A DNA stretch of 64,000 nucleotides, taken from Aulosira sp. ZfuVER01. GTDB taxonomy: Bacteria; Cyanobacteriota; Cyanobacteriia; Cyanobacteriales; Nostocaceae. Under the pieces are notes generated by a model. It saw nothing but the letters and a program-made list of their open reading frames with translations, made no database searches and had not been told where the DNA came from. Positions 1 to 64,000 of the stretch are shown here, in pieces. A program made the translations under genes and the position numbers. The DNA is taken from contig JAVRCV020000003.1 of the NCBI GenBank assembly GCA_034530615.2, forward strand, positions 1 to 64,000. Reading direction: 5' to 3'. Numbering within the stretch: position 1 is the stretch's first letter; every line of letters begins with the position of its first letter.

Positions 1-1
1 G

Positions 2-436
2 CTTACTTGGTCGCCACAACAGCCTCCTGCTACTGTTTGGGACGTTAGTTCTGAACTAGTAACTGATGATTTTCAACCAAAATTACAAGCAGAAATTAAT
101 AATTTAACTTCGGGTAAGCAATTAAATAATTTTAATAAATCAACTGAGCAGATATTAGTTATCCAGAGAATTTCCCAACCCACACAATTAGCTGAAGGTA
201 AGTGGAAAGTCCAGATGGTTGCTAATCAATTAATTTTTAATGGCTCCGATAGACTTGGTGAGTCAATTCCTGTTAATAAAGAAATTTTTGTCCAAGCCAC
301 AGATGAAGCAGTAGCTTCTTTACCTAATGCACCAGTTCCATTACAATTGGCAGCTTACCGCATTGGTGAAGCAAGACTTAAAATCTACAAAATTTGTGAC
401 ATCAAGGACAAAAGTTGTTCTGAAAATTCACCCTAA
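2..436 (+). CDS. 5'-truncated VirB8-like protein of a cyanobacterial conjugation/T4SS-type module
   Basis: The frame is open from position 2 (LTWSPQQPPATVWDVSSELV...ILVIQRISQPTQLAEGKWKVQMVANQLIF...) to the stop at 436 and lies 8 bp upstream of a VirB10-like gene. The VirB8 label is inferred from context. Confidence 0.55.
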   Translation, partial: LTWSPQQPPATVWDVSSELVTDDFQPKLQAEINNLTSGKQLNNFNKSTEQILVIQRISQPTQLAEGKWKVQMVANQLIFNGSDRLGESIPVNKEIFVQATDEAVASLPNAPVPLQLAAYRIGEARLKIYKICDIKDKSCSENSP

Positions 437-444
437 GACGTACT

Positions 445-2031
445 ATGACTCCCTATTCAAGTTCAGCAAAAAGTTCAGTAAATAATGATTACCAACTAGA
501 ATTAGATTCTCTAGATTGGGAATTACGCATGGCCAAATTAGTTGGCTTAGAAAATGAAGAATTATCTTCTATAAGTGCCGAAATAATAGAAGAATCAGCG
601 ACTTTGTCACCATCGCTTTCTCAACCATCAGAAGTTAAAACTGAACAATCTTTCTCATCTAATCCTTTTGCTAAGTTAGGTTTAGTTGGTACTGCAACTT
701 TAAGTGTAGTTTTGGTTGCTGGTGGGTTTTTGACTCAACTTATGAGTAGCGGCAATCAAAAGCCAAAAAAGAAGAATATTTCCCCCGAAATTAAATCGCC
801 AGTAGTAGATGAATCTGTACCGCAAGAGCTAGAAATAGAAACTCTCAAAACCAAATTAGCTCTAACTGAACAAGCAGAAGCTGTGAAACTAGCACAACAA
901 CAGCTAAGAAATACACAGATTAAACAACTTTCAATAGCCTCAAAACCTACCTCAAAAAGTAACGCGCCGAGGATAGTTACAGTTGAGCGTATTGTTGATG
1001 TACCCCATCCGCCACAAACAACTGCCTACTCTCACCCTGTACCACAACCTCAAATGGTAGCTATCAAGCCGGATATTCCACCAGCAATTAACGTCACTCC
1101 TAAACCTAAACTAGATCCATATCAGATGTGGTCAAATTTAGCTAAGTTAGGTAGCTACGGTCAGGTGAGTGGTAACAACCAACCTCCTGAGAATGTCACT
1201 ACTTCTGAAACCGCCAGCAATCCCAACACAAGTAATCCTAATATAGAGGCACAGGCAACCAACCCTCAGCCTGACTCAATACCGACACCAGAAACACCAA
1301 CACCAGAAACTCTGACTGCAAGCAAAATAGACAAGCCAACTCTGATGGCTAATAAAGAAGCAAAGCAGAGTGCAAAATCTATCGCCGTAGGAACTAGCGT
1401 TAAAGCTGTGTTGGCAACAGCTGTATTTGGCGAAACTGCTAATTCTTCTGCTAATAATGGTAACGAGGGTCAAAAAAATACATTTGTAGTCCGATTAAAA
1501 GAACCTTTGAAAGGTGTGGATGGAAACGTTACCATACCTGCGGGTACTGAATTATTGGTAGAAATTCGTTCTCTTTCCGAACAAGGTTTACTACAGTTAG
1601 ATGTGGTGAAAGCGATCGCAAAAGATCGAGACGGAATTACTGAAACTAGCTTACCGCCAAATGCATTCATGATTCGCGGTTCCGAAGGTAAACCTTTGAT
1701 AGCACAACAATATCCCAATCGGGGGTCATCTCTTGCCAGCATGGATATGGGACTCTTTGTTTTGGGAGGTCTAGGTAAAGCCGCAGAGTTATTTAATCGT
1801 AGTGAATCTCAAGTTGTGACTACCAATGCTGGCGGTACTGTGGTTAGCAATACTAACCCCCAACGCAACATCTTGGCAGGAGTTTTAGAAGGTGGGATGA
1901 ATACCATAGTGCCGCAAATTTCCCAACGCAATCAACAGGCAATGTCCGATATGATGCAGCGAACCAACGTCTGGTTTTTACCAGCCGGCACAGAAGTCGA
2001 AATCTATGTCAATCAAGCAATGGAATTGTAA
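445..2031 (+). CDS. TrbI/VirB10-family protein
   Basis: One N-terminal TM segment (LGLVGTATLSVVLVAGGFL), a coiled coil, a Pro-rich linker and a C-terminal VirB10-like domain (GTSVKAVLATAVFG, IPAGTELLVEI, VWFLPAGTEVEIYVNQ). Confidence 0.8.
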   Translation: MTPYSSSAKSSVNNDYQLELDSLDWELRMAKLVGLENEELSSISAEIIEESATLSPSLSQPSEVKTEQSFSSNPFAKLGLVGTATLSVVLVAGGFLTQLMSSGNQKPKKKNISPEIKSPVVDESVPQELEIETLKTKLALTEQAEAVKLAQQQLRNTQIKQLSIASKPTSKSNAPRIVTVERIVDVPHPPQTTAYSHPVPQPQMVAIKPDIPPAINVTPKPKLDPYQMWSNLAKLGSYGQVSGNNQPPENVTTSETASNPNTSNPNIEAQATNPQPDSIPTPETPTPETLTASKIDKPTLMANKEAKQSAKSIAVGTSVKAVLATAVFGETANSSANNGNEGQKNTFVVRLKEPLKGVDGNVTIPAGTELLVEIRSLSEQGLLQLDVVKAIAKDRDGITETSLPPNAFMIRGSEGKPLIAQQYPNRGSSLASMDMGLFVLGGLGKAAELFNRSESQVVTTNAGGTVVSNTNPQRNILAGVLEGGMNTIVPQISQRNQQAMSDMMQRTNVWFLPAGTEVEIYVNQAMEL

Positions 2032-2044
2032 GCATCAGTGATTA

Positions 2045-2180
2045 ATGGTCATTTGTCATTTGTCATTGGTCATTCTCCCTGCGGGGAACACCACTTTGCT
2101 TATGCTGGGGAACCCCTCCACCGCAAGTGTTTCACCGTGTCTCCGCGTCCCTGAGTCACCGCGTCTCCCTCATCTCTCTT
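2045..2180. repeat. STRR heptamers and a GC-rich small dispersed repeat
   Basis: Tandem atttgtc/attggtc heptamers, then ggggaacaccactttgcttatgctggggaacccc and accgcgtctccc-like units. Confidence 0.6.
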
Positions 2181-2199
2181 CCAGTAACCAGTTGCAGCC

Positions 2200-2766
2200 A
2201 TGAAAAACAACTTCAAATTTCACGTAAATCTCCCAAAAAATTCCTATTTATTACCTCTGGCTTCTTTAGGTTTTGTGGCTGCAATCTTGCTGGCTGGACG
2301 TGCTGTAGCTGAGAACGCTGTACTCCGCTCGATTTTTTCCTGCCAAGCTCAAGGTTTAAGCGGAGTAGTACCTACCATTAAAATTTGGTATCAGCAAGGG
2401 ACAAACTTAAGCTTTATTCCCTCTGGAGAAAAAATTAAAAAAGTTTGGTTAAATGACCCGTCGCAAGTAACTATTGATTTTGATGGGCCGATGTGTATGC
2501 AGTTCGGTCAAGGAGCTAATACAGGAGATTGCCAAAACTCTTCAGCCAATGTAATTCAACTCAGACGAATTAAAAAACTAGCTATTCCGGGAGCGCCTGA
2601 TACTAAAAATACGCTTTTAACCGTAATTACCGAAGGGCAAGCCAAAACTAAGTTGTATACATTCCGCATCCTATATGGAAATGGGAATCCGGAGTATCAT
2701 ACTTTAGCTGTGTTTCCTGATACTCCTTCTAGCAGTGCTACACCTTGCGTGAGAGTTCCGCAGTAG
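2200..2766 (+). CDS. exported protein, possibly VirB9/TrbG-like
   Basis: Signal-peptide-like N-terminus and a beta-rich GTNLSFIPSGEKIKKVWLNDPSQVTIDFDG segment; follows the VirB10-like gene. Confidence 0.45.
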   Translation: MKNNFKFHVNLPKNSYLLPLASLGFVAAILLAGRAVAENAVLRSIFSCQAQGLSGVVPTIKIWYQQGTNLSFIPSGEKIKKVWLNDPSQVTIDFDGPMCMQFGQGANTGDCQNSSANVIQLRRIKKLAIPGAPDTKNTLLTVITEGQAKTKLYTFRILYGNGNPEYHTLAVFPDTPSSSATPCVRVPQ

Positions 2767-2935
2767 GGGAGTGTGGGGAGACAAGGTGAACCAGCGCCTT
2801 GGGCTGAGCCGCTTTGCGGCGAAGACTTGGGGCGACTGGTGTTAGCGCAGCGTTAGCGACGTAGGAGCGTCACCCGAAGGGAGGACAAGGGGGACAAGGG
2901 GGAGGAAAGAAACAACTATTGCCCAATGCCCCAGT
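2767..2935. repeat. composite intergenic repeat (STRR and small dispersed repeats)
   Basis: ggggagacaagg/gggggacaagg units flank a GC-rich insert (gttagcgcagcgttagcgacgtaggagcgtc), followed by tgcccaatgcccc. Confidence 0.6.
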
Positions 2936-3363
2936 CTGAATACAATTAAGTTAGTTTTAAGATAAATGCAACTTATGAATCCGCGATCGCTTTCTTACTG
3001 AATTTAGTTAGTGTATAAAATTATCTTAGTCCAGCCATCTCTAATGTAGTATCTAGGACATTAGCGCTCCGGGTGGCTGTAAAATTTTTAGCTAAGGGGA
3101 AATTGATCAAATTCTCCCTTAATTTGATGTTGGCAGATGAAAAAATTCTGGCACTTCAATTCTTTGTATAGCGAGCTTCCATATAATAATTGAAGAAGTG
3201 CAACAAAATTAAACATCAACCAAAATCCCTCGGCTGCCATCTTCTCTCCAACCTCACCCATTGCCCTGAAGAGTTTTATTGTGGCAGAAACGATAAATTG
3301 GGTCTGGTTGGCATCTACGCGGTCCAAGTCTAAATTTTCATGAACGGGAGAACACTGTAATCT

Positions 3364-4548
3364 ATGGCAAGAATAGAAACCCGCACTGAACCTATGGTGC
3401 TCAACATGGGACCGCACCATCCCTCAATGCACGGGGTTCTGCGGCTAATTGTTACCCTGGATGGCGAGGATGTCATTGATTGTGAACCAGTAATTGGCTA
3501 CCTGCACCGGGGAATGGAAAAAATCGCGGAAAACCGCACCACTATTATGTACGTCCCCTACGTGAGTCGCTGGGACTACGCAGCAGGGATGTTCAACGAA
3601 GCCGTAACTGTCAACGCCCCTGAAAAATTGGCAGGTGTTGCTGTACCCAAACGCGCCAGCTACATCCGCGTCATCATGCTGGAATTGAACCGCATCGCTA
3701 ACCACCTGCTGTGGTTTGGTCCATTTTTGGCTGACGTAGGCGCGCAAACTCCCTTCTTCTACCAGTTCCGCGAACGGGAGATGATTTACGATTTGTGGGA
3801 AGCGGCTACTGGTTATCGGATGGTAAATAACAATTACTTCCGCGTTGGTGGCGTGGCAGTTGATTTGCCTTACGGTTGGGTAGATAAGTGCTTAGAATTC
3901 TGCGATTACTTGCTACCTAAAATAGACGAGTACGAAAAGTTAGTTACCAATAACCCCATCTTCCGCCGTCGGGTTGAAGGTATTGGCACAATCACCCGCG
4001 ACGAAGCAATTAACTGGGGACTTTCAGGCCCGATGTTACGCGCTTCTGGGGTGAAGTGGGACTTGCGGAAAGTAGACCACTACGAATGCTACGATGACTT
4101 CGACTGGGATGTGCAGTGGGAAACTGCTGGCGATTGCTTTGCCCGTTATTTGGTGCGGATGCGGGAAATGCGCGAATCTGTGAAGATTATTCGCCAAGCA
4201 ATTAAAGGACTCCCTGGCGGCCCTTATGAAAACCTGGAAGCCAAGCGTTTAGCTGCTGGAAAAAAATCAGAATGGGATGCTTTTGATTACCAGTACATCG
4301 GTAAAAAAGTTTCTCCTTCTTTTAAGATTCCCAAAGGAGAGATTTACGCCCGTGTAGAAAGCGGCAAAGGTGAACTGGGAATTTATATGGTTGGCGATGA
4401 TAACGTGTTCCCTGCACGTTGGAAGATTCGCGCCGCAGATTTTAACAACCTGCAAATTCTGCCTCATTTATTACGAGGAGTGAAGGTGGCAGATATTGTG
4501 GTAATTCTCGGCAGCATCGATGTGATTATGGGTTCTGTTGACAGATAG
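3364..4548 (+). CDS. ndhH: NAD(P)H-quinone oxidoreductase subunit H
   Basis: [24 protein letters not shown] and C-terminal [11 protein letters not shown]; 394 aa. Confidence 0.99.
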
Positions 4549-4635
4549 TAGCGGTTTTTTTTGAATACAGAACATGGTGGGGGTGCAACATTGTTGTGCC
4601 CTTACTCTTTTTAAAAGACTTTTAAAACATCCTCT

Positions 4636-4742
4636 TATACCATTTCAGTTTAATAATGATACAAATACGTGGGTAGAGGGTTTAGCATTGCTAAACCTCT
4701 ACGAAAAATCTATCTGTATCAGGATTTTCATGAATTGGTATT
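4636..4742. mobile_element. small MITE/REP-like element (family A)
   Basis: Terminal inverted repeats ataccatttc...gaattggtat and a central palindrome gtagagggtttagcattgctaaacctctac. A related copy lies in inverse orientation at about 14520-14783. Confidence 0.7.
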
Positions 4743-4990
4743 ATCCCTCTTTTATCACTACGGGGAGAGAATAATACTCTACCCAATCTGAACCTTAGAC
4801 AAAATCATCAATTGAGCGATCGCATGATCATTTTCTCATTTAACTTAGCTTGTTGATAAATAACCCAATAATAAGACTTAGGGATTATTCTCTGCTGAAA
4901 GTAACAAAAGAGGGATTATATCAGTGGATGTTTTTGATATCAAACCACAGATAAATATCGGTGTTTATCTGTGTTCATCTATGGTTCCTT

Positions 4991-6025
4991 TTATTCAAAT
5001 CGTAGTCCTGACACTGCTTGCTCAATATCCAAGCTTAAATATTTATCTAGTGGCAGATACATCCAATTGAGAGAGAGTTGTGGGTCTTGGTTGGTTTTGT
5101 GAAAGCCTAATGCTGATACTAATTGTTCATCAGTTGGATGGATGACTAGGCTATAGATATCGCAAAGGTTAGGAAAATCAGCTTGGATGCGAACTAATGT
5201 TTTTTGCACATCCTGTAAGAATTCACAGACGTTAATTAACTGCTTGTAAGGTAAATCGATTTGCCAACTGCGGACAAAAATCGAAGTACAATTGCGATCG
5301 CCTATCTGAGCAATTTGAAATGGGTCATCGTCCCAAGTTGCACTCAGGTGCAGACTATTGCGTGGCGGGAGAAAGAAATTCGCTTCATATTCTGTCGCCA
5401 CCGGATACAGGATATAAAAACCTACAGCATCTTGAGTATCGCTGCGACGTAGTACCCGCATCCCGGTAGGATATTGTTCCGCCCAGCCACGTAGTATTCT
5501 GACAATTCTGTGGGGTAAAGCAGTGGCTTTTTTGTTCATCCAGTTGTAGTTGCGGGCTAAAAAACTCGCAACTGGGATGGCGTCAGTGCGGGGGTTAAAG
5601 TCGTCAGTGAAAAACTTGATTGCGGCTTTAGCTGGGGTAGAGTCTTGGGGATTGGATAATAAAGACCGAATGCGAATGCAGGTAGTATTACCATCAAAGT
5701 CTTTTTCAATTAGCCCTAAAGCTACGAGCTTATCAATCATCATACCCGCCGAGCGATCGCTCCCCCGGTCGTTTTCACCATAAAAAACTTCTTGTGCTTC
5801 TCGATGGGTACAAGGAACAAACCCATCGGGTAAATCCAGTGCTGTTAAAGGTTGCTTTAAACGCTGGCCTAATTCTTGGCGTTGTTTGACTAGTAAATAA
5901 GCCCACAGCTTGACAAAATATTCTGCCCGACGGCGTGTTATCCCCACTCTCCCTTGTAACTGCGAAACGTATTTACGCTGTTGCTCAACAGGAAACCATT
6001 GGTCAATACTCTGTGGATTTATCAT
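4991..6025 (-). CDS. conserved hypothetical protein, probable N-terminal winged helix plus C-terminal GNAT-like domain
   Basis: 344-aa ORF. SAGMMIDKLVALGLIEKDFDG resembles a wHTH recognition helix and wing; VGFYILYP, FVRSWQID and LVSALGF resemble GNAT elements. Confidence 0.6.
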   Translation of the reverse strand: MINPQSIDQWFPVEQQRKYVSQLQGRVGITRRRAEYFVKLWAYLLVKQRQELGQRLKQPLTALDLPDGFVPCTHREAQEVFYGENDRGSDRSAGMMIDKLVALGLIEKDFDGNTTCIRIRSLLSNPQDSTPAKAAIKFFTDDFNPRTDAIPVASFLARNYNWMNKKATALPHRIVRILRGWAEQYPTGMRVLRRSDTQDAVGFYILYPVATEYEANFFLPPRNSLHLSATWDDDPFQIAQIGDRNCTSIFVRSWQIDLPYKQLINVCEFLQDVQKTLVRIQADFPNLCDIYSLVIHPTDEQLVSALGFHKTNQDPQLSLNWMYLPLDKYLSLDIEQAVSGLRFE

Positions 6026-6290
6026 ATAGCAAGACTCCTGACTGTTCCCAACTTGTGCAGCATCAGCAGCTTGAACCGAACATTTTGCTGTACTTTATAA
6101 AAACTTCACACTGCTTCAGGCAAATTACGCAAACTTCAACGCACAAGGTTTTACCACAACAGCATTACTGTACTTACAGCTTACTCATTGCATAAACAGA
6201 ATCTCGACAATCAAAATTCAGCTAATCACCTGCTTGATATCACAGGTATCCCTGTTTGACTTTAACGCTGAGTTTTGGAGTAAATCGACA

Positions 6291-6938
6291 ATGTTATTTC
6301 CAAATGACGAAAATCACTTAAATTTTGCAGCTACCCCAGGAGATAAATTTTGCAAACAACTTGCCAAAGATGATAACTTGCAACCTGTACCAAAAGTTGA
6401 TTTACTACAAGCTATTATTGAAAGCTTTGTTGACGGCATCTTTATACTAACAACTGAAGGTCAGTTAATTCATACAAATGAGTTTGCTCGTTCTATTTGT
6501 CGCCAATTAATGCCAGAAGAAACTGCCAGTAATGCAGTACCGGAGGAAATCTGGCGTGTTTGTCAATCTTTAATTGAGAGTCGCGAGTTATTTCCAGATG
6601 AGAAAATAATTATTGAATCTGAAATTGAACCAAAACCCACAGTTAAATTCCGTCTGCGGGCTAGATGGTTACAGCTATGTGCGAGTAAACATAATTTTTT
6701 ATTAGTAACTGTAGAGGATTGCAATCAGTATAGCCAAAGTATTGCGATCGCAGATGCCAAAAAATACAATTTAACAGACCGTGAAATAGAAGTTTGGCAG
6801 CTACGTCGAGCTAACCTTTCTTATAGAGAAATCGCCAATCAGCTTTACATTACTATCAACACAGTTAAAAAACACCTCAAGAATATTTATGCTAAACAAC
6901 AAGAAAAAAACAATATGAATGAATACAAATTCGCTTAG
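6291..6938 (+). CDS. PAS-like plus LuxR-type HTH transcriptional regulator
   Basis: IIESFVDGIFILTTEGQLIHTN (PAS start) and LTDREIEVWQLRRANLSYREIANQLYITINTVKKHLKNIYAK (LuxR HTH). ATG 6291 preferred over TTG 6234. Confidence 0.9.
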   Translation: MLFPNDENHLNFAATPGDKFCKQLAKDDNLQPVPKVDLLQAIIESFVDGIFILTTEGQLIHTNEFARSICRQLMPEETASNAVPEEIWRVCQSLIESRELFPDEKIIIESEIEPKPTVKFRLRARWLQLCASKHNFLLVTVEDCNQYSQSIAIADAKKYNLTDREIEVWQLRRANLSYREIANQLYITINTVKKHLKNIYAKQQEKNNMNEYKFA

Positions 6939-6963
6939 ATAAAAACTGCGAAAGCATCTGCCC

Positions 6964-6996
6964 AGATACCCGACTTCTTCAAAAAGTCGGGTATCT
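6964..6996. terminator. palindromic hairpin (REP-like repeat or terminator)
   Basis: agatacccgactt-cttcaaa-aagtcgggtatct just after the LuxR stop. Confidence 0.55.
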
Positions 6997-7083
6997 AAAT
7001 CTGTAAATGAAGATTGTGAGTTACACTTCATTAATGTACTAGGTAAAAATTGGATAATTTAATTTTTGCTACTCTCTTGCTCT

Positions 7084-8055
7084 ATGCCAATTGATAATTC
7101 TCGAATTGTTACTTATAGCCCAGCTTATACAATTGTCCCGACTTATGAATGCTTTAATCGCTGTACTTACTGCAACTTTCGCACCGACCCAGGTAAAAGT
7201 CCCTGGCTGAGTCTATCAGCAGCCGAAAGCATTTTAAAAAAACTTCAAAGCGAAAATATTTGTGAAATTCTCCTTCTTAGTGGCGAAGTACATCCTAATT
7301 CACCAAAGCGTGAGGAGTGGTTTCAACGGATTTATGACTTGTGCAAATTAGCATTTGCAATGGGCTTTCTCCCCCACACTAACGCAGGCCCGTTGAGTTT
7401 TACGGAGATGCAAAAGCTGAAAAATATTAATGTGTCAATGGGGTTAATGTTAGAGCAATTAACCCCAAAATTATTAAATACCGTGCATCAACACGCACCA
7501 AGTAAATTACCAGAAGTACGGTTACGGCAATTAGAATGGGCAGGAGAATTACAGATACCCTTTACCACAGGTTTACTATTAGGAATTGGGGAAACAATGG
7601 ATGATTGCTGGGAAACCTTAGCAGCCATATCTCAACTACATCAACGTTACCATCATATTCAAGAAGTTATCTTACAACCCCATAGCCCAGGAAATCAGCA
7701 AAGCTTTGATGCACCACCTTTTGACCCCCATCAATTACCAGAAGTAATTGCTAAGGCACGTCAGATTTTACCCTTAGATATTACAATCCAAATTCCACCG
7801 AATTTAGTCAAAGATGAGCAATGGTTGCTTGCTTGTTTAGCAGCTGGTGCGAGAGATTTAGGCGGAATTGGGCCAAAAGATGAAGTGAATCCTGATTATC
7901 CCCACGTTCAAGAGCAGGCGTTGAGAGACATTTTACAGCCTGCGGGGTGGGAATTAGTGCCGCGATTACCTGTTTATCCACAGTTTGATTATTGGTTGTC
8001 GGAGGAATTGCAAGCGGCGGTGAAGCGATGGCGAAAGAATTTAGCAGAAATCTAA
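7084..8055 (+). CDS. cofG: 7,8-didemethyl-8-hydroxy-5-deazariboflavin (FO) synthase subunit CofG
   Basis: Radical SAM CFNRCTYC, plus FLPHTNAG, SMGLMLE, IPFTTGLLLGIGE, IQIPPNL and VNPDYPH. Confidence 0.93.
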   Translation: MPIDNSRIVTYSPAYTIVPTYECFNRCTYCNFRTDPGKSPWLSLSAAESILKKLQSENICEILLLSGEVHPNSPKREEWFQRIYDLCKLAFAMGFLPHTNAGPLSFTEMQKLKNINVSMGLMLEQLTPKLLNTVHQHAPSKLPEVRLRQLEWAGELQIPFTTGLLLGIGETMDDCWETLAAISQLHQRYHHIQEVILQPHSPGNQQSFDAPPFDPHQLPEVIAKARQILPLDITIQIPPNLVKDEQWLLACLAAGARDLGGIGPKDEVNPDYPHVQEQALRDILQPAGWELVPRLPVYPQFDYWLSEELQAAVKRWRKNLAEI

Positions 8056-8576
8056 TGTCTAGTTAGCTGTATCTCCTCCGAGGTGAGGCGATCGCGTGCG
8101 TTATTTGTCGGAGTCTCCCGCAAAACAGAAAGCAGCAATAAACTAAAACCAATCAATTGCAGAAAGAAGCGTGCTGCATGGGAATACTCCCATTGACTGC
8201 GTAGCTGTAACCAGTTTGCTGGTAATGATTGCGGTGTCGCTTGCCTCAATACGGTATTTGCTGGCTCAGTAAACAAGAAAAAGACTACAGGGAAAGCCAA
8301 CAATAAAAATATTGTGCCAACCAATGTTAGTGGGAAAGCTGGTCGCCGTTTGCGAACTAGAATTGTTAGGACGAACGCGGCTACAACCGCAGCCACTTCA
8401 ATAAATGCACCAATGTTAGGCGGCCCAAAAGCTACATACAGCGAATTCTGGATTCTGACATACAGCGCCCCGTCGTATTGCATCTTGGCGGGCAGTTCTA
8501 ATGTATGACAGAACGCCATTCCCATGCTGAGGGCAATAAGGATCAGCGTCACGAACCGAAATATTAACAGAGCCAT
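8052..8576 (-). CDS. DUF1772-like membrane protein
   Basis: Four hydrophobic helices, GMAFCHTLELPAKM and PANWLQLRSQWEYSHAARF. Confidence 0.75.
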   Translation of the reverse strand: MALLIFRFVTLILIALSMGMAFCHTLELPAKMQYDGALYVRIQNSLYVAFGPPNIGAFIEVAAVVAAFVLTILVRKRRPAFPLTLVGTIFLLLAFPVVFFLFTEPANTVLRQATPQSLPANWLQLRSQWEYSHAARFFLQLIGFSLLLLSVLRETPTNNARDRLTSEEIQLTRH

Positions 8577-9398
8577 GATTGCTTCCTCTCAGACACAATA
8601 AGTATATTTAGTTACTATGTCTTTTTAAGATTGCTAGCTATGCTGATGAGTTTGTACTATCTTGAGAGATAAATTTTATTTGAGTTAACAAGGTGTAACA
8701 GTAACCTATTATCTAGTAATTAAAGTTACTAATACTCTTGAGGTTGAATACTGTTTATTTGTGAAGCTGCGCCAAATTATCTCTATACTTCCTATCTTTA
8801 CCTTCTTTGTAGTTCGTTTTTATTTCTTGCACGTCAGCGCATCTTCATAGAGAATTGGTATAAATCAATCTCAAGAGAATGTTAGGAGATCGCATCTCTA
8901 GAGAGTTAAAAAACAGGGAAAGTGCAACATTTTTGTTCTCTGTTTCCAATTGTCAGTTTTCCTATACAAAAATTGCTGAGTTATTAGTGCGATTCGCTTC
9001 TAAGTAATCTATTCTATTAAGCTCTTAATTTTTTATCTGAGCTTGAAATTCAATTATACTTAAAATCCTTGTTTGATAAGTATTTGAGATTGATTTTACA
9101 ATAAATCACTGAGAAATTAATGATAAATACATGACATTTTTATTACTTAAATAAGTATATATTAAATTAATATAAAGTATTAAATTCTACAATGTCAAAA
9201 CTTTAACTTGTGCTAAATTTTTCTCTAAAGATTGGGGATTATTACTCAGTTTCAACCACTACCAAAAGGTAAAAAATTAATGTAATATTATATATATTTA
9301 AACCAGCCGTTAGACAGATGAGAGTTTTGAGAATTAGAGATAAATTATTAAATAGAAAGTAAAGGGCATCACAAATATTGAGGGTGCAGATACATAGG

Positions 9399-9438
9399 TA
9401 AACACAGAGTAAAAAGCAAGATTTTTACTCTGTATTTA
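9399..9438. terminator. hairpin downstream of the VanY-like gene
   Basis: taaacacagagtaaaaa-gcaaga-tttttactctgtattta inverted repeat. Confidence 0.4.
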
Positions 9439-9560
9439 TTTTTATAATTAATTTGGCAATATATTTACCAAAATATTTTCTATTCAATAAACCCCCCATT
9501 GGAAATGTCTGTAGCCCTTGTAAACAAGTAATTACAAATTACGAATTCCGCGCAGCGGTT

Positions 9561-10418
9561 CTAGGGCGTTGATTGGGGTGTAGGAGTGGGAGTAGGTTTT
9601 AAATTTTTGGCTTTGTAGAAAGTTTCTAAGCTATCGCGATCGCCTACAAAACGCCAGTGCCAAGGCTCATAACTGACACCTTGAGCATTATCCTTAGGAA
9701 AGGACATCTCAAAACTAAAACGGGCAGCATTTGCTTGTAACCACTGATAAGCCTTGGTATTGTCAAAGTTGGCTTGGAGATTAGTTGCTGGTACTGCTCC
9801 ATCACCCACATCCACAGCATAGCCTGTGTGATGTTCGCTATGACCAGGAGGCGCACTCAGGGATGCTCTTTGCGCTGGAGTTTGATTACGCTGCGCACCC
9901 ACAGTAAAAAATAACTGCTCCTGCTCTTTCACCGAACGAAAGCCAGAAATTGGCACTATAATTACCCCGTCTCTGCGTGCTGCTTTTACCATCTCTTGAA
10001 ATTTTTCAGCAGCAGCTTTTCGCATTCTAATCCCCCCTCTGCGAGAAACTACTGCTAACTCTGATTCTGGCGCTTCAGTATATGCCAAATGTCCCAATAT
10101 AGTATCGCTCTCATTTTGAGATGTGACAGAACTATCAGATGTTGGTGTCTGTGATGGCGAACTAATTGGTGAAGGTTGAGAAGTAGCAGTTTTTTTGGGT
10201 GAAATGATGAAAAATAAAAAGCCACTACTGACAGCAAGCAGGACAAATGCCAATACTCCGCCAATCAGAAAAACTAGAGGTTGCATGCGCATCTTAGATT
10301 TTGTGTCGGGAGTATCGCGTAAAGCTGCTGGAATATCATCACCAGAAGCAGCCGATGAGTGTTGCGGTTCTCCAGAAAACCCAGCCTTATTCAAGAATTC
10401 ACTCCTGCTTTTTTTCAA
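9561..10418 (-). CDS. D-alanyl-D-alanine carboxypeptidase (M15B/VanY family)
   Basis: ISGFRS, SAPPGHSEHHTGYAVD and YEPWHWRFVG, with an N-terminal TM anchor. The true start may be slightly downstream of 10418. Confidence 0.92.
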   Translation of the reverse strand: MKKSRSEFLNKAGFSGEPQHSSAASGDDIPAALRDTPDTKSKMRMQPLVFLIGGVLAFVLLAVSSGFLFFIISPKKTATSQPSPISSPSQTPTSDSSVTSQNESDTILGHLAYTEAPESELAVVSRRGGIRMRKAAAEKFQEMVKAARRDGVIIVPISGFRSVKEQEQLFFTVGAQRNQTPAQRASLSAPPGHSEHHTGYAVDVGDGAVPATNLQANFDNTKAYQWLQANAARFSFEMSFPKDNAQGVSYEPWHWRFVGDRDSLETFYKAKNLKPTPTPTPQSTP

Positions 10419-10483
10419 TAGCCATAACAGATTGTAGACTGGAAAAAAATAAACGCAAGCGGTAGCATTTTAGTTCTATATTT

Positions 10484-11413
10484 TTGGGTGCAATCTTGAC
10501 CAATCTTTTAGAACTATATGTCAAGCTAGTAGGATTAGTCCTATTAGGATTCTTTCTGGGACGTAAGCTACCAAGCACAGTTCCCTCACGTTTAGGTCAG
10601 TTTCTTTTCTACGTGGGAGGGCCGATTAGCATAATTGCTTTTGTACGCCAAGCTGACCTTTCAGGACATATTTGGATTGCACCTGCGATCGCTTACCTCG
10701 CCATTTTCCTAGGGGCATTATTGGCTTGGTTGGCAATTCAAGGGCAAGCCTATTTAACAAATACCAGGCCCCAAAAACCAACTCAGGGTAGTTTGCTTTT
10801 AGCCGCAATGGTGGGTAATACTGGTTATCTTGGCTTTCCCATCATCCTAGCTATGGTAGGACAAAAGTACTTTGCTTGGGCTTTATTCTATGATTTATTA
10901 GGTTCACTCTTTGGGGCTTACGGCTTAGGAGTGGCATTAGCAGCCAATTTCGGACGTAATGTGAGCGATTATTGGCAGATAACTCAGGTAATCTTAATTA
11001 ATCCTGCCCTGTGGAGTTTCGGTTTTGGCTTACTGTTTAGACAGGTAAAAATCCCTTATATAGTTGAATTTTGTTTGGATAAATTGGCTTGGATTGCCGT
11101 TGCTTTATCCCTAGTGTTAATTGGGATGAGACTGTCGCAGTTAAAGTCATGGAAAAGCTTACCACAAGTAGGGATGAGCTTGGCAATTAAAATGCTGGTA
11201 GTTCCCTTAGTTATTGGCAGTACATTACCACTGTTTGGTGTAACTGGTTCAGCCGCCCAGGTAATTGTCCTAGAAATGGCAATGCCGCCAGCGTTTGCCA
11301 CTCTAGTAATTGCCGAAACCTTCAATCTCGATCGCGACTTAGCTGTAACCGCCTTGGCAGCAGGGGTAATAGTATTACTTGTTACATTACCAATTTGGCT
11401 ATGGTTGTTTTAA
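10484..11413 (+). CDS. AEC (auxin efflux carrier) family transporter
   Basis: About 10 TM helices, GNTGYLGFP and EMAMPPAFATLVIAE. Confidence 0.9.
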   Translation: MGAILTNLLELYVKLVGLVLLGFFLGRKLPSTVPSRLGQFLFYVGGPISIIAFVRQADLSGHIWIAPAIAYLAIFLGALLAWLAIQGQAYLTNTRPQKPTQGSLLLAAMVGNTGYLGFPIILAMVGQKYFAWALFYDLLGSLFGAYGLGVALAANFGRNVSDYWQITQVILINPALWSFGFGLLFRQVKIPYIVEFCLDKLAWIAVALSLVLIGMRLSQLKSWKSLPQVGMSLAIKMLVVPLVIGSTLPLFGVTGSAAQVIVLEMAMPPAFATLVIAETFNLDRDLAVTALAAGVIVLLVTLPIWLWLF

Positions 11414-11414
11414 G

Positions 11415-11512
11415 GGCATTGGGCATGGGGCATTGGGCATTGGGGGAAAATTCCTGGCTTTTGACAAATGACATTGGAGAATTTCCCAATCCAAAATCCA
11501 AAATCCAAAATT
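11415..11512. repeat. STRR heptamer repeats between convergent genes
   Basis: gggcatt/gggcatg tandem followed by aatccaa tandem. Confidence 0.75.
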
Positions 11513-11515
11513 GAC

Positions 11516-12052
11516 TCATAGGACGGGTGATGCTTCACCGTGTTGGCTAAACTTTGCTGCTAGTTCAGCGGGGTTAGTGTATTCATAGGGTTCAAAGGGT
11601 TGGTGAATCCAGGGGTTATCTGAGAGGTAGTCAACATAGTAATCAGGTTCTATAACTGAGCAAGCTTTATACCAAAGTACAGCAGTACGAATTTCGGCGA
11701 TCGCAAACTCAGGCTTTTGCTGTAGCCAAGGGATAGTCTCTTTGAGTGTGACTCCAGAATCTACAAGGTCATCGACTAATAGAACCTGGGAACCTAAAGT
11801 TTCAGTGGTCATGGTTAAATGGCGAGAAAAGGTTAACGAACCCCTTTCTTGCTTGCCTGGTCCACTGTAAGATGATGTTGCTAAAATTGCCAGCGGTTGC
11901 TGGTATATACGGGATAAAATATCTCCTACTCGCAGTCCGCCTCTGGCAAGACAGACAATCTGGTTAAATTCCCAACCCGATTGATAAATCTGAGCAGCCA
12001 GTTGTTCAATTTTTTGGTGATAATCTGACCAAGAAACGTAAAGGTCTGGCAT
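11516..12052 (-). CDS. type I phosphoribosyltransferase (purine PRT-like)
   Basis: CLARGG, PRPP motif VLLVDDLVDSGVT and WIHQPFE. Confidence 0.9.
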   Translation of the reverse strand: MPDLYVSWSDYHQKIEQLAAQIYQSGWEFNQIVCLARGGLRVGDILSRIYQQPLAILATSSYSGPGKQERGSLTFSRHLTMTTETLGSQVLLVDDLVDSGVTLKETIPWLQQKPEFAIAEIRTAVLWYKACSVIEPDYYVDYLSDNPWIHQPFEPYEYTNPAELAAKFSQHGEASPVL

Positions 12053-12123
12053 AACGGAAGTAATTTTTAGCTAATACTGAAGGCAAATGCAAACTCTCTA
12101 TTTTAGTATGAGCGCAAGATATT

Positions 12124-13545
12124 ATGAATGATTCTGCCGCTGATGGTTCTGTTCAAAGTGAAAAACTGCCATTTAAAACCAAACTAGCCTATGGTGCAGG
12201 GGATTTAGGCCCGGCGATTACGGCAAATATTTCGATATTTTTCCTGCTGGTTTTCTTTACGAATGTCGCTGGTATCCCGGCGGGTTTGGCTGGCAGTATT
12301 TTGATGGTTGGTAAAATTTGGGATGCAGTCAACGATCCGTTTGTCGGTTTTTTGACTGACAAAACGAAATCTCGTCGCTGGGGCCGTCGTCTGCCTTGGC
12401 TATTATATGGCGCGATTCCCTTTGGAGTTTTCTTTTTCTTGCAGTGGATTGTACCGCCCTTGAGCGTTTGGGGTTTGTTTTGGTATTACGTAGTCATTGG
12501 GATGATATCTCAGGTGTTTTACACCGTTGTCAATTTGCCTTATACGGCAATGACACCAGAACTCACGCAAGATTATGACGAACGTACCAGCCTCAACAGC
12601 TTTCGCTTTACCTTTTCCATCGGTGGCAGTATTCTATCGTTGATTTTTTCCAAAATCGTCTTTTCCTTCATTAGCGATCGCACACAACAATATTTAGTCT
12701 TAGCAGCAATCTGTACTGTAATTTCGGTAGCGTCGTTGTATTGGTGCGTTTATGGTACGCGCGATCGCATTTTGGCATTTGAGGCTAAACGCATCCAAAT
12801 AGAAGAACCCCCATCTCTTCCCTTCATTGAACAAATAAAAATTGCCTTTAGTAACCGACCTTTTCTGTTCGTTATTGGTATATATCTTTGTTCTTGGCTA
12901 GGCGTACAGATTACCGCCAGCATTATTCCTTATTTTGTTGTTTACTGTATGCGCCTGCAAGAAGCAGATGTCCCTACAGTCATGATTGCAGTCCAAGGCA
13001 CAGCTTTGTTGATGCTTTTTTTCTGGAGTAATTTAAGTAAAAAAGTTGGTAAGAAAGTTGTTTATTTTCTGGGAATGAGTTTATGGATAATCGCCGCCGC
13101 CGGACTCTATTACTTACAACCTGGTCAAATAGGTTTAATGTATGTCATGGCAGTCATGGCAGGTTTTGGAGTGTCTACAGCTTATCTAGTTCCTTGGTCG
13201 ATGATTCCAGATGTCATTGAATTAGATGAACTTCAAACAGGACAACGCCGCGAAGGAGTTTTTTATGGCTTTATGGTGTTGCTGCAAAAATTTGGTTTAG
13301 CTTTTGGTTTATTTTTAGTAGGAAACGCTTTGCAAGCATACGGTTTTAAAGAAGCTGTAGCCGGACAAACTGGACTACCCACGCAACCTGAATCAGCATT
13401 ATTAGCTATCCGCCTAGCCGTTGGCCCCTTACCTACAATTTGTTTGATTGCTGGTTTATTTTTAACGTATTTTTATCCAATTACTCGGGAGATGCACGCC
13501 GAAATGATGCTGAAACTCAAACAGCGGCGAGAGCAGATTGAGTAA
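12124..13545 (+). CDS. MFS transporter, glycoside-pentoside-hexuronide (MelB-like) family
   Basis: KLAYGAGDLG, WDAVNDP, WGRRLPW, PYTAMTPELTQDYDERTSL and TGQRREG. Confidence 0.92.
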   Translation: MNDSAADGSVQSEKLPFKTKLAYGAGDLGPAITANISIFFLLVFFTNVAGIPAGLAGSILMVGKIWDAVNDPFVGFLTDKTKSRRWGRRLPWLLYGAIPFGVFFFLQWIVPPLSVWGLFWYYVVIGMISQVFYTVVNLPYTAMTPELTQDYDERTSLNSFRFTFSIGGSILSLIFSKIVFSFISDRTQQYLVLAAICTVISVASLYWCVYGTRDRILAFEAKRIQIEEPPSLPFIEQIKIAFSNRPFLFVIGIYLCSWLGVQITASIIPYFVVYCMRLQEADVPTVMIAVQGTALLMLFFWSNLSKKVGKKVVYFLGMSLWIIAAAGLYYLQPGQIGLMYVMAVMAGFGVSTAYLVPWSMIPDVIELDELQTGQRREGVFYGFMVLLQKFGLAFGLFLVGNALQAYGFKEAVAGQTGLPTQPESALLAIRLAVGPLPTICLIAGLFLTYFYPITREMHAEMMLKLKQRREQIE

Positions 13546-13633
13546 TTTTTCAAATAAAAGAATGTGCTTTATGGGCGGAGTTTCCCCGCCCTTTACCTTA
13601 TACAAATTGCTATTAATTACACAGGACAAAGTA

Positions 13634-14368
13634 ATGCTAGAAAGCCTGACAAAACCTTCATCAATTTCCCCAGCAACAGATACAGAAATTTTGGCTTACC
13701 TGCGTCGCGTTCACAAAATAGCTGACATTGCTGCTTTAGCAGAACGAGATACTCTAGTTTTAAGGGCTTGCGAGGAGTTTAAGATTAAAGTTACCAATGA
13801 AGAATTACAAGCAGCCGGAGATGCATTTCGTCTAGAACACAAGCTGTTGGGAGCATCAGAAACCCTCAACTGGCTATCTCAGCAGCGCATCTCTGTAGAA
13901 GATTGGTCTTTGGGAATCAAAATTGAACTGCTCACCAAAAAGCTGAAAGAATATCTGTTTGGCATGGAAGTCGATGCTGATTATATGAAAAACCGCGATC
14001 GCTATCGACAAGTGATACTATCTCAGATTTTAGTACCTGACTTATCTGATGCCTTAAAAATTGTCCACTTAATTCAAAAAGAAAATGCTTCTTTTGCTGC
14101 CCTAGCCGTAGAGTATTCTCAAGATCAACTCTCTCTAGAAAATGGCGGTTTTGTTGGCTTGTGTTTGCTAGTAGAATTGATACCAGAAATTGTCCAAGCT
14201 ATTACCGATGCTGTAGCAGGACAAGTCATAGGGCCAATTCCCACCAAACTTGGTCATCACATTCTCAGAGTTGAAAAGTGGTTACATCCTGAATTGAGTA
14301 ATTCAGCCAGGGAAAATATTTTAGAATCTCTGTTTCAAGTTTGGCTGCATAATTCAACCGCGCATTAA
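13634..14368 (+). CDS. PpiC/parvulin-like peptidylprolyl isomerase (type often found next to peptide-exporting ABC transporters)
   Basis: EELQAAGDAFRLEHKL, FAALAVEYS, ENGGFVG and IGPIPTKLGHHILRVEKW. ATG 13634 preferred. Confidence 0.8.
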   Translation: MLESLTKPSSISPATDTEILAYLRRVHKIADIAALAERDTLVLRACEEFKIKVTNEELQAAGDAFRLEHKLLGASETLNWLSQQRISVEDWSLGIKIELLTKKLKEYLFGMEVDADYMKNRDRYRQVILSQILVPDLSDALKIVHLIQKENASFAALAVEYSQDQLSLENGGFVGLCLLVELIPEIVQAITDAVAGQVIGPIPTKLGHHILRVEKWLHPELSNSARENILESLFQVWLHNSTAH

Positions 14369-14436
14369 CAAATTGTTGCCGTTTATCGGCGGTTCATTTC
14401 ATTAATTTGAAATCTCTCAATTGTGCCAGCGATTGA

Positions 14437-14521
14437 TATATTTGTCCCCTTGCGGGATAAGTTTTGCTGCTGGATTCGAGAAAACATTCGCTGAGTTGTT
14501 TCAGTCTCCTTGCGGGGTAAT
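14437..14521 (-). CRISPR. two degenerate leader-distal CRISPR repeat remnants
   Basis: tttgtccccttgcgggataa (14441-14460) and gtttcagtctccttgcggggtaat (14498-14521) match the array repeat; the second is cut off by a MITE. Confidence 0.7.
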
Positions 14522-14783
14522 ACCAATTCACGAAAATCATGATAGAGATAGATTTTTTGTAGGGGTTTAGCATTGCTCATACGTGTCAAATTAACGTGAA
14601 AGGCTTTGTCAATCAGGATATTTGATCCCCCAACCCCCTTAAAAAGGGGGCTAAGATTCTAATATAATTCCCCCTTTTTTAAGGGGGATCAAAAGTTTAT
14701 GGTGCTAAGAGACAGAACCTCAAAGACTTACGCTGTATGCATCTACGCTTAAATTGACACAGGTGAGCATTGCTAAACCCTCT
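14520..14783. mobile_element. family A element interrupted by a family B MITE
   Basis: ataccaattcacgaaaatcatgatagagatagattttttgtaggggtttagcattgct...agcattgctaaaccctcta closely matches the reverse complement of the right part of 4636-4742. Confidence 0.7.
14578..14765. mobile_element. MITE family B, 188 bp, 9-bp target duplication
   Basis: Imperfect TIRs catacgtgtcaaattaa / ttaaattgacacaggtg, flanked by agcattgct at 14569-14577 and 14766-14774; homologous to 37624-37821. Confidence 0.85.
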
Positions 14784-14823
14784 ATTACTTCCACTGTTCC
14801 TATTTAAAGTTACGGATATTGAT

Positions 14824-15968
14824 GTTTCAATCCCCTTGCGGGGTAATTGTTGTTTGAAACTGATCACTGGTTTCAATAGCTCCTCATCGCCTGCTAAGTT
14901 TCAATCCCCTTGCGGGGTAATTTTTGTTTGAAACCGAATCGCTCCCTGCGGTTCCATTAACATCAGCTGGTTTCAATCCCCTTGCGGGGTAGTTGTTGTT
15001 TGAAACATTAACGCTGCTGACCTGCGAAATCAAGCATCACCAGAGTTTCAATCCCCTTGCGGGGTAATTGTTGTTTGAAACGTGACGCCATTACTAGCTA
15101 AAAACGTATTAGCCGCGTTTCAATCCCCTTGCGGGGTAATTGTTGTTTGAAACTCCAGTAAATGCTACGTCGAGAGTATTATATAGCAGTTTCAATCCCC
15201 TTGCGGGGTAATTGTTGTTTGAAACTTTGGGTCGATTTTTAGTAGGGTTTTAGTAGCGGTTTAGGTTTCAATCCCCTTGCGGGGTAATTGTTGTTTGAAA
15301 CTTGATTGCGCCAGCTAAACTAGTTGCTATAATTGCTAGTTTCAATCCCCTTGCGGGGTAATTGTTGTTTGAAACCGGTGGAAGTAGAATTAAAGCGCAT
15401 TATTGGCGAGTTTCAATCCCCTTGCGGGGTAATTGTTGTTTGAAACTTAATTGATTGGAATCAAGGAGCAAAGCATTACTATTCTTGTTTCAATCCCCTT
15501 GCGGGGTAATTGTTGTTTGAAACTTATTCTTTGCCTGTAAGCTCTTTGTTTTTCGGCATGTTTCAATCCCCTTGCGGGGTAATTGTTGTTTGAAACACAT
15601 GATGAATATGCGCATCTAAAGATTTAAAGCGATGTTTCAATCCCCTTGCGGGGTAATTGTTGTTTGAAACTTTGGGCAGCGATCGCTATTTTTTGGATGA
15701 GATATTGATGTTTCAATCCCCTTGCGGGGTAATTGTTGTTTGAAACCATTTTTCTGTGAATTCGCTAAATGTCATAATTGGTTGTTTCAATCCCCTTGCG
15801 GGGTAATTGTTGTTTGAAACCTGAATAATCGGTTTCACAAACTCCAGTAATAATCGCATGTTTCAATCCCCTTGCGGGGTAATTGTTGTTTGAAACTCTA
15901 CAGCTTGTGTTATCCCATCAAGGATCTCAAAGTTTCAATCCCCTTGCGGGGTAATTGTTGTTTGAAAC
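14824..15968 (-). CRISPR. CRISPR array, 16 repeats of 37 bp and 15 spacers of 34-40 bp; no cas genes in the window
   Basis: Plus-strand repeat GTTTCAATCCCCTTGCGGGGTAATTGTTGTTTGAAAC. On the minus strand it reads GTTTCAAACAACAATTACCCCGCAAGGGGATTGAAAC, with a CCCC/GGGG hairpin followed by an 8-nt ATTGAAAC handle. Variant repeats (14898, 14970) lie at the left end. Confidence 0.98.
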
Positions 15969-16170
15969 AGCTGGGTTCTGAAACTTAACAATAGCAAGCT
16001 TCCTGGGAAGAGTTTTGACGGGTCGAAAATTATGGTCATTTTTAGCCGACCTTATTGCAATTATTTTGCATCTTCCCAAATCTCTTAAACGCTATAATTA
16101 TTGCTTTGTCAAGGTTCTGGCGATTTTGGCAGATCCCCTAGGGTTTTTGCCCCCGCTTTGATTTGCCAAA
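15969..16170 (-). promoter_or_regulatory. putative CRISPR leader
   Basis: Non-coding region next to the consensus end of the array, containing the inverted repeat tttggcagatc...gatttgccaaa. Confidence 0.7.
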
Positions 16171-16231
16171 CATCAAGCTAATAACTAATCATAAGATCTT
16201 CATCAATTATTGTCGAGATGTATTTCAATCT

Positions 16232-16370
16232 GCGCAAAATACGGAAACAGGAACCCTGATGCTAATTCAAGGAACCCTGATGTTAATTCCGGGTACGCGA
16301 AACACGGAAACGGGAACCCTGAAATTAATTCAAGGAACCCTGATGTTGCTTCAGGCTTCCTTGAAGTTGC
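16232..16370. repeat. 21-bp periodic tandem repeat organised as two 63-bp units
   Basis: Four copies of ggaaccctga; units gcgcaaaatacggaaacaggaaccctgatgctaattcaaggaaccctgatgtt (16232) and acgcgaaacacggaaacgggaaccctgaaattaattcaaggaaccctgatgtt (16295). Confidence 0.8.
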
Positions 16371-16570
16371 TATCACTTGCTTATTTGCAAAATATTTTTT
16401 GCGTAAATGCGATCGCACAGCAGATGAAAAACGATTGCAAAGGCAATAGTAATTGGGCATTGTCCCCGCTTACCAGACTCACTGCCTTTATTGGGATTGA
16501 CGCTTAATTCTAAATCTGCTAAGATAAAATCGATAAGGAAGAACTATACTAAATATGTTTATAGCGAAAC

Positions 16571-16603
16571 AAAAAACCGCTTGCTGAATGGCAAGCGGTT
16601 TTT
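16571..16603 (-). terminator. intrinsic terminator (possibly bidirectional) after the DUF1517 gene
   Basis: aaaaaaccgcttgc-tgaatg-gcaagcggttttt. Confidence 0.8.
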
Positions 16604-16628
16604 ATGCTGTTATCGCAGCTTGATTTAA

Positions 16629-17609
16629 TTAAACAAGCTTCAAATCAGGATACTCAGCTAACAAATCATCAGAAGTGAGAGTATCACCTTCAGCTTGAGG
16701 AGTCCAAAGCACCTCTATCGCCAAAGTTTGCTCGCTAGGAATACCACCAATTTGACGCAAAGCTTGACGCAAATCATCAGCACTGTTAATTGCGGGAATT
16801 GCATACTTGCCTAGAGTCGCTACCAACAAGGTAACGATAATATATTCTCCAGGACCAGAAGTAATGAGATCGGTGGGATTTTCTGGATTTACACCACCAG
16901 GTAGAGCTTCTTTAGCCAGTGCTGCTCTGAGTTGGTTGTTGACATTAGATAGGGTTTCTTCGCTAAATTTGCTGCGTTCTGCTAGGGAGAGACGATTGAA
17001 TTGAGCCTCAGCAGAATTCAACTTAGCTTGCTGTGTACCGCCACCAACATATACCCAGTACTCTGGATGGCGGAGCAATGCCAGGCTAGTTTCTTGGAGA
17101 ATTTCTGCTCTTCCCTGTGGGGAATTGGTATCAGCAGTTTCGGCAATGCGATCGAGTTCAGTTTGTAAACCACGCGCCTGAGCTAATAAACCCACTTGCA
17201 AACGAGTTACAGATACAGGAGGATTGCTGCTGTAGCCTACTTCGTTTGTTGTATCGCCACTGCTAGCGCGGCGGAAAGATTGAACTAAGAAATTAGCGAT
17301 CGCAATAAAAATTAAGATGGTAAACAACCCGCCAAATCCTCCACCGATACCCCAGAAAGGAATCAGGAAAGGAAATCCAAAACCACCACCAGGGTAAGGA
17401 GCATAGTATCCTCCCCCACCAGGAGGTGCGTAGGTGCGAGGTGTGTAAGTGCGGCTAGAAGGCACTCTAAAAGAACCACCGCCGATTCTACCACCACTAC
17501 GGGCGGCTAATGCTCCATCGGCGTGACCAAGTGCCAAAGCTAACACCAGGCTCAGGACAAAGAAAGTTTTTAACAGCGGTTTGATCGCTTGTTGTAGTTT
17601 TTTACGCAT
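16629..17609 (-). CDS. DUF1517 protein (FLAP1-like)
   Basis: ARSGGRIGGGSF, LQVGLLA, LALLRHPEYW, ERSKFSEET and EVLWTPQAEGDTL. The likely start is ATG 17609 (MRKKLQ). Confidence 0.9.
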   Translation of the reverse strand: MRKKLQQAIKPLLKTFFVLSLVLALALGHADGALAARSGGRIGGGSFRVPSSRTYTPRTYAPPGGGGYYAPYPGGGFGFPFLIPFWGIGGGFGGLFTILIFIAIANFLVQSFRRASSGDTTNEVGYSSNPPVSVTRLQVGLLAQARGLQTELDRIAETADTNSPQGRAEILQETSLALLRHPEYWVYVGGGTQQAKLNSAEAQFNRLSLAERSKFSEETLSNVNNQLRAALAKEALPGGVNPENPTDLITSGPGEYIIVTLLVATLGKYAIPAINSADDLRQALRQIGGIPSEQTLAIEVLWTPQAEGDTLTSDDLLAEYPDLKLV

Positions 17610-18918
17610 AATACAGTCGCTTGAAAAACGGTATTGGTGATGATTTCTCCCAATGCTCGTAGGAGAGTTGTGCTTGGTCAGTAACGCCAGCCCGTAGCAA
17701 GCAAGCGAGTTTTTGATTGGCAGTAGCTCTCTGTAACATTCTGCTTTTTCGGCTACATATTCAATGTACCGTGTCTTATCTTGCCTAGGCAGCAAGCTTA
17801 GGGGGGATTTCTTGAGTAGATAACCGTACCTTAAATCTTTTCTCTAATGTAGGAATTTTGGGATCAATTAATCATTACCCTAGCGATCGCGGCTCACCGA
17901 AACAGTGCTGAGTAACGAGTGAGATCCTCACTTATGACTCAGCACTCAGCACTCAGTTATCCTGAAATCTACCTAAAGAGAGACTTATCATTCAAACTAT
18001 AGTCAGAACAAGGTTTGATTGTTTTTGCACAGATACAGCAAGCACAACTTATCTAGTTAACTAACGGGAGGTACTACAGGCTTCATACCCACAAACTTGT
18101 CTGAGACTGACAACCAGAGACTTTTTGGCATTTTGGCATAATTGTGAGTGATTTTCAGGATAGCCTATTGCTAGAAACTAAATTTAGCAATTACCACAAT
18201 AGTCTATGAGCAATTGATTTAGCTGGCAGTACCAAACTTTAATGCTTGTTAATCAGGTAGACGAATTTTATGTGGTGAGGAATTAAAATCAAAAAATAAC
18301 AACAGCAACATTAAAAATAAAATCTTCCCAACTACTGTTCTCAAATACTGCTGAAATTTGTATACTCCTATCGCTTAAACAAGGATTTAGAATGATGTTT
18401 CTACAGCCTATGTATTATCAAGTGATAACTATTTTTACAAATCTGCTTGCTATGCTTGAAGTAAGTACTGATAGTAAACAATAATGTAGATTCCGCGTTT
18501 TTACAGGCTAGCAATTGGCGAAGATGATAAAACAGTAGAAAATTAGATACAGATATAGCAAATTCCTTATGGTAATTATAGAAAAGGATGTTTGCGCAAA
18601 ATCTAGTGTATGTGGCTTAGGCGGCAAGCTACTCACGCTACGTGTTACCACTCAGGGGAGTCACCGTGTCAGCGATTTCCCTGACTAGCTAAATTACTTA
18701 CTTGCTCTCGTAGAATTCAGGAGAGTAAGATGTGACTGGCGTTAATAAATCACGCATCCTGTTGTGTCCTTTAGTTCCCTCTCGAGTTGTCTTGAGAAAA
18801 TTCTGAATTCACCAAAATTACAGCACAAGGACAGCAGTAAATTAGTGCTAATTTCTTCGTCTTAGTTGAGAGTATGAAAACTTAAAAATTATTAGCAATA
18901 TAGTTAGAAAACTTAATT

Positions 18919-20112
18919 ATGGAACATATTTCACAACTGGCGGCAAATGTTCGCGAAAAAACTGCCTTCCCCGATATTCTAGTTATCTCTCGCAGCTTTC
19001 TACCAAAAGAAGCTGTAATTAGTGAGTATATATATAATCGTTGTCTGCAAGATCCAGAACGAGTAATTGTTCTCGCTGCTGCTTGCTCAGGCGATAAAGT
19101 ATTCGATCGAGATCAAAAATTCCCTATATATCGCTGGCCAATTATTAGAGATTGGAGTTTTCTCAATCCTTGCTTCAATCTCATCTATTCATTTGTACTG
19201 GCAATTAAATTATATTTTCGCTATCACTATCGCTATATTGAGTGGGGACATGGCTACGAGTTTCCATCACTTTTACTCCTCAGCTATTTCCTCCCTATTC
19301 GCTTTTTTATCTATCTTCACGGTAATGATATTCTTTGTGGTTTACGCAATCCTTTATGGCGATCGCTATTTAAATTGACGCTTAAACGAGCTGAAGGGAT
19401 TGTTTGTAACAGTTCTTTTACACAAGATTACCTCAGAGCTAGCTTGCGATTGGATACCCCTACCCATGTCATTAACCCAATGGTTAGGCCAGAGAAATTT
19501 AGCCAAGTACCAAGTCAAGGTAATCTGGGTAATTTACGTGCAAGCGTGCGCCAAATGTACAACATTCCAGAGACAGCAGTAGTTATTCTCTCGGTGGGAC
19601 AGCTGGTTAAGCATAAAAGCTTTAACCGTGTAATTGACAATTTGCCCCTACTACTAACTGTTGGGGTAGATGTCCACTATATAATTTGTGGACAAGGCCC
19701 TTGTGAAGCGGAACTGAAATCTCTAGCACATCGCTTGCGAGTAGATCAAAGGGTACACTTTGCTGGATATATACCCGATCGCGAATTAGCTGGCTATTAT
19801 GCAGCCTGTGATATATTTGCCATCCTCAATCTCGTGAATACAAAAGCTAGTAATATAGAGGGTTTTGGGATAGTTTACCTAGAAGCGAGTTACTTTGGTA
19901 AACCCGTGATTGCTTCTCGTTTAGGCGGTGTCATCGATGCAATTCACCACGAAGAGAACGGCATACTAGTTAACCCTAATTCTGGTTATGAAGTCTTCCA
20001 GGCTTTCAATCGCTTGTGTAAAGATCAACCGCTACGCGAACAACTCGGTCGTAAAGGTAAAGAATTAGCCCAGCGGAAGACCTTTCACCGTTCGTTGTAC
20101 AAGTCAGAATGA
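18919..20112 (+). CDS. glycosyltransferase family 4
   Basis: YLHGND, LSVGQLVKHK and EGFGIVYLEASYFGKPVIASRLGG. Confidence 0.92.
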   Translation: MEHISQLAANVREKTAFPDILVISRSFLPKEAVISEYIYNRCLQDPERVIVLAAACSGDKVFDRDQKFPIYRWPIIRDWSFLNPCFNLIYSFVLAIKLYFRYHYRYIEWGHGYEFPSLLLLSYFLPIRFFIYLHGNDILCGLRNPLWRSLFKLTLKRAEGIVCNSSFTQDYLRASLRLDTPTHVINPMVRPEKFSQVPSQGNLGNLRASVRQMYNIPETAVVILSVGQLVKHKSFNRVIDNLPLLLTVGVDVHYIICGQGPCEAELKSLAHRLRVDQRVHFAGYIPDRELAGYYAACDIFAILNLVNTKASNIEGFGIVYLEASYFGKPVIASRLGGVIDAIHHEENGILVNPNSGYEVFQAFNRLCKDQPLREQLGRKGKELAQRKTFHRSLYKSE

Positions 20113-20237
20113 GGGAGTAGGGGGATAAGGAAGATAAGGGAGACAAAGGGACGCGGGGACGGGGAGAAATAATAAATGGCAAAGGACAAATGACATTAGA
20201 AAATTTCCCAATCTAAAATCCAAAATCCAAAATTGAT

Positions 20238-20450
20238 TCACCCACCACCAACAATGGTGACAACTTCCAAGCGATCGCCTTGTTGCACTTTTGTTTCATT
20301 CCAAAATTGGCGGTGTAAAATCTCGCCATTATACTCTACTGCTACTAAGCGGGGATTGAAACCAAGTTGTTGGAGTAATTCTGGTAAAGGAGTTTGGGAT
20401 GAACAGCTATGGCTCTCTCCATTTACCTGAAGTGTAATTTGATTAGACAT
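20238..20450 (-). CDS. thiS: sulfur carrier protein ThiS
   Basis: 70 aa with VAVEYNGEI and C-terminal VGGG; downstream of thiE. Confidence 0.96.
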   Translation of the reverse strand: MSNQITLQVNGESHSCSSQTPLPELLQQLGFNPRLVAVEYNGEILHRQFWNETKVQQGDRLEVVTIVGGG

Positions 20451-20558
20451 AAATTGTCACAAATGCATTTCAAACAATTGGGAATTTTATAAAAATTCTG
20501 AGCAGCAAAAGCTACTACTCAGAATTTTAGTGATTTTGAATTTTAAATTTTGAGTTAT

Positions 20559-21677
20559 TCAAGATTCTGGTTTAATGCGATTTAATTGCGAGAGCAAATA
20601 TTGTGCCACCAAGGTGGGTTGTTCTGCTTGCATGAGCGATCGCACTACCGCTACACGTTTTGCACCTGCATCAATCACGTCATTGATATTATTTGCATCT
20701 ATGCCGCCAATTGCAAACCAGGGAATAGAGCAATTTTTGGCAGCATAGCTGACATATTCTAAGCCTGCGGCTGGCTTACCTGCCTTTGTTGGTGTTTCAT
20801 AAACTGGCCCGACACCAATATAATCAGCACCTTCCGCTATTGCTGCTTGCATTTCTTCTAAATTTGTGGTGGAACGTCCGATGAGGCGATGGGAACCGAG
20901 TAATTGTCTGGCGATGTCAATGGGCATATCTTGCTGTCCTAGATGCACGCCATCTGCATCTACCGCCAAAGCCAGATCTACACGGTCATTAATAATGAAA
21001 AGAGCGCCGTAGAGATGGCATAGCTGTCGCAGTTTTTTAGCTTGTTCTAGACGAATAGCATCATCAGCAGTTTTGTCACGGTATTGTAACAAAGTCAATC
21101 CACCTTTGAGTGTAGCTTCCACAGTTGTCAATAGATTTTCTGACGGTGAGGTAACTAGATACAGACGCGATCGCCACAGCAGTTGATGGCGCTGATAACC
21201 CAATAAATTGCTTTCTAAGGTGTAAACTTGATACCGCATCTGCTTAAATGCTTTACCCATCTCAGAGTGATAAAGTTTACCGTATTCTTCTAGCACCCGC
21301 ATTGCTTCTTGCACGCGACAAAAGTTAGCTTGCAACACGGCTTTGATGCTAGTGCGTTGCTCCTCTTGGGGATGTGTTAACTCCGTACCAGTATCCCCTG
21401 GTGTATCTCGTGCTGCTCTTATTTCCGCTGTATGCCAGTTAGCTACCTCTTGTCGCAGATGCTTGCATTCCCCAGTCAACTGAGAATTATTTAACCCAAA
21501 GCGACACCATTCTTCGATAATTCGCAAACCCTCACGAGCGCGATCTAAATTAGCATCTAAAATTCGGTAGACAACTTGCTGCATCTGCTGTGTTTGGCTG
21601 TATGGATCGACCATTACAACAACCCCATTCCTGCTTTCATCAAAAGACGGAAAATCAACTACTCTAGTAATTGTCAT
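20559..21677 (-). CDS. thiE: thiamine-phosphate synthase with cyanobacterial N-terminal extension
   Basis: RILDANLDRAREGLRIIEE, QYRDK, INDRVD, GVHLGQQD, GPVYETPTK and FAIGGI. The true start is probably nearer 21614. Confidence 0.96.
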   Translation of the reverse strand: MTITRVVDFPSFDESRNGVVVMVDPYSQTQQMQQVVYRILDANLDRAREGLRIIEEWCRFGLNNSQLTGECKHLRQEVANWHTAEIRAARDTPGDTGTELTHPQEEQRTSIKAVLQANFCRVQEAMRVLEEYGKLYHSEMGKAFKQMRYQVYTLESNLLGYQRHQLLWRSRLYLVTSPSENLLTTVEATLKGGLTLLQYRDKTADDAIRLEQAKKLRQLCHLYGALFIINDRVDLALAVDADGVHLGQQDMPIDIARQLLGSHRLIGRSTTNLEEMQAAIAEGADYIGVGPVYETPTKAGKPAAGLEYVSYAAKNCSIPWFAIGGIDANNINDVIDAGAKRVAVVRSLMQAEQPTLVAQYLLSQLNRIKPES

Positions 21678-21710
21678 TTATAAAATTGCTATTTTTACTA
21701 GAAATTTACT

Positions 21711-22982
21711 ATGCACTCAAAACATAAGAGTAGCAAGGATTCTATCAAATTAGCAGATATACGTGTCGGTTCAGATAAAGGTAGTTTAAGGCTACAGTTC
21801 AGCACTCGCATTAGCCAGAAGTTCTACAGCAAGCGACAAGCTTATAAAGGACTGGGGAGGAGAGACACCCCAGAAAATCTGCAATGGGCAAATCAAATCG
21901 CAGCACAGATACAAGCTGATATCGATCGCACAGATGGTAGCTCATTCGATCCAACACTCGCTAAATATCTAGAAATTAAGCAACTCACAACAATTAACCA
22001 GTTCAGCAATCCTCCACAACCACCTAAATTAGGACAATTATGGCATGAGTTTGTTGATTGGAAATTGCAAACAAAGCAGATCCAAAAAAGTACCTATAAA
22101 AAAAATTTTATTGTTTACCACAATCTAATTAAAGAATTTTTAGACTTAGAATTAAATCTTGATACTGCCAATAGCTTAATTCAGCACTTATTACTAAAGC
22201 AAAGTAACTTACAACAAATAAAAAAGCTATTTTGTTTGCTGAGTAATATGTGTCAACGGGCTATTAGTAATCAGCAATTAACGGCAGATTATTTTATAGA
22301 AATCAAAAAAACTTACAATATACCCAAAAAGTCGCAAAAAATCTCAGAATTAGAAGATTATAGAGCTTATAACATCCAAGAAAGAGATTTGATCGTTGAA
22401 TCATTCCGTAATTCTGAGCAAGCCTCTATCAGACATGGTGCTGATTTAATTGAGTTTCTGTTTCTCACTGGTTGCAGACATGGTGAAGTATTCGCTTTGA
22501 AGTGGAAAAATATCCAACTAGAGGAGGGTTGGATATTTTTTAAAGAATCATTTGATAGTAGTGCTGGTATTACTAAAAAATCAAATAATAATACTGAAAG
22601 ACTATTTAAAATTCAAGGGATGAATAGGTTAGTTAATTTATTAACAAGATTATATGCAAACGGCAAAAAGGAAAATGAATTAGTTTTTAGAACTATCGCT
22701 GGCAAGCAATATTCAAGTAATACCCTTACAGATATCTGGACTGGCAATACTGTTGAGGTCAGAGGTAAAGTCTACCACTATCCTGGGGTAGTAAAGAAAT
22801 TAGCCCAAGAGAGAAAACTAGAATATTTAAAACCCTATTCTACACGTCACACTTTTATCAGCATTCAAGCTAATCATGGAGTTGACTTAAAACTACTTGC
22901 TAATAGCTGTGGTAATAGCGTAGAGCATATTATTAAACATTACTTGCATTTTGATAAGAATGCCAGGTTGAAAGATATCTAA
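21711..22982 (+). CDS. tyrosine recombinase/phage-type integrase with N-terminal arm-binding domain
   Basis: LFLTGCRHGEVFALKW, KPYSTRHTF and GNSVEHIIKHY; N-terminal SDKGSLRLQF...FDPTLAKY. Confidence 0.9.
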   Translation: MHSKHKSSKDSIKLADIRVGSDKGSLRLQFSTRISQKFYSKRQAYKGLGRRDTPENLQWANQIAAQIQADIDRTDGSSFDPTLAKYLEIKQLTTINQFSNPPQPPKLGQLWHEFVDWKLQTKQIQKSTYKKNFIVYHNLIKEFLDLELNLDTANSLIQHLLLKQSNLQQIKKLFCLLSNMCQRAISNQQLTADYFIEIKKTYNIPKKSQKISELEDYRAYNIQERDLIVESFRNSEQASIRHGADLIEFLFLTGCRHGEVFALKWKNIQLEEGWIFFKESFDSSAGITKKSNNNTERLFKIQGMNRLVNLLTRLYANGKKENELVFRTIAGKQYSSNTLTDIWTGNTVEVRGKVYHYPGVVKKLAQERKLEYLKPYSTRHTFISIQANHGVDLKLLANSCGNSVEHIIKHYLHFDKNARLKDI

Positions 22983-23144
22983 GAGGATGTTTGAAAAGTC
23001 CCTAATGATGTATCAAATACTTTTAGATCCCCCTAAATCCCCCTTTTTAAGGGGGATTTTGATTCAGTTTTCCCCCTTTTTAAGGGGGGTAGGGGGGATA
23101 AATTAGTATCTAAAATCACAGCTAACCACTTTTAAAACAACCCC
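22983..23144. mobile_element. MITE family C with TAA target duplication
   Basis: 17-bp imperfect TIRs gaggatgtttgaaaagt / acttttaaaacaacccc, with TAA on both sides (22980-82, 23145-47) and internal poly-C/poly-G hairpins. Confidence 0.8.
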
Positions 23145-23179
23145 TAAGAGGATTTATTTATTATGTATGAGAAAACCAC

Positions 23180-23220
23180 AATAAGATTCCCAACTTTTTT
23201 AAAAATTTGGGAATCTTATT
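23180..23220. terminator. hairpin between convergent integrase and sbp genes
   Basis: aataagattcccaa...ttgggaatcttatt. Confidence 0.6.
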
Positions 23221-23262
23221 TTTCAATCAAAAATTAATTGGGTAGTAATCTGAATCATTAAA

Positions 23263-24426
23263 TTAACGTCGCCCACTTTGGATTTTATCGAAGATTGCGC
23301 CATCATCGAAGAATTTCTTCTGGATAGAATCCCAACCTCCTAAATCTCCAACAGTATACAGCCGCGAAATCTTAGGAAACTTTTTCTGTACTTCTTTAGT
23401 TACAGTGGAGTTAACTGGCCGGAACCCAACTTTGGCAAATTCACGCTGCGCTTCTGGAGTGAACAGAAACTTGACGAAAGCTTCAGCAACTGCTCTGTTA
23501 CCGTGCTTATCAACATTTTTATCCACAACTGCTACTGGCGCATCTATAGAAATGTTAGTTGAGGGAACTTCGTAAGAAGTATCTGTCTTACCTTGTTGTG
23601 CTGCTAAAATCACTTCGTTTTCGTAGTTGAGTAAGACATCTCCCTGACCTTTTTTATAAAAAGCGTCGCTGGATTCCCGTGCATCTTTAGGTAAGACAAC
23701 GACATTTTTAAACACCTGGGTAACAAAGTTCCGAGCTTGGGTTTCATTACCACCATTCTTAGCGATCGCTCCCCACAAGGCAAGAAAATTCCATCTAGCA
23801 CCACCTGAAGTTTTGGGGTTAGCCGTTACAATCTTGACTCCTGGTTTGGCTAAATCAGACCAAGTCTTAATCTTTTTCGGATTACCCGCACGGGTTTCTA
23901 GAGCTACTACCGAATGAGTCACAATCGAATTATTGGGGTTTTCCCGTTCCCAACCAGGTTGAATTAAGCCTGCTTGCTCAATTTTTTTGGTATCCAAAGC
24001 CAATGCTAAAGCTACAACATCTGCTGGTAAACCATCAATCACAGCCCGAGTTTGTGATCCTGAACCACCATAGCTTTCCCGCACAATCACATCCTGACCT
24101 TTTTCCCGCTTCCATTTGGCTACAAACTGGGGAATGATTTTGTCATAAGCAGCCTTGGTGACAGCATAGGAAACGAGAGTGATTTCAACTTTCTTACCGT
24201 TTTGGCTTATTAATTGTGTTTTCTGATTAATAGAAGAAGTTTGAGAAGCTGTACTTGCTGCATGAACAGGAATAAGAGTACTAAACCCCAACCCTGCTGC
24301 TAGCACTAGGACAGAGGTTTTAACTGAGGGGAGCTTTATAGATGGAAATAGTTGTTGGACTGTATCTAAAACTTGCAACTTGACTACTTGATTGAATTTC
24401 GACTTTTGATATGGCTGATGAGTCAT
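23263..24426 (-). CDS. sbpA: sulfate ABC transporter substrate-binding protein
   Basis: SYGGSGSQTRAVIDGL, ANPKTSGGARWNFLA and GDVLLNYENE. Confidence 0.92.
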   Translation of the reverse strand: MTHQPYQKSKFNQVVKLQVLDTVQQLFPSIKLPSVKTSVLVLAAGLGFSTLIPVHAASTASQTSSINQKTQLISQNGKKVEITLVSYAVTKAAYDKIIPQFVAKWKREKGQDVIVRESYGGSGSQTRAVIDGLPADVVALALALDTKKIEQAGLIQPGWERENPNNSIVTHSVVALETRAGNPKKIKTWSDLAKPGVKIVTANPKTSGGARWNFLALWGAIAKNGGNETQARNFVTQVFKNVVVLPKDARESSDAFYKKGQGDVLLNYENEVILAAQQGKTDTSYEVPSTNISIDAPVAVVDKNVDKHGNRAVAEAFVKFLFTPEAQREFAKVGFRPVNSTVTKEVQKKFPKISRLYTVGDLGGWDSIQKKFFDDGAIFDKIQSGRR

Positions 24427-24895
24427 GGGATCGTTAATAGCTGGTATATCTGATTAAACATCTAAAAATCTATCGAGATATAGTAGATGCTTTTAAAAAA
24501 GAGAGTATCAGAATGAAACAACATATATCAAGGGGTTTTATCTTAAAAAATACAGTTTCTTTACCAAGAAAGGTGTGTATTTTTTTATTTGCTCAAAATT
24601 TATAAAATATGAATCAAGAGCGACAGATAACCAATATGAATCATCAGCTATTAGCCTGATACATTCCTGTTGAAATCCATGAACTGAATTATGATGATGT
24701 GATAAAAATTTGAAAATTATTTTAGTCAGAGTAGTTGGAATTGCGCATCATACTGTTAAAATCACCATATTCTCTATCGAGAATATGTCGTTTACCTCTT
24801 GCTTTTTTCTAGCAATACCTGCAATTATCTTATATACCATGTGATATACGGTATTTCCATAGAATAACCGTAGATATTGTACAGGAGAGTCTGGA

Positions 24896-26038
24896 ATGAG
24901 TCTGTGGCTGCGCCCCCTGAAGCGATCGCAACTAAACCTTGAACGGATCGCTAAACGTTTGAGGCTAAATTCGCTTAAAGGCTTTGTATCGCTATTTTTG
25001 GCAGGGACATTATTGAGTGTATCCCTTGCAGCCTGTTCTGGTGGAAATGGTAATAATTCTGCCAGTGAAACCCCTGCTGCTAGTCCTGTTGCTGCCAACA
25101 AACAAAATGTTGAATTAACTCTTGTTTCCTTTGCTGTCACCAAAGCAGCCCATGAAGCGATTATTCCTAAATTTGTAGAAAAATGGAAGCAAGAACATAA
25201 CCAAACTGTCACCTTTAAACAAAGCTATGGCGGTTCTGGTTCTCAAACTCGTGCTGTGATAGATGGTTTGGAAGCTGACGTTGTTCACTTGGCGCTGGCT
25301 GGAGATACTCAAAAGATTGAGAAAGCCGGACTAATTCAACCAGGATGGGAAAAGGAAGTTCCCAATGATGGCATTGTCTCTAAATCTGTAGCAGCATTAG
25401 TAACTCGTCCAGGCAATCCCAAAGGTATTAAGACTTGGGCTGATTTAGCAAAAGATGGTGTAAAACTAATTACCGCTGACCCCAAAACTTCAGGGGTTGC
25501 ACGTTGGAATTTCCTTGCCTTGTGGAATTCCGTGATTAAAACTGGTGGAGACGACACTAAAGCTCTTGACTTTGTAACTAAAGTCTATAAGAACGTGCCC
25601 ATCTTAACTAAAGATGCCAGGGAAGCCACAGATGCTTTCTTTAAACAAGGTCAAGGCGATGCCTTAATCAATTACGAAAACGAAATTATTCTGGCAGAGC
25701 AAAAGGGTGAGAAAGTAACTGCTGTTGTCCCTGATGTAAATATCTCCATCGATAATCCGATTGCAGTTGTAGATAAAAACGTTGACAAACACGGTACTCG
25801 TGAAGTCGCCGAAGGTTTTGTGAAATATCTGTACACTCCAGAAGCACAGCAAGAATTTGCAAAATTAGGATTTCGATCTGTAGATGAGACAGTAGCCAAT
25901 AATAAAGAAATTGCAGATAAATTCCCGAAGGTGAAAACTCTGGGCACGGTTAAAGATTTCGGTGGTTGGGATGCCATTAATAAGAAATTTTTTGCAGATG
26001 GTGCAATTTTCGATAAGATTCAAGCCCAAAAGAAATAG
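24896..26038 (+). CDS. sbpA: sulfate ABC transporter substrate-binding lipoprotein
   Basis: Lipobox LAAC, SYGGSGSQTRAVIDGL and DPKTSGVARWNFLA; directly upstream of cysT. Confidence 0.93.
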   Translation: MSLWLRPLKRSQLNLERIAKRLRLNSLKGFVSLFLAGTLLSVSLAACSGGNGNNSASETPAASPVAANKQNVELTLVSFAVTKAAHEAIIPKFVEKWKQEHNQTVTFKQSYGGSGSQTRAVIDGLEADVVHLALAGDTQKIEKAGLIQPGWEKEVPNDGIVSKSVAALVTRPGNPKGIKTWADLAKDGVKLITADPKTSGVARWNFLALWNSVIKTGGDDTKALDFVTKVYKNVPILTKDAREATDAFFKQGQGDALINYENEIILAEQKGEKVTAVVPDVNISIDNPIAVVDKNVDKHGTREVAEGFVKYLYTPEAQQEFAKLGFRSVDETVANNKEIADKFPKVKTLGTVKDFGGWDAINKKFFADGAIFDKIQAQKK

Positions 26039-26228
26039 TAATTAGTTATTAGTTATTAGTCATTTGTAATCACACAAGACAAATGACTAATGACCAATGA
26101 AAACTACTATGCATTGCATAATTTTTAGATATCTTCAGTTATTTACACTTAGGATGATTAGACATCACAGGATACCTACCAAACTTGAGTTTTACAATTT
26201 TGAAATTTAGCTTTTGCAATTTTTGACT

Positions 26229-27098
26229 ATGACTCTATCTCCCCCTGTAGAAATTGACCGTAAAACTCCGTTCTGGAAGACTTTCCTGGAGAAATTCCGT
26301 CAAATTCCCTGGACTTGGCGCATCACTTTGGTATACCTAACAGTAATGTTGTTTGTCCCGATAGCGGCGATGTTTTTGAAAGCAAGTACAGAACCGCCAG
26401 CGCGATTTTGGGCGATCGCTACTAGTGATATCGCTCTAGCAACATATAATGTTACATTTGTTACTTCGTTGGCAGCGGCTCTGCTCAATGGCGTATTTGG
26501 GACTTTGATTGCTTGGGTGATGGTGCGCTATGACTTTCCTTTAAAACGCATCATTGATGCCACCATAGATTTACCATTTGCCTTACCAACCTCGGTAGCA
26601 GGCCTAACACTAGCAACAGTATATAGTGATAATGGCTGGATTGGTTCCCTATTAGCACCGTTAGGCATTAAGGTATCTTTCACTCGCTTGGGCGTATGGG
26701 TGGCAATGATATTTATCTCGCTACCCTTTGTTGTGCGGACAGTGCAACCTGTACTTCAGGAAATGGAACATGAAATTGAAGAAGCCGCTTGGTCTTTAGG
26801 TGCTTCTCAATGGCAAACTTTTTGGAAAGTAATTTTACCGCCTTTATTTCCCACAATTTTGACTGGTATTGCCTTGGGTTTCTCGCGTGCAGTGGGAGAA
26901 TATGGCTCTACTGTAATTATTTCTTCTAATACACCCTACCAAGATTTGATTGCACCCGTACTAATTTTCCAGAGACTAGAGCAGTATGACTATTCTGGTG
27001 CAACTGTGATCGGCGTAGTTTTACTGGGAATTTCCTTGGTGCTACTTCTAGCAATTAATTTCTTACAAGCGTGGTCAAGAAGATATGACAGTAAATGA
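26229..27098 (+). CDS. cysT: sulfate ABC transporter permease CysT
   Basis: [33 protein letters not shown] and [10 protein letters not shown]. Confidence 0.95.
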
Positions 27099-27960
27099 GC
27101 CAAGTTTTCACTCATCTACAAATAATAAAAATGTAGTCAAGCCGAGAAAATCTCAGAGTTGGGTTCCAACACTTTTGATTGGAATTGCGATCGCTTATTT
27201 AGCTTTAGTTCAATATATCCCAGCACTCAACGTTTTTATCCAAGCCTTCAGCAAAGGGGTTGGCCCATTCCTTTCTAACTTGAGCCGTCCAGCCTTTACC
27301 CATGCAGCTTGGCTAACACTGTTACTAGCAGTCATAGCTGTCCCGATTAATGCAGTTTTTGGATTGTGTGCAGCTTGGGCGATCGCTCGTCATAATTTCC
27401 GTGGGAAGGCTGTAGTCTTAAGTATTATTGACCTACCCTTTTCGATCTCACCCGTAGTTGCGGGATTAATGATTGTTCTTCTCTATGGGCGAAATGGGTG
27501 GTTTGGCCCTTGGCTGCAAGCACATGATATTCAAATTATCTTTGCCTTCCCAGGTATGGTACTGGCTACGGCGTTCGTGAGTATGCCCTTTGTCGCCAGA
27601 GAAGTAATTCCTGTTTTAGAGGAGTTTGGCAAGGATCAAGAAGAAGCAGCTAGAACACTCGGCGCAAACGATTGGCAAACATTTTGGCGCGTTACCCTAC
27701 CTAGTATTCGCTGGGGCTTACTCTACGGCTTAATTCTCACCAATGCGAGAGCAATGGGCGAATTTGGCGCAGTTTCCGTAGTATCTGGCAATATTGCTGA
27801 TAAAACTCAGAGCTTACCACTATTTGTGGAAGATGCTTACAAACAGTATGAAACTGAAGCTGCATTCTCCGCCGCTGTACTATTAGCGCTGCTAGCAGTA
27901 GTCACATTGGTGTTGAAGGAGATTTTAGAACGAAAGACCCGCATTAAAGATGTGGAATAA
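27085..27960 (+). CDS. cysW: sulfate ABC transporter permease CysW
   Basis: [21 protein letters not shown] and [15 protein letters not shown]. Confidence 0.95.
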
Positions 27961-28202
27961 AATGCAGTTGTTGATGGTTGGTTTGACTTGAAATTACAAA
28001 GAACAGATGCACAAATTCAAAGTGCATTGAACCATCTGAATGATTTGCTCTGCAAGTATGGGATGACACAAACACAGCTAATTGGTAAGGTTGCTTGCTT
28101 GATGGCTGCTTTCTATTACCCCATCCTCCTCAATGATGAGGGGGATAATTTTTTGGTTTATTTTTCTTAGAAGACCAGTTATATCATGTCTTCTTGAGGA
28201 GT

Positions 28203-29213
28203 TCATATTGAACTAGCAGTCTCCCTAACAGCTTCTCGCAGCCTTTCCACATCGCGCATCGGTGGTGCACCAAACATTCGCTTATATTCCCGGTTGAAGT
28301 GCGAAGCATCGTCATAACCCACACGGTAGGCAGCACTGGTAGCGTCAAGGTTTTCCCCCAGCAGCAGCCGACGAGCCTCCTGGAGCCGCAGTTGCTTCTG
28401 GAACTGCAAAGGACTCATTGCAGTGACAGACTTGAAGTGATGATGGAAGCCTGAGACACTCATTCCTAGCTCTCGGGCAATACTTTCAATCCGCAGCGGC
28501 TGATTAAAGTCTTTACGAAGTCGCTCAACGGCAAGAGCGATGTGGTGGGTGTAGCCACTTAGAACTGCAATATGACGGAGCCGACTACCTTGCGCTCCCA
28601 TCAGGAGTCGGTAAATGATTTCCCGTGCGAGCAGTGGCATCAGAACCCGAGCTTCGCTGGGAGAGTCCAGAAGCCGAACAAGCCTGACTACAGCATCTAG
28701 CAGCGGCGCATCCAATGGACTCACATCGATCGCTTTAACATTGGCACCCCTTTGGAGTGAGGGATAGCCCGCCTCAACCATGACTGAACCGACCAGGGTA
28801 GGGTCGAGATCGAGGCGAAGACTAAGAAACGGTTGCTCCTTGGACGCTTGGAGAATTTGGCTGATAATTGGCAGTTCGACTGTAGCCAGCAGATAATGCA
28901 TTGGATCGTACTGATAGCGATCGCTGCCCAGAAGAACTTCTTTGCTGCCCTGAGCAATTACACAAAAGGCAGGTACAGAGACATCATGAACGCATTCCCC
29001 AGGTGAGGAGGTGCGTTTAAAGTGCAAACCTTTGAGCGGCTCAATTGCCCCATCATGACGAATAGCCTGTGCAATCCGCTCTTTCAGTTCCTCTCTGTTG
29101 GCTTGCGTTCTGTCTGTCTCGCGCTTTGCCTGCGAGTCGTTCATTAAATCCATATCAGACTTTTCAATTGTTTTGACAGCGTTCATTTCTAAGTTTGCAG
29201 GATCGTACAACAA
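28203..29213 (-). CDS. AraC-family regulator (YqhC-like)
   Basis: CVIAQGSK, REIIYRLL, HFKSVTAMSPLQFQKQLRLQEARRLL and VGYDDASHFNREYKRMFG. The start may be further downstream. Confidence 0.93.
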   Translation of the reverse strand: MLYDPANLEMNAVKTIEKSDMDLMNDSQAKRETDRTQANREELKERIAQAIRHDGAIEPLKGLHFKRTSSPGECVHDVSVPAFCVIAQGSKEVLLGSDRYQYDPMHYLLATVELPIISQILQASKEQPFLSLRLDLDPTLVGSVMVEAGYPSLQRGANVKAIDVSPLDAPLLDAVVRLVRLLDSPSEARVLMPLLAREIIYRLLMGAQGSRLRHIAVLSGYTHHIALAVERLRKDFNQPLRIESIARELGMSVSGFHHHFKSVTAMSPLQFQKQLRLQEARRLLLGENLDATSAAYRVGYDDASHFNREYKRMFGAPPMRDVERLREAVRETASSI

Positions 29214-29492
29214 TCTTAGACGATTGTTCTATTGCTTGCCTTTCAGGATTCATAGAATGAAGCTAAAGCAATGAAAAATGATTCCGGCTGCTTGTAAGCA
29301 TTCTAGATTTTTATTCAAGAGAAAACTCAGCTTTGATGGGGCAAGAAATTCGTCTACTGACAACCAAAATGGCGTCAAGGCTACCTTGCTTCTTAAAAAA
29401 TTCCCATCCCTACTGATAGAGGAAGCGATAAGTACTCAATCTCTACGATTGGGCTAGCCACCGAAATAGCCTCAAGTGAAGGAATTAAGCAA

Positions 29493-29903
29493 ATGGACAT
29501 CAAAAGAAGTGGCTCACAGCCTTCTGCCAAAGGGCCGACCGAGTATTTTATCGGCACTGTCCGCATTGACCCCCTGTTCGAGGCACACGATCCAGCACGC
29601 ACATCTGGTGCTAGTGTCACATTCGAGCTTGGTGCTAGGACAGCATGGCACACCCACCCGTTGGGACAGACCCTGATCGTGACGGTTGGCTGCGGCCTTG
29701 CACAACGCTGGGGCGGAGCGATCGAGCAAATTCGACCCGGAGACGTAATCTGGTTCGCGCCGGGTGAGAAGCATTGGCACGGTGCGACCCCAACCACAGC
29801 GATGACGCACATCGCCATTCAGGAATGGCTTGACGGCAAGCCTGTGGGCTGGCTGGAACAGGTCAGTGATGAGCAATACCAGACATCAAACGTAAACCAA
29901 TAG
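29493..29903 (+). CDS. cupin domain protein
   Basis: [16 protein letters not shown] and [12 protein letters not shown]-like aagga upstream. Confidence 0.9.
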
Positions 29904-29914
29904 AGCATCTATTT

Positions 29915-30964
29915 ATGTACAACACGAAAGCTTATGCCGCAGCCAGTGCAACATCACCCCTGGCCTCTACCCAAATCAAGCGGCGCGATCTAAATGAACA
30001 CGACGTTCAGATCGAAATCCTCTTCTGTGGTATCTGTCACTCCGATCTCCATTCAGTGCGGAACGAGTGGGGCGGCGCGGTCTATCCGATGGTTCCCGGT
30101 CATGAGATCGTGGGACGTGTCACGGAGGTTGGCTCGGCAGTTACGAAGTACAAACCCGGCGATCTGGCGGCGATCGGCTGTATGGTCGATTCGGATTTGA
30201 CCTGCCCCCATTGCAAGGCTGGACTTGAGCAGTTTTGCCAAAATGTAATCCTCACCTACAACTCCCCAGACAAGCACCTGGGAGGAGTCACTTATGGGGG
30301 CTACTCCAATAGCATTGTTGCCGATGAACGTTTCGTTCTGCGCGTCCCAGACAATCTCGACCTGGCTGGAGTTGCACCACTCCTTTGCGCTGGGATTACA
30401 ACTTATTCACCCTTGCGCCACTGGGGAGTTACTGAGGGCAAAAAGGTTGGTGTGGTTGGTCTTGGTGGGCTGGGGCACATGGGCGTGAAGTTCGCCCATG
30501 CGTTTGGTGCTCACGTCGTTGCCTTCACCACCTCGCCTGACAAGACGGAAGACGCGCTTCGCCTCGGTGCTGATGAAGTGGTCGTCTCCCGCAATGCCGA
30601 CGAAATGCAGAAGCACGCGGGCAGCTTCGATTTCATCCTTGACACCGTCTCCGCCAAGCACGACATCAATGCCTACCTCAACCTGCTCCGCCTCGATGGC
30701 AACATCACCCTGGTCGGCGCACCCGAAAAGCCCCTGGATGTTGCAGCATTTAGCCTGATTATGGCTCGCCGCAGTCTCTCCGGCTCTAGCATCGGTGGCA
30801 TCCCCGAAACCCAGGAGATGCTTGACTTTTGCGGCGAACACAACATCACTGCCGATGTCGAAGTTATTCCCATCCAGAAGGTCAATGAAGCTTACGATCG
30901 CCTGCTCAAATCCGATGTAAAGTACCGCTTCGTGATTGATATGGCGTCCCTGAAATCAGAATAA
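29915..30964 (+). CDS. Zn-dependent NAD(P)H alcohol/aldehyde dehydrogenase (YahK/CAD-like)
   Basis: CGICHSD, GHE, APLLCAGITTYSPL, GLGGLGHMG and DVKYRFVID. Confidence 0.95.
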   Translation: MYNTKAYAAASATSPLASTQIKRRDLNEHDVQIEILFCGICHSDLHSVRNEWGGAVYPMVPGHEIVGRVTEVGSAVTKYKPGDLAAIGCMVDSDLTCPHCKAGLEQFCQNVILTYNSPDKHLGGVTYGGYSNSIVADERFVLRVPDNLDLAGVAPLLCAGITTYSPLRHWGVTEGKKVGVVGLGGLGHMGVKFAHAFGAHVVAFTTSPDKTEDALRLGADEVVVSRNADEMQKHAGSFDFILDTVSAKHDINAYLNLLRLDGNITLVGAPEKPLDVAAFSLIMARRSLSGSSIGGIPETQEMLDFCGEHNITADVEVIPIQKVNEAYDRLLKSDVKYRFVIDMASLKSE

Positions 30965-31037
30965 CCGAGCTTTCACCTCGGCTGATTGGCAAATCCGCTC
31001 TTGCAGAACTCAGAAGTGACTCAACAAAAAGAAGAAG

Positions 31038-31784
31038 ATGATGATTAAAGACAAAGTTGTGATTATTACCGGCGCCTCATCAGGGATTGGTGAAGCCAGT
31101 GCGAAATTGCTTGCAAGCAAAGGCGCTAAAGTCGTATTGGGCGCGCGACGCGATCGCCAATTGAAACAACTGGTTGATGAAATTCAAAAAGCTGGCGGAC
31201 AAGCAGCCTATCAAGTGATGGATGTGGTTAACCCATCTGATAACGCCCAGATCGTCAAGCTTGCCAAGGAAACATTTGGAGGTGTCGATGTTATTTTCTT
31301 GAACGCTGGCATCATGCCCACTTCTCCACTTTCTGCACTGAAAACTGATGAATGGAATCAAACGGTTGATATCAATATCAAGGGTGTACTAAATGGTATC
31401 GCTGCTGTGTTGCCAACGTTTGTTAGCCAAAAGTCTGGGCACGCGATCGCTACGTCATCGGTTGCTGGATTAAAAGCTTATCCAGGTGGTGCGATCTATG
31501 GTGGGACGAAATGGTTTGTACGCGATTTCATGGAAGTTCTACGCATGGAGTCTGCTCAAGAGGGGACTAACATTCGGACTGCGACAATTTATCCTGCTGC
31601 AATTAACACTGAGTTGTTGAATCAGATTACCCACCAAGATGCGGCTGAAAAAATGACAAAGTTGTATCAGCAATATGGCATCTCACCCGATCGAGTAGCC
31701 AATGTTGTGGCGTTTGCGATTGACCAGCCAGAAGACACAAACGTGAACGAATTTACGATTGGCCCAACCACGCAGCCTTGGTGA
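31038..31784 (+). CDS. SDR family oxidoreductase
   Basis: TGASSGIG, NAG and YxxxK (YGGTK). Confidence 0.93.
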   Translation: MMIKDKVVIITGASSGIGEASAKLLASKGAKVVLGARRDRQLKQLVDEIQKAGGQAAYQVMDVVNPSDNAQIVKLAKETFGGVDVIFLNAGIMPTSPLSALKTDEWNQTVDINIKGVLNGIAAVLPTFVSQKSGHAIATSSVAGLKAYPGGAIYGGTKWFVRDFMEVLRMESAQEGTNIRTATIYPAAINTELLNQITHQDAAEKMTKLYQQYGISPDRVANVVAFAIDQPEDTNVNEFTIGPTTQPW

Positions 31785-31873
31785 TGGCGGTTAGGCTAAG
31801 TGCGATCGCATCTCAATGGGATAATCATGCAAAAGCACAAACTTGACAACAGCAACGACTACCCGCAAAGGAG

Positions 31874-33569
<1,696 letters not shown>

Positions 33570-33580
33570 GGCAATATTAG

Positions 33581-34600
<1,020 letters not shown>

Positions 34601-34669
34601 ATAGCGAAAAATATGTTCTCTCAGATACTGAAGAAGCTCGCGCGGGCACACTGCATGAGGCTGTAAAAG

Positions 34670-37294
34670 TCAAGATGATTGCATCGGATTAACTGGGTTA
34701 ATTAAACCCTGTGCCGTACCAAATAGATTGATCGGATTGCGACCATCGGTAATTAAAACACTTTGTAAACCCAAAGCTTGCAATAATCTTGCCTGCATTT
34801 CTGGCCCGGCTTGTGCCATTGCTATCAAGGTTTCTGCGCCAATCGCTGCTACTTTCTCGCGGAACTCTGCACTGGTAATTTCCGCCATTCGCTGTGCTTT
34901 TTCTATCTCTAAACCAACAAGTGCTTGTTGGTGGGCGAGTTCTGCCATTTGTCGGGCGCGTAATTGCGCTAATTCTGCTTCGGCGCGAATTCTGGCGGCT
35001 TCTGCTTCTTGTTGTGCCAAATTTACTGCTAATTCGCCTTGAATTCTGGCGGCTTCTGCTTTCGCTCTAGCTTCAGCTGTAGCATGACCTGTAGCTTCAA
35101 TTGCGGCGTTTTCTGCTTCTAATTCCAGCAGGTTTTTCCGCTCACTTGCGGCTGCACTTTTATCGACAATTGCTTGCCTTTCTAATCTAGCTTTTGCTTC
35201 TTGTTCGATCCGTTCCGCATCATGACGAGCTGCGGCTTCTTGGGCATCGGTGGTAATTTGAATGGCAATTTGCACCGACTTTTGTAGGCTGTCTAAGGTA
35301 CGTTCGTCAACAGGCTCAACGGATTGAATATCAACATTAAATATCACCAAATTATTGGTTCTAAACCGGAATTCTTCGCCAACGTGTCCCGCTTCATCAA
35401 TACCAAAGACGGCGGTGCGAATAATTCGGGCAGAATTGCGGTGAAATTCATCAAATTTGACACCTGCTACTGCACCACGCACACGAGATGCGATCGCTTT
35501 ACAAGCTGTATCGACAAAATCCGGTACTTGAAACAGTTTGGCAGCAGCTTGTTCGTCGTGACGCTCAACGTCAAAATACCAGTTATAGGACAATCGCAGT
35601 TGGAGGCGTGCATGATCGGAAGTTTCCACGGCAAATAAATCCGTCATAAAATCTGGCCCTAGTAATAACGCCAGTGACTTAATGCGATGCATTTGTTTGG
35701 GTACACCACCTGACAAACTCAACACGGTAAAGGCTTCATCAGGCCCCAACATTACCAAATCCGGGCCAAAAACAGTGCGCGCAGTTCTTTCTTTATAATC
35801 GTGGATCTGAACTGCGGCATTTTGGGGAACGTGAAACACAACCGCCCTGGTGCGATCGCGTTTTTTGGCTGGAGCTGAATCTGTTTGCACCTGGTGATGC
35901 TGTCCGCGATCGGAAATGGGGTCAAGTTTGTGTGCTAGCAGTTCTTCTACGACGGTTGGTACTTCTTTTTGCCAAAGTTCTTCATAGGGGGTGAGCATAT
36001 AGGCTTGAGGGCCACTCACTAGCTTAAGTTCGCCTGTTTGAATATCTCGGACGTAAATTCCTTCATTCTTATCCAAGGGGATAGCTTGGCGTTTCTCAAC
36101 TACTTCCACTTCCACACGCGGAATGTAATCTCTGGGGCCAGTAATCATCCACATATCACCAGGTTGGCGTTGAATCCGATTTGCGCCTTCACCTTCTTCC
36201 AAAGCTTCTTTAGCGCGGAGTAACAATGCTTCTTGCTCGCCTAAAACATAAACTTTTTCGATCCCCTTTTCTAAAGATTCTCCAGGATGCAGGAAAAATG
36301 AAATTCTACCTTGACGTACCTCACGCATTCCTAATTGTGGTTTACCTGCATCATCAATTGGGTTAACAACAATACACCATTCTCTGTCACCCAAAATCGT
36401 AATTTTAACTTCTCCTACCACCACTTCATAAACATCAGGAATGTGGATTTCTGTGTCTTCAAAAGTTACTAACCATTCATCTCCAGCTTTGCGCTGACGA
36501 CCAAAAACATCGTTAAATGTGCGTTGCGCCCGCAGATGTAAGGCTGTCTTTTCTGTTAACACGTAGGCATTAATCATGCCCACCACTTCTTCATCAACCC
36601 CAGGTAAATAAGCTCCTTCTTCTCTTACCAACCACTCTTCACCAGATCTACGCTGATTACCCAGGCGATCGGTGCAATTTTGCCGCGCTAATAAGCGTAA
36701 AGCTTGGTTAGGCTTAATGATTTGCGCCGTAACTCTTTCGATGACTTCTACTTCTACACGGGGAATATAAGTTCCAGGGCCTTCAAATAGCCACTCATCT
36801 CCCGCCAAACGATTGATATTTCTAGTTTGAATTTGTCCGTCAACTGTAACGCTAATCGTATCAGTGAAATCTCGAAGCGATCGCAGACGTAAAGCTTGAT
36901 TAGTCTCAACCACTTGCAGGCGCTTAATTTCTCCCTCTAACTCTTCGCCAGGATACAGGGGAAATGGTTCTTGGGCAAAACGGATTTCTTCGTCACCGTA
37001 CCGTAGTTTTACCTGACCGAAGTCATCAGTGATGGGTTGATTTTCCGCGTTACGTTGCACTGGATTTGCAACTATACAATAATGGCGTGGTGGAACCACT
37101 ATCATAGGCTCAGGTTTTAATATCAACCGTTCGTGGTCGCGCAGAGTAATGGTTTGAGGCCCAACTTCCAATCGGGTAACACCAGTATTGTTGTCTAAAA
37201 CATGAATAAATTGCTGGGGTTTTAGGCGAATAACACCACTAGAAGTTCCCGGAGCATCGCTTTTAGTTTCAATTTTACGTTCGGTTGTATTCAT
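34670..37294 (-). CDS. mvp: major vault protein (MVP) homologue, full length
   Basis: N-terminal vault repeats (HVLDNNTGVTRLEVGP, VPPRHYCIVANPV, PFPLYPGE, AGDEWLFEGPGTYIP, AIPLDKNEGIYVRD), shoulder domain (LLLGPDFMTD..VETSDHARLQLRLSYNWYF, ACKAIASRVRGAVA), cap helix (VDIQSVEPVDERTLDSLQKSVQIAIQITT) and cap end (AGPEMQARLLQALGL..LITDGRNPINLF). Confidence 0.95.
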   Translation of the reverse strand: MNTTERKIETKSDAPGTSSGVIRLKPQQFIHVLDNNTGVTRLEVGPQTITLRDHERLILKPEPMIVVPPRHYCIVANPVQRNAENQPITDDFGQVKLRYGDEEIRFAQEPFPLYPGEELEGEIKRLQVVETNQALRLRSLRDFTDTISVTVDGQIQTRNINRLAGDEWLFEGPGTYIPRVEVEVIERVTAQIIKPNQALRLLARQNCTDRLGNQRRSGEEWLVREEGAYLPGVDEEVVGMINAYVLTEKTALHLRAQRTFNDVFGRQRKAGDEWLVTFEDTEIHIPDVYEVVVGEVKITILGDREWCIVVNPIDDAGKPQLGMREVRQGRISFFLHPGESLEKGIEKVYVLGEQEALLLRAKEALEEGEGANRIQRQPGDMWMITGPRDYIPRVEVEVVEKRQAIPLDKNEGIYVRDIQTGELKLVSGPQAYMLTPYEELWQKEVPTVVEELLAHKLDPISDRGQHHQVQTDSAPAKKRDRTRAVVFHVPQNAAVQIHDYKERTARTVFGPDLVMLGPDEAFTVLSLSGGVPKQMHRIKSLALLLGPDFMTDLFAVETSDHARLQLRLSYNWYFDVERHDEQAAAKLFQVPDFVDTACKAIASRVRGAVAGVKFDEFHRNSARIIRTAVFGIDEAGHVGEEFRFRTNNLVIFNVDIQSVEPVDERTLDSLQKSVQIAIQITTDAQEAAARHDAERIEQEAKARLERQAIVDKSAAASERKNLLELEAENAAIEATGHATAEARAKAEAARIQGELAVNLAQQEAEAARIRAEAELAQLRARQMAELAHQQALVGLEIEKAQRMAEITSAEFREKVAAIGAETLIAMAQAGPEMQARLLQALGLQSVLITDGRNPINLFGTAQGLINPVNPMQSS

Positions 37295-37589
37295 AAATTA
37301 ATTAATGTTTTTAAAGGTTAAAATTTTTGTATATAGAAATATAACTTCAAATAATTATTTTGACTCTGCGCTCCTGCAACCTTACTCTAATGGGAAATTT
37401 TTGCTCAATCCTAACTTATTTGTATAATAATGTCTCGATATTTTGAATTTAATTAAAGTAGATTTATGTAAATATTTGTGATTGCGATCGCGCAATCGGG
37501 GAAGATCGAGGAAGAAACAGCATAACAATCCCTGCATCAATCTAGTAGATGATTGTGCTACAGAGTAACGCAAAATTATCGGTTTTTAT

Positions 37590-37927
37590 CCGTAAGTAAA
37601 TTGTTTGATAGCCTGCCATACCTAATTGGTGTCAACTTAACGTGAAAGGCTTTGTTACTAAAGATATTTGATCCCCCTAAATCCCCCTTAAAAAGGGGGA
37701 CTTTGATTCTTTTCCCCCCTTTTTTAAGGGGGGGTTAGGGGGGATAGAAAGTTTATGGTGCTAAGAGAGATAACCTCAAAGACTTACGCTGTATACATCT
37801 AGGCTTAAGTTGACACCAATGGCCATACCTGTGCCACTAATAAGTGTTGATGACAAGCGTTTAAAACATGGCTAAATATCCTCAGCGTTTTGAGAATTTT
37901 CCGCAGTTATGAGAATGGGATATTCAT
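37590..37927 (-). pseudogene. decayed 5' remnant of the gene translationally coupled to dpdE (possibly dpdF)
   Basis: The ATG overlaps the dpdE stop (TGATG at 37929-37925). With the MITE removed it reads MNIPFS*LRKILKTLRIFSHVLNACHQHLLVAQVWQAIKQFTYG*. The dpdF identity is inferred from typical operon order. Confidence 0.4.
37624..37821. mobile_element. MITE family B, 198 bp, 9-bp target duplication
   Basis: TIRs aattggtgtcaacttaa / ttaagttgacaccaatg, flanked by gccatacct at 37615-37623 and 37822-37830. Confidence 0.9.
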
Positions 37928-40900
37928 CAATCATCCTCCTCAGACTTAGCTGGATGTTGCCCAGAAACGATAATAAAACCAACAGAATCTAGGCGAATAG
38001 TAGGATTACGAATCCCATCAATAATTACCTGATTTAATGCCGTTTCGTTATTAAGTTCTTGCTCCAGTACCGGAGCGGAAAATCGCTCTTGGTTAGTAAG
38101 TCGGTTGAAACGCAGGCGTAATTGGTCTAGTCTCTTACCTAATTTTTGTTCAGCACGGGTGGCGCTGTTTTCACATAATCCAATAAATTCGGGACGCTGA
38201 CTGAGTAATTCCAAAGATGTGCGATGCGCCTGATAGCAAAATTCTGACCAATTGCTAGACTCAATAAAGTTATCAAGAATAGATAAACGACTTTTGGCTA
38301 AGTTGTAATCTCGGAATTTACCCCCTTTGCCTTTATAAGGACGGTGCAGAATGTTTAAAAGTGTTTCATCTTCAACAGCACACATTGGTTCATTTCGTGC
38401 ATCAATAAATACACTTTCTACAATTGGCGGGAATAAACCATCGACCAGTCTTTGCAAAATTTTAGATTTGGGATTGTTTCCTTGGTAATTTGTTAAATTG
38501 GTTTCAATAATGTAATTAAATCGGAAACCATACCATTCTTCACCTTCTCCTGCGTTCCAAGTTTCTTCAACTCGCCACATCGCAAAAGCTTTACCCCGGT
38601 CATCCCAATGGATATAAGATGATAATGCTTCTACAAATTTTTCACCAATACGGTAGAGTTTTGCATCAGGTTGTTGATTGGCTACCTCACGGTTAAAAGT
38701 CCCAAATTCTTCTAAAACATCTGCAAAATAACTACTCAAATCATCTGCTGGAATTAATGTATTTTCGGTAGGTTTATAACGCTTAAGTGTCGAGAAATTA
38801 GGATTAGTGATGGTTTTAAAGTTCAATGCCTGACAAATCCAATTTTCAGTTATTTTTTGAATTTCTTGATGACGGGCATCATAATCATCTAAAACTTGAA
38901 AATATTGGGTAGCACTTTCATCCAAGGCATCTATTTCATCTAAGGCGTTTTGTTCGCTAATTTTTACTTGTTCCTGTTCAATTTCTTGGGGAATTATTTC
39001 GATACTTTCCAAAATTCCCTTTGCACCAGATTTAAACAGGATTTCTGCTAATACTGGTAATTTTTCCTCAACATAAAACTGGAGACTAGCAATGGATTGC
39101 TTAAAGATATTAAACCCTTCTTTTAATAAGCGATACCAGGCATCATGGAGACTATCCGGTAAGTCTACGCCAGCAAATACTGTTAACTCAACGTTCAATG
39201 AACGACCAATCCGGTCTATTCTACCAATTCTGTGTTCTATACGATTTGGCGACCAAGGCAGGTCAAAATAGATCATGTTGTTGATAAATTGTAAGTTACG
39301 TCCTTCTTCGCCGGAAGAATCGCAAACTAAAATAAAGCATTTGGGGTCTTGTTTAAATTGATTTAAGTTCTTCTCTACTTGAGAGGGAGTTTGTCCAACT
39401 TGATGGCTGACAACAGTCCCTTCACCAAAACGATCGCTCAAGTAGCGGACAATTTCGGCGCAAGTTTGCACAAAGCTGGTAAATACAACAATTTTTGGCC
39501 AACTGTCTCCCGGGATCGGTCTTTTAATCCGTTGTTGAACCTCTGCAAGCAATTTCGGGAGGTTGAATTTCAAGGATTGTAATTTTAAAGGTTCGCAGAG
39601 TTGGTAAAGTATGACTGTCTTGAGTAATTCCAGGCGATCGCCATCCTCTGAAGGCTGTTCGATAATTCGCAGCAAGCTTTGCAAAATCTCTGCTTCTCCA
39701 GCAAATTTAGGAGTTTCAGTGAGGATGCGAAGGCTATCAGCGCCAAATTCCCGAATTAATTCCGCAGGCGAGACACTCTTTAAACGTGCTTGAATTACTT
39801 GTGTAAAAATACCCAACCAAGTACCAGAAGCACGGAAGAACAAGAGAAAAATGTGGTGATATTGTTTCTCATCAGGAGCCGCATTACGCCACGCCTCAAT
39901 TAATTCGTGAATGTCAGGCGATCGCTCGTCTAAATCGTACTCGGCTCTAGGTGTAATATTCCGGTCAAAAATTACATCTTCTACAGAAGCACGACGATTG
40001 CGAAGCATCCTTCTGTGAAGTCTGTAGGTATCGCTAATATGGGTACGAATTGCCCTGACAATTTCAACGGTATCGTCAGCCTTTGCTTGTAAACTGTTTT
40101 CTAGATTGTCTGCCAATTTCAGTAAATACTCATCTTCAGCAAACAGATTACGGAGATGCTGGAGATTAGTTTTCAGGACGGAGAGGTTTGCGCCTTCTTG
40201 AAATGACAGCAGAATTCGACCAATATCTTGGCGTTTGACTACCCGATCGCGAAAACCTGCTAAGTCATCAAGTTGATAAGTTTTTGGGTCAAGCAGATGC
40301 AGCATTGCGAGAAAATCTTGCTCGTGGTTGAGAACCGGGGTAGCCGAAAGTAGAAGCAGGCGATCGCTTTTATGGGCAAGATGTTTGCAACTCTCAAAAC
40401 GCTGGCGCATTGCTGCATCGCTAGAGGTCGCCATTGCTGCAATGTGGTGTGCTTCATCTAAAATTAGCAAGCCAATCTTCGCTTTTGGGTTGATTTTATG
40501 AAGATTCTCAACCGCAAGCACTGCTAGCCGTTTGGGAAAGTGGGAGATGTAAAACTTATTTTCTAATTCCTGCTGCCATTGTTGAAGTAAATATTGCGGA
40601 ACTAGCACTACCACATATCCAGAAGGTTCATCCAATAAATATTGACGAACAATCGTACCAGCTTCGATGGTTTTTCCTAGTCCAACTTCATCCGCCAGTA
40701 GATAGCGTTGAATCGGGTCTTCGAGTACACGACGGACAACTTCAACTTGATGTGGATAAAGCTTAATATTAGCGGAAATTAATCCCGTCATTCCCCGACT
40801 GACAGCCCGTTGTTCAATTAAGCATTTAACAAAAGCAAAGCGCCTATCGTGGAAGTAGGGGGTTTCTTGCCCCTTCATTGCCAGCGTCTCAATGGGGTCT

Positions 40901-41232
40901 GGTTGAGGTAAACTACAACGCACGTATATTTGTTGTTCGCTGACTGCGATCGTCTTTTTATCAGGTAAATCAACGAGATACTGATAAAGTTCCTCATCCC
41001 ACTCGTAAATTCTGCCAATCAGCCATGCTTCTTGACTTTCCAGGCAAATATAGCATCGAGTTTGACAATCCAGTTTGAAGCGATATAGCGAACTTAAAGG
41101 TAAACTTTTTTCTATACGTTTTCCAACTGAGCAAAAATACTCAACTATTGCCTGAGTATCAGATATCTTAATTACCTTCCCTACGCCCAAGCTGTTATTT
41201 CGGGAACGTACCAACGAACCAATTTTTATCAT
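37927..41232 (-). CDS. dpdE: SNF2/RapA-like helicase, DpdE-type
   Basis: LLADEVGLGKTIEAG, LILDEAHH, LLLSATP, GEEGRNLQ and PWSPNRIEHRIGRIDRIG; 1101 aa with N-terminal GVGKV...VEYF domain. The SNF2 call is firm; the dpdE subfamily call is by recognition. Confidence 0.75.
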   Translation of the reverse strand: MIKIGSLVRSRNNSLGVGKVIKISDTQAIVEYFCSVGKRIEKSLPLSSLYRFKLDCQTRCYICLESQEAWLIGRIYEWDEELYQYLVDLPDKKTIAVSEQQIYVRCSLPQPDPIETLAMKGQETPYFHDRRFAFVKCLIEQRAVSRGMTGLISANIKLYPHQVEVVRRVLEDPIQRYLLADEVGLGKTIEAGTIVRQYLLDEPSGYVVVLVPQYLLQQWQQELENKFYISHFPKRLAVLAVENLHKINPKAKIGLLILDEAHHIAAMATSSDAAMRQRFESCKHLAHKSDRLLLLSATPVLNHEQDFLAMLHLLDPKTYQLDDLAGFRDRVVKRQDIGRILLSFQEGANLSVLKTNLQHLRNLFAEDEYLLKLADNLENSLQAKADDTVEIVRAIRTHISDTYRLHRRMLRNRRASVEDVIFDRNITPRAEYDLDERSPDIHELIEAWRNAAPDEKQYHHIFLLFFRASGTWLGIFTQVIQARLKSVSPAELIREFGADSLRILTETPKFAGEAEILQSLLRIIEQPSEDGDRLELLKTVILYQLCEPLKLQSLKFNLPKLLAEVQQRIKRPIPGDSWPKIVVFTSFVQTCAEIVRYLSDRFGEGTVVSHQVGQTPSQVEKNLNQFKQDPKCFILVCDSSGEEGRNLQFINNMIYFDLPWSPNRIEHRIGRIDRIGRSLNVELTVFAGVDLPDSLHDAWYRLLKEGFNIFKQSIASLQFYVEEKLPVLAEILFKSGAKGILESIEIIPQEIEQEQVKISEQNALDEIDALDESATQYFQVLDDYDARHQEIQKITENWICQALNFKTITNPNFSTLKRYKPTENTLIPADDLSSYFADVLEEFGTFNREVANQQPDAKLYRIGEKFVEALSSYIHWDDRGKAFAMWRVEETWNAGEGEEWYGFRFNYIIETNLTNYQGNNPKSKILQRLVDGLFPPIVESVFIDARNEPMCAVEDETLLNILHRPYKGKGGKFRDYNLAKSRLSILDNFIESSNWSEFCYQAHRTSLELLSQRPEFIGLCENSATRAEQKLGKRLDQLRLRFNRLTNQERFSAPVLEQELNNETALNQVIIDGIRNPTIRLDSVGFIIVSGQHPAKSEEDD

Positions 41233-41745
41233 GCTCTAAATCCACGAAATAGGTTAGCATTAAGCTTTTCATAGCACCCATATAGCCTACTGTATCCGCG
41301 TGCTATTCGCTTTTTACAAGATAGCTTCTTTCACATAGAGAGACAGTTAACGCGAAGCGCTGCATAAGCTATGCTGAGGCTATCTAATACCTCCAGGCGT
41401 TCTACCACTTTAGTTAAAAGTGAATCATAAACTAAGTTGTCAGCTTGTAATTTCCAATTTGCTACTTTTTGCAGCTTGGTCTGTAAGAAAGCAATTTGCA
41501 TCACTATTAATTTACCAGTAGTACACCCAAAGGAAAATAATTATATATTTATATGCTTCCCTTAGACAAGAAAACTCGCGCCTGCGATTTATTTCTCTAC
41601 ACACAAAAATCAGTAAAAATCCAGTATAAATAACAACTACATTAAAACTTCCTGGGAACCATTCCTGTTGCCAAACTTACTGCCATATTTTTCATTCCAC
41701 CACAACCAACCAGTAGAATCTTGACGTTGGACTCTTGACTATTAC

Positions 41746-42261
41746 CTATTCTGCCTTCTTTAATTCACTATCACTATTAACTAATATTTTACTCATTTTA
41801 GTAACTGGAACAATTATCCCTTTTCTTAATTGATGCGGCGCTCTTTTGATAAAAGTAAAACCCAGGTGTGAATAAAAGCCTTCAGCATAAAGGCTCGCAG
41901 TTGTAATTACTTTATCTATACCTTGCTCGCTGGCTTGATTGCAAAAATGTTTCACTAAAACTCGCCCGATTCCTTTTCTTTGGTATTTGGGATGCACATA
42001 TAAAGCTATTAGTTCATCGACAATATAACTAGCAAATCCCGCAACTATATCATTTTCAACAGCAACCCAGAAATGGTCTGCTTTCATACTCTTCATGATA
42101 TTTGAGCCATCAGGCTTGTCACGGTAATTTCGCCAAGCTAACAGTTCTTTGTGAGAATAGAAAGTTGCTGGTAGTGCTTTTATGGCAGCAATATGAATTG
42201 CACTAATATCCCATGCATCTGTTTCTTGTGCAGGTCGAAGAACGATTTCGTTAGCGCTCAT
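41746..42261 (-). CDS. GNAT-family N-acetyltransferase
   Basis: LRPAQETD, LYVHPKYQRKGIGR and ASLYAEGFYSHLGF. Confidence 0.92.
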   Translation of the reverse strand: MSANEIVLRPAQETDAWDISAIHIAAIKALPATFYSHKELLAWRNYRDKPDGSNIMKSMKADHFWVAVENDIVAGFASYIVDELIALYVHPKYQRKGIGRVLVKHFCNQASEQGIDKVITTASLYAEGFYSHLGFTFIKRAPHQLRKGIIVPVTKMSKILVNSDSELKKAE

Positions 42262-42442
42262 ATTTTTTTGTTTAAAGATATCAGTTTTTTATCAGAGATT
42301 TAACTTGCGATCGCAATCTGTAAAAAATCTCAATTCTTCAGTATCTACAGCCCAGATACCTGACTTCTACAATGGCTGGCTCTTGGCTTAAGATTGCTAT
42401 ACTACCGTCCCCAATCTCTCGATTTCGTATCAGGAAAATAAA

Positions 42443-43732
42443 ATGTCAAATTTTGAGCTAGTACTTAGGCTGTTGCTACAACTAACCGTAATTTTGGTAA
42501 CTTGTCGTCTCGTCACTATTGTTGGGAAACGATATCTGGGACAAACCGATGTTGTTTGTGAAATGATTGCTGGTGTGATGTTAGGCCCATCTTTGCTAGG
42601 TTTAATCAACCCAGACATACAGCAATGGCTATTTCCCAAAGCACCAATTTTATTAGCGACGGGAGCAAAAATCCCCAATCCTTCCATGTCAATTCTCTTC
42701 GCTGTCAGTCAAATTGGGTTGGTAATTTATATGTTTTTGATCGGCTTAGAATTCAATACCGATCTGATTAAGCAGCGACTCAAAAGTGCAGGTTTGGTTT
42801 CTGGTGCAGGGATAATTGCGCCTTTTTGTTTAGGTGCAGTTGCAGCTTTTTTCTTATATGGTAAAGGCGACTTGTTCAAACCGGGAGTGACACCTTGGGC
42901 TGCGGCTTTATATCTCGGCGCTTCTATGTCGATTACGGCATTTCCCATGTTAGCCCGGATGCTCTACGAACGCGGTATTGCCAAAACTACCTTTGGGACT
43001 TTGGCACTAGCAGCTGGTTCCATAGATGATGCAACTGCATGGTGTTTGCTAGCTATTGTCTTAGCTAGTCTGAATGCGAATACAAGTATTGCCGCCTTTG
43101 CCATTGGTGGTGGTATTGGCTACGTGCTATTCACAATTTTTGTTGGCAAACCTGCATTAACTATCTTCACTCGCATCGCACACAAAGATGGTGGTGTGAC
43201 AATTCAGACTTTAACTTTAGTGCTGATGATATTGATGTTTGGTGCGTGGTTTACTGATGCCATAGGTATCTATGCAGTATTTGGTGCTTTTATTTTAGGT
43301 ACAGCAATGCCAAGGGGGGAATTTGCCGAACAAGTACGCGATCGCACCGAATATTTAACGACGGCATTTTTACTACCAATCTTTTTTGTCTTCTCGGGAC
43401 TTAACACTCAAATCGGGCTAGTAAATACGCCTACTTTGTGGGGAATTACGCTGTTAATTGTAGCGATCGCGATTTTGGGTAAAGGTATTGCTTGTATGCT
43501 AGCAGCAAGATTTGCGGGAGAAAGTTGGCGAGAATCAGCAACTATTGGTGCGCTCATGAATGCACGCGGTTTGATGGAGTTAATTATCCTCAATATTGGT
43601 CTAGAGCAAGGCGTAATCACCCCAACTTTATTTACTATCATGGTTATTATGGCAATTGTCACAACATTGATGGCATCGCCATTAGTTGCCTTTTTATTAC
43701 AAGGTACAAGTTACGAAAAATCTCCAGCTTAA
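42443..43732 (+). CDS. cation:proton antiporter (CPA2), membrane domain only
   Basis: EMIAGVMLGPS, SITAFPMLAR, DDATAW and LMNARGLMELIILNIG. Confidence 0.93.
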   Translation: MSNFELVLRLLLQLTVILVTCRLVTIVGKRYLGQTDVVCEMIAGVMLGPSLLGLINPDIQQWLFPKAPILLATGAKIPNPSMSILFAVSQIGLVIYMFLIGLEFNTDLIKQRLKSAGLVSGAGIIAPFCLGAVAAFFLYGKGDLFKPGVTPWAAALYLGASMSITAFPMLARMLYERGIAKTTFGTLALAAGSIDDATAWCLLAIVLASLNANTSIAAFAIGGGIGYVLFTIFVGKPALTIFTRIAHKDGGVTIQTLTLVLMILMFGAWFTDAIGIYAVFGAFILGTAMPRGEFAEQVRDRTEYLTTAFLLPIFFVFSGLNTQIGLVNTPTLWGITLLIVAIAILGKGIACMLAARFAGESWRESATIGALMNARGLMELIILNIGLEQGVITPTLFTIMVIMAIVTTLMASPLVAFLLQGTSYEKSPA

Positions 43733-43852
43733 GAATAATTCAGCCAAAATTTGAGCCTATTTTGAAATCAGGCAGATGGCAGGAGGCTAAAGATTTTCAT
43801 GCTCTCATTGTGAGCAATTGTTCGTGATTGACTGTCTTAAAAATACTTTGTA

Positions 43853-43984
43853 CGGGCAGTTTGACGCCGCTTCAAGCCGACGGCAGTCCGCACAACGGGG
43901 GGAACCCCCGCAAGCGGCTGCCTCGGAAACCCGTCCAACGCATTGGCTTCTCAAGTCGGCAAAGCCGCCTACGCAACTGCCCTC
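43853..43984. repeat. GC-rich composite dispersed repeat (nested SDR/MITE-like)
   Basis: Bounded by gggcagtt...aactgccc with internal hairpins such as gggggaacccccgc; non-coding and lying between the two antiporters. Confidence 0.6.
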
Positions 43985-44263
43985 GTCTTTGTAGTAAAAA
44001 AACCACAGAGTCACAGAGCCACAGAGAGAAGAGAAATATTATTAGGTAATATTTACTGTAAATATTGATTCTTAACTCTTGATTTATCACTCTAGATGTT
44101 AAATTAACCACACTTCATTGCTAATTACTAAACCAGTGTCGTAACAACAATTAACATCATAAGCTGGCATGATTGTACCTGTGGTGTGTATAAAAAGGTT
44201 GACAATTTCTATTGATTTAAAGAATTATCTTAGGGAAACCGGATAGTCACTTTCGAGGAAACT

Positions 44264-46438
44264 ATGCACACAGTAATACTCGTTCTCTTTGAGGTGCTGA
44301 TTGTTATCGGACTGTCACGGCTAGTAGGGCTGGCATTTAAGTCAGTTAAGCAACCGCTGGTAATCGGTGAGATTGTTGCCGGGATTATGCTTGGCCCTTC
44401 TCTATTTGGTCTGATTGCGCCATCAACAGCAGCTGCTTTGTTCCCACCTGAGACAATTCCATTTTTGAATGTGTTGTCTCAAGTGGGACTGATATTTTTC
44501 ATGTTTCTCATTGGTTTGGAACTCAATCCAAAATACCTCAGCGGCCAGTTAGAAACAGCTGTTTTGACTTCTCATGTCAGCATTTTGGTGCCATTTTCTT
44601 TAGGCACACTGTTAGCAGTGTTGCTTTATCCTCTAGTTTCTAATGCTAGTGTTTCTTTTACCGCCTTTGCCCTATTTTTGGGGGCGGCGATGTCAATTAC
44701 AGCCTTCCCTGTACTGGCACGAATTATTACCGAAAACAACTTGCAAGGAACGCGCTTAGGAACATTGGCTTTAACTTGCGCGGCGGTGGATGATGTGACG
44801 GCTTGGTGCGTGTTAGCAGTTGCGATCGCCGTCGCCAGAGAAGGTAGTATTGCTAGTGCATTCCCCACAATTCTCGAAAGCTTACTCTATATCGGCTTTA
44901 TGCTCACAGCAGGGCGTTGGTTCTTGCAACGTCTTGCTACCCACTACCAGCGCGCAGGGCGGTTGAGTCAATTGGTAGTAGCGTTGATTTATATGGCTGT
45001 TGTGGCTTCTGCCTTGATTACCGAACTAATTGGCATTCACCTAATTTTTGGAGCCTTTTTACTAGGTGCAGCCATGCCTAAAAATGCCGATTTAGTTAGG
45101 GAACTGGCAGAAAAAACCGAAGATTTTGTATTGGTATTTCTGCTACCAGTATTCTTTGCCTTTAGTGGTTTGCGCACACAAATTGGTTTGCTCAACCATC
45201 CTGAACTGTGGTTGCTGTGTGTATTGGTTTTAGGAGTGGCGATCGCAGGTAAGTATATTGGTACTTATGTGGCAGCGCGTGTCAGTGGGATTAATCAGCG
45301 AGAAGCATCAGCCCTTGGTTGGTTAATGAATACTCGCGGTTTGACTGAGTTAATCGTATTAAATATTGGTTTGGATTTAGGTGTGATTTCCCCCGTACTT
45401 TTTACCATGCTGGTGATTATGGCATTGGTAACAACATTTATGACCTCTCCATTGCTGGAATGGACATATCCGAAAAAGCTGATCCGGCTAGATGTGATCG
45501 AACCAGAATCGGCAGAAACCGAGAAGGAAACTACTGTTGGTAGCGAGTACCGAATTTTAGTACCAGTAGCTAATCCTAGCACCCAAAAAGGCTTAGTGCA
45601 GTTAGCAGTAGCGATCGCTCTCAACTATCGCCAACCTGCTGTGGTTCATCCCCTCAGTCTGATTGAATTTGAAGAAGACTATGCTTTTGAGAATACACCA
45701 GTTGAGGCTGACCGATTAATTGAGCAACGCCGCCAACAGTTAGAAGATTTGATTGAGACTCTAGAACCGCCAACAACACGTTCTTATGTCCAACCCATCA
45801 TCCGCCTATCGAGCAACGTTGCGAGAGAAACAGCCGAGATTGCCAAAATTGAGCAACCTAATTTGGTTTTAGTAGGTTGGCACCGTCCAGCTTTTAGTAA
45901 TAATCGTTTAGGTGGTAGAGTTGGTCAAATTTTGGCGACTACACCCGTAGATGTAGCAGTTTTTGTTGACCGAGGAGGAGAACGATTAGAAAGCTTGTTA
46001 GTTCCCTACTCTGGAAATATCCATGATGATTTAGCGCTAATACTGGCTTTGAGATTACTCATCAATCGCGATACTTGTACGTTGCAGATTTTACAAGTAG
46101 TGTCGGGCAATCAAGTTCACAATGAATTGAGTTACGAGCTGCACACAATGATGGAGCAAATGCCCAATAGCGTACGCGATCGCATTCAAATTAAGACTAT
46201 TGAGTCCCCAGAACCAATCCAAGCAGTTGTAGCAGCTTCAGAGACAGTCGATCTGACGATTGCCGGTACCAGCCGCGCTTGGGGTATCCAACGCCAAACT
46301 CTTGGAAGATATACAGATCAACTAGCGATTCAATGTCGTTCTTCATTGCTGATAACCCGCCGCTATAGTCAAGTTGCTGCGCATTTATCCTCCTTCCTTT
46401 CTGAAGCTAATACTCAAGAATCAGTCGCTAAGAGTTGA
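44264..46438 (+). CDS. cation:proton antiporter (CPA2) with C-terminal USP-like domains
   Basis: GEIVAGIMLGPS, SITAFPVLARI and LMNTRGLTELIVLNIG; soluble tail RILVPVANP...LVGWHRP. Confidence 0.93.
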   Translation: MHTVILVLFEVLIVIGLSRLVGLAFKSVKQPLVIGEIVAGIMLGPSLFGLIAPSTAAALFPPETIPFLNVLSQVGLIFFMFLIGLELNPKYLSGQLETAVLTSHVSILVPFSLGTLLAVLLYPLVSNASVSFTAFALFLGAAMSITAFPVLARIITENNLQGTRLGTLALTCAAVDDVTAWCVLAVAIAVAREGSIASAFPTILESLLYIGFMLTAGRWFLQRLATHYQRAGRLSQLVVALIYMAVVASALITELIGIHLIFGAFLLGAAMPKNADLVRELAEKTEDFVLVFLLPVFFAFSGLRTQIGLLNHPELWLLCVLVLGVAIAGKYIGTYVAARVSGINQREASALGWLMNTRGLTELIVLNIGLDLGVISPVLFTMLVIMALVTTFMTSPLLEWTYPKKLIRLDVIEPESAETEKETTVGSEYRILVPVANPSTQKGLVQLAVAIALNYRQPAVVHPLSLIEFEEDYAFENTPVEADRLIEQRRQQLEDLIETLEPPTTRSYVQPIIRLSSNVARETAEIAKIEQPNLVLVGWHRPAFSNNRLGGRVGQILATTPVDVAVFVDRGGERLESLLVPYSGNIHDDLALILALRLLINRDTCTLQILQVVSGNQVHNELSYELHTMMEQMPNSVRDRIQIKTIESPEPIQAVVAASETVDLTIAGTSRAWGIQRQTLGRYTDQLAIQCRSSLLITRRYSQVAAHLSSFLSEANTQESVAKS

Positions 46439-46442
46439 AACT

Positions 46443-46967
46443 ATGAATCATTTCAATTTAAAATCCTTAGCCTTTTATGGTATTGCGATCGGTTCAGTTC
46501 TCCTGTTATTTAAAACTGTCAGCGCCTACGGAGAAACAACTCTCAAAGCTCCTCCTGCAATTAACAATCGCTATCGCGTCGCTTTGGCAGACAATATACC
46601 AAACTGTGATAAACCAGATAATTTGATACTTAACATTCAACAATCCGGTATTTATATAAATGCCTCGTTCTTACCAGAAAACAATAATGATGAGACACCC
46701 AATATCAATCCTAAAAATGATTTCCTCTCAGGCATATTGAAAAATCAGGAATTGAGTTTATCGGGCAAACTTGACAGAGCTAATTTGTGTAATCTTGCTT
46801 CTCCCAAAGATGCATACGTTCACTTAGCGAGAATACAAATGCAATTAGTAGGCCAAGGAAATTTTATCGGTCAATTAACCTTGAGTGGTAGCACCAAAAA
46901 TTTTAAATTTACAGCCGTACCCCAAAAAAATCAAAATAAATCTCAGCAGCTAAAAAAAAGACATTAA
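46443..46967 (+). CDS. hypothetical membrane-anchored protein
   Basis: ATG 4 bp after the antiporter stop; N-terminal TM (LAFYGIAIGSVLLLF) and IQQSGIYINA. Confidence 0.7.
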   Translation: MNHFNLKSLAFYGIAIGSVLLLFKTVSAYGETTLKAPPAINNRYRVALADNIPNCDKPDNLILNIQQSGIYINASFLPENNNDETPNINPKNDFLSGILKNQELSLSGKLDRANLCNLASPKDAYVHLARIQMQLVGQGNFIGQLTLSGSTKNFKFTAVPQKNQNKSQQLKKRH

Positions 46968-47023
46968 TTAGCTAATAACGATTCCAAAAATGCCAAATAG
47001 CTCAAAATAAAACAGTAAAAATC

Positions 47024-47935
47024 ATGGATCAAGATTTAAGTACTAAGCAATTTCTTCCATATTGCCAGCAGCTATTTGGTATTAGCTTATTTGGCATATA
47101 TATAGCAATTACTCTACAAGCTGGTAGCAGTAGTGCCAATCCAGTCGGGAAGCAAATACAAGCTCCCAATTATCCCAATGTCTCACCGGCTGTTCCCTTA
47201 GCTAGGCTGGATGATTGGCGGTTTTCTCCAGAGGTTTTGCAACTAGAATTTTCTCTCTCAGCAAGTACAACACCTCATTACTTCTATCTAGCCCAACCTC
47301 CGCGTATTGTTGTAGATTTGCCTAATACCAAATTGGGGTATGTTCCCAGACAACAAAATTATTCAGGAGCTATCCAAAGAGTCCGTGTTTCCCAATTAAA
47401 CGCAGGCGTAACTCGGATTGTTTTGGATTTAGCATCAGGCAATTTTTTAGATCCAAATCAAGTTAAATTGCAACCTATATCTAAGAAAAACCCTACTCGC
47501 TGGGTGTTACGTCCTTTTAGCTCTGGTTATAGAAACTCTGTACAACCAGGAAACTATCCACAACAACCTATTAACTTACCTCAATTTCCATACAACTATC
47601 CACAACAACCTATTAGCCAACCATCAACTACCAACCAACAATCACCTTTTTTTACTTTACCGCCATCATCTAACAACTTACCGGCAATACCTACTAACCA
47701 ACAGCAACCTTTTGTTGTTGTACCGCCTCTGACACCTAATAACCAATCTCAACTACCTAGTTCTTCACTTACTCCACCTATTTTCTCAAATCAACCTGGT
47801 AACTTTAACAACCCTGCTTCTATTGCCAAACCTGATTTTCCAGTCCCTACAATTCCTCAATATCACTATCCATCTAATGTTCCTGAAACCCCAGTGATTG
47901 AGTTTGGTCAACCCATTCCTAAAACTGGAAACTAA
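47024..47935 (+). CDS. AMIN-domain protein with Pro/Gln-rich tail
   Basis: LAQPPRIVVDLP and RVRVSQLNAGVTRIVLDL; C-terminal VIEFGQPIP. Confidence 0.85.
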   Translation: MDQDLSTKQFLPYCQQLFGISLFGIYIAITLQAGSSSANPVGKQIQAPNYPNVSPAVPLARLDDWRFSPEVLQLEFSLSASTTPHYFYLAQPPRIVVDLPNTKLGYVPRQQNYSGAIQRVRVSQLNAGVTRIVLDLASGNFLDPNQVKLQPISKKNPTRWVLRPFSSGYRNSVQPGNYPQQPINLPQFPYNYPQQPISQPSTTNQQSPFFTLPPSSNNLPAIPTNQQQPFVVVPPLTPNNQSQLPSSSLTPPIFSNQPGNFNNPASIAKPDFPVPTIPQYHYPSNVPETPVIEFGQPIPKTGN

Positions 47936-48155
47936 TAAGTTAAGTTAAAATACTTTTTTATTCAGACTGCTTTCTACGTGAGATCAAAATCTGTGTTCTG
48001 GGAAAATTGGGAGCCTCTCAGGATGTAAGCCCGATATTTAGTCAATGTATCTCTATTTTTCGGATAATTCGGAAAGCTATAGACTTGTTGACTTCCTACA
48101 ACTGATCAATCTGAAAGTATGGGCTACAAAACTTTACTTAGTTCAGTTGAATTTC

Positions 48156-48530
48156 CTATTTTAAATGTAATATTAATAAGCCGACAAAAACCATAATAGA
48201 CATACCTACTAAAAATAGGTTGTCTGCAATTAATTCAAACTTTCTATTATTATTGTTTCTGATAGATATATAAGATAAAAAGCAAGAAGTAATGAATATA
48301 AGGGTATCAACCCCTAATATATCATCAGCATAAGTGTTCATTTGGAAATTGATTGTCCGCAAAAACGTAATCACCGTTATACATACACCAATCATTGTTG
48401 AAGCTGTTGGTAAAATGTGGTATGACAACGGCTCTTTTGATTGTTTTGGCTGCAAATTAGCTTTTTCCACTAAATTTTGAAATATCCAACTAGCAAAGAT
48501 TGGAAATCTACTATTTTTCTGATAGCGCAT
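48156..48530 (-). CDS. small hypothetical membrane protein
   Basis: Three hydrophobic helices; HILPTASTMIGVCITVI and ELIADNLFLVGM. Confidence 0.65.
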   Translation of the reverse strand: MRYQKNSRFPIFASWIFQNLVEKANLQPKQSKEPLSYHILPTASTMIGVCITVITFLRTINFQMNTYADDILGVDTLIFITSCFLSYISIRNNNNRKFELIADNLFLVGMSIMVFVGLLILHLK

Positions 48531-48873
48531 TTAAATCTTAGGAAGTAAAAATCCTCAGCTTTCAACTCAAAGTATAAAAACTTCTGCTGTAATCACTTTA
48601 AAGATAAATGACATCGCTCTAAAAATCTAAAAAGCCAATTATGCCATATTTCAATAATTAAATTAAGAAAACATTTATAAATTAACTAGTATATGTGGCA
48701 ATTTAATGGCTAACTTATGACGTAAATATGTCATTTATAAAATACTTATGTTTTAGTTAGTTTTAAATAGTAAAATTAGTTGTCTTATCAGCATTTAAAT
48801 TACCTAAATATCATTTATGATAGGGAAATTTAACAATTTTTTACAGCGTTTCTCATAACAGCGAAAACGGAAA

Positions 48874-51267
48874 ATGTTGAGCATCAGATATCAGCGGATT
48901 TTGCATTACGGCATGGCTGTATTCAGTGTGTTATTAGCACTAATACTAACTCTCATCTTGCAGCCCGTTCTCGACAAGAGCAGATTGGTAATATTTTTTG
49001 CTGCGGTAGCTGTCAGTAATTGGTATGGTGGATTCAAACCAGGATTACTAGCGACAATCTTGGCAGTATTAGTGAGCGATTTTTTCTTTATACCTCCGAT
49101 TTACTCTGTCACGCCCACCAGTTGGGAAAATATCACCCAGCTATTTGTATTTGTATTTGTTTCAGTTTTGATTAATTCGCTGAATACAGAACTGAGGATA
49201 GCTAGAAACCGCTCTCAAGCTAGTTTAGTCAAAGCAGAAGCGGCACGCAAAGAAGTCACCAACATCTTGGAAAGTATCACTGATGCTTTTATTTCTTTTA
49301 ACAATCAGTGGTGCTGCATTTATATTAATGAACAAGCTCTGAGGCTATTACACAAAACCCGCGACGAGCTAATTGGAAAGCAGGTATGGGAAGAAGTATT
49401 TCCCCATGTATTTGGAGATTTGGCTTACCAAGAATTGCATCGTGCTGTGAATGAACAGACTACTCTGGTGTTTGAAGATTTTGCACATTCTATTGGCATT
49501 TGGCTGGAAATTCATGCTTATCCTTCCGCAAATGGGCTGGCACTGTACTTTAGAGATATCAGCGATCGCAAGCAAGCAGAGGAAGAACGCACTCAGCATC
49601 TGATCCAAGCACAGCAACATACATATCGATTGCAAAGGCTAGCTGAGATATCTCTCACCATCAACTCAACGCTATCGCTCAAAGAAAGGCTGCAATTACT
49701 GACTGAACAGTCCCGGGAAACCATCGGAGCGCATCAATCAGCCACTAGTATAACGATAGATGAAAACTCGGCACAGGCGATTCATGCAGTGTCTCTCTCA
49801 AACAAGTACGCACATCAGCAGAATTACCAGCACAAACCAGATAGTGCTGTTGTTTCTCAACTGATTTGTCGTCTACAAGGCTCGATCCGAATGAGTCAGG
49901 CTGAACTAGAGTCTCATCCCATTTGGAGTGGATTTGCTAAAGAATTTTGTCAGTCTTTACCAATGCGCGGTTGGCTAGCAGCACCACTTATTCATGCTAA
50001 CGGCAAAAAGATTGGTCTGATTCAGCTTTCTGACAAATATGAAGGTGAATTTACAGAAGACGACGAAACTATTCTGGTGCAATTAACTCAGATGGCATCA
50101 TTAGCAATCAATAATGCCCATCTCTACGAAGAATCTCAACGAGCCAATCGAGTCAAGGATGAGTTTTTAGCAATGCTCTCCCATGAATTGCGATCGCCTC
50201 TAAATGCGATTCTTGGTTGGGCACAAGTCTTGCGCTCTGGGAAGTTGAATCAAGACATTACTATGCGTGCTTTAGAAACTATTGAGCGCAATGCCAAATT
50301 ACAAACTCAACTCATTGAAGATTTGCTAGATGTTTCTCGCATCCTCAGAGGTAATATCAGCCTGAATGCCTTTCCCATCAACCCAGCATTACCGATTTCA
50401 GCAGCGATCGAGACTATGCGCTTGGCTGCAGAAGCTAAATCGATTCAGATTGTGCCTGTGATTGAATCTAATATCGGCACGATCTCAGGTGATTCAAATC
50501 GCTTACAACAGATTGTGTGGAATTTGCTATCTAACGCCATTAAGTTCACATCCCCAGGAGGAAGAGTGGAAATTCGACTAACTGCTGTAGACTCGCAGGC
50601 GCAAATTCAAGTGAGCGATACAGGTAAAGGAATTAGCTCTGAATTTCTACCTTATGTGTTCGACTATTTCCGCCAAGCTGATGCTTCGATTAGCCGAAAT
50701 TATGGCGGATTGGGGCTAGGTTTAGCGATTGTGCGCCACTTGGTAGAAGTGCATGGCGGTACTGTTGCGGCAGAAAGTTTAGGAGAGGGACAAGGAGCTA
50801 CTTTCACAGTCAAATTCCCCTTGCTGAAGCAACAGCCAGTAAAAAATCAGATAAATAAATCGTTAAACAGTCTGCCAAACATCAACGGGGTAAAGGTACT
50901 GGTTGTTGATGATGATGTTGATGCACGGGATTTTCTGGTGTTTATCTTAGAGCAGCATGGAGCGATCGCTTTAGCTTCAGCTTCAGCAACAGAAGCTTTA
51001 GAGCGCTTAGAACACTTCCAACCACATATCTTGCTCAGTGATATCGGAATGCCAGGAGAAGATGGGTATAATTTTATTCGCAGAGTCAGAGTTATAGAAT
51101 CTCCTGGCATCAAACAAATTCCGGCGATCGCACTTACAGCTTACGCATCTAACGAAGACTGTAATCAAGCATTAAAAGCAGGCTTTCAAAGGCACATTCC
51201 TAAGCCAGTAGATCCAGCTGAGTTAATTACGATTATTGCTAACCTCAATGCTAGCTATGAACGCTAA
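48874..51267 (+). CDS. hybrid sensor histidine kinase (DUF4118-PAS-GAF-HisKA-HATPase-REC)
   Basis: WYGGFKPGL, ILESITDAF, FLAMLSHELRSPL, NLLSNAIKFT, GGLGLGL, VLVVDDD and SDIGMP. Confidence 0.95.
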   Translation: MLSIRYQRILHYGMAVFSVLLALILTLILQPVLDKSRLVIFFAAVAVSNWYGGFKPGLLATILAVLVSDFFFIPPIYSVTPTSWENITQLFVFVFVSVLINSLNTELRIARNRSQASLVKAEAARKEVTNILESITDAFISFNNQWCCIYINEQALRLLHKTRDELIGKQVWEEVFPHVFGDLAYQELHRAVNEQTTLVFEDFAHSIGIWLEIHAYPSANGLALYFRDISDRKQAEEERTQHLIQAQQHTYRLQRLAEISLTINSTLSLKERLQLLTEQSRETIGAHQSATSITIDENSAQAIHAVSLSNKYAHQQNYQHKPDSAVVSQLICRLQGSIRMSQAELESHPIWSGFAKEFCQSLPMRGWLAAPLIHANGKKIGLIQLSDKYEGEFTEDDETILVQLTQMASLAINNAHLYEESQRANRVKDEFLAMLSHELRSPLNAILGWAQVLRSGKLNQDITMRALETIERNAKLQTQLIEDLLDVSRILRGNISLNAFPINPALPISAAIETMRLAAEAKSIQIVPVIESNIGTISGDSNRLQQIVWNLLSNAIKFTSPGGRVEIRLTAVDSQAQIQVSDTGKGISSEFLPYVFDYFRQADASISRNYGGLGLGLAIVRHLVEVHGGTVAAESLGEGQGATFTVKFPLLKQQPVKNQINKSLNSLPNINGVKVLVVDDDVDARDFLVFILEQHGAIALASASATEALERLEHFQPHILLSDIGMPGEDGYNFIRRVRVIESPGIKQIPAIALTAYASNEDCNQALKAGFQRHIPKPVDPAELITIIANLNASYER

Positions 51268-51894
51268 ATTTTTAACAATTGCAAATCAGTATTTTTCTTT
51301 CCAGATAATTATGACTCGTGATGCGTAAAGCTCCCAAAACGTAATTCATTAAATTGCAATTAAGTTAGTTTAAACCTTAGCCAAATACTCAATTTAACAA
51401 GCTTGCTGCTAACAAAAATACTTTTTTATGTCTCTAGTTCAAAGGCTAAAAGTTTTGACATTTATATTCAAATGTATTTATTGTTTAATGATTCTTGGTA
51501 TTTCCAAGTAAAATTATGGTGGAGTATCCCCTACTTCAGCCATTACATTAGAGTTCACCATCTGTGCAAACACGTAAGCACTTCCCAGACTGCTATGACG
51601 GATTTCTTGCAACGAATCTCTAGAGTATGCTGCTCTAACTATCTAGTTTAAATAATTCTTCAAAATATAATTCATATCTGATAATTTTCTGATGGTTGAT
51701 TCCTAACAATTTGTAAATCACCCTTTCAGATAACCCATTCGGGTGATGTGTGCTGAACCCTGTCCATTATAAATTTTGTATAAAACTAAGACATACTTTA
51801 TCAAGCAAATTTACTCCACTATTGGAAAAGTGCGATTGCCCAAACTTAGGTATCGCTTTCGAGTCTCACACTTAGTTTAAGAAGCAGGCCTTTT

Positions 51895-52209
51895 ATGAAA
51901 GAAATTGTTCAACAAGCTTTAAATACTGGCTATTTGAGTGTCGCAGCCCAAAATCAGATCCGATTGCTGCTGCAAAGTGATTATGACTCAGAAGACTTAG
52001 ATGCATACATCATTTTGCAGCGAGCTGTAGTGGCGGGTGATGTCAAGCAGGAACCACGTAGTCCAAAAGCTTCCCGTTCCAGTACAGCTAAAGATGCTGC
52101 ATCAAATATCAAACTTGCCTATCAAGTTGCAGCCGAGCTGGCTTGTGTCGCAGCTATGGCTTTGACAATGCCAAAAAACAGCAAAGATTCTTCTTACTTA
52201 GGTGCATGA
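51895..52209 (+). CDS. small conserved cyanobacterial hypothetical protein
   Basis: IVQQALNTGYLSVAAQNQIRLLL...LQRAVVAGDVKQE. Confidence 0.7.
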   Translation: MKEIVQQALNTGYLSVAAQNQIRLLLQSDYDSEDLDAYIILQRAVVAGDVKQEPRSPKASRSSTAKDAASNIKLAYQVAAELACVAAMALTMPKNSKDSSYLGA

Positions 52210-52847
52210 GAGGCTGTCAAAAAATATCTCATCGCGTTTAGGGTAAGGGTGCAAGGAAAGACAAGGGAAGGGAGAGGTAACTAATAAACTTGCCTACTGT
52301 CTAGCAACAAATGAAAAATGAAAAAATTTTTTATCTGTCCTGTGTACGCAGTTCATGATGGTTACTTAGATGATTGGCGATATGCTACAGTACAGGATTT
52401 TCGTTCTTGAATTACTAGAAATCCTCAGCAAAGATTATTAAAAAAGCATTAAAAATAGAAATCTGGTTTGAACTCATGGCCGATTTTTTTCATATGGAGT
52501 CAAAACCTTGAATAAAGCTTCTAGAGAGGTTCTTACCAGTTATTATCCAGCTAGTAATTAAATCTAAAATAAATATAAATACTGAAAAAATTTAATACAC
52601 ACAGATAATTTTATAATTGAGCAGAAAATCACAGTCAATAGTTAAGTTTTACAATACCAAGCACAGATTTCAGAAGACCGATTAACATAGGAAATGGTCT
52701 TGGTGTAAACTCTAGCAACGCTGACAAGAATGATTCTCAATGCTTAACAAAGTCATAGCATTCTTACAAACATAGTATAAAGAATTGGCAACATTGGGTA
52801 AAGACAGTAAAAAATAACCTTAGCTAAACTTGGAGTTTTGCCAACCT

Positions 52848-55412
52848 ATGCAGCCAATTCGTACATTTAACGTCTCTCCTTCTCTTCCGCCGCGACTCGA
52901 ACCGCTGCGGCGGCTGGCATATAACTTGCACTGGGATTGGAACGTTGAGAGCAAAGATTTATTTCGCCGCTTAGATCCCGACTTGTGGGAGTCTAGCCAC
53001 CATAACCCAGTTTTAATGCTGGGTACTATCAGCCAAGGGCGACTGTTAGAAGTTGTAGAAGATGAAGGCTTCTTGGCGCAAATGGATAGAGCCGCGCGCC
53101 AGCTAGAAGATTATCTACAAGAGCGCTCCTGGTATCAGAAACAGCGCAGCCAAAAACCTAAAGAATGCTACGCTTATTTTTCTGCTGAATTTGGATTAGT
53201 AGATTGTCTACCTGTTTATTCTGGCGGTTTGGGTGTTCTGGCGGGCGATCACCTCAAATCTGCTAGCGATCTGGGATTACCCTTGGTTGGTGTTGGCTTA
53301 CTTTACCAACAAGGTTACTTTGCCCAGTATCTCAATGCTGATGGTTGGCAGCAAGAACGCTATCCAATCAACGATTTCTACAATATGCCTTTACACCTGG
53401 AGCGTAATTCTGATGGTACAGAATTACGCATCGCCGTAGAGTACCCAGGTCGCAAGGTGTACGCTAGGGTTTGGCGGGTACAGGTGGGAACAGTACCACT
53501 GTATTTGTTGGATACTAACATTGAACCCAACAACCCTTACGACCATGACATCACAGATCAGCTGTATGGTGGCGACATTGATATGCGTATCCACCAGGAA
53601 ATCATGCTGGGTATCGGTGGTGTCCAGATGTTAAAAGCTTTGGGGTATAAAGTTACTGCTTACCACATGAATGAAGGTCACGCAGCCTTCTCAGCCCTAG
53701 AGCGCATCCGGATGTTGATTCAAGAAGAAGGGCTGAGTTACGCTGATGCTAAACAGGTGGTAGCATCCAGTAATATTTTCACTACCCACACGCCTGTCCC
53801 AGCGGGGATTGACTTGTTCCCGCCGCAGAAAATTTTGGACTACCTGAAATATTATGCAGCTATCTTTGGCTTGCCAGAGGAACAATTTTTAGGGCTGGGG
53901 CGTGAAAATACAGGTGATTTATCTGCACCCTTCAGTATGGCGGTGTTAGCGCTGAAGATGGCAACATTTTCTAATGGCGTGGCGCAACTGCATGGTGTGG
54001 TTTCACGGCAGATGTTCCAGGGATTGTGGAAGAAAGTACCTGTAGAGGAAGTACCGATCGCAGCAATTACCAATGGTGTCCATGCCCGTAGTTGTGTGGC
54101 AAAATCCACTCAGGAATTGTATGACCGTTACCTAGGGCCAAATTGGTCATCAGCACCACCAGATAACCAATTGTGGGAGAGGATGGACTCTATCCCCGAT
54201 GAGGAGTTGTGGCGCAATCACGAACGCTGTCGCTTGGATATGATTTTGTATGTGCGCGAGCATTTGGTAAAACATTTACGCGATCGCGGTGCTTCGGCTT
54301 CGGAAATTGCTCAAGCTCAAGAAGTTTTAGATCCAAACGTTTTAACCATTGGTTTTGCACGGCGTTTTGCTACCTACAAGCGTGCTACTCTCTGGATGCG
54401 CGATCTAGAACGCATCAGAAAGATTTTACTTGGTAATAAAAACCGGAAAGTGCAATTTGTGATTGCAGGTAAAGCACACCCGAAAGATATTCCCGGTAAA
54501 GAACTCATCCGTGAAATTAATCATTTCATCCGCGAGCAACATTTAGAAAAACAAGTGGTGTTTGTTCCCAATTACGACATTCACATATCTCGTTTGATGG
54601 TGGCTGGTTGTGATATCTGGTTAAATACGCCACGTCGTCCTAGAGAAGCCTCTGGTACTAGTGGAATGAAAGCTGCAATGAACGGCTTACCTAATTTAAG
54701 CGTCCTCGATGGCTGGTGGGATGAAGCTGATTATGTCCGCACTGGTTGGGCGATTGGACATGGAGAAAATTACGAAGATCCCAACTATCAAGATGAGGTA
54801 GAAGCCAACGCTCTCTACGATATCTTAGAGAAGGAAGTTGCGCCGCTATTTTACGATCATCGGGATGCTGATGGTTTACCTCGTCACTGGGTTGCCAAAA
54901 TGAAGGATGCGATTCGCTTGAATTGTCCGTTCTTCAACACAGCCCGGATGGTGCGAGAATATGCCCAACGAGCTTATTTCCCTGCTAGCGATCGCTATCA
55001 CACTCTCACTGCTGATAACTACGCCCCAGCGAAAGAATTAGCCGAGTGGAAAGCCAAACTCAGCGACCACTGGTTTAACATCAAAATCAAAGATGTTGAC
55101 GTGTCAGCAGCAGCAGATATTGAAGTCAACCAAACCGTCGCTGTCAAAGCCAAGGTAGATTTGGCAACATTGACAAACAACGATGTGCAAGTGGAACTAT
55201 ACCAAGGCACAATTGATGCCAATGGTGAGATAGTTAACGCTACTCCTGTTGTCATGGATTACCAAGGCGAGGATACACAAGGTTTAAGTGTTTACACGGC
55301 TAATGTCATTTACACAACCTCTGGTTTACAAGGTTTGTCTTTGCGCGTATTACCGAAACACCCATACCTCTCTAATGCTTATGAGCCAAGGTTGATTGCT
55401 TGGGCTGAGTAA
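52848..55412 (+). CDS. glgP: alpha-glucan (glycogen) phosphorylase
   Basis: YSGGLGVLAGD, HMNEGH, FARRFATYKR and EASGTSGMKAAMNG. ATG 52848 preferred. Confidence 0.97.
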   Translation: MQPIRTFNVSPSLPPRLEPLRRLAYNLHWDWNVESKDLFRRLDPDLWESSHHNPVLMLGTISQGRLLEVVEDEGFLAQMDRAARQLEDYLQERSWYQKQRSQKPKECYAYFSAEFGLVDCLPVYSGGLGVLAGDHLKSASDLGLPLVGVGLLYQQGYFAQYLNADGWQQERYPINDFYNMPLHLERNSDGTELRIAVEYPGRKVYARVWRVQVGTVPLYLLDTNIEPNNPYDHDITDQLYGGDIDMRIHQEIMLGIGGVQMLKALGYKVTAYHMNEGHAAFSALERIRMLIQEEGLSYADAKQVVASSNIFTTHTPVPAGIDLFPPQKILDYLKYYAAIFGLPEEQFLGLGRENTGDLSAPFSMAVLALKMATFSNGVAQLHGVVSRQMFQGLWKKVPVEEVPIAAITNGVHARSCVAKSTQELYDRYLGPNWSSAPPDNQLWERMDSIPDEELWRNHERCRLDMILYVREHLVKHLRDRGASASEIAQAQEVLDPNVLTIGFARRFATYKRATLWMRDLERIRKILLGNKNRKVQFVIAGKAHPKDIPGKELIREINHFIREQHLEKQVVFVPNYDIHISRLMVAGCDIWLNTPRRPREASGTSGMKAAMNGLPNLSVLDGWWDEADYVRTGWAIGHGENYEDPNYQDEVEANALYDILEKEVAPLFYDHRDADGLPRHWVAKMKDAIRLNCPFFNTARMVREYAQRAYFPASDRYHTLTADNYAPAKELAEWKAKLSDHWFNIKIKDVDVSAAADIEVNQTVAVKAKVDLATLTNNDVQVELYQGTIDANGEIVNATPVVMDYQGEDTQGLSVYTANVIYTTSGLQGLSLRVLPKHPYLSNAYEPRLIAWAE

Positions 55413-55430
55413 GTCAATTTTGGATTTTGC

Positions 55431-55470
55431 GGAAAGTCTGAGCGCCGGAAGCCGGCGCTCAGAACTTTCC
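55431..55470. terminator. palindrome between convergent glgP and DUF429 genes
   Basis: ggaaagtctgagcgccgg-aag-ccggcgctcagaactttcc embedded in STRR heptamers. Confidence 0.6.
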
Positions 55471-55500
55471 AAGACGGATTTTAGATTAGTAATCCAAAAT

Positions 55501-56250
55501 CTAAAATCTAAAATCTAAAATTCTTTGGGGGATAACAATGTAACCAGTAGTGCGATCGCCTAATACTAAGTTACGTTGTTCGCCCCAATACCACCAGTGT
55601 GCAGCCACATAAGCACAAATCAGGCTATCTAGCCTATCTTCAACGGCTTTGAGTGCTGCACCTGTGTTGGGAATTTCCGGGATAAACGAACCGCCAAGGC
55701 GCAGAGAACGCAGAGGTGGTTGGAGGGTGGGCAGGATATCAACAATATAATTGTAGAGTCTGATTAATTCTAAGCGACGCTCGCGCAAGCGTCCTTTTTT
55801 GTATTTGAGGATGCGTTCTAAATTGAATAAATGAACTATTGCTGGATGGGGAAAAACTTCTATTTGATATCTGCCGAGTGTTTGGGGTTTTATGGTTGGT
55901 GCGTGGGCAAAACCACGAAATTCTAATTCTAAACCAAAGTTGACGGTGCGCTCGGCAAAGGCTAAACCCAAATTAGCTGGGTAGCATCCAGCATGATATT
56001 TACCAAAGTGTTTATGGCTGAGTTTGTCTGGTAGGCGACTCCCGCTAGCGTTAGGGATGAGGGTCGGTGCATCTACAGCGATGATTGCTGGTGCATCTGG
56101 GTGTATGCAAGTATCGATCCAGGTGAGAATATCTGCGATCGCTTCTTTACGATCTAAATCAATAATCTCTAATTCTCCATCTATTAATTCTAAGCAGCAT
56201 AGTCCACTTGGTTGCGATTTCCAACCTAAATCAATGCCGAGAAATTTCAT
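55501..56250 (-). CDS. DUF429 family protein (RNase H-like fold)
   Basis: FLGIDLGW, IAVDAP, IEVFPHPA and EDRLDSLICAY. Confidence 0.85.
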   Translation of the reverse strand: MKFLGIDLGWKSQPSGLCCLELIDGELEIIDLDRKEAIADILTWIDTCIHPDAPAIIAVDAPTLIPNASGSRLPDKLSHKHFGKYHAGCYPANLGLAFAERTVNFGLELEFRGFAHAPTIKPQTLGRYQIEVFPHPAIVHLFNLERILKYKKGRLRERRLELIRLYNYIVDILPTLQPPLRSLRLGGSFIPEIPNTGAALKAVEDRLDSLICAYVAAHWWYWGEQRNLVLGDRTTGYIVIPQRILDFRF

Positions 56251-56534
56251 TGCCCAGCAGCCAATTACTTACAATATGTTCAGCCTTATCTTACAGTTTG
56301 ATCCCATCTCTTTTAAAATTAAATTCACCGTGTTTTTGGCTCACACTAAAATCTCCTCTACTCTGTTGGAGGATGAGGAGAAGTTTCACAGGTATTACAG
56401 CGATCCCAACGCCCACGAAAAAACAAGCTATTGCAGATTGCTAAGAGAATTAGATGCACCTTTAATGTCTTAACCATGCATAGATAAAAGAGAGATGATG
56501 TAAACTCATTTTTGAAGTATGAGAAACCTCAGTG

Positions 56535-57419
56535 CTATATATCCTGCTTTCTCCGAAGTTGATGTTGCTGGCCGATGACGAAAGTTAAACCCGCTACAAG
56601 CAAACCAATTGCTCCTGATGATTCTGGTACAGACTGAGACTGAATATTTCCCTTGAGTGCAATTGCATCATTGCCACATTCCAAAAATATATTACTGAAA
56701 TAATTACCACTACCTAACAAATCTTTATCCAAAGAAAAGCCAATGGTATGGTTTCCTAGCGCAGAGAAGTGAGAAAAATCTAGCCCAGCATCTGTCAAAT
56801 CTTGACTACCAAGCATGGAGATATTTCCAACTTTTGTACCTGAAGCGATCGCATTTAGGATAGATGTATTGTTTGTGGTAGGGTTACTCGCGATCGCAGA
56901 TTGATAATAGTAGTTGTAGACAGCTTGTTCGGTTGCTAAGTCTGTACCTTGGGTATTAGGCATACCCGAGCCTTTGTCATAGTAACGCTTCAAACTGCTC
57001 TGACCATCATGCTCATTGGTGGTACTCTTAGCTGTGACTCCTTGGTAAACTCCAGTTGCCAGGCTGTTGTCATAGTCGGCAAACCTAACACCAAAAAGTT
57101 GACCTGTTTGGCTAGCTGTTTGAAAATCTTGACCGGAGAAATTAAAGAACAAGTCACTCCAACCAATATGAACTTTATGGGTAGTGCCTTCTAAAGGCAT
57201 TGCACCCGTCAGAGCGACATAAATTTTGTCGCCGGAATCTTTGATGGCCATACCTTTAATATCAAAGATGTCACCACCAGAGCCATCTCCAACCGCGTCA
57301 ATACCATAGTTCCAGCCGTTGTATAGTTGTCCAGCACTTGCCTGTTGACCAGACAAAGTTAGGATACTAATGCTGACGGCTGTAGTAGCAAGGAGGAATT
57401 TCAAATTACGTATCATCAT
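56535..57419 (-). CDS. PEP-CTERM (exosortase-sorted) surface protein, XDD3-like
   Basis: Signal peptide, WNYGIDAVGDGSGG and LECGND, then a C-terminal VPES + TM + RRK tail. Confidence 0.85.
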   Translation of the reverse strand: MMIRNLKFLLATTAVSISILTLSGQQASAGQLYNGWNYGIDAVGDGSGGDIFDIKGMAIKDSGDKIYVALTGAMPLEGTTHKVHIGWSDLFFNFSGQDFQTASQTGQLFGVRFADYDNSLATGVYQGVTAKSTTNEHDGQSSLKRYYDKGSGMPNTQGTDLATEQAVYNYYYQSAIASNPTTNNTSILNAIASGTKVGNISMLGSQDLTDAGLDFSHFSALGNHTIGFSLDKDLLGSGNYFSNIFLECGNDAIALKGNIQSQSVPESSGAIGLLVAGLTFVIGQQHQLRRKQDI

Positions 57420-58086
57420 GAAGCCTGCTCTACTACGCAGTTATATTTTTATCTGCCAATAGCGTAATCAAGCTTTAATGAATTTCGTATTGATAAATAT
57501 AAGGTTTTCTTAAAGTATAAATATTTGTCAATTTTTTATTTTTTTAAGTATTTCCTCTAGGTTATTACCCAAAAATAGTTTGTCTCCCTTGTCTTCCTTG
57601 TCTCCCTGTTCCTCTGCTTTCTCATATATGGTGCTAAATATTCATGCTGACCTACTTACTGTGCGATCGCCTACCTTAAAATCATCAAATCATAAATCAG
57701 TCTTCACCATCTCTTTAATAAGTGCTAAGACTCTTAAGCGACAAGGTTTCTATTAACACCCTCTTTCCTAACAATTGAAATATCCTTATTTCAACTACCA
57801 GCCTAGTGTTGCAAAATTCTTATAAGCAGATATACTGAAGATAACCGGGTCAAAAAGCTTTCGTATTCTTAAAATAAAGGGGAGAAGCTAGCCACTAAAA
57901 AAAGCAGCTAGCTTATAGAGTATCTACCGTTTCTTTGTCTTCAGCCGCTTACTGCTCCATTTCCCATACTAGGCTTGTCATTTTTTTTTGTCAAGCTGTC
58001 ATTTAAATGTGACTCAAAAAAATGTCTTGCATTTCAGACTTCATGAGAGAAAATAAAGACAAGCGTAATATTCAGGATTTTGGTAT

Positions 58087-58542
58087 ATGACTGACAGAAG
58101 GCGTTCTGATGATTACAAGCAAATCAGTGGCTATATCCCACTGGATTTAGCTCTAGAGTTCAAGAGTATCTGTGCCCGCTTAGGCATTTCCCAAAGCGAC
58201 GCTATAGAAGAGATAACTCAAGAGTGGGTAGCCAAAAACACTGGTTCTCATACTCTCAACTCTCGAAAAGCGGCTCCAAAAACAATTGCCGATTTGGTAC
58301 GAGCCAACATAGCAGAGCTGAAGCGCTGTGGTGTCAAAAACTTATCAGCATTAGCAAAAGCTGAAGTTTTACCAACACCAGGAGACTTTGCCATCATCAC
58401 ATCGGTTTTAGACATCCCAGAGGAGGACAGAAAAAAAATTTGGGAAGAAACTTTCAAAATGTCCGTGTATCACGATGCTAAGGGTGTAAAAGTATATAGA
58501 GATTCTGGAGGTGTCAAAGAAGATGAGTGTGAGTATTCTTAG
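58087..58542 (+). CDS. ribbon-helix-helix (CopG-like) DNA-binding protein with extra C-terminal domain
   Basis: YKQISGYIPLDLALEFKSICARLGISQSDAIEEITQEWV fits a strand-helix-helix pattern. Confidence 0.7.
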   Translation: MTDRRRSDDYKQISGYIPLDLALEFKSICARLGISQSDAIEEITQEWVAKNTGSHTLNSRKAAPKTIADLVRANIAELKRCGVKNLSALAKAEVLPTPGDFAIITSVLDIPEEDRKKIWEETFKMSVYHDAKGVKVYRDSGGVKEDECEYS

Positions 58543-59203
58543 AATCCTCAACTTACCAGGGTGGAATTGTAAAATGTCTTACGAAGGGGTTTCAATTGTT
58601 GCCCCAACAAAGCGTGATGCTACTGATTTAGCTCAAAGCTATGGAGAAGCTCTCAGCGAAACTGCTTGTAAGATTAAAGGCAAAGTACGGATTCAATGGA
58701 GAGGCTGTAAGCAACCAATTGAATTCTTTGGATGGATGGCAACCGAACAAGCGCCTACACCATCGGAAACAGCCGAACGGATATTGCAATCTGAGGGTGG
58801 ATTGTTTTGCAGCCAGTTATACATACCATCACAGTTGTTATACCGTATGGTTGCGGCTGGGGAAAATGAGCGTCCTGTGAGCATCGTCAGACAAGATACT
58901 CGCAAACAAATCATTGTGAATCAGCCAATGGCTGAGATGTTACAGACACCACCAGAAATTGCTACCCAAAGGATCATGACCCAGTTTTGGCTACCTGAGG
59001 ATTTAGCTGAACTGGAACAAAGGTTGCACAACGATAGACAGTTCACCTGGACTTATTCCGCTGGACTAAATGAGCGTGCTTGGGCAATCTTGACTACTCA
59101 ATTTGAGGCTTTTGAGGTTGAGGGTATTTGGTACAGACAAGGAACTTGTTTGTCAACTCCTCAACTAGTGCCAATACCACCAGGGGTGCTTGAACAAGCT
59201 TAA
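58511..59203 (+). CDS. hypothetical protein with PAS-like C-terminal half
   Basis: Overlaps the RHH gene; RPVSIVRQD..QIIVNQPMAEML..MTQFWLPEDLAELEQRL resembles a PAS fold. Confidence 0.55.
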   Translation: MSKKMSVSILRILNLPGWNCKMSYEGVSIVAPTKRDATDLAQSYGEALSETACKIKGKVRIQWRGCKQPIEFFGWMATEQAPTPSETAERILQSEGGLFCSQLYIPSQLLYRMVAAGENERPVSIVRQDTRKQIIVNQPMAEMLQTPPEIATQRIMTQFWLPEDLAELEQRLHNDRQFTWTYSAGLNERAWAILTTQFEAFEVEGIWYRQGTCLSTPQLVPIPPGVLEQA

Positions 59204-60010
59204 AAGAACAATTTGGCTCCTTCACGAATTAGAAAATCATCAGGTGCTTCAATTATTTTTCTATTTCGGGGTGCACTCCTTAAATCAGTTATCAGGTTTT
59301 AGATTTTCAGATTAGGAATTAGAGCAGTCCAACAATTTTGGATTGTGGATTTTAGATTGACCCCACAGATAAATCTGGAGGCTTGGGTATTTTAGATTGT
59401 GGATAGTCGGATTGATTCAACAGATAAATCTGGGGGCTTGAGGACTTCTACTAATTCTCTCGTGCTGTCCTTGTGTGGTAACTGGAAATTGAAACAATGT
59501 AGCGGATTTAAATATTGTTACCCTATGCGGAGATAGCCAGACTAATTACAGAATTTTTCAACCCTAAACTATAACAGCTAATTAAAATAACAGCGATTGA
59601 AAATTGCTGGTCTAAGGTGCGTAAATTGCTTTTTGGATTTTTGATTTTGGTAAATGCACCCTTGACACTCCATTGCACTGAATAAATCTACCTTGAGTTT
59701 TACTAAAAAATAGTATCCATTCTTACAATTTTTGGGCATTGGTCATTGGGCAATAGGCAATAATCATTTTTTCCCTTGCTCCCTTTCAGGTACTCTACCC
59801 TACCCTGCGGGAACCCTCTTCTAGGGAACAGGAACGCTTTCAGCGAACGAATTCTCCTTTGGAGTACGCAGTCGCCTGCAGAGGAGCCACTGCGCCCTTG
59901 TTTCCCCACACTCCCCTCATCTTACCCATCCCCCAGGTGTGATAGAGTTTTGTACCTACACGCAAAAATGCGATCGCTAAGATAATAAAGAGCAGGGAGG
60001 CAGCTAGAGC

Positions 60011-61942
60011 ATGACTAAACCAGAAGTAGCATCTTATGGATCTTGGCGATCGCCAATTACAACAGATTTAATGACTTCCCAAACAATTGGATTAGGGCAA
60101 GTTGTTATTGATGGCAAAGATATTTACTGGAGCGAATTACGACCATCAGAACAAGGTAGGAACGTAATTGTACGGTTAAAAGATGGTCAAATTCAGGATG
60201 TAACGCCTGCTGGCTATAACGTGCGTACCCGCGTTCATGAATACGGTGGAGCTTCTTTTATTGTAGTTAATGGCACAGTTTACTTTTCTAACTTTGCCGA
60301 CCAACGCCTGTATTGTCAATCTGCGGATAGCGAACCAAAACCGATCACAACAGAAGTAGCTAAACGCTATGCAGACGCTATTTTTGACCATCAACGCCAG
60401 CGAATTATTTGCGTGTGCGAGGATCATACCGTTGCTGGAAGGGAAGCTGTTAACACATTGGTCAGCTTGGGTTTACAAGGAGATGGTACAACGCAGCAAC
60501 TACTTGGGGGTAACGACTTTTATGCCTCACCTCGCCTCAGTCCTGATGGTTCGCGCTTGGCTTGGCTGACTTGGAACCATCCGAATATGCCGTGGGATGG
60601 GACGGAACTGTGGGTAGCAGAAGTCCAAGCATATGGACTTTTAGGAAAAGCTGAACAAATCGCGGGTGGTTTAGAGGAATCCATCTTTCAGCCGCAGTGG
60701 TCTCCAGATGGCACGCTGTACTTTATTTCTGACCGTACAGGCTGGTGGAATCTCTATCGCTGGCAAGATGGAAGTGTGGAAACTTTAACTCAAATGAACG
60801 CAGAGTTTGGTAAGCCTCTGTGGGTGTTAGGAATGTCCACCTATGATTTTGAGTCAAGCGATCGCATTATTTGCAGTTATACTCAGCAAGGTATTTGGCA
60901 TTTAGCTAGTCTTGACACGACAACAAAGCAACTAGAACCTCTGCCATCCCCTTATACAGACATTTCCTCACTGCACGCCGCCCCTGGTAAGGTAGTTTTT
61001 ATCGGTGGTTCTCCAACTGAGTCAACAGCTCTTGTACAGTTAGACTTAGCAAGTAAAAAGCTGGAAGTGCTACGCCGCGCTAGTGAGGTGAAGATTGAGG
61101 CTGGTTATCTTTCCCTACCTCAGGCAATTGCATACCCAACAGCCGATGGTAAGACAGCTTATGCCTTATTTTATCCACCGCAAAATCATGATTACACTGC
61201 TCCGGTAGGAGAGAAACCGCCGCTAATTGTCAAAAGCCACGGTGGCCCTACAGCCGCCGCTGGGAGTAGCTTGAACTTTCGCATTCAATACTGGACGAGC
61301 CGAGGTATAGCAGTTTTAGATGTAAATTACGGTGGTAGCACCGGTTATGGCAGAGAGTACCGCCAAAGATTAGATGGTCAGTGGGGAATTGTTGATGTCG
61401 ATGATTGTGCCGATGGGGCGCGTTCTTTGGTAGAAAAAGGAGAAGTAGACGGTAATCGCCTAGCAATTTCTGGTGGTAGTGCTGGTGGATATACAACCCT
61501 GTGTGCTTTAACATTCCGCGATACTTTTAAAGCAGGCGCTAGCCACTACGGAGTTAGTGATTTAGAAGCTTTAGCGAGAGATACTCACAAATTTGAGTCA
61601 CGATATTTAGATCGTTTAATTGGTGCTTATCCAGAACAGCGCCAGATTTATCAAGAGCGATCGCCTATCAATTTTACCGAACGTCTTGGTTCGCCGGTGA
61701 TTTTTTTCCAAGGATTGGAAGACCAAGTAGTACCACCTAATCAAACAGAAGCAATGGTTACAGCACTAAGAGTTAAAGGTGTGCCAGTAGCGTACCTTCC
61801 CTTTGAAGGTGAGCAGCATGGCTTCCGGAGAGCCGAGAATATCAAGCGTTCATTGGAAGGGGAACTCTACTTCTACTCGCAGATTTTCGGTTTTGGATTG
61901 GCTGAATCAGTTGAATCTGTAGCAATTGAAAACTTTGGTTAG
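60011..61942 (+). CDS. S9 family peptidase (prolyl oligopeptidase-like)
   Basis: [19 protein letters not shown] nucleophile, FQGLED and GEQHGFR. Confidence 0.95.
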
Positions 61943-61974
61943 GTTCCCCACCCTCAAGCAGGAATCACATCATT

Positions 61975-62922
61975 ATGGCAATTCTAGCAATCGTCATTGC
62001 AGTTCTCGTCGCTGTCTTCCTCGTCCTTGTTTTAGCCAGCAAAAAGGCAGTCCAGCAGGCTGAAGCTGAGTTTCCACCGATCGGAGAATTTGTTACCGTT
62101 GAAGGAGTCCGGATACATTACCTTTGTCAAGGTTCAGGCAAAGCAGTTGTGCTGATTCACGGTAATACTGGCTTCATTCAGGACTTTACTCCAGAGGTAT
62201 TCAACTCTGCGGCTCAAGCTTACCGCACTTTTGCCTTTGACCGACCAGGACATGGCTATAGCGATCGTCCAAGAAACGAAGCGATTACAGCCATCGACCA
62301 GGCTCGTTTGCTACGGGAAGCTTTGCAACAGCTAGGCATTGAAACTCCAATTATTGTTGGCTATTCTTGGGGTGGTTCTGTTGCGCTTGGCTATGCGCTG
62401 GAGTATCCAAACGAACTCTCAGGGCTGGTGCTGCTGGGTGCGCTTGCCTTCAGGCGGGAACGGTTGAATCCCTTGTTAGAAATCATTGCGGAAACGCCGA
62501 TCATTGGAGATTTATTTAGAGCCATCTTACCTGTGGTGCTGGGTCGCAACCTCGTCCAGCAAAATCTGATTAAAGCCTTCGCTCCAGATACAGTACCAGC
62601 GAATTATCTCCGAATTGCACAGGCACTCTGGACGCGCCCAAGCCAAACCCTAGCTCTGACGCAAGACAACCTCACAATCAACCCCACGCTGGCAGCCCTC
62701 AGTCCTCGCTATAGCCAGATTCGTGTGCCAGTTGTCATTGTCACAGGAAATCAAGACCAAATTGTTAACGCTCAAGCAAATTCGTTGGCGTTGCATCAGG
62801 TCGTGATGAGATCTGAACTCATCGAATTGCCAAAGACAGGTCATGCAATTCCCAAAACTCGACCGCAGATTGTCATTGATGCCATTCGCAGAGTTGAGAG
62901 CAAAAACAACAGTATCGAATGA
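61975..62922 (+). CDS. alpha/beta hydrolase, membrane-anchored
   Basis: VVLIHG, FDRPGHG, GYSWGG, GNQD and GH. Confidence 0.92.
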   Translation: MAILAIVIAVLVAVFLVLVLASKKAVQQAEAEFPPIGEFVTVEGVRIHYLCQGSGKAVVLIHGNTGFIQDFTPEVFNSAAQAYRTFAFDRPGHGYSDRPRNEAITAIDQARLLREALQQLGIETPIIVGYSWGGSVALGYALEYPNELSGLVLLGALAFRRERLNPLLEIIAETPIIGDLFRAILPVVLGRNLVQQNLIKAFAPDTVPANYLRIAQALWTRPSQTLALTQDNLTINPTLAALSPRYSQIRVPVVIVTGNQDQIVNAQANSLALHQVVMRSELIELPKTGHAIPKTRPQIVIDAIRRVESKNNSIE

Positions 62923-62958
62923 AGCTATAAATTATTTCCCTCGCTCTGCTGCTGATTT

Positions 62959-63357
62959 TTAGCGACGATGTAAGAACCAATACCATCCAGAACCTTTGCG
63001 AGTTAGCCAAGAGTCTTCTAAATCAGGATTGTAAACAGGGAAATCGGAAGATTGGGAATCATCATGGACGCGAATTCTGACATTCTCACAATTCCCTTCT
63101 ATTTCAATTGTGACAGTTTGATTGTCGCTCTGGGTTGGACGCAAGAGACTATCTCTAATTATCCGTCGATTCCGATTAACTTCTTGCCTAGGAACACAAC
63201 GCACTTTCACCAAGGAGTTATCATTGGGGTTATCTAAAAGATAAGGCAAGATTGGAGAGTCACGCATTCTCGGAGTTTGGGCGCTGGCTAAAGATGTTAC
63301 CGATAGCAACAAGATTGTACTCAGGGTAATAATTCTTGCTCCAGGTGGGCTGTTCAT
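62959..63357 (-). CDS. hypothetical secreted protein
   Basis: Signal peptide ending SLASA, two Cys and an aromatic C-terminus; ggag RBS upstream on the minus strand. Confidence 0.65.
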   Translation of the reverse strand: MNSPPGARIITLSTILLLSVTSLASAQTPRMRDSPILPYLLDNPNDNSLVKVRCVPRQEVNRNRRIIRDSLLRPTQSDNQTVTIEIEGNCENVRIRVHDDSQSSDFPVYNPDLEDSWLTRKGSGWYWFLHRR

Positions 63358-63441
63358 GATATCTCCCCAGAAGTAAAGAAAGTAATTGCCAGGGTGCTAA
63401 CCCCGGCGTGGAATTAATTTAAAATTACGAATTGGTATAAC

Positions 63442-63999
63442 TTATTTGTTGTCTAGTAGTTGATTTACCTGCTGTCCCCGACGACCAGTTTTTATTTCAT
63501 AGCGACGAGTCAGGTTGTCTTCGTAGTTCATATCTCTAGCAGCAGCCGAGTTAACGAAAGCATCGCAATTTTTACCTTGAACCACTGTGGAGGAACTGCT
63601 GCTATTTTCCTCATTGCGGTTATTGCGGGTATCTTTGGAGTCGCTGTTATTTTGACTACCTTGGCTAGCACCGCTACCACTCACGCCAATACCTAAGAAG
63701 CTAACCCCACCGCCACCGCCGTCATTGTGGCTTTGAGAAGAACTGGAACGAGTGCTAGTGGAGGTTGCTAAGGCTAATTTGCTAGAACTGTTGCGGGTGT
63801 TACTACCCAAGCCAACATCACTACACAAAGCACGGGGGTCATTTGCTAAAGTTTTCGGGTCAACCCAAGATTGATGGTCTCCCAATCCTTGAACTTCAGT
63901 ATTCCCAACTGGATTGCTAGGTGCGCCAGGTGTAGGAGTTTTAGGAGTACCATTACCTACAGCTGCACCAGGGGTGAGAATACCTGGTTTGAAAATACC
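63442..63999 (-). CDS. 5'-truncated Ser/Gly/Pro-rich hypothetical protein
   Basis: The frame is open from the window end (GIFKPGILTPGAAVGNGTPKTPTPGAPSNPVGN...) to the stop at 63442. Confidence 0.65.
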   Translation of the reverse strand, partial: GIFKPGILTPGAAVGNGTPKTPTPGAPSNPVGNTEVQGLGDHQSWVDPKTLANDPRALCSDVGLGSNTRNSSSKLALATSTSTRSSSSQSHNDGGGGGVSFLGIGVSGSGASQGSQNNSDSKDTRNNRNEENSSSSSTVVQGKNCDAFVNSAAARDMNYEDNLTRRYEIKTGRRGQQVNQLLDNK

Positions 64000-64000
64000 A

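Follow-up and report, generated by a model that had tools for sequence, protein, structure and literature searches.

A complete major vault protein in the cyanobacterium Aulosira sp. ZfuVER01, predicted to form a stand-alone vault-type shell

The locus and its major vault protein

We analysed a 64,000-nucleotide stretch of the Aulosira sp. ZfuVER01 genome, referred to here as the window. An earlier note, made from the letters of this DNA, had described an intact ORF of 874 aa for a major vault protein (MVP), and an ORF with exactly the coordinates given there was found; its strand, on which the note was silent, is minus. The gene, its two flanking spacers and the parts of the encoded protein (P0001) are as follows.

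34670..37294, minus strand: MVP gene, ATG-started ORF encoding P0001, 874 aa
37295..37926, minus strand: spacer 5' of the MVP gene, 632 bp, the expected promoter site
34601..34669, no strand: spacer 3' of the MVP gene, 69 bp, separating the MVP stop from the stop of a convergent aldo-keto reductase gene
Residues 1-19: N-terminal tail, disordered
Residues about 20-545: nine vault repeats (Pfam, AlphaFold2)
Residues 546-663: SPFH-like shoulder (Pfam MVP_shoulder)
Residues 664-818: cap helix (AlphaFold2 model)
Residues 819-874: cap end (low confidence in the AlphaFold2 model)

Promoter and terminator scans around the gene gave nothing beyond shuffled-sequence level, with no sigma-70-like match within the 632-bp upstream spacer and no hairpin of terminator type in the 69-bp downstream spacer. 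An Rfam scan of the window found no family at gathering score. A short multi-copy repeat lies in the upstream spacer (about 37629-37806); depth there is about 10x that of its neighbours, and the contigs of all three DNA runs break at this place, with ends and loose ends at 37629-37822. Among the sequencing runs listed, no RNA run contained the gene. One possible RNA run (X11) yielded a single 173-nt contig of depth 3, which says nothing on expression.

The profile search for Vault and MVP_shoulder that the earlier note had proposed placed all five MVP families of Pfam above cut-off: Vault (PF01505; four stretches, 227 bits, 1.4e-68), Vault_2 (PF17794; two stretches, 129.8 bits), Vault_3 (PF17795; 115 bits), Vault_4 (PF17796; 64 bits) and MVP_shoulder (PF11978; residues 546-663, full profile 1-118, 174.7 bits, 8.2e-52). 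These domains occur in the same order as in eukaryotic MVP. Alignment with rat MVP (7pkz_A) gave a single colinear stretch, residues 17-866 against rat 3-850 (E = 2.1e-301), within which the cap region (664-866) pairs with rat residues 648-850. The AlphaFold2 monomer (mean pLDDT 82, pTM 0.49) has nine beta repeats spanning residues 20-545, then the shoulder, and then a cap helix of about 155 residues (664-732 and 736-818, with a short break at 733-735); the cap end was modelled at a pLDDT of 34-57. When the model was searched with Foldseek, the best 12 matches were solved vaults at 52-56% identity, with rabbit, human and rat vaults at the top (E = 5e-87 to 9z4w). The succession of MVP parts described in the earlier note was therefore recovered, the repeats and shoulder by Pfam and the long helix and short C-terminal end by AlphaFold2. 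P0001 is a complete major vault protein and a true orthologue of eukaryotic MVP.

In length (874 aa, compared to 861-893 aa) and domain order the protein is like the eukaryotic MVPs of rat, human and rabbit (PDB 7PKZ, 4V60/4HL8, 9BW5/9BW6/9MXJ, 9Z4W). It differs from them in being extended at the N terminus by about 16 residues, with a motif NTTERKxExKxE that is conserved in cyanobacteria only. Compared to rat MVP, 11 residues are inserted in repeat 3 and 10 are missing behind the shoulder. Divergent bacterial MVP-like types are known from Myxococcota and Bacteroidota. P0001 is not of the divergent type found in its own phylum (the f35 lineage, L067-L072), whose members are single genes for proteins of about 804-828 aa with a shoulder and one Vault_3 repeat. 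These are far more distant, matching 2-3 Pfam families only, sitting on a 3.7-substitution branch and in some cases scoring as Band_7.

Bacterial MVPs had been called 'noted sporadically' in the earlier note, which falls short of the record: publications from 2013 onward have analysed cyanobacterial MVPs, namely those of Moorena/Lyngbya (F4Y3B4), Oscillatoria acuminata (K9TKX8) and Microcoleus sp. PCC 7113 (K9WB38) (Daly et al., 2013, PMC3762200; Sokolskyi, 2019, bioRxiv 10.1101/872010). Their predicted vault folding and docking and the question of transfer to or from eukaryotes are already published in these two sources, so that the novelty implied earlier falls away; many papers nevertheless state that prokaryotes lack vaults (e.g. 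PMC9778704). The published proteins belong to the same clade as P0001 and share its mis-naming as 'colicin uptake protein', but come from Oscillatoriales-type hosts, whereas the host of P0001 belongs to a genus of the heterocyst-forming order Nostocales, and in the host family the gene is rare (4/389 genomes). Our literature search, which left most subscription journals out of reach, found no experiment on a bacterial MVP.

Residence, distribution and phylogeny

All three HIP1 sites (GCGATCGC) that had been reported within the gene, at 35490, 35852 and 36877, were present. The window contains 65 such sites, compared to 0.48 expected from shuffles, and since this amounts to about 1 per kb, the density in the MVP gene (3 in 2.6 kb) is that of the background. 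GC3 (0.347) and a CAI-like value (0.732) of the gene both lie inside the host-gene range. The locus is colinear on both sides with Calothrix sp. NIES-2100, where it sits in a nearly complete 9.9-Mb chromosome, and with Nostoc sp. T09. Of 19 pairs for which dN/dS was computed, 7 were saturated, and the other 12 gave values of 0.049-0.108. Mean identity was about even from domain to domain (74-85%; vault repeats 77-80%, shoulder 85%). The gene is under strong purifying selection and, on the basis of host-like HIP1, GC3 and codon usage, synteny with two named relatives and dN/dS of 0.05-0.11, is resident and not a contaminant. Misassembly, which the earlier note had listed as a ground for refutation, was not seen, as contigs from three DNA runs, possibly the source of the assembly itself, span the whole gene with zero differences. 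The downstream junction is bridged by one contig of one run (32000-37654).

Within the host family 4 of 389 genomes carried the gene, every one of them from the host genus (4/15, compared to 0/374 in the 67 other genera), and a sample of the phylum contained it in 13 of 401 genomes. The sparse distribution in the family makes MVP an accessory gene, which the host genus probably acquired by transfer from other filamentous cyanobacteria. Long residence, as proposed in the earlier note, is favoured by the host-like codon usage but has to be qualified in view of the restriction to one genus. A comparison with the corresponding empty site in an MVP-less genome of the same genus (G163) was abandoned; the flanks lay on separate short contigs, and the sequence on the ABC-permease side was unrelated to the window.

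Identity between P0001 and its homologues was 74-94% among the at least 120 matches listed, with 93-94% for the proteins of Calothrix sp. NIES-2100 and Nostoc sp. T09 and 78% for that of Moorena producens 3L. In the tree, the MVPs of cyanobacteria, Thiotrichaceae and Chloroflexota formed one tight bacterial clade (support 100), and the ORF was intact in 47 full-length bacterial copies. The Thiotrichaceae and Chloroflexota loci are not mis-binned cyanobacterial DNA, since HIP1 is missing from them save for one site in L063. The proposed phylogeny against eukaryotic MVPs therefore yielded a tight bacterial clade, but did not decide between a place within the eukaryotes and one next to them: when the divergent f35 lineage served as outgroup, the clade fell in a polytomy with eukaryote-like lineages, and rooting the tree gave no direction of transfer. 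'Eukaryote-like' here rests on 20 representatives looked up, of which 7 were named and 7/7 were eukaryotes, the rest being assumed to be so. Rows that appeared basal in a FastTree run turned out to be fast-evolving Intoshia sequences.

Neighbourhood and candidate partners

All-against-all clustering of 803 ORFs from the window and 60 related loci showed MVP as the only widely common gene (61/61), and no conserved neighbour was found among the 60 loci beyond close kin. Two apparent neighbour families were rejected: one, present in 18 loci, was the response-regulator/histidine-kinase superfamily chained through receiver domains, and the other, in 7 loci, consisted of pentapeptide and RTX-like repeats. 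A search of the whole host genome found one MVP and no second copy. Neither DUF4062 (the positive control was detected in 2 genomes) nor a TEP1-type TROVE protein combining TROVE with DUF4062/TIR-like, NACHT and WD40 domains was found in this 99.99%-complete genome. Searches of the host genome for a PARP domain and for vault RNA (RF00006) gave no match, with controls that were silent everywhere. The stand-alone MVP envisaged in the earlier note is supported by these searches, which found no conserved neighbour, no TEP1-type partner or DUF4062, and no second MVP.

That no TROVE- or PARP-like gene lies in the window, as had been noted, held for the 44 ORFs scanned. The sole TROVE protein of the host genome is encoded elsewhere, on contig C15, and is a 534-aa protein of Ro60/Rsr type with TROVE and Ro60 vWA domains and without DUF4062, NACHT or WD40; its NCBIfam Rsr score (328 bits) is under the 900-bit cut-off of that family. 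A tRNA-like element lies about 250 nt upstream of rsr on the same strand. In P0001 itself, the residue that forms a salt bridge between eukaryotic MVP and the PARP4 MINT domain (D214) is replaced by G239; of the other MINT contacts, Q164 and R169 are changed to T189 and K194, respectively, while Q172 is retained as Q197.

A predicted MVP-only shell and its alternatives

Residue positions for the half-to-half joint and the NAD+ pocket of the human vault follow PMC12280208. Joint residues R9, N22, D39 and R42 of eukaryotic MVP are kept in P0001, whereas the hydrophobic I36 and F6 of the human protein are altered to T50 and G20, respectively. Across the 47 bacterial MVPs, the joint-equivalent residues R23, N36, T50 and R56 were found in 47/47 and D53 in 46/47. 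Of the 13 residues of the human NAD+/ADP-ribose pocket, 9 are identical in P0001 by hand mapping from the rat alignment, and K533, D548, F549, W572, P591 and K599 occur in all 47 bacterial copies and R463 in 44. The four changes are R504 to V531, R507 to Q534, P508 to M535 and R511 to I538. R511 is described as one of two human residues bridging the diphosphate (PMC12280208), and I538 is present at this position in 46/47 bacterial copies. In the keyhole loop, P0001 and its two closest kin carry V531, Q534 and M535, where most bacterial copies have K/R/P, and the loop of P0001 is less basic than that of eukaryotic MVP. Judged by these residues, the inner shoulder of P0001 probably keeps the adenine-nucleotide (NAD+/ADP-ribose) pocket of human vaults; since four pocket residues differ, R511 included, nucleotide binding may differ or be absent.

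Full colinearity with solved vaults, together with the invariant joint residues, makes a shell-forming role the best reading. We infer, with a probability of roughly 0.7, that this true MVP orthologue self-assembles into a stand-alone vault-type shell. Lateral contacts of the shoulder and cap helix would hold monomers together in a half-barrel, and two half-barrels would join through their N-terminal repeats to form a hollow shell in the cyanobacterial cytoplasm. TEP1, PARP4 and vault RNA, the minor components of the eukaryotic vault, would not be needed for this shell, which would form from the product of an accessory gene whose clade is common to filamentous cyanobacteria, large sulfur bacteria (Thiotrichaceae) and Chloroflexota. 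P0001 is of soluble type, with a maximum 19-residue Kyte-Doolittle mean of 1.28. In favour of assembly, mammalian MVP alone is reported to give vault-like particles in E. coli (PMC9778704). On the other side stand the two altered joint residues, the pTM of 0.49 and low-confidence cap end of the monomer model, and the view, alluded to in PMC12786146, that polyribosomes assemble eukaryotic vaults co-translationally, a route that may lack an equivalent in cyanobacteria.

An alternative that we consider unlikely is that P0001 forms no closed cage and serves in a membrane-associated or open SPFH-type scaffold (TolA-like), or in a ring or dome like those of flotillin or HflK/C. Most cyanobacterial homologues bear the NCBI label 'colicin uptake protein', and the SPFH-like shoulder, with the helix, drew Foldseek matches to flotillin, HflK/C, prohibitin and stomatin (E about 1e-6 to 1e-4). 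These proteins and QmcA have the same shoulder and helix fold (E 2e-6 to 3e-4) and oligomerise by lateral helix packing, as P0001 by analogy may do. However, they are membrane-anchored single domes without vault repeats, unlike P0001, which has nine repeats, a predicted half-pairing joint and no membrane segment. Identity with TolA was rejected, as the hydropathy maximum leaves no N-terminal membrane anchor, no TolA Pfam was matched at E<=0.01 and no NCBIfam or PADLOC family was matched; the likeness to TolA is described as limited to the Ala/Glu/Lys-rich helix (PMC3762200; 10.1101/872010). The nine N-terminal repeats are conserved like the shoulder although SPFH domes have no use for them, and the near-invariance of the joint residues also argues against an open scaffold.

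Considerably less probable is a ribonucleoprotein vault, in which the shell would package the host Ro60-type TROVE protein (Rsr) and a tRNA-like Y RNA, much as TEP1 and vault RNA are packaged. The host encodes Rsr with the tRNA-like element nearby, and TROVE occurred in 7/13 MVP-positive compared to 41/388 MVP-negative genomes of the phylum sample. We rejected this co-occurrence as evidence of partnership because it is confounded by kinship: TROVE was present without MVP in 22/46 sampled genomes of the host family. Moreover, 6/13 MVP-positive genomes lack TROVE, rsr and MVP lie on different contigs, and the host protein is Ro60-like and not TEP1-like. Finally, although MVP is a eukaryotic hallmark, contamination or eukaryote transfer was weighed in 2013 for the first three cyanobacterial sequences (Daly et al., PMC3762200) and contigs break at the repeat 335 bp upstream of the gene, the idea of a functionless relic of eukaryote transfer or an assembly or contamination artefact is refuted, as far as sequence tells, by the dN/dS values across the clade, the 47 intact copies, the host-like codon usage and HIP1 sites, the bridged downstream junction and the same locus in the Calothrix chromosome.

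Vaults are among the largest particles in eukaryotic cells, and their function is unsettled after four decades. A cyanobacterial MVP is no discovery in itself, as the family was already known in 2013; what the present analysis adds is its rarity in the host family (4/389), the clade of three groups, the lack of a conserved neighbour, the failure to find a TEP1-type TROVE protein or DUF4062, and the conservation of the joint and most of the pocket over 47 copies. With more than 50% identity to human MVP, under strong purifying selection and apparently partner-free, this bacterial protein offers the simplest system for asking what a bare shell does, whether the pocket is the conserved function and in which direction the gene crossed between domains. 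As close relatives are named strains, the host adds a culturable Nostocales context, and the contrast between presence and absence within one genus (4/15 genomes) is useful for knockout or comparative study. A broader proposal, which we hold only tentatively and think doubtful at present, is that filamentous bacteria of three phyla build MVP-only vaults binding NAD+/ADP-ribose-type nucleotides at the inner shoulder, the cage being the ancestral core and TEP1, PARP4 and vault RNA later eukaryotic additions. If true, it would leave room for a bacterial origin of the organelle, given that the tree places the clade neither firmly within nor firmly next to the eukaryotes, and with such MVP-only, nucleotide-binding vaults the vault field would gain a partner-free system that is genetically tractable.

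The vault protein and its predicted shell

The earlier note had proposed an intact 874-aa MVP ORF, and this was borne out by the ORF list, the strand being minus; translation of the plus strand over the same stretch gave only stops.

34670..37294, minus: MVP ORF, 874 codons, ATG start

The note had also named an HMM search for Vault and MVP_shoulder as a check. When this was run with Pfam, every MVP family exceeded its curated cut-off in the encoded protein (P0001), and the domains followed one another as in eukaryotic MVP: Vault in four stretches (1.4e-68), Vault_2 in two, Vault_4, Vault_3, and MVP_shoulder at residues 546-663 (8.2e-52). In a comparison with all PDB sequences, residues 17-866 aligned with residues 3-850 of rat MVP in a single stretch (E = 2.1e-301), and rabbit and human MVP scored similarly. 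An AlphaFold2 model built on a 40-row alignment (mean pLDDT 82) contained beta repeats at 20-545, followed by the shoulder and by helices at 664-732 and 736-818. The 12 best PDB matches of this model in Foldseek were solved vaults (52-56% identity, E down to 5e-87), and SPFH cages (flotillin, HflK/C, prohibitin) ranked after them, at E of about 1e-6. No membrane segment was found in P0001.

Residues 1-19 form a disordered N-terminal tail with the motif NTTERK-x-E-x-K-x-E, which most cyanobacterial MVPs possess and those of Thiotrichaceae and Chloroflexota lack. In solved vaults the N-terminal tail would face the lumen at the waist.

MVP alone self-assembles into a shell of 78 subunits. Mammalian MVP yields vault-like particles in E. 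coli too (extracts of PMC9778704). Human residues named in extracts of PMC12280208 were mapped by hand onto P0001 through the rat alignment, and counted in 47 bacterial sequences and in 41 termed eukaryote-like, a label that is assumed for the representatives other than those named as eukaryotes.

Table. Human MVP residues and their counterparts in P0001 (joint, contact between vault halves; pocket, NAD+/ADP-ribose site in the shoulder)
Joint: R9, window R23, 47/47 bacterial copies
Joint: N22, window N36, 47/47 bacterial copies
Joint: D39, window D53, 46/47 bacterial copies
Joint: R42, window R56, 47/47 bacterial copies
Joint: I36, window T50, T in 47/47 bacterial copies
Pocket: R437, window R463, identical
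Pocket: K506, window K533, identical
Pocket: H509, window H536, identical
Pocket: L517, window L544, identical
Pocket: D521, window D548, identical
Pocket: F522, window F549, identical
Pocket: W545, window W572, identical
Pocket: P565, window P591, identical
Pocket: K573, window K599, identical
Pocket: R504, window V531, differs
Pocket: R507, window Q534, differs
Pocket: P508, window M535, differs
Pocket: R511, window I538, differs

Conservation at the joint was higher in the 47 bacterial than in the 41 eukaryote-like sequences, as would be expected if two halves must still pair; at the position of human I36, threonine is the commonest residue in the eukaryote-like set (n = 41) as well. By the same hand mapping, 9 of the 13 human pocket residues were identical in P0001, and six of these nine occur in all 47 bacterial copies. 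The keyhole loop reads K-P-K-R-P in most bacterial MVPs, near the human R-P-K-R-P, whereas P0001 and its two closest kin, from Calothrix sp. NIES-2100 and Nostoc sp. T09 (the window trio), deviate. The best reading of these sequence comparisons is that P0001 would form a soluble, stand-alone vault shell, whose assembly we infer, and the inner shoulder of this predicted shell may bind adenine nucleotides.

Residence and neighbourhood of the MVP gene

The three HIP1 sites reported earlier within the MVP gene (35490, 35852 and 36877) were found again at those positions; the window holds 65 such sites against 0.48 expected. Both GC3 (0.347) and the codon-adaptation index of the gene (0.732, with the other window genes as reference) lay within the host ranges of 0.25-0.52 and 0.66-0.77, respectively, taken from window genes outside 28-41 kb. 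Both flanks are colinear with Nostoc sp. T09 and with the 9.9-Mb, nearly complete chromosome of Calothrix sp. NIES-2100, whose MVPs are 94% and 93% identical to P0001, respectively. Contigs of three DNA runs covered the whole gene with zero differences, and a single contig of one run bridged 32000-37654, although the assembly may itself derive from these runs, which are thus no independent evidence. Among the sequencing runs listed, no RNA data set contained the gene. Values of dN/dS were 0.049-0.108 for the 12 of 19 computed MVP pairs with unsaturated dS, and all domains were about equally conserved (74-85% mean identity to P0001 across 47 full-length bacterial copies). Judged from sequence, MVP is a resident gene, and an artefact is set aside.

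In the spacer upstream of MVP (~37629-37806) lies a short multi-copy repeat with C and G runs around TTAAAAA palindromes. Its depth in the three runs was about 10 times that of the surroundings; the contigs of all three stop there with differing loose ends, and one omits 156 bases (37647 to 37804). The repeat resembles a miniature element present in multiple copies.

Compared with Calothrix sp. NIES-2100 and Nostoc sp. T09, the window has two insertions, one on each side of MVP.

37440-41787: insertion 1, carrying a SNF2-type helicase gene
37927-41232, minus: SNF2-type helicase, 1101 aa, directly upstream of MVP
27980-34665: insertion 2, a 6.7-kb island with an AraC-regulated oxidoreductase set and a TMEM175-type channel

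The helicase is considered an insertion because the syntenic loci lack it. It matched the NCBIfam DpdE equivalog (1145 bits, cut-off 500) and PADLOC DpdE models (779 bits). DpdE is a member of the 7-deazaguanine DNA-modification/restriction (Dpd) system; no further dpd-like genes were seen among the scanned neighbours. The island, missing from both syntenic relatives, encodes an AraC regulator, a cupin, a Zn-dependent alcohol dehydrogenase, a short-chain dehydrogenase, a TMEM175-type K+ channel and two aldo-keto reductases. It has a GC content of 0.47-0.56, and its GC3 (0.43-0.67) and codon index (0.57-0.69) mark its composition as foreign, yet HIP1 sites are plentiful in it (about 10); its probable source is a cyanobacterium of higher GC.

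Clustering of 803 ORFs from 60 related loci left MVP as the only shared gene (61/61 loci, window included), and MVP is therefore solitary, without an operon partner. The next cluster, a receiver-domain/kinase superfamily, occurred at 18 loci with variable positions and strands, and a repeat-protein cluster at 7.

A dispersed 80-nt repeat lies between two Na+/H+ exchanger genes (~43870-43949); in a genome of the same genus (G163), at least 4 other contigs carry it at 93-96% identity, and partial copies are numerous. A phage-integrase-family gene (21711-22982, plus, GC 0.34) and a TrbI-like conjugation protein gene (445-2031, plus) lie 12 kb and 33 kb from MVP; no link between either and MVP was seen in the window.

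Genome-wide search for vault partners

The genome (8.03 Mb, 83 contigs, 99.99% complete) was searched for vault components.

MVP: single copy
DUF4062: no match; the control rang in 2 genomes
PARP domain: no match, the search control also being silent
Vault RNA (RF00006): no match, the search control also being silent
Contig C15 (L002:484-2088), minus: TROVE, one Ro60/Rsr-type protein, 534 aa
L002:2334-2455, minus: tRNA-like element, 122 nt, ~250 nt upstream of the Rsr-type gene, same strand

DUF4062 is the TIR-like NADase domain of TEP1. At the PARP4-MINT salt-bridge residue, human D214 (extracts of PMC12280208), P0001 has G239, in agreement with the absence of PARP4, as far as a search with a silent control indicates it.

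The Rsr-type protein combines TROVE with a Ro60 vWA domain, and together with the tRNA-like element it presumably repeats the arrangement of Rsr and a YrlA-type Y RNA known from bacteria. In the phylum sample, TROVE occurred in 48/401 and the MVP shoulder in 13/401 genomes. Rsr was not counted as a partner of MVP, because TROVE is common in the own family even where MVP is missing (22/46 sampled genomes), and MVP-positive genomes are divided between those with TROVE (7/13) and those without (6/13).

Distribution and descent

Cyanobacterial-type MVP was detected in 4/401 genomes of the phylum sample, the own genome included (E about 1e-52 to 1e-55), and a divergent MVP-like protein in 9 genomes of one distant family (f35). 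In the five of these proteins examined (804-828 aa), Pfam detected no more than the shoulder and a single repeat. Within the own family, MVP occurred in 4/389 genomes, all of the own genus (4/15), and in 0/374 from 67 other genera. A species-genome collection gave 60 MVP loci at 67-94% identity, mostly from non-heterocystous filamentous cyanobacteria (Moorena, Microcoleus, Oscillatoria, Symploca, Okeania, Aerosakkonema, Microseira and others), with four from Thiotrichaceae (Thiomargarita, Ca. Parabeggiatoa) and four from Chloroflexota. These last two groups had no HIP1 sites bar one (in L063), and therefore are not mis-binned cyanobacterial DNA. A locus recorded as Actinomycetota bacterium MAG69 (L022) has 14 HIP1 sites in 22.6 kb and an MVP 82% identical and nested in the cyanobacterial clade; it is probably cyanobacterial DNA that was mis-binned.

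In three f35 genomes (L067, L068, L072), a divergently placed gene run, alike in all three and absent at cyanobacterial-type loci, adjoins the MVP-like gene (804-828 aa). It begins with a 325-354-aa protein that has no family assignment, followed by three size-matched genes, which in L067 only were assigned by Pfam to a TPP-enzyme C-terminal domain, a POR-like domain and DUF4381.

In both MVP trees (a 95-row FastTree and a 36-row IQ-TREE under LG+C20), bacterial MVPs from cyanobacteria, Thiotrichaceae and Chloroflexota formed one short-branched clade (support 100), in which Thiotrichaceae and Chloroflexota made up a subclade each. The window trio was nested among Coleofasciculaceae- and Oscillatoriales-type sequences, and this nesting, together with the 4/389 count, points to lateral acquisition of MVP within the phylum. 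When compared with eukaryote-like MVPs, the bacterial clade fell in a polytomy with their representatives. Of 20 representatives looked up, 7 had names, every one of them a eukaryote (Anaeramoeba, a sponge, a ciliate, Intoshia twice, a diplonemid and Trypanosoma). Transfer from a eukaryote has been considered for cyanobacterial MVPs (Daly et al., 2013; extracts of PMC3762200), as has transfer to eukaryotes (Sokolskyi, 2019; bioRxiv 10.1101/872010); given the polytomy and names on only 7 of 20 representatives, the tree does not set the direction.

Earlier publications already cover cyanobacterial MVPs and the wrong name 'colicin uptake protein' given to them, as well as the prediction of a vault-forming fold and the question of transfer (extracts of PMC3762200; bioRxiv 10.1101/872010), and phage MVPs have been reported as well (extracts of bioRxiv 10.1101/2023.11.10.566534). 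In the literature outside most subscription journals, we found no published experiment on any bacterial MVP. The cyanobacterial MVP described here is a sound observation, though of a family already known, and is no discovery; its value lies chiefly in offering a tractable route into the long-standing question of the vault.
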